Assembly: GCA_031289325.1 (NCBI GenBank)
Contig: JAITPS010000248.1
Location: forward strand, 1-11,119
DNA length: 11,119 bases
From: Candidatus Methanovirga meridionalis
Lineage (GTDB): Archaea; Methanobacteriota; Methanobacteria; Methanobacteriales; Methanobacteriaceae
Direction of reading: 5' to 3'
Shown: piece by piece, positions 1 to 11,119 of the stretch
How the letters are laid out: each line of letters starts with the position of its first letter
Position numbering within the stretch: position 1 is the first letter of the stretch
Translations under genes and position numbers: made by a program
The notes under the pieces: generated by a model
The model's database searches: none
Seen by the model: the letters and a program-made list of their open reading frames with translations, nothing else
Told to the model about the DNA's origin: nothing

Positions 1-120
1 TATTTAAAAAATTGTTATTTAAAAAATTGTTATTTAAAAAATTGTTATTTAAAAAATTGTTATTTAAAAAATTGTTATTTAAAAAATTGTTATTTAAAAA
101 ATTGTTATTTAAAAAATTAA
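1..120. repeat. Perfect tandem array of a 15-bp unit TATTTAAAAAATTGT, 8 copies, truncated by the left window edge
   Basis: Direct reading shows units at 1-15, 16-30 ... 91-105 are identical. The last unit, 106-120, ends in AA instead of GT. Confidence 0.95.
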
Positions 121-121
121 C

Positions 122-420
122 TTATAGTCATTATGGAAAAGTTCTTAAATTTTGAATAATAACTTTTTTTATTAAATTATTTAATTTTAAATATTATTTC
201 ATGAAACTCTATAATTTTTAATTTATAATAATATAAATATATTTTAATTAATATAAGTAATTCTTAATTAATATAACTAATTCTTAATTAATATAACAAA
301 TTTTAAATTAATATAACTAATTCTTAATTAATATAACAAATTTTAAATTAATATATTTAATAATATTTATTTTTAAAAAAGTTGTTTATTAAGGACTTTA
401 TCAAAACCATTATAATTACA
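122..420 (+). repeat. Copy A of a dispersed ~300-bp intergenic element. It comprises a 5' block (122-197), an internal ~20-bp-period array (244-359) and a 3' block (356-420). Imperfect terminal inverted repeats are AAAGTTCTTAA (138-148) and TTAAGGACTTT (389-399).
   Basis: Copy A is colinear with the copy at 10626-10885 and shares ordered blocks with it. It matches the reverse complement of 5957-6316. Its 5' block also matches 4296-4372. Confidence 0.8.
244..359. repeat. Tandem ~20-bp units (TTAATTAATATAACTAATTC / CAAATTTTAAATTAATATAA), including a 40-bp higher-order unit present twice (270-309 and 310-349)
   Basis: Read directly from the sequence. Confidence 0.85.
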
Positions 421-640
421 AACATTTTTTACATAAATTAAAAGAAAACACTTGAATGGCATCGATAATATAGTCTAAATTCTCATGGTTAAAACCAAAT
501 TTCAAATCTTTGAAAACCATGTCTTTTACACAGCCCAAATATCTACCCAAATATCTAATTAAATTTTATTTATAGTGTAATTAAACATCTGTGTGTAATT
601 TAAAAAAATTTCATTATTGAAATTGTTCAATTTAGACTCT

Positions 641-677
641 CAAATAAAAAAAAAAAGGAAAAAAAGAAAATATATAT
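641..677 (-). terminator. Oligo-T tract immediately downstream of the hdrB stop (minus strand reads ATTTTCTTTTTTTCCTTTTTTTTTTTTATTTG)
   Basis: Archaeal transcription terminates at oligo-dT runs. There is a run of at least 11 T within 35 nt of the stop codon. Confidence 0.6.
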
Positions 678-1583
678 TTACTCTGTCGCATTAGCATCTA
701 ATTCTGCAACTAATTTAGCGAGAACAGGATCAGAGCTTATTTGATGAGCATCTAAAGTTAAATCAGTTTTGTTTAATCCCATAGCTAATCCATAAAGTTG
801 AGCTAAATGGAAAACAGGAATTTGATAATTAGTACCATACTTCTGATTAACTTCAACTTGACCTACATCAAATTGCATGTGACAGAATGGGCAAATTTCA
901 ACTATAGCATCAACATCAGCATCGGTCATGTTGTCAAGTTTTTCTTTGGTGATACTTAAAGTAACATCTTTATCTCTTGCTCTTAATCCACCACCAGCAC
1001 CACAGCACAACATTTTATCTTTATATGGAATAGACCTTGCACCAGTGACTTCAACAAGTTCATCTAAAATTTGTGGTCTTTCAGCATTGTCAATACCAAT
1101 ATCTGCAGTTGGTTTTAAAAAGTGACAACCATAGTGAACAGCAACATCTAAGTTTAATTGCTTGTCTACTAATTCATTTAATTTATCAAGACCAACTGAG
1201 TTATATAAAACTTCAGCAAAATGTCTAACATTAATAGAACCTTTATATTCTTTGCCAACTTCAGATAAAACTTCATTTACCTCATCTTTAAGTGTTGCAT
1301 CATGTTGTAGTTCTTCATTAGCTTCAAATAATGAGCCAAAACACCCATTACATTCAGTCATTAAATCAGAACCCATTTCTTCGGCAATAGCTATGTTACG
1401 AGCAGCTATTGAAACCCATGTTTTTTTATCAAATGAACCAAAAACACCAGGAGCAGGACAACAGGATGCTCCGTGCATATCATTAAGGGCGAAATCTAAT
1501 TTATCAAATAAAATTCTTGTTGCTTTTTCAATTCCAGGATATCGGTTGTTCATAATACAACCTAAGAAGTATGCAATTTCCAT
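678..1583 (-). CDS. hdrB: Heterodisulfide reductase subunit B (HdrB), CCG-domain protein
   Basis: 301-aa ORF. The N-terminus MEIAYFLGCIMNNRYPGIEKATR and the motifs ASCCPAPGVFGSFD and LCCGAGGG match the two cysteine-rich CCG domains of HdrB. The SD AAGGAGAT lies 5–6 nt upstream of the ATG (minus strand, about 1586-1596). The gene starts 18 bp downstream of the hdrC stop, giving hdrCB operon order as in Methanothermobacter. Confidence 0.9.
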   Translation of the reverse strand: MEIAYFLGCIMNNRYPGIEKATRILFDKLDFALNDMHGASCCPAPGVFGSFDKKTWVSIAARNIAIAEEMGSDLMTECNGCFGSLFEANEELQHDATLKDEVNEVLSEVGKEYKGSINVRHFAEVLYNSVGLDKLNELVDKQLNLDVAVHYGCHFLKPTADIGIDNAERPQILDELVEVTGARSIPYKDKMLCCGAGGGLRARDKDVTLSITKEKLDNMTDADVDAIVEICPFCHMQFDVGQVEVNQKYGTNYQIPVFHLAQLYGLAMGLNKTDLTLDAHQISSDPVLAKLVAELDANATE

Positions 1584-1601
1584 TTTAAAATCTCCTTAAA
1601 A

Positions 1602-2681
1602 TTATTCAACTAATTCATTGGTTTCCATATTGTAACCAATTAATTTATCAAATCCAGTTGCTTTACAAATAGTTCTTATATCTTCTAATGCTTTTGCTTC
1701 GGAATGAGTTGTTGGTGGTAATTCAGATAATCCAACCTTTTTCCTTAAAATTTTAGTAGCATCATTGATTGGTACGCCATGTCCAGTTTTTATAACAAAT
1801 GAACCAGTTGCTCTATGAGCAGGAGCCATAAATCCAGCTTTAGCAGCTTCATTACGTGCTAATTTAATAATTTCAACTATTTTAACACTTCTTGGGCATC
1901 TTTCTTGGCAAGTATAACATGTTGTACACATCCATAATGCTGGATCAGAGATTACATCATCTTTTAATCCCATTAAACACTTTCGAACAATTTGTCTTAC
2001 TTTATAAGGAGTTCTTCTTCCTGAAGGACATCCTCCACTACATGTACCACATTGAAAACAATGTTCTACAGTATCAATACCTGCATCAACAAACAATTGT
2101 GTAAACTCTTTGTTAACATTTTCAGGTCTAATTACCAAATTTTCTTCTAATAAAGTCATATTATCTCCTTTCTTATTTTTTTCTTCTGAAACTTTAGTTT
2201 TTTCTTCAACAGCTACAGCAACTTCATCTTTAGAACCTTTTTCTTTTTTTAAAGTTGGTTTGTCATTTTTAACTTTAATTTTTTCATTTTCAACAGTTTT
2301 CACTTCAGATATTTCTTCTTTTTCATTAGTTTCCTTTTTAGCAGGTCTCTCAATTGAAGCATTTTTCTCTTTAGTGGATCCTGTTTCAACAGGCTTTTCT
2401 TTTTCAACAGTTTCCTGTTTTTTAGGCTCTGTTTTAACGGATTCTTCAGATTTAGGTGTCGTAGAATTTTTAGTAACAGAAGAATCAGTTTTCTCTTCTG
2501 TAATTTCATCTGTGGAAGAACGTTTGTCTTTAGAATCAATATCTTCTTTAACAGGTGCTTCCTTAACAGATTCATTCTCAATTACATCCTGATTATCTCC
2601 TTTAAAGAGAGATTTTAGATATTTAATTAAAGACATTTTTATCACACCTTTGAAATTAATGGTATACACCCTTAATTTCAT
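1602..2681 (-). CDS. hdrC: Heterodisulfide reductase subunit C (HdrC; 2x[4Fe-4S] ferredoxin domain) with an unusual ~160–175-aa K/E/T-rich N-terminal extension. Alternative starts are at 2636 (Met16, SD GGTGTGAT) and 2159 (Met175 MTLLEEN, the canonical HdrC N-terminus, strong SD AGGAGAT).
   Basis: The C-terminal 185 aa (MTLLEENLVIRPENVNKEF...CFQCGTCSGGCP...CTTCYTCQERCP) has the canonical HdrC length and both CxxCxxCxxxCP cluster motifs. The frame stays open a further 522 nt upstream through non-repetitive Lys/Glu/Thr/Ser/Pro-rich sequence. A TATA-like TTTATATA at 2705-2712 (minus strand) would place a transcription start near 2681, so the longest form may be translated from a leaderless mRNA. 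Confidence 0.8.
   Translation of the reverse strand: MKLRVYTINFKGVIKMSLIKYLKSLFKGDNQDVIENESVKEAPVKEDIDSKDKRSSTDEITEEKTDSSVTKNSTTPKSEESVKTEPKKQETVEKEKPVETGSTKEKNASIERPAKKETNEKEEISEVKTVENEKIKVKNDKPTLKKEKGSKDEVAVAVEEKTKVSEEKNKKGDNMTLLEENLVIRPENVNKEFTQLFVDAGIDTVEHCFQCGTCSGGCPSGRRTPYKVRQIVRKCLMGLKDDVISDPALWMCTTCYTCQERCPRSVKIVEIIKLARNEAAKAGFMAPAHRATGSFVIKTGHGVPINDATKILRKKVGLSELPPTTHSEAKALEDIRTICKATGFDKLIGYNMETNELVE
2160..2172 (-). promoter_or_regulatory. Strong internal Shine-Dalgarno (GAAAGGAGATAAT) immediately 5' of the canonical HdrC Met codon at 2157-2159
   Basis: The minus strand reads GAAAGGAGATAATATGACTTTATTAGAA. The AGGAGAT sits at optimal spacing from the ATG. Confidence 0.6.
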
Positions 2682-2704
2682 ACTAATTATTTTTGAATGT
2701 GTAG

Positions 2705-2712
2705 TATATAAA
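2705..2712 (-). promoter_or_regulatory. TATA-box-like TTTATATA upstream of hdrC, with an abutting inverted repeat GGTTAC-N16-GTAACC at 2713-2740
   Basis: This is the best consensus archaeal TATA match in the 190-bp U32-hdrC spacer. It lies about 27 bp upstream of the first in-frame ATG of hdrC (2681). The inverted repeat occupies the BRE/upstream-activator position. Confidence 0.45.
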
Positions 2713-2827
2713 GGTTACTAAAATTTTGATTTCTGTAACCCTTTAGGCACCACATAAATATATCTTAAAATAGCTTTATATTTTAATTTAATCCATTATT
2801 TTAATAAAATATTAAATTATTAGATAA

Positions 2828-4033
2828 TTAAATTTTTATAAGCTTATAAACATGATCATTTTTTCTTATTTTATTTTTAATAGCTATTGCTACATTTTTA
2901 CCTTTCTCTACTTTTTTAATAGCTTTGCCATTAATTTCCATTGATTCAACTATCTGATTAATAGAACCCGTTGTATTTCCTTGAATTATTATTTCATCAA
3001 ACAAATTTAAATCATCCCATAACTGAATTTCAGCAACTTTAATTTTGTTATAATAATTAACAACTTTTCCAATATCTTTTTTCCTATAAGTTGCATCGTT
3101 ATCCTTACTAATTTCATAAGGTTGATTAAAATAGAATCCAGTATCAAAACCACGATGGAAAACTTTTCTTAAATCTAATAACCATTGAGGATTGAATTTA
3201 TATTTTTTTTGATTTACATTATATTGGTCAATAGCCTCTCTAAAAACTTTTGTTGAAGTTGCTACATAATCTGGAGATCTTCCTCTACCTTCAATTTTAA
3301 ATCCATCAACACCACTTTCCATAAGTTCAGGAATATGTTCTATCATGGTTAAATCTTTTGCAGATAAAAAATTTGTTTTATATGTTTCATCATAAGATTT
3401 TGCAAGAATTATTTCTTCTTTAATCCCATTTTCTATAGTTAATTTCCATTCTTTCCTGCATGGTTGTAAACATTTCCCACAGTTTGCACTTTCACCATAT
3501 AACCCATAACTTAAAAAACATCTTCCAGATATTCCCATACACATTGCACCATGAACAAAAACCTCAGTTTCAATAGGTGAGTTTTTAGCTATTTCTTTGA
3601 TCTCACTAAATGATAATTCTCTTGAAAGAATGACTCGACTAACACCAAGCTTTTTTAAAATTTTAAGTGTTTTAGTATTAGTCACATTACTTTGAACACT
3701 TAAATGAACATTAAAATGATTTTCAACACTAATATCAACCATTCCTAAATCACTCACTATAAGAGCATCAACTTCATAGCTATTAATCTCTGGTAAAATA
3801 GTTTTAAACTCTTCAATATCTTTATCTTTCATCACAGTATTAGTGCATAAATATAATTTTTTATCATGCTCATGTGAAACATTTACAAGATTTTTAAGAT
3901 CTTTAACATTGAAATTACTTGCATTGTTTCTCATGTTTGATCCATCAAGCCCAACATAAATAGAATCAGCACCATTTTTCAATGCACTATTAAATGAAGA
4001 TAAGTTTCCAGCTGGAGCTAACAATTCAACCAT
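2828..4033 (-). CDS. Peptidase U32 family protein (collagenase-like YhbU/RlhA/TrhP family)
   Basis: 401-aa ORF. The N-terminus MVELLAPAGNLSSFNSALKNGADSIYVG matches the hallmark M-x-ELLAPAG...GADAVY start of U32 proteins. Conserved Cys residues (CMGISGRCF, CGKCLQPC) are present. The SD GGTG lies 7 nt upstream of the ATG. Confidence 0.85.
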   Translation of the reverse strand: MVELLAPAGNLSSFNSALKNGADSIYVGLDGSNMRNNASNFNVKDLKNLVNVSHEHDKKLYLCTNTVMKDKDIEEFKTILPEINSYEVDALIVSDLGMVDISVENHFNVHLSVQSNVTNTKTLKILKKLGVSRVILSRELSFSEIKEIAKNSPIETEVFVHGAMCMGISGRCFLSYGLYGESANCGKCLQPCRKEWKLTIENGIKEEIILAKSYDETYKTNFLSAKDLTMIEHIPELMESGVDGFKIEGRGRSPDYVATSTKVFREAIDQYNVNQKKYKFNPQWLLDLRKVFHRGFDTGFYFNQPYEISKDNDATYRKKDIGKVVNYYNKIKVAEIQLWDDLNLFDEIIIQGNTTGSINQIVESMEINGKAIKKVEKGKNVAIAIKNKIRKNDHVYKLIKI

Positions 4034-4200
4034 TAAAACACCTTTAAAATTTTAAGTTGGATTTAAACATTCCTTAGATTTAAACAGTTTCTATATAATA
4101 AATAAAAACAATCTATTTGTATAAAATAAATATTTAAAATAGATATTATAATAATTAATTCAAAACATTTAATTTAATTCATAAAATATTTAATTATAAT

Positions 4201-4271
4201 TCCAATTTTTTTATTAATTCTCCAATTTTTTTATTAATTCCATTTTTAAAAAATCAATTTTTAAAAAATCA
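4201..4271. repeat. Short tandem duplications: TCCAATTTTTTTATTAATTC x2 (4201-4240), then ATTTTTAAAAAATCA x2
   Basis: Read directly from the sequence. Confidence 0.8.
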
Positions 4272-4295
4272 TTATTATTTTAATTTAAAATTTTT

Positions 4296-4500
4296 AATAT
4301 ATGAGCATATGGGAAAGTTCCTAAATTTTAAAATGATAATTTTTTATTAAATTATTTAATTTTTAATATCATTTTATAAAATCTGCAATTTTAAATAATA
4401 TCTATTTTAAATTTTAAATTAATATCAATTTTAAATAATATAATAACATTTTGATTAATATAATATATCAAAAAATAATATCACAAAATAATATCACAAA
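4296..4500 (+). repeat. Copy B of the dispersed element. It has the 5' block (TATGAGCATATGGGAAAGTTCCTAAATTTTAAAATGATAATTTTTTATTAAATTATTTAATTTTTAATATC, 4296-4372) and the AATTTTAAATTAATAT array motif, but no recognisable 3' block.
   Basis: About 85% identity to 122-197 across ~75 bp, including the shared 27-mer TTATTAAATTATTTAATTTT(A/T)AATAT. It sits in the divergent U32/gap intergenic region, about 260 bp from either start codon. Confidence 0.75.
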
Positions 4501-4635
4501 ATTTATATACTTATATAAACTGATTTTATATTATGAGTTTTACTTTTCATGAAAATAAAAGCAAACTTAGATATTATTTATTCGATATTTTAAAAATTAT
4601 GTTTAAATTATATGAAATTTCAATGGAGATTTATA

Positions 4636-5652
4636 ATGAAAGCATCTGTAGCAATTAATGGATACGGTACAATTGGAAAAAGAGTAGCTGATGCAGTTTC
4701 AGCTCAAGATGATATGAAAATTATTGGTGTTAGCAAAACAAGACCAAATTATGAAGCTAAAATAGCTGTTGAGAAAGGATATGATTTATACATAGCTATT
4801 CCAGAGCGTGAAAAGTTATTTGATGAGGCTGGAATTGAAATAGCTGGAACAACTGATGAAATGATTGAAAAATCAGATATTGTTGTTGACTGTACACCTG
4901 GTAATGTTGGTCCTGAAAATCTTGAGAAATATAAAGCAAGCAATGTTAAGGCAATTTATCAAGGTGGAGAAAAACATACCCTTACAGGATTATCATTTAA
5001 TTCTATTGCAAACTATTCCGATTCTGTAGGAAAGGAATATACAAGAGTTGTATCCTGTAATACAACTGGTTTAGCTCGTAGTTTAACTCCTATTAGTAAA
5101 AACTGGGGAATTAAAAAAGTTAGAGCTGTTATGGTTCGTCGTGGTGGAGACCCTTATCAAGTTAACAAAGGACCTATTAATGGAATCGTTCCAAACCCAC
5201 CTAAAGTTCCTTCTCATCATGGTCCTGATCTTGAGACTGTATTGAATGGTGTAGATATCACAACAATGGCTTTATTAGTCCCAACTACTCTCATGCATCA
5301 ACATAATTTAATGGTTGAACTTGAAAATGATGCAAAAATTGATGATGTAATTGATGTATGGGAGAAAAGATCAAGAGTTCTTTTATTAAAAGCAGAAGAT
5401 GGTTTAACTTCAACTGCTGGATTCATGGAATATGCTAAAGAACTTGGAAGAAATAGAAATGATTTCTATGAAATTCCTATTTGGAGAGAATCAATTAATG
5501 TTGTAGATGGAGAATTATTCTACATGCAGGCAGTACACCAAGAATCCGATGTTGTTCCTGAAAATGTGGATGCTATAAGAGCATTATTAGAATTAGAAAC
5601 AGATGGTGAAAAATCTATAGCTAAAACCAATAAAGCTATGGGAATTTTATAA
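4636..5652 (+). CDS. gap: Glyceraldehyde-3-phosphate dehydrogenase, archaeal type II, phosphorylating
   Basis: The Rossmann motif [17 protein letters not shown] and the catalytic-Cys motif VVSCNTTGL are typical of archaeal GAPDH. The ORF in the track begins at 4612, but the ATG at 4636 has the SD GGAGAT 6 nt upstream and gives the canonical N-terminus MKASVAING. An oligo-T tract follows the stop. Confidence 0.9.
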
Positions 5653-5670
5653 TTTTTTCTTTTTTTTATA
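5653..5670 (+). terminator. Oligo-T tract TTTTTTCTTTTTTTTATA directly after the gap stop codon
   Basis: Archaeal oligo-dT terminator signal. Confidence 0.65.
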
Positions 5671-5956
5671 TATTAATTTTAGTTATATCAATTTTCAACT
5701 GATGAAGACATAATACTTTCTTTAATATTTATAGTTCCTCATTTTAAATCATTTTTAAGAACTTTATAAGATCAATACAGTACTAAAAAAAGATTTTTAC
5801 TTATAATGTTTCACATAACTAATGTATTTTATTATTACAAAAAATTATTACAAATTATTTTTTAAATATTAGTATTCATCGTTTAAATTTGATTTAAAGA
5901 AATAAAAATCATTTTTGATTGTATCTATTTAATTTGGATTTTGTAAAAGTAGTATA

Positions 5957-6316
5957 GTGGTTTTGATAAAGTTTTTAATAAATAACTTTTTTTTAAAATT
6001 AAATATTATTAAAAAAATTAAGTATTATTAAAAGATATTACTTAAAATTATTTTATATTACTTAAAACTATTTTATATTGCTTGAAATTATAGTAGTTTT
6101 GATAAAATTCTTAATAAATAATTTTTTTAAAATTAAATATTATTAAAATATATTTATTTAAAATTGATTATATTAATTAAAATAAGTGTATATTATTTAA
6201 AATTTAAAATTATTGTTTTTTATAAATTAATATTCAAAATTAATTAATTTAATAAAAAATTTATTATTATTCAAAAAAATTTATTATTCAAAATTTAAGA
6301 ACTTTTTCATGAATGA
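5957..6316 (-). repeat. Copy D of the dispersed element in inverted orientation. The reverse-complemented 3' block is at 5957-6015 and the reverse-complemented 5' block at 6228-6316. There are internal duplications: a second 3' block at 6088-6150 and 20-bp tandem units ATTACTTAAAATTATTTTAT at 6037-6089.
   Basis: 5957-6012 (GTGGTTTTGATAAAGTTTTTAATAAATAACTTTTTTTTAAAATTAAATATTATTAAAAA) matches the reverse complement of 356-410 at over 90%. 6285-6315 (TTCAAAATTTAAGAACTTTTTCATGAATGA) matches the reverse complement of 128-157 with only 2-3 mismatches. Confidence 0.8.
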
Positions 6317-6330
6317 ATATATTTTGCATT

Positions 6331-6430
6331 AATTAAAAATTATTTATATTAATTAAAAATTATTTATATTAATTAAAAATTATTTATATTAATTAAAAAT
6401 TATTTATATTAATTAAAAATTATTTATATT
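6331..6430. repeat. Perfect tandem array of a 20-bp unit AATTAAAAATTATTTATATT, 5 copies, with a degenerate sixth unit
   Basis: Read directly from the sequence. The array is flanked on the right (6440-6494) by a partial second inverted copy of the element 5' block (AATATTTAAAATTAATTAATTTAATAAAACAATTTT). Confidence 0.95.
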
Positions 6431-6556
6431 AATTAATATTTAAAATTATTGATTTTTATAAATTAATATTTAAAATTAATTAATTTAATAAAACAATTTT
6501 ATAGAACATTACATAAGTGATATTAAATTAATCATGAAGCATAGGTTTAAAGCTAG

Positions 6557-6598
6557 AAAGTCTTTGATTTTCTTTTATTTCTTAAAATCAAAAACTTT
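6557..6598 (+). other. Hairpin with 15-bp arms AAAGTCTTTGATTTT / AAAATCAAAAACTTT and a 12-nt loop. It has one C·A mismatch in the plus-strand transcript and would be a perfect stem with a U·G pair in the minus-strand transcript. T-tracts follow on the plus strand.
   Basis: Reverse-complement comparison of 6557-6571 against 6584-6598. The hairpin lies 110 bp upstream of the SPFH gene start. Confidence 0.5.
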
Positions 6599-6708
6599 AA
6601 GAATTTTAAATTAATTTTTTAGAGAAAATAATTTTAGATAGAATAAATAGCTTAAATAAATAGCTTAAATTAATAAATGACTTAAATTAAGATATAAAAG
6701 GTGATATA

Positions 6709-7674
6709 ATGGATCCAATAATAGTGATTATAGTATTTGTAATAGTAATTATCATTGCTGCAAGAGCATTAAATATTTTAAGACCTTATGAAAAGGGAGT
6801 TGTTGAAAGATTAGGTAAATATCAAAGGACTGTTGAAAGTGGTTTGACATTTGTAGTTCCTTTCATTGAAAAAATTAGAACTGTCGACCTTCGTGAACAA
6901 GTAGTCGATGTTCCACCTCAAGAAGTTATTACAAAAGATAATACTGTGGTTATTGTTGACTGTGTAATTTTCTATGAGGTTATAGACCCTTTTAATGCCG
7001 TTTATAATGTTGTTAACTTTTATCAAGCTATTACAAAATTAGCTCAAACTAATTTAAGAAATATTGTTGGTGATTTAGAACTTGACCAAACCCTAACATC
7101 AAGAGAAATGATCAATACTCATCTTCGCGATGTTCTTGATGAAGCCACTGATAAATGGGGAACTCGAGTTGTAAGAGTTGAAATTCAAAGAATTGAGCCT
7201 CCAAAAGATATTGTTGATGCAATGAGTAAGCAGATGAAAGCTGAAAGAATGAAACGAGCATCTATTTTAGAAGCAGAAGGGTATAAACAGTCTGAGATTA
7301 AAAGAGCTGAAGGGGATAAACAAGCAGCTATTCTTGAATCAGAAGGTCGAGCTGAAGCTATTAAAAAAGTAGCAGAAGCTAATAAATACAAAGAAATAGC
7401 CACTGCAGAAGGTGAAGCAAAAGCAAACCTATCTATTTACGAATCTATTCATAAAGGTAATCCTACGAACGAGTTAATAGCTATTAAATATTTAGAATCA
7501 CTTGAAAAAATAGCTGATGGTAATTCAACAAAAATATTCCTCCCAGCTGAACTTTCTGGAATTTTAGGCTCTGTTGGTACAATAGCAGATTTATTTAATA
7601 AAGAAGATTTTAGTAAAAAAATAGTAAATCCTGAAAATAAAGCAGAAAGAAATGAATCAAATGATAACAATTGA
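6709..7674 (+). CDS. SPFH/band-7 family membrane protein (stomatin/prohibitin-like)
   Basis: The N-terminus has a hydrophobic transmembrane segment IIVIIVFVIVIIIAARALNIL. A PHB/SPFH core follows (YEKGVVERLGKYQRTVESGLTFVVPF...ITKDNTVVIVDCVIFYEVIDP...). The tail is E/A/K-rich coiled-coil-like sequence (EAEGYKQSEIKRAEGDKQAAILESEGRAEAIKK). The SD GGTGAT precedes the ATG. Confidence 0.85.
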   Translation: MDPIIVIIVFVIVIIIAARALNILRPYEKGVVERLGKYQRTVESGLTFVVPFIEKIRTVDLREQVVDVPPQEVITKDNTVVIVDCVIFYEVIDPFNAVYNVVNFYQAITKLAQTNLRNIVGDLELDQTLTSREMINTHLRDVLDEATDKWGTRVVRVEIQRIEPPKDIVDAMSKQMKAERMKRASILEAEGYKQSEIKRAEGDKQAAILESEGRAEAIKKVAEANKYKEIATAEGEAKANLSIYESIHKGNPTNELIAIKYLESLEKIADGNSTKIFLPAELSGILGSVGTIADLFNKEDFSKKIVNPENKAERNESNDNN

Positions 7675-7785
7675 TTTCAATAATAACTCTCTTATCTATA
7701 ATTTAAACTAATCTTATTATTATAATTTAAGATTTATTTATTCTTTTATTATTAAAATATATTATTTAAAATATTAGGTGATTAA

Positions 7786-9024
7786 ATGAAAGGCATGATA
7801 TTAGTAATTGATGGTTTAGGAGATCGTCCAGTGGAAGAATTAAGTAATCAAACACCATTGCAAAAAGCTAAAACTCCAAACTTGGATAAAATGGCTGAAA
7901 ATGGAATTAATGGAATTATGGATTCTATAGCGCCTGGTATTCGTCCAGGTAGTGACACAGCCCATATAGCTATATTGGGTTATGATCCTTACACTGTTTA
8001 TACTGGTAGAGGTCCGTTTGAAGCATCTGGTGTTGGATTAGATATTAAAGCTGGAGATGTTGCTTTTAGATGTAATTTTTCTACTGTTAATGATGATTTC
8101 ATTGTTACGGATAGAAGAGCTGGAAGAATAAAGAAAGATACATCACCTCTCATTGAAAAACTAAATAAAATGACCATAGAAAGTTATGAAGATATTGAAA
8201 TAATATTTAAAGAATCAACTGGTCATAGAGCAGTTCTAGTTTTAAGAGGAGATGGTCTATCAGATGAAATATCTGATGGTGACCCAAAAATTGTAGGAAA
8301 ACCACCTAAAACAATTTATCCTACAAGTAATTCTCCTGATGCAGAAAAAACTGCTGATTTATTAAATAAAATTATTAAGGAATCTTATAAAATTCTTAAA
8401 AATCATCCATTAAATTTAAATAGGATTAAGAATAATGAACCCCCTGCTAACATTATAATTCCACGTGGTGTTGGTCTTGTTCCTGAAGTTGAAGAACTTA
8501 ATAAAAAGTATGGGATAAATTCTGCTTGCATTGCTGAAACTGGACTTATAATGGGAATTGCAAGATTTGCTGGGATGGATATTATTGAAGTTGAAGGTTC
8601 AACAGGCAGTGTAGATACAAACTTAGATAATTTTATAGATACTATTCTTAACACTGTAAACAATACCAACCATGACTTTCTATTAGTCAATATTAAGGGA
8701 GCAGATGAGTCAGGTCATGATGGTAATGCTAAAGAAAAAATGGAATTTATTGAAAAGATAGATGATGTAGTATTTAGTAAGATATCACAACTTCAAGATA
8801 TTGTTACAATTGTAACAGCTGACCACTCTACTCCAATCACTGTTAAAGATCATAGTGCAGATCCTGTTCCTATTCTTATATATGGAGAAGGTGTAAGAGT
8901 GGATGATGTTAAAAGATTCAATGAAATTGATTCTGTTAAAGGAGGGCTTTTAAGACTTAAAGGTTCTGATTTAATGAACATTCTTATGGATTTAATAGAC
9001 AATACCCATAAATTTGGTGCTTAA
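7786..9024 (+). CDS. apgM: 2,3-bisphosphoglycerate-independent phosphoglycerate mutase, archaeal form (ApgM)
   Basis: 412 aa. The N-terminus [12 protein letters not shown] and the internal motifs ([30 protein letters not shown]) match the archaeal iPGM metalloenzyme family. The SD AGGTGAT precedes the ATG. Confidence 0.85.
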
Positions 9025-9068
9025 AAATATTTAAAATATATCTAAATTTATATTAAATTGGTGAATTA

Positions 9069-10424
9069 ATGACCCATGAAAAACTTTTTGGAACTTCAGG
9101 TATTAGAGCTAAAATTGGAGATGTGATAAATGGAGAATTCGCTTTAAACATAGGTCGTGCTATAGCCACATACTTAGGTGGTGAGGGAAATGTTATAGTT
9201 GGTTATGATACCAGAACCAGCAACCAACTTCTTGAACATGGTATCACTGCGGGTTTAATTGAAAGAGGATGTAATGTTATTAAATTAGGCATGGTTCCAA
9301 CACCACTATCTGGATATGCTACATATAAACTTAAAGCAGATTCAGGAATAATGATAACGGCATCACATAATCCTTCCCCCTACAATGGAATTAAAATTTG
9401 GGATAAAAATGGAATGGCATACACTCAAGGAAAAGAAAAAGAAATTGAAAAAATTTATTTCTCAAAAAATTTTCAAGAATTAAAATGGGATAGAATTGGA
9501 AAAATATATGAAAACAAAATTATTCAAGAGGATTATATTAATAAACTATTAAATATAGTTAATATAAAAACAGGATTAAAGGTTGTAATCGATCCAGCAT
9601 CAGGAGCCGCATCATATTTATCCCCTTTGATTTTTAAACAGGCAGGTTGTGAAGTAATAACTTTAAACTCTCAAATAGATGGATTTTTCCCTGGCAGAAA
9701 TCCAGAACCAACTGAAGCTAACCTACAAGATCTAAAAAAAGCTGTTGTTGCTACAGATGCAGACATTGGAATAGCACATGATGGAGATGGAGATAGAATG
9801 ATTGCTGTAGATGATAAAGGGCGAGTATCTGACTTTGATAAACTTCTATCCATCATCTCAAAAAAATATGCTAAAAAGGGCACTATTATAACAACATTCG
9901 ATGCTGGAATGTGTGTAGATGATGTAGTTGAATCAGCTGGTGGGAAAGTTATACATACAAAAGTAGGAGATGTTTCAGTTGCTGAAGCTATTATAATGGA
10001 AAATGCAAGTTTTGGAGGAGAACCTTCTGGAACATGGATTCATCCAGAATTTTGTATGTGTCCAGATGGAATACTTTCTGGATTAAAAATTGCAGAAATA
10101 GTATCTCACGAAGGAAAATTGTCTGATTTATTAGATGCATTACCAAACTACCATAATATCCATGAAAAAGTTTTAGCAAATAAAGAAGAAAAAATATTTG
10201 TAATGAAAAGTCTTAAAAAAGATATTAAGAATGTTTTTACTAATATAAAAAATATAAATACTCTTGATGGAATTAGAGTAGAATTTAATGATAGTTGGGT
10301 TTTAATAAGACCTTCTGGAACAGAAGACTATATAAGAATAACCTTAGAAGGAAAAACTTTAGAAAGAGCAAATGAAATTAAAAAAACTTCAATTAATCTA
10401 ATTAAAAGCTATTTAAATAAATAA
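9069..10424 (+). CDS. Phosphohexomutase family protein, most likely phosphoglucosamine mutase (GlmM) or PMM/PGM
   Basis: 451 aa. It has an FGTSGIRAK N-terminus, the active-site serine loop ITASHNPSPYNGIKI, the metal-binding DADIGIAHDGDGDRM and the sugar-binding loop GEPSGT. These are the diagnostic alpha-D-phosphohexomutase motifs. The gene lies 44 bp downstream of apgM and has the SD GGTGA, so co-transcription with apgM is likely. Confidence 0.8.
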   Translation: MTHEKLFGTSGIRAKIGDVINGEFALNIGRAIATYLGGEGNVIVGYDTRTSNQLLEHGITAGLIERGCNVIKLGMVPTPLSGYATYKLKADSGIMITASHNPSPYNGIKIWDKNGMAYTQGKEKEIEKIYFSKNFQELKWDRIGKIYENKIIQEDYINKLLNIVNIKTGLKVVIDPASGAASYLSPLIFKQAGCEVITLNSQIDGFFPGRNPEPTEANLQDLKKAVVATDADIGIAHDGDGDRMIAVDDKGRVSDFDKLLSIISKKYAKKGTIITTFDAGMCVDDVVESAGGKVIHTKVGDVSVAEAIIMENASFGGEPSGTWIHPEFCMCPDGILSGLKIAEIVSHEGKLSDLLDALPNYHNIHEKVLANKEEKIFVMKSLKKDIKNVFTNIKNINTLDGIRVEFNDSWVLIRPSGTEDYIRITLEGKTLERANEIKKTSINLIKSYLNK

Positions 10425-10625
10425 ATAGATAAATAGATAATAAATTGTTGATTACGAAATGAATTTAGTTAATTAAATTGGTAGTGCAAAATTAGGATGG
10501 ATTTTTACAATTGAAAAATTAAAAACAAAAAAGTTTAATGACATGTGTATGATCTAAATTTTGTGATCTAATTTTTTCTATTAAACCCCCAAATTATGGA
10601 TTTTGAACTTCATCCTCTTTTTATA

Positions 10626-10885
10626 GTGCCATTATTATATGGTTATTATGAATAATTTTTTAAATTTTGAAGTATAAATTTTTTTATTTTTTTATTAAAT
10701 TATTTAATTTTAAATATTAATATATAAAAATCCATAATTTTAAATTTTAATTAATATTAATATATTTTAATTAATATAAACAATTTTAAATTAATATCTT
10801 TTAATAATACTTATTTTTAATAATACTTATTTTTAAAAAAAGTTATTTATTAAGAACTTTAACAAAACCACCGTAATATAACTCA
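10626..10885 (+). repeat. Copy C of the dispersed element: 5' block 10626-10720, array motifs 10741-10835, and 3' block with TTAAGAACTTT at 10850-10860
   Basis: Colinear with 122-420. The reverse complement of its 3' motif is an exact match to AAAGTTCTTAA at 138-148. Confidence 0.8.
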
Positions 10886-10998
10886 TTTATATTATTATAA
10901 ATAAAGTACAATTTTAAATAATAAAAGAAAATTAAAATCTTAAATTATAAGAGTTATTATTGCAAATAAATTTTTATATTATTTTAAAAACTTTAAAA

Positions 10999-11119
10999 TT
11001 GAAATTAAATGATTAGTAATTGAAATTAAATGATTAGTAATTGAAATTAAATGATTAATAATTAAAATTAAATGATTAGTAATTGAAATTAAATGATTAG
11101 TAATTGAAATTAAATGATT
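10999..11119. repeat. Tandem array of a 21-bp unit TTGAAATTAAATGATTAGTAA, at least 5.8 copies, truncated by the right window edge
   Basis: Units at 10999, 11020, 11041, 11062, 11083 and 11104. Units 3 and 4 each carry a single substitution. Confidence 0.95.

Follow-up and report, generated by a model that had tools for sequence, protein, structure and literature searches.

The Stowaway elements of plants are miniature inverted-repeat transposable elements (MITEs) that are Tc1/mariner-dependent, duplicate a TA dinucleotide, measure ~100–300 bp, are AT-rich, and occur at very high copy number near genes. An archaeal MITE, SM1 of Sulfolobus, was reportedly described by Redder and colleagues in 2001 as an element of ~80 bp with an IS630-family partner, ISC1048. 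Among bacterial elements, RUP of Streptococcus pneumoniae is an AT-rich intergenic MITE that targets TA, also inserts into other mobile elements, and has been proposed to be mobilized by IS630-Spn1 (PMC2229807), and the Correia elements (CREE/NEMIS) of Neisseria are non-coding, have 26-bp terminal inverted repeats and TA termini with target duplication, and are present in hundreds of mostly intergenic copies for which no cognate transposase is known (PMC5039591, PMC2229807). TA-flanked, AT-rich MITEs with terminal inverted repeats have been described in bacteria, archaea, and eukaryotes (PMC2229807), and dozens of archaeal MITE types have been catalogued (PMC3852290); the literature that we searched contained no description of MITEs in Methanobrevibacter.

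The stretch of DNA analyzed here (11,119 nucleotides; hereafter, the window) carries several copies of a repeat, family 1, that is very probably a non-autonomous DNA transposon of the MITE kind, resident in an uncultured Methanobrevibacter lineage of the arthropod- or termite-gut type. We read it as a MITE because it combines terminal inverted repeats, a TA target-site duplication, and nested insertions, and because more than 190 dispersed copies and fragments have unrelated flanks and differ between two lineages that are 92–93% identical. The same features bear out the proposal of the first-pass annotation that the repeat is a MITE-like mobile element. Its remark that no equivalent had been described was overstated, given how well described the class is (PMC2229807); the kind of element is already known, and its density here is the main point of note.

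Family 1 resembles the Correia elements in being non-coding and in its 26-bp repeats, TA duplication, hundreds of intergenic copies, and lack of a detected transposase, but its host is an archaeon rather than a bacterium, its length is 214 bp rather than ~107–155 bp, and its 9% G+C content and slippage-prone internal array of 20-nt units are features of its own. With RUP it shares TA targeting, AT-richness, intergenic location, and insertion into mobile elements, whereas RUP is 107 bp long and has short terminal repeats matching a resident IS630 element, a partner of the sort that we did not find for family 1. Like SM1, it is archaeal and non-autonomous, has terminal repeats and a target duplication, and is presumed to be mobilized in trans; the two differ in sequence, in length (~80 bp for SM1), in host (a thermoacidophile versus a gut methanogen), and in that the partner IS of SM1 is known. 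Stowaway elements, which are comparable in TA duplication, size, AT-richness, terminal inverted repeats, and high copy number, are unrelated in sequence and have eukaryotic hosts. The terminal bases also coincide with those of the Correia elements, with TATAGTGG in the 3′ repeat of family 1 and in family 3 against TATAGTGGATTAACAAAAA... in Correia (PMC5039591, PMC2229807). When considered as a Correia repeat, TATAGTGGATTAACAAAAA(C/T)C(G/A)G..., the family-1 end matched over the first 8–9 nt only and at 15/26 positions overall (sequences quoted in PMC5039591), and this identification was rejected. The common terminus is a lead and no evidence of homology.

The canonical family-1 element has a modal length of 214 bp, shorter than the ~300 bp first estimated, and a G+C content of ~9%. 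It has no coding capacity, with no ORF of ≥50 amino acids overlapping any of the window copies. Its imperfect terminal inverted repeats (TATAGTCATTTTGGAAAAGTTCTTAA / TTAAGAACTTTATCAAAACCACTATA) extend over 26 bp, with Watson–Crick complementarity at 22/26 positions, so the inverted terminal motif noticed at first is real and longer than claimed. The interior consists of about three 20-nt units (TTAATTAATATAAATAATTT), and the internal array differs in length between copies, as had been reported, probably through slippage. Across 27 canonical copies aligned together with their flanks, similarity ends abruptly at TATAG.../...CTATA, beyond which the flanks are unrelated and do not align. Copies have a median identity of ~93% to the consensus and ~90% to each other, and the ~7% divergence is spread evenly over the whole length, with the terminal repeats conserved no better than the interior, as expected for neutral decay.

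Within the window, alignment and repeat finding agreed that the family exists at essentially the positions originally claimed. Using end blocks of 24 nt each, we counted four exact matches to the 3′-block pattern TTATTAARRAYTTTAWCAAAACYA (0.00 expected by chance) and four matches to the 5′-block pattern (0.01 expected); for the refined coordinates (Table 1), we then relied on a profile of 214 nt derived from related copies.

Table 1. Family-1 copies and an adjoining family-2 element in the window.
Feature	Position	Strand	Profile positions	Remarks
Copy A	123–414	+	2–153 and 100–212	Full length, 292 bp
Copy A, terminal repeats	5′ repeat 123–148; 3′ repeat 389–414	+		Flanking TA at 123–124 and 413–414
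Copy A, expanded internal 20-nt array	229–355	+		6.3 units versus ~3 in the canonical element
Copy B	~4297–4412	+	9–116	5′ portion only
Copy C1	6089–6320	-	10–213	Full length; nested in an older copy; TA at both flanks
Outer older copy, 5′ part	6321–~6525	-	40–152 (at 6386–6498)	Interrupted by C1; 5′ end degenerate
Outer older copy, 3′ part	5953–6088	-	153–213 (at 5954–6015); 86–214 by alignment	Carries 3′ terminal repeat, 5953–5978
Copy D	10638–10875	+	2–174 and 154–213	Full length
Family-2 MITE copy	10480–10630			Terminal repeats GGTAGTGCAAAA...TTTTATAGTGCC; adjoins copy D

Over 212 columns, copy A matches the consensus at 92.5% identity; it also contains 80 inserted nucleotides, which correspond to four extra 20-nt units; Tandem Repeats Finder reported its array with a period of 20 and 87% matches. 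Copy B had been called 3′-truncated or diverged between 4296 and 4500, and indeed only its 5′ part is recognizable, with degenerate unit-like sequence running on to ~4500 and the 3′ terminal repeat absent. The region from 5957 to 6316 or 6494 was correctly assigned to family 1 on the minus strand, but what had been taken for a single copy with internal duplications is two nested copies: C1 (101 bits; 90% identical to the consensus) interrupts an older one, whose 5′ part is 84% identical in alignment to the profile and holds an array of 5.4 units that are 100% identical (6328–6436, Tandem Repeats Finder) and whose 3′ part contains an exact 3′-block match at 5958–5981. Copy D, at 89% identity to the consensus, has diverged terminal repeats (19/26 for the 5′ repeat) and a 16-nt internal duplication; the extent first given for it, 10626–10885, identified a genuine member but started too early and took in the end of a family-2 element, because that element adjoins copy D. 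A supposed minimal fragment at 5728–5766 is not a member by the profile.

At least two further MITE families are co-resident with family 1 in these intergenic regions. Family 2 has a modal length of 144 bp and 8-bp target-site duplications, as determined by a terminal-repeat scan and family census, and the window copy has matches on 33 contigs of a related metagenome-assembled genome (MAG). A separate repeat family of ~130 bp, at ~5694–5815 in the window (the stretch in which the supposed minimal fragment lies) and with 12 matches in the MAG contigs, has only a 13-nt core, TTAAGAACTTTAT, in common with family 1. Termini of the ...CACTATA type and the motif AAGTTCTTAA recur in several co-resident families. 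Several more interspersed repeat families occur besides the MITEs, and interspersed repeats make up 47% of the non-coding bases of the sampled contigs.

Three insertions into other copies or arrays provided natural equivalents of an empty site and showed that complete copies are flanked by a duplicated TA, the kind of signature for which the first-pass annotation had recommended looking. For the nest in the window, excising 6089–6320 together with one TA brings the older copy around it back into its 20-nt register, and retaining both TAs, or neither, puts the register off by 2. The other two cases were a copy inserted within a 20-bp tandem array (locus L009) and a copy nested within another at GTTATT-TA-TTAAGAAC (locus L024). 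TA was present at 150/168 ends on each side (89%), within a symmetric preference for AT|TA|AT. Were it not for the nested cases, so constant a flanking TA could be counted as part of the terminal repeats. A duplicated target also bears on whether these repeats are REP/REPIN-like or IS200/IS605-type palindromic elements moved by a single-strand HUH enzyme (RAYT/TnpA), an idea with which their high copy number, intergenic location, and lack of a detected DDE transposase would agree. Such elements make no target duplication and depend on short G+C-rich hairpins, whereas the ends here are long (26-bp), AT-rich inverted repeats and none of nine ORFs scanned was RAYT-like, which leaves this idea a practically negligible probability.

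The MITE reading is further supported by the abundance of family 1 beyond the window. Exact matches occurred on at least 71 contigs of one related Methanobrevibacter MAG (Po218_bin58), and a profile search of 406 kb of its contigs returned 190 matches, of which 48–54 were near-full copies. Family 1 occupied 6.7% of the sequence in these contigs, and its share rose to 17% within the non-coding DNA; the density was about one copy per 2–3.5 kb in contigs that had been selected for containing a family match. Only 28 of 28,121 element bases overlapped ORFs of ≥100 amino acids, though such ORFs make up 60% of the DNA, in keeping with the original description of the repeats as always intergenic. In this gut methanogen, hundreds of intergenic sites have been colonized by family 1.

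Could the repeats of the window instead be an assembly artefact, produced by the mis-joining of metagenomic reads? In a second, independent assembly made from the same sample, every repeat coincides with a break, 5/5 of the contig ends that fall in the window lie inside repeats, and the window joins across repeat copies were not confirmed. The truncation point of copy B coincides with the junction of two contigs of that assembly, and because the break (4340–4343) lies inside copy B, the truncation could be an assembly join. However, copies with intact borders occur in a MAG that was assembled independently, on at least 71 of its contigs, and copy parts are present at independent contig ends. 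The family itself is not called into question; at most, doubt attaches to how the unique segments are ordered, and we consider an artefact barely credible. Because every contig end checked falls in a repeat, the repeats instead account for the poor assembly of these genomes.

The first description also had the elements flanked by satellite arrays. A tandem array lay within 100 bp of 38% of full copies, compared with 17% of random intergenic points, but the intergenic regions of M. cuticularis, a species without family 1, are likewise full of tandem arrays. We rejected the arrays as part of the element, as flanks are not conserved and relatives that lack the element have such arrays too; they are a general trait of the clade, outside the element.

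A different function was suggested for the same units, namely that they are small-RNA genes or cis-regulatory modules, with promoter and terminator, maintained by selection. They are strictly intergenic, their TATA-like TTTAAATATT and T5–T8 tracts could, judged by sequence, serve as archaeal promoter and terminator signals, and, when single-stranded, an element can fold so that its ends pair. Nevertheless, T-tracts and TATA-like strings are unavoidable at 9% G+C, copies interrupt each other, and the uniform ~7% divergence leaves no better-conserved core. Orientation relative to neighboring genes was unbiased (11 co-directional versus 9 opposite in tandem intergenic regions). Terminal-repeat substitutions in 54 copies comprised 65 that break pairing, 35 that keep a G–U pair, and 5 that are compensatory; a candidate long-range RNA stem with G–U compensation between the blocks was discarded, because substitutions mostly break pairing. 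Scans of the window with Rfam 15 (E ≤1) and for tRNA or tmRNA genes returned no match, and the elements are absent from sister lineages having the same genes. A possible leader peptide in the 5′ block (MEKFLNFE, then stop) was likewise dropped, its ATG being TTG in the family consensus. Selection for a regulatory role is thus very improbable, and the elements are better regarded as MITEs.

Lineage restriction and turnover also argue for a MITE. Sequence samples from three sister lineages, ~38 kb altogether, contained no family-1 element; a metagenome collection gave 11 chance matches, 0 of which were confirmed by the profile, and viral, plasmid, and phage collections held nothing specific. An orthologous locus (L057) with 92–93% nucleotide identity to the window carries, upstream of a U32 peptidase gene, a full family-1 copy at the place that partial copy B takes in the window, but pointing the other way, and its copy downstream of hdrB contains a nested family-2 element that is absent from the window copy. 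No clean pair of filled and empty family-1 sites was recovered at this locus because the intergenic regions, which cannot be aligned outside the repeats, diverge too fast. GAPDH homologues of relatives lay in different gene neighborhoods with no orthologous empty site, and exact-protein look-ups for orthologous sites retrieved only contigs of the same sample.

The anatomy of the element points to a transposase acting in trans that would bind both terminal repeats and insert the element at TA, preferably within AT|TA|AT, duplicating the TA. Family 1 would have amplified recently in this lineage, with copies persisting only in AT-rich intergenic DNA, either because genic insertions are lost or because the target itself is AT-rich, and then decaying neutrally. 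Internal 20-nt units would grow and shrink, probably by replication slippage, to give the variable array, and existing copies serve as landing sites for further insertions, by family 1 and by other MITE families alike. Any promoter or oligo-T terminator action on neighboring genes would be incidental.

From the TA duplication, we somewhat favor a mobilizing enzyme of the DDE type from the IS630/Tc1-mariner superfamily. TA-duplicating enzymes of the IS5 type offer an alternative assignment. The 406 kb of fragmented MAG contigs yielded no autonomous partner and no ORF between distant terminal-repeat pairs. The sole long pair of family-1 terminal repeats, considered as an autonomous element, encloses an amino-acid permease gene, and distant family-2 pairs were rejected as IS elements. 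Nine multi-copy ORFs scanned against Pfam included no DDE transposase or RAYT-like gene; multi-copy ORFs encoded TPR, Na/H exchanger, ferredoxin, and nitrogenase-like proteins and one PD-(D/E)XK 'Rpn-like' protein. MAGs often lack IS copies that the genome has. With no transposase found, it is the 2-bp TA duplication on which the IS630 assignment rests; some IS5 subgroups make 2–4-bp duplications, and the ...CACTATA-type termini and AAGTTCTTAA common to the co-resident families would suit a lineage-specific enzyme. Mobilization by an IS5-family enzyme from the subgroups with 2–3-bp duplications, or by a new family, nonetheless seems rather unlikely, as a strict TA duplication, a palindromic AT-rich target, and repeats of >20 bp are the classical IS630/Tc1-mariner signature, exemplified by RUP and IS630-Spn1 (PMC2229807), and IS630 and Tc1-like elements have been reported in archaea, Methanobacteriota included (PMC13343696). 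An IS630/Tc1-mariner enzyme accordingly remains our preferred assignment.

Termite-gut relatives have been reported to have a coding density of only 60–68%, and genome erosion has been put forward as the cause (PMC11287868, PMC13135261). A broader reading would have several co-resident MITE families and tandem arrays build much of the unusually large non-coding fraction of the present lineage with no autonomous transposase detectable, and would place the TA-specific ...CACTATA families, because of the common TA|TAGTGG terminus, in the transposase system of the orphan Correia elements, as a cross-domain 'orphan MITE' system; we regard this combination as improbable. For annotators, intergenic 'structured repeats' of this sort are selfish DNA and not regulatory RNAs, and family-1 elements could serve as strain-level markers. 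MITEs, together with other repeats, would be a concrete and testable factor behind the low coding density of Methanobrevibacter genomes from arthropod guts.

Repeat finding and alignment recovered the repeat family at the sites named in the first-pass annotation, and degenerate 24-nt patterns for its 5′ and 3′ blocks each had four matches in the window, against 0.01 and 0.00, respectively, expected from shuffles. When we aligned 27 canonical copies of this family (family 1) together with 80 nt of flank, the similarity began and ended abruptly, giving an element of 214 bp with the ends TATAGTCATTTTGGAAAAGTTCTTAA ... TTAAGAACTTTATCAAAACCACTATA. The two ends form terminal inverted repeats of 26 bp (22 of 26 positions with Watson–Crick pairing) that contain the shared core AAAGTTCTTAA, and the interior follows the block order originally described, with about three 20-nt units between the 5′ and 3′ blocks. 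Length variation among copies probably arises by slippage of the 20-nt units. A 'minimal fragment' at 5728–5766 that had been counted as a further member belongs to another repeat family, with only TTAAGAACTTTAT in common with family 1.

Features of the window and of retrieved comparison contigs (L handles); positions without a handle are in the window
Feature	Position	Strand	Remarks
Family-1 copy A	123–414	+	profile match; four extra 20-nt units
Family-1 copy B	about 4297–4412	+	profile match; 5′ part only
Family-1 copy C1	6089–6320	−	profile match; full, nested
Family-1 copy D	10638–10875	+	profile match
Older copy hosting C1	6321–~6525 and 5953–6088		two halves
Family-2 MITE	10480–10630		also L007, L009, L013, L023, L057 and others
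Third MITE-like family	L010:~4095–4284; L068:779–988; L060; L025:7163–7369		absent from window
Recurrent intergenic stretches	5694–5815; 5790–5951; 7704–7775; 10876–10984		on 3–21 other contigs of the MAG, 75–88% identity
Short tandem arrays	1–118; 4201–4271; 4465–4502; 6642–6690; 10997–11119; L005:2175–2380, 8881–9157		intergenic
hdrB	678–1583	−
hdrC	1602–2681	−	ORF 344–359 aa
U32 peptidase gene	2828–4033	−
Archaeal GAPDH gene	4636–5652	+
Band_7 gene	6709–7674	+
apgM	7786–9024	+
Phosphoglucosamine-mutase-like gene	9069–10424	+
Rpn-like putative transposase gene	L048:4665–5543; L029:1–399	−; −	multi-copy
Group II intron remnant	L057:1–770		Domain V/VI, RF00029 match at 685–761 (40.7 bits)

The cluster of family-1 sequence around C1 is a nested insertion, in which the full copy C1 interrupts an older one. 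Removing C1 together with exactly one TA placed the 20-nt array of the host copy in register across the junction, and keeping both TAs, or neither, shifted that register by 2 nt. A 2-bp TA duplication was likewise found where a copy had inserted into a 20-bp tandem array (contig L009) and where one copy was nested within another (contig L024). More generally, TA flanked 150 of 168 ends on each side, within a symmetric site preference of AT-TA-AT.

Copies outside the window are numerous in the metagenome-assembled genome (MAG) Methanobrevibacter sp. Po218_bin58 (JAITOM01). The 3′ block pattern, searched against GTDB at one genome per species, matched at least 73 loci; among the matches listed, 71 of 73 were on contigs of this one MAG, and the other two were single chance matches in bacteria. 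The 406 kb of its contigs that we sampled contained 132 3′ blocks and 103 5′ blocks (≤3 mismatches), and the 59 simple 5′-to-3′ pairs had a sharp length mode of 198–200 nt between block ends. A profile built from the 27 canonical copies had 190 matches in these contigs, 48–54 of them near full length, but did not match the 38 kb examined from three related lineages, among them one (JGI 3300042605, ~90% identical) with a GAPDH gene 90% identical in DNA. Family 1 occupied 6.7% of the sequence sampled and 17% of the non-coding DNA within it; both figures are inflated, since a contig entered the sample only by having a match.

As had been proposed, the copies are intergenic: only 28 of 28,121 element bases fell in ORFs of at least 100 aa, even though such ORFs make up 60% of the DNA. 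We found no orientation bias of family-1 copies relative to flanking genes. Copies had a median identity of 93% to the consensus and of about 90% pairwise, and the ends were no better conserved than the rest (column identity of 91–93% in the terminal repeats, 91% in the interior). Even divergence of this kind is what a recent burst leaves when the copies have since decayed neutrally.

L057, a contig of this MAG, is the orthologue of window 650–4449 (nucleotide identity 92–93%). Upstream of the U32 gene it carries a full minus-strand family-1 copy; the window's copy at that place is B, partial and on the plus strand. Downstream of hdrB both have a plus-strand copy with unrelated flanks; that of L057 is interrupted by a family-2 element flanked by an 8-bp duplication, and the window copy is not. 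No clean empty site for family 1 was recovered between the two. Directly upstream of the latter L057 copy lies a remnant of a group II intron, in which a short reading frame resembling the N terminus of a reverse transcriptase precedes Domain V/VI; at the matching place the window has a 15-bp tandem array.

Three contigs of the Logan assembly, made independently from the same sample (SRR14710897), were identical to window 356–4343, 4340–5793 and 6464–10686. All five of their ends within the window (356, 4340–4343, 5793, 6464 and 10686) fell inside repeat copies, which supports the multi-copy status of the repeats. For the same reason, the window's joins at repeats and the truncation seen in copy B have the support of a single assembly, and the order in which the unique segments follow one another depends on the route that one assembler took through the repeats.

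A family of small-RNA or regulatory modules had been offered as the alternative to a mobile element. Rfam, tRNA and tmRNA searches had no match in the window, and substitutions in the terminal repeats broke pairing in 65 cases, kept a G–U pair in 35 and were compensatory in 5. What looks like an ATG in the 5′ block reads TTG in the family consensus. If transcripts began ~25 nt downstream of TTTAAATATT or ended at the T8 tract, this would be incidental promoter or terminator activity. The satellite arrays described as a constant flank did not hold up as such: 38% of full copies had a tandem array no more than 100 bp away, compared with 17% of random intergenic points, and in M. cuticularis, a species without family 1, the intergenic DNA is likewise filled with arrays of this sort. 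Short arrays, which are perfect or near-perfect (e.g., 15 bp × 7.9 at 100% identity, 21 bp × 5.9) with units mostly of 15, 16, 20 or 30 bp, therefore appear to characterise the clade rather than to belong to the element, and are possibly a favoured target for it.

Family 1 shares its intergenic DNA with other repeats. Family 2 (modal length 144 bp, terminal repeats GGCACTGTAAAA...TTTTACAGTGCC) has clear 8-bp target-site duplications (e.g., GTTTTGAT, CAAAAATT and AGAAAATC) and 114 terminal-repeat matches in the sampled contigs, in which we found no autonomous partner; it often lies within or adjoining family-1 copies. The third family (about 213–230 bp, about 12 copies in 406 kb) has the ends TATAGTGGAATAAAAAAAGTTTG... 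and ...AGCTCACTATA, duplicates TA and is nested inside family-1 copies. The window's intergenic stretches that recur on other contigs represent further interspersed repeat families. Bases repeated in at least three other contigs made up 47% of the non-coding but 0.3% of the coding part of the sampled contigs.

Family 1 is thus shown to end in inverted repeats, to duplicate TA, to be dispersed and nested, and to be restricted to its lineage. With these properties it fits a prokaryotic MITE as descriptively defined (PMC2229807), one of the two readings first offered. Its mobilisation would be in trans, by a DDE transposase that most likely belongs to the IS630/Tc1-mariner superfamily, which has been reported in archaea (PMC13343696) and proposed to drive RUP, a TA-specific bacterial MITE (PMC2229807); no DDE transposase gene of this type was found in the available contigs. 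A PD-(D/E)XK Rpn-like gene (Pfam PDDEXK_2, E = 1e-32; copies 88% identical) sits on L048 between two family-1 MITEs, an observation of proximity only. Family 1 would work like Correia, RUP and Stowaway elements. The terminal TATAGTGG of the Neisseria Correia repeat (PMC5039591) recurs in family 1 and the third family, but at 15/26 family 1 falls outside the Correia repeats. Our literature search found no description of MITEs in Methanobrevibacter. Family 1 is genuine and constitutes a new family of MITEs, a known class of element.

In GAPDH protein sequence, the window shares 92% identity with an uncultured Methanobrevibacter MAG, 82% with M. cuticularis and 79–80% with M. arboriphilus, which places the host in the arthropod/termite-gut group of uncultured Methanobrevibacter. 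The hdrC ORF has a low-complexity, K/E/T/S-rich N-terminal extension of ~170 aa ahead of canonical HdrC (MTLLEENLV...), which may be translated, as the extended ORF is retained in the L057 orthologue (91% identity). The surroundings of the GAPDH gene differ completely among four related lineages (U32/Band_7 in window 4034–6708, CDC48/Spt5-L11 in L002, histones in L004 and topo VI in L005) although the proteins are still 82–92% identical, which suggests that rearrangements have been frequent, with repeat-rich intergenic regions perhaps as their sites. The window is very AT-rich, with about 30–36% G+C in genes and 5–13% in intergenic DNA. Termite-gut Methanobrevibacter are reported to have a coding density of 60–68%, and low coding density has been ascribed to erosion with no mention of repeats (PMC11287868, PMC13135261). 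Family 1 matters mainly for its density and for what that implies about genome architecture in this clade.

Follow-up and report, generated by a model that had tools for sequence, protein, structure and literature searches.

Two conserved starts and a translated N-terminal extension in hdrC of Methanobacteriales suggest a helix-tethered long isoform

The hdrC gene of Candidatus Methanovirga meridionalis in the window (the whole stretch of 11,119 nucleotides of contig JAITPS010000248.1 analyzed here) carries, upstream of and in frame with a canonical 185-aa HdrC module, a long N-terminal extension that, judged by how it evolves, is almost certainly a translated protein-coding sequence. We rate the chances as about even that hdrC is a two-start gene with a helix-tethered long isoform, the membrane being the likeliest attachment site. 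The parts of this proposal differ in strength: dual initiation, with both starts used in the same cell, is probable, and a membrane tether through the HdrC helix, which is argued by analogy, is tentative and falls somewhat below even chances. HdrABC, the enzyme at the center of energy coupling in hydrogenotrophic methanogenesis, is treated as soluble and cytoplasmic, as is the HdrABC-MvhADG complex (PMC5861303). The conserved and evidently translated HdrC module, an anchor-like helix with a long tether, occurs in the order to which both the main biochemical models and the methanogens that dominate gut and rumen belong. Should the long isoform be made, HdrC would come in two versions differing in localization or partners, and the site of heterodisulfide reduction relative to membrane-bound Mtr and Eha/Ehb would become a concrete question. 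The features of the locus are as follows.

2734..2754, minus strand: operator-like palindrome, degenerate copy of the consensus GTGTAACC-N5-GGTTACAC, just upstream of the BRE
2705..2720, minus strand: BRE/TATA promoter, TAGTAACCTTTATATA, kept in all aligned loci from Methanothermobacter to Methanobrevibacter
2651..2680, minus strand: 5' leader hairpin, GAAAUUAA...UUAAUUUC, closing just 5' of the first Shine-Dalgarno (SD) sequence; MFE -9.8 kcal/mol, z = -4.3
2641..2649, minus strand: SD of the long isoform, AGGTGTGAT, with GGTG 8 nt 5' of ATG 2636; -7.6 kcal/mol
1602..2636, minus strand: hdrC long coding sequence, 344 aa plus stop, from the conserved start MSLIKYLK...; an identical protein is annotated by NCBI (P0001)
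2598..2636, minus strand: amphipathic helix, codons 1-13, MSLIKYLKSLFKG; cationic, a candidate membrane or partner anchor
2160..2597, minus strand: K/E/S/T-rich spacer, codons 14-159; disordered, fast-evolving and variable in length among species
2163..2171, minus strand: internal SD, AAAGGAGAT, read as K-G-D in the long frame, with GGAG 5 nt before the internal ATG; -7.1 kcal/mol
2157..2159, minus strand: internal ATG, Met160 of the 344-aa protein and Met175 of the 359-aa ORF; ancestral start of the 185-aa HdrC
1602..2159, minus strand: canonical HdrC core, 185 aa, with two [4Fe-4S] motifs, CFQCGTCSGGCP and CTTCYTCQERCP
678..1583, minus strand: hdrB, CCG domains, in the same orientation 18 nt 3' of hdrC, with its own SD AAGGAGAT

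An earlier sequence-only reading of this DNA had described a 359-aa ORF at 1602..2681 of the minus strand with HdrC confined to its final 185 codons (2159..1602), and both observations hold. The TIGR03290 equivalog matches residues 190-333 of the 359-aa ORF with 230.1 bits against a cutoff of 160, the Pfam families Fer4_8, Fer4_9, Fer4_17 and Fer4_10 all score above cutoff at residues 205-266, and residues 176-357 align with residues 2-184 of the 185-aa M. marburgensis chain 8rvu_c (E = 8.3e-90). Both [4Fe-4S] motifs are invariant in an 18-sequence HdrC alignment. The adjoining hdrB is recognized by its CCG domain (E = 6e-39), and its SD, AGGAGAT, is identical to the internal hdrC site. The locus thus shares with M. 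marburgensis HdrC (HdrABC-MvhAGD; 8rvu; Q50754) the orthologous core, the two iron-sulfur motifs and the hdrC-hdrB operon; it differs in that the characterized and deposited M. marburgensis protein is the short form only, whereas the gene encodes the long one.

The same reading had left open that the extension is a purine-rich leader that is not translated and has an open frame through composition, which is extremely improbable. The region is 47% A and one antisense frame is also nearly open (1 stop in the window), which accounts for a shadow ORF on the plus strand at 2110..2592. Against this, the extension frame, and this frame alone, contains no stop in any of 77 loci, with means of 7 and 30 stops in the other sense frames. 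The corresponding counts in the window are 6 and 35, which contradicts the remark that the other two frames are unusually open, the sole near-open frame being the antisense one. Conservation extends to the N-terminal peptide and to its SD, and the differences in extension length from species to species always preserve the frame. The dN/dS ratio in the linker ranges from 0.1 to 1.06 (median about 0.45) and lies below 1 for 15 of 16 pairs, with values of at most 0.17 in the core, and third codon positions show an equal A/T bias in extension and core. A composition artefact was rejected, as long-form orthologues have no frameshifts or stops in the extension; the reading's own observation that the extension runs without a stop into the 185-aa module stands, and its proposed test of coding evolution came out in favor of translation. 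Only three elements are conserved within the extension: the SD-led amphipathic helix, the disordered spacer, and the junction SD with its ATG.

Among hdrC loci from Methanobrevibacter and the genera recently split off from it whose upstream region is intact, 77 of 80 have the extension; an 81st locus, whose upstream region ends at a contig edge, was left out. HdrC of Methanobacterium and Methanothermobacter is extended as well (271-327 aa), including the 317-aa M. marburgensis ORF (P0376), which carries the same kind of extension. Its length varies between 102 and 252 aa among loci. On the sequences of these three groups the extension is common to the order Methanobacteriales. A long hdrC is the rule in Methanobrevibacter, Methanobacterium and Methanothermobacter and is already annotated as such in RefSeq, so that neither the notion of a local or lineage-specific oddity nor that of about 185 aa as the canonical gene product of the order survives at the gene level. 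The N-terminal motif was found in none of the more distant HdrC representatives examined; the longer ones among them proved to have tandem HdrC-like domains or unrelated N-termini and were rejected as cases of the extension beyond the Methanobacteriales. Three lineages without the extension nest within long-form clades, and a decayed remnant of the first start persists in a short-form locus (L066). By this sequence comparison the extension has been lost independently at least twice, and because it can be lost, it is not essential.

The conserved start of the long protein is very probably ATG 2636 and not ATG 2681, giving a 344-aa product with a 159-aa extension. In comparison with six relatives (L001-L006), ATG 2681 is in frame and open in the window only: its counterpart in the closest relative (L001, 91% identical) lies 44 nt upstream and hence out of frame, and in L002-L006 the counterpart is out of frame or is followed by a stop. 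Leaderless initiation at 2681, as proposed earlier, was rejected because the ATG is not conserved even in these nearest relatives; ATG 2679-2681 sits at the 5' edge of the leader hairpin. The SD before 2636, previously called the weaker of the two, forms a duplex with the 16S 3' end of -7.6 kcal/mol compared to -7.1 kcal/mol at the internal site. Almost all orthologues listed share this first SD, a few having the variant AGGATGTG or AGGGCGTG; the loci listed carry AGGTGTG or a sequence one base away from it, with a mean duplex energy of -8.0 kcal/mol.

The second start lies at the junction between extension and core, where AGGAGAT was correctly placed ahead of the internal ATG and maps to 2163-2169. 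The internal ATG encodes the counterpart of the first residue in the 185-aa M. marburgensis chain (residue 176 of the query aligns with chain residue 2) and is kept in all 86 loci examined; both start contexts are conserved in 77 Methanobrevibacter-group loci and 5 Methanobacterium/Methanothermobacter loci. The junction RGAGNGAT-AAT-ATG-ACT is conserved as nucleotides, the encoded residue at -3 varying among G, R, S, E, K, N and C. It takes the form of an invariant GAAAGGAGTG in Methanobacterium and Methanothermobacter, with duplex energies of -7.4 to -9.1 kcal/mol. In the window the internal SD is the best site of its own linker (-7.1 vs a background of -1.6 kcal/mol), and in rumen and gut Methanobrevibacter clades it is weak (-3.3 to -4.3 kcal/mol, approximately the best 20% of linker positions). 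The junction nucleotides are identical in the short-form loci, where they belong to the 5'UTR, and in the three extension-less lineages the junction sequence is the sole ribosome-binding site of hdrC. The suggestion that the internal SD and ATG could yield a canonical short isoform is supported by the conservation of both starts and by this sole use in the lineages lacking the extension; against dual initiation, conservation of the junction could be partly inherited or reflect a need at the protein level.

The SD-led helix at the head of the extension follows the consensus MS-[IVL]-[ILF]-x-R-L-K-S-L-F. M1, S2, L7 and K8 are invariant in the 18-sequence alignment, and the 13 N-terminal residues are kept from Methanothermobacter (MSVLKRLKEMLMG) to Methanobrevibacter, between which no similarity of the linkers can be detected. 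The helix of the window has a hydrophobic moment of 0.69, with a genus mean of 0.57, and the 99th percentile is 0.53 for 11-mers of the linker and 0.66 for 11-mers of the core. L3, I4, L7, L10 and F11 fall on one 120-degree arc with K5, K8 and K12 opposite. An AF2 model built from the 18-sequence alignment, with a mean pLDDT of 40 and used here only to distinguish helix from disorder in the extension, places a helix at residues 3-10 and no secondary structure at residues 11-165 (pLDDT about 28), in agreement with the earlier description of an amphipathic N-terminus followed by a flexible linker. The net charge of the helix is +3 in the window, +2 in the median and 0 to +1 in the M. ruminantium-type clade.

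The spacer contrasts with the helix in how little of it is retained. It ranges from 89 to 239 residues across loci, and its charge from about 0 to -82 among clades, so that no charge pattern is conserved; in the window the extension consists of 21% K, 18% E, 10% S and 9% T, with a net charge of -3. It has no family match in Pfam or NCBIfam, and phase-separation-like clustering through the spacer, which had been offered as an alternative role, finds no specific support. The extension in the window is non-repetitive, as stated before, and a linker built of repeats was rejected there since tandem repeats are absent. Some relatives have duplicated segments in the linker.

The arrangement resembles that of SepF from Methanobrevibacter smithii, in which an amphipathic helix at residues 1-12 (MGFTDALKRSLGF, vesicle Kd 43 uM) is followed by a flexible linker and a core (PMC8178401). 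Its hydrophobic moment of 0.50 is below that of the HdrC helix. The two proteins share the helix-linker-core plan and occur in Methanobrevibacter, and the SepF pattern M-x-h-x-D-x-L-K-x-x-h recurs in HdrC of the Methanobrevibacter clades with Asp-5 (e.g., L040). They differ in that the cores are non-homologous and the linker is longer in HdrC by a factor of 2-6; SepF serves as the anchor of FtsZ, and HdrC as a redox subunit whose helix is a candidate lipid binder. The targeting helices of MinD and FtsA, and the amphipathic segment and acidic A domain of FtsY, mediate reversible membrane association of soluble proteins. They too place a terminal amphipathic helix beside a flexible, often acidic region, but their families, functions and termini are different (the MinD and FtsA helices are C-terminal). 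The C-terminus of E. coli MinD, ...GFLKRLFGG, resembles MSLIKRLKSLFGG of the window's relatives, a similarity to be read as a lead only.

These comparisons lead us to propose the following scheme. Initiation at the SD-led ATG 2636 would produce a 344-aa isoform comprising a 13-residue cationic helix, a spacer of about 145 residues and the 185-aa iron-sulfur subunit, and at the junction SD and ATG (2163-2171, 2157-2159) ribosomes could likewise start, yielding the canonical 185-aa HdrC. The helix would be a candidate reversible membrane-binding anchor with a SepF-like layout, and the spacer a long leash that keeps some of the complexes containing HdrABC close to the membrane. Alternative in-frame starts that generate N-terminal proteoforms have been surveyed in bacteria (bioRxiv 10.1101/520783) and recorded by Ribo-seq in archaea (PMC7261190). 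As in such genes, hdrC has two in-frame SD-led starts and a C-terminal domain common to both products, the difference being that its arrangement is deduced from order-wide conservation and not from mapping of initiation. In the literature searched we found no reported case of a dual-start HdrC, nor any mention of the helix-and-spacer extension.

A wider version, in which long HdrC leashes part of Hdr-Mvh(-Fmd) to the cytoplasmic membrane throughout the Methanobacteriales by its SepF-like helix and a disordered tether of 100-250 residues, with the isoform ratio set by the two starts and the structured leader and with a pool that would have been missed in ultracentrifuged extracts and short-sequence databases, is speculative and on balance unlikely. 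The published M. marburgensis preparations are ultracentrifugation supernatants. An extension peptide looked for in the supplements of PMC12350162 is absent there, which is uninformative as the proteomics database there contained the short HdrC only. Records for the same gene disagree: M. marburgensis HdrC is 185 aa in UniProt (Q50754, PE=1, 21 kDa) and in the PDB chains, its genome ORF has 317 aa and RefSeq about 317 aa, and some MAGs have short versions. We take the Hdr subunit sizes to be 80, 36 and 21 kDa, the last of which matches the UniProt entry.

Three other explanations accept a translated extension and differ in what becomes of it. The helix could be a docking motif for a specific protein partner (Eha/Ehb, Mtr or a cytosolic assembly), with the spacer as its leash. 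Its polar residues are near-invariant beyond the needs of amphipathicity (S2 in 75, R6 in 58, K8 in 73 and S9 in 55 of 77 loci), and by sequence this polar face would fit a specific partner better than generic lipid binding. The unconstrained linker charge and the weakly cationic helix of the M. ruminantium-type clade point the same way; in that clade binding to an anionic membrane would be disfavored, because the helix has a charge of 0 to +1 and the linker one of -46 to -60. On the other hand, the helix pattern and moment equal or exceed those of the validated lipid-binding helix of the same genus, and the motif occurs on HdrC alone, with 77 matches among 4,429 Met-starts sampled from hdrC neighborhoods only, giving no sign there of a shared docking code. 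We consider docking fairly unlikely, though the most credible of the three.

A second possibility, somewhat less credible again, is that the long form alone matters wherever the extension exists and the internal SD and ATG are a relic, Met160 being kept as part of M-T-L-L. The core does begin with an invariant M-[TS]-L-L block, several Methanobrevibacter clades have a weak internal SD, and GAT and AAT are preferred codons of an AT-rich genome, so that their constancy is weak evidence. A relic does not readily account for the 12-15 nt before the ATG, which are conserved order-wide amid a hypervariable linker, for the internal site having been enough straight away when the extension was lost, at least twice independently, or for the short length of the characterized M. 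marburgensis subunit. That length would also follow if a single long product were made and the extension, as a propeptide or assembly handle, were cut off at the junction by a protease. In support of cleavage are the 185 aa of the purified and deposited M. marburgensis HdrC compared to its 317-aa ORF, and a junction peptide that each group conserves in its own version: Methanobacterium and Methanothermobacter have ERS-x-x-M, Methanobrevibacter has [KE]-x-D-[NKT]-M. However, these peptides differ between groups and yet both read as a correctly spaced SD, the -3 residue varies while the purine-rich codon pattern is retained, and where the extension was lost, these nucleotides act as a ribosome-binding site outside the translated region. 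We know of no protease or cleavage motif for HdrC, and proteolytic processing appears the least plausible of the three. Dual initiation at the two SD-led starts remains our preferred reading of the junction.

Upstream of the first start, the TATA-like element noted earlier at 2705-2712 is indeed found there (TTTATATA). Given typical archaeal TATA-to-TSS spacing, transcription is predicted to start near 2680-2684, leaving a leader of approximately 45 nt. Global RNAalifold of the 5' leaders gave no consensus owing to noise in the alignment, and an Rfam search of the window gave no match. With per-sequence folding, 63 of the 70 distinct orthologous leaders show a hairpin whose 3' arm stops no more than 3 nt from the SD, and the arms differ in sequence by clade while retaining complementarity. 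The exact palindrome GTAACC-N5-GGTTAC occurs in 13 loci, with one copy in each and invariably upstream of hdrC; the copy in the window has 3 mismatches.

The 359-aa open reading frame that the sequence-only reading placed at 1602..2681 on the minus strand is present in the window, and its 185-aa C-terminal module is HdrC, the orthologue of M. marburgensis HdrC. Residues 176–357 align with residues 2–184 of PDB chain 8rvu_c (185 aa) at E = 8e-90, the TIGR03290 score is 230 bits (cutoff 160), and every feature tested for membership was found. As that reading also described, the core is preceded by an in-frame, stop-free, non-repetitive stretch rich in K, E, S and T (no tandem repeats in the window), and the sequence features it listed lie where it put them. 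Family searches (Pfam, NCBIfam) gave no match to this extension. The relevant features of the window are:

hdrC-hdrB, minus strand: downstream of the peptidase-U32 gene
2734-2754, minus strand: operator-like palindrome, consensus GTGTAACC-N5-GGTTACAC, ~10 nt 5' of the hdrC BRE/TATA
2705-2720, minus strand: BRE/TATA promoter TAGTAACCTTTATATA, conserved across the order, with the palindrome 5' of it
2651-2680, minus strand: hairpin in the hdrC 5' leader, MFE -9.8 kcal/mol, z = -4.3
HdrC residues 1-13: N-terminal motif M-S-[IVL]-[ILF]-[NDK]-R-L-K-S-L-F-[KG]-G
2110-2592, plus strand: shadow open reading frame, 160 aa
2300-2581, minus strand: shadow open reading frame, 93 aa

The extension had been regarded as a peculiarity against a 185-aa norm, but long ORFs were found across the order. 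The best 120 homologues are mostly 295–374 aa long, M. ruminantium, M. filiformis and M. curvatus among them, and a further search, started from a long form of Methanobacterium type, recovered long proteins with the same N-terminal motif. HdrC measures 282–325 aa in Methanobacterium, 322 aa in M. thermautotrophicus and 317 aa in M. marburgensis (MSVLKRLKEMLMGEKKEE...SERSDIMTLLQREEN; locus from complete genome CP001710). Given this spread, the extension is not a curiosity of the window. Among 1.84 billion representatives searched, the helix-spacer module is confined to the closest clusters; distant HdrC-like proteins mostly have ~160–200 aa, and the longer ones inspected carry N-termini unrelated to the module. 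On this sequence evidence the extension is an order-level feature of Methanobacteriales.

NCBI annotates the protein identical to that of the window (P0001) as 344 aa, beginning MSLIKYLK. In a comparison with 80 genome loci, taken from Methanobrevibacter and genera newly separated from it, ATG 2636 of the window lines up with a start kept in every long-form locus, and AGGTGTG or a one-base variant lies 7–8 nt 5' of the first start in long-form loci. ATG 2636 is very probably the true hdrC start, and the extension therefore comprises 159 aa. The start at ATG 2681 proposed earlier was abandoned, as its frame and openness are unique to the window in comparison with six related loci (L001–L006). 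In the nearest relative, L001, its counterpart is out of frame because it lies 44 nt upstream, and in L002–L006 it either stands in a different frame or has stops after it. The leaderless mRNA from 2681 gives way to a predicted leader of ~45 nt, with transcription expected to begin near 2680–2684 from typical archaeal spacing.

The palindrome occurs from Methanothermobacter to Methanobrevibacter (e.g., hdrC loci L015 3495-3511, L047 3894-3910, L081 1218-1234 and L085 2391-2407). Its exact core appears once per locus, always 5' of the hdrC BRE/TATA, in 13 loci, and the window copy has a degenerate left half. The palindrome probably binds a transcription factor. In 63 of the 70 distinct leaders from orthologues L001–L085, the 3' arm of the leader hairpin ends no more than 3 nt from the first SD. 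Its arms are clade-specific in sequence and keep their complementarity (GGAC/GUCC, GGAU/AUCC, AGAU/AUCU; GAAAUUAA/UUAAUUUC in the window), and the hairpin could contribute to mRNA stability or modulate initiation at the first start.

The extension frame contains no stops in any of the 77 long-form loci, compared with averages of 7 and 30 in the other two sense frames, and it is always kept at extension lengths of 102–252 aa. In 16 close pairs, dN/dS is 0.10–1.06 (median ~0.45) for the linker and at most 0.17 for the core. The extension is almost certainly translated, and by these measures the linker codes for protein under weak constraint, as is typical of disordered regions. The earlier remark on unusually open alternative frames is true of one antisense frame, with zero stops in 31 of the 77 loci, and fails for the rest. 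We rejected the 160-aa and 93-aa shadow ORFs as genes; they are products of the A-rich, T-poor linker composition. Recent internal duplications occur in linkers of two window relatives (P0005, P0007), Methanothermobacter sp. MT-2 (P0384) and Methanobacterium alkalithermotolerans (P0288), for example EDDVKLAVEENKV(T/A)EEK, SEEVKEKLAEAEEKVEEK and AEVSTKKDEVPDKVEEVK, each twice; in-frame tandem duplication thus accounts for part of the length variation.

The extension has just three constant elements: residues 1–13, a spacer lacking conserved sequence, and the junction with the core. Spacer net charge differs between clades, spanning +6 to -82: the termite-gut clade to which the window belongs has a near-neutral K/E polyampholyte, and the M. 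ruminantium-type clade a strongly acidic spacer. The AF2 model, poor overall, has a helix at residues 3–10 and leaves residues 11–165 unstructured (pLDDT ~28). The window helix is strongly amphipathic (hydrophobic moment 0.69), with L3, I4, L7, L10 and F11 inside a 120-degree arc and K5, K8 and K12 opposite. A [VQ]-T-S-S / S-S island at residues ~40–50 (window ~2490-2520, DKRSSTDEITEEK) is present in ~80% of Methanobrevibacter-group linkers, often followed by ...(I/V)VSGTK(T/S)(T/S)..., and missing in Methanothermobacter; the island could serve as another short motif or as a site of modification.

Three loci, L047 (~4022), L060 (~4016) and L066 (~4016), Methanobrevibacter sp. DSM 116169 among them, have no extension. 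Their junction sequence, preceded by stops, belongs to an untranslated leader and is the sole hdrC ribosome-binding site. In the core tree they are nested inside long-form clades, L066 being the sister of a locus whose extension has 252 aa, and L060 with L047 of one with 194 aa; in L066 the first SD and start persist in decayed form (GATTATCCAAAGTGTAATTTTCATATCAATTTTAGAT versus GATTATCCAAGGTGTGTTTTCAATGTCTATTTTAGAT in relatives). We therefore count at least two secondary losses; the extension is dispensable.

The near-consensus internal SD (AGGAGAT) noted before the Met of the core is indeed there, identical to that of hdrB and, at -7.1 kcal/mol, the strongest site of its linker; the junction is conserved in orthologues. 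The nucleotides ahead of the internal ATG read ...AAGAGAGATAAT ATG ACT, AAAGGAGATAAT ATG ACT or GAGAGCGATAAT ATG ACT, and they are conserved while residue -3 varies (G, R, S, E, K, N, C). In Methanobacterium and Methanothermobacter the junction is an invariant GAAAGGAGTG, translated E-R-S, whose pairing with the 16S 3' end (-7.4 to -9.1 kcal/mol) equals or exceeds that of the first start in 4 of 5 loci. Pairing is weaker in rumen/gut Methanobrevibacter clades (-3.3 to -4.3 kcal/mol). Most economically, one hdrC gene with two SD-led in-frame starts would yield long and short HdrC. Its sequence and conservation are those expected of a dual-start gene with a predicted long product, and dual initiation is likely. 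That the internal start is a relic site is improbable. Propeptide processing of the long form is less probable still. For M. marburgensis HdrC, PDB and UniProt (Q50754, 21 kDa, with protein-level evidence) both give the 185-aa form that begins at the internal Met. The 12-mer AAAGGAGATAAT recurs at codons 11–15 (F-K-G-D-N; window 2595-2603, minus strand, onward), with an out-of-frame ATG-TAA start-stop pair 7 nt on, likely a coincidence of conserved K-G-D-N and D-V-I codons.

The best analogue of long HdrC is M. smithii SepF, in which a flexible linker joins an N-terminal amphipathic helix (MGFTDALKRSLGF) to the core, and whose helix peptide binds vesicles with a Kd of 43 uM (PMC8178401). The helices of HdrC resemble that of SepF in pattern, and their hydrophobic moment is at least as high. 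From this analogy we propose that long HdrC would reversibly tether a fraction of the Hdr complexes, with the membrane as the likeliest site. In position and amphipathicity the helix has the sequence-level properties of a membrane-targeting helix and would bind lipid by analogy; its net charge varies, being +3 in the window and +2 at the median but 0 to +1 in the M. ruminantium-type clade. We hold the membrane tether only tentatively. A serious rival, though an unlikely one, is docking on a specific protein partner, favoured over lipid by the unusually conserved polar-face residues and by the low positive charge of the helix in that clade. Phase separation via the extension has no specific support because the charge pattern is unconserved.

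Hedderich et al. in 1994 reportedly found subunits of 80, 36 and 21 kDa in the purified enzyme. In a limited literature search, recent structural and proteomic papers made no mention of the extension; the proteomics database in that work held the short HdrC sequence only and the extracts were ultracentrifugation supernatants. A long isoform, above all a membrane-bound one, would have escaped notice there. M. marburgensis HdrC has 185 aa in the proteomics reference (UniProt Q50754) and PDB versus 317 aa in RefSeq (P0376). Annotated length depends on the pipeline (185, 276 or 285 aa in P0124/P0306 versus P0272/P0273): the same gene has 185 aa at NCBI in some MAGs (P0124, P0306) and 276 aa at JGI, and the full ORF begins MSMLQRLKKMFTG after a AAGGTGTG SD. 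Since RefSeq already annotates long ORFs, there is no novelty in the sequence as such; within that limited search, three points seem not to have been described: the conservation of the helix-tether module, the retention of a second start and the mismatch with the biochemically studied form.

Other HdrC-like proteins also have unusual termini. P0122 (282 aa) and P0125 (298 aa), on short ENA contigs of ~1.9 kb, join Methanobrevibacter-type cores to different N-termini with hydrophobic, transmembrane-like segments where the helix and linker normally stand, and could be either genuine variants or chimeric assemblies. Of two distant relatives, P0135 (240 aa) and P0136 (263 aa), one begins with a ribbon-helix-helix-like segment and the other ends in a long tail rich in lysine. 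HdrC-like proteins outside Methanobacteriales thus also bear disordered or add-on termini, these two having no relation to the helix-spacer module.
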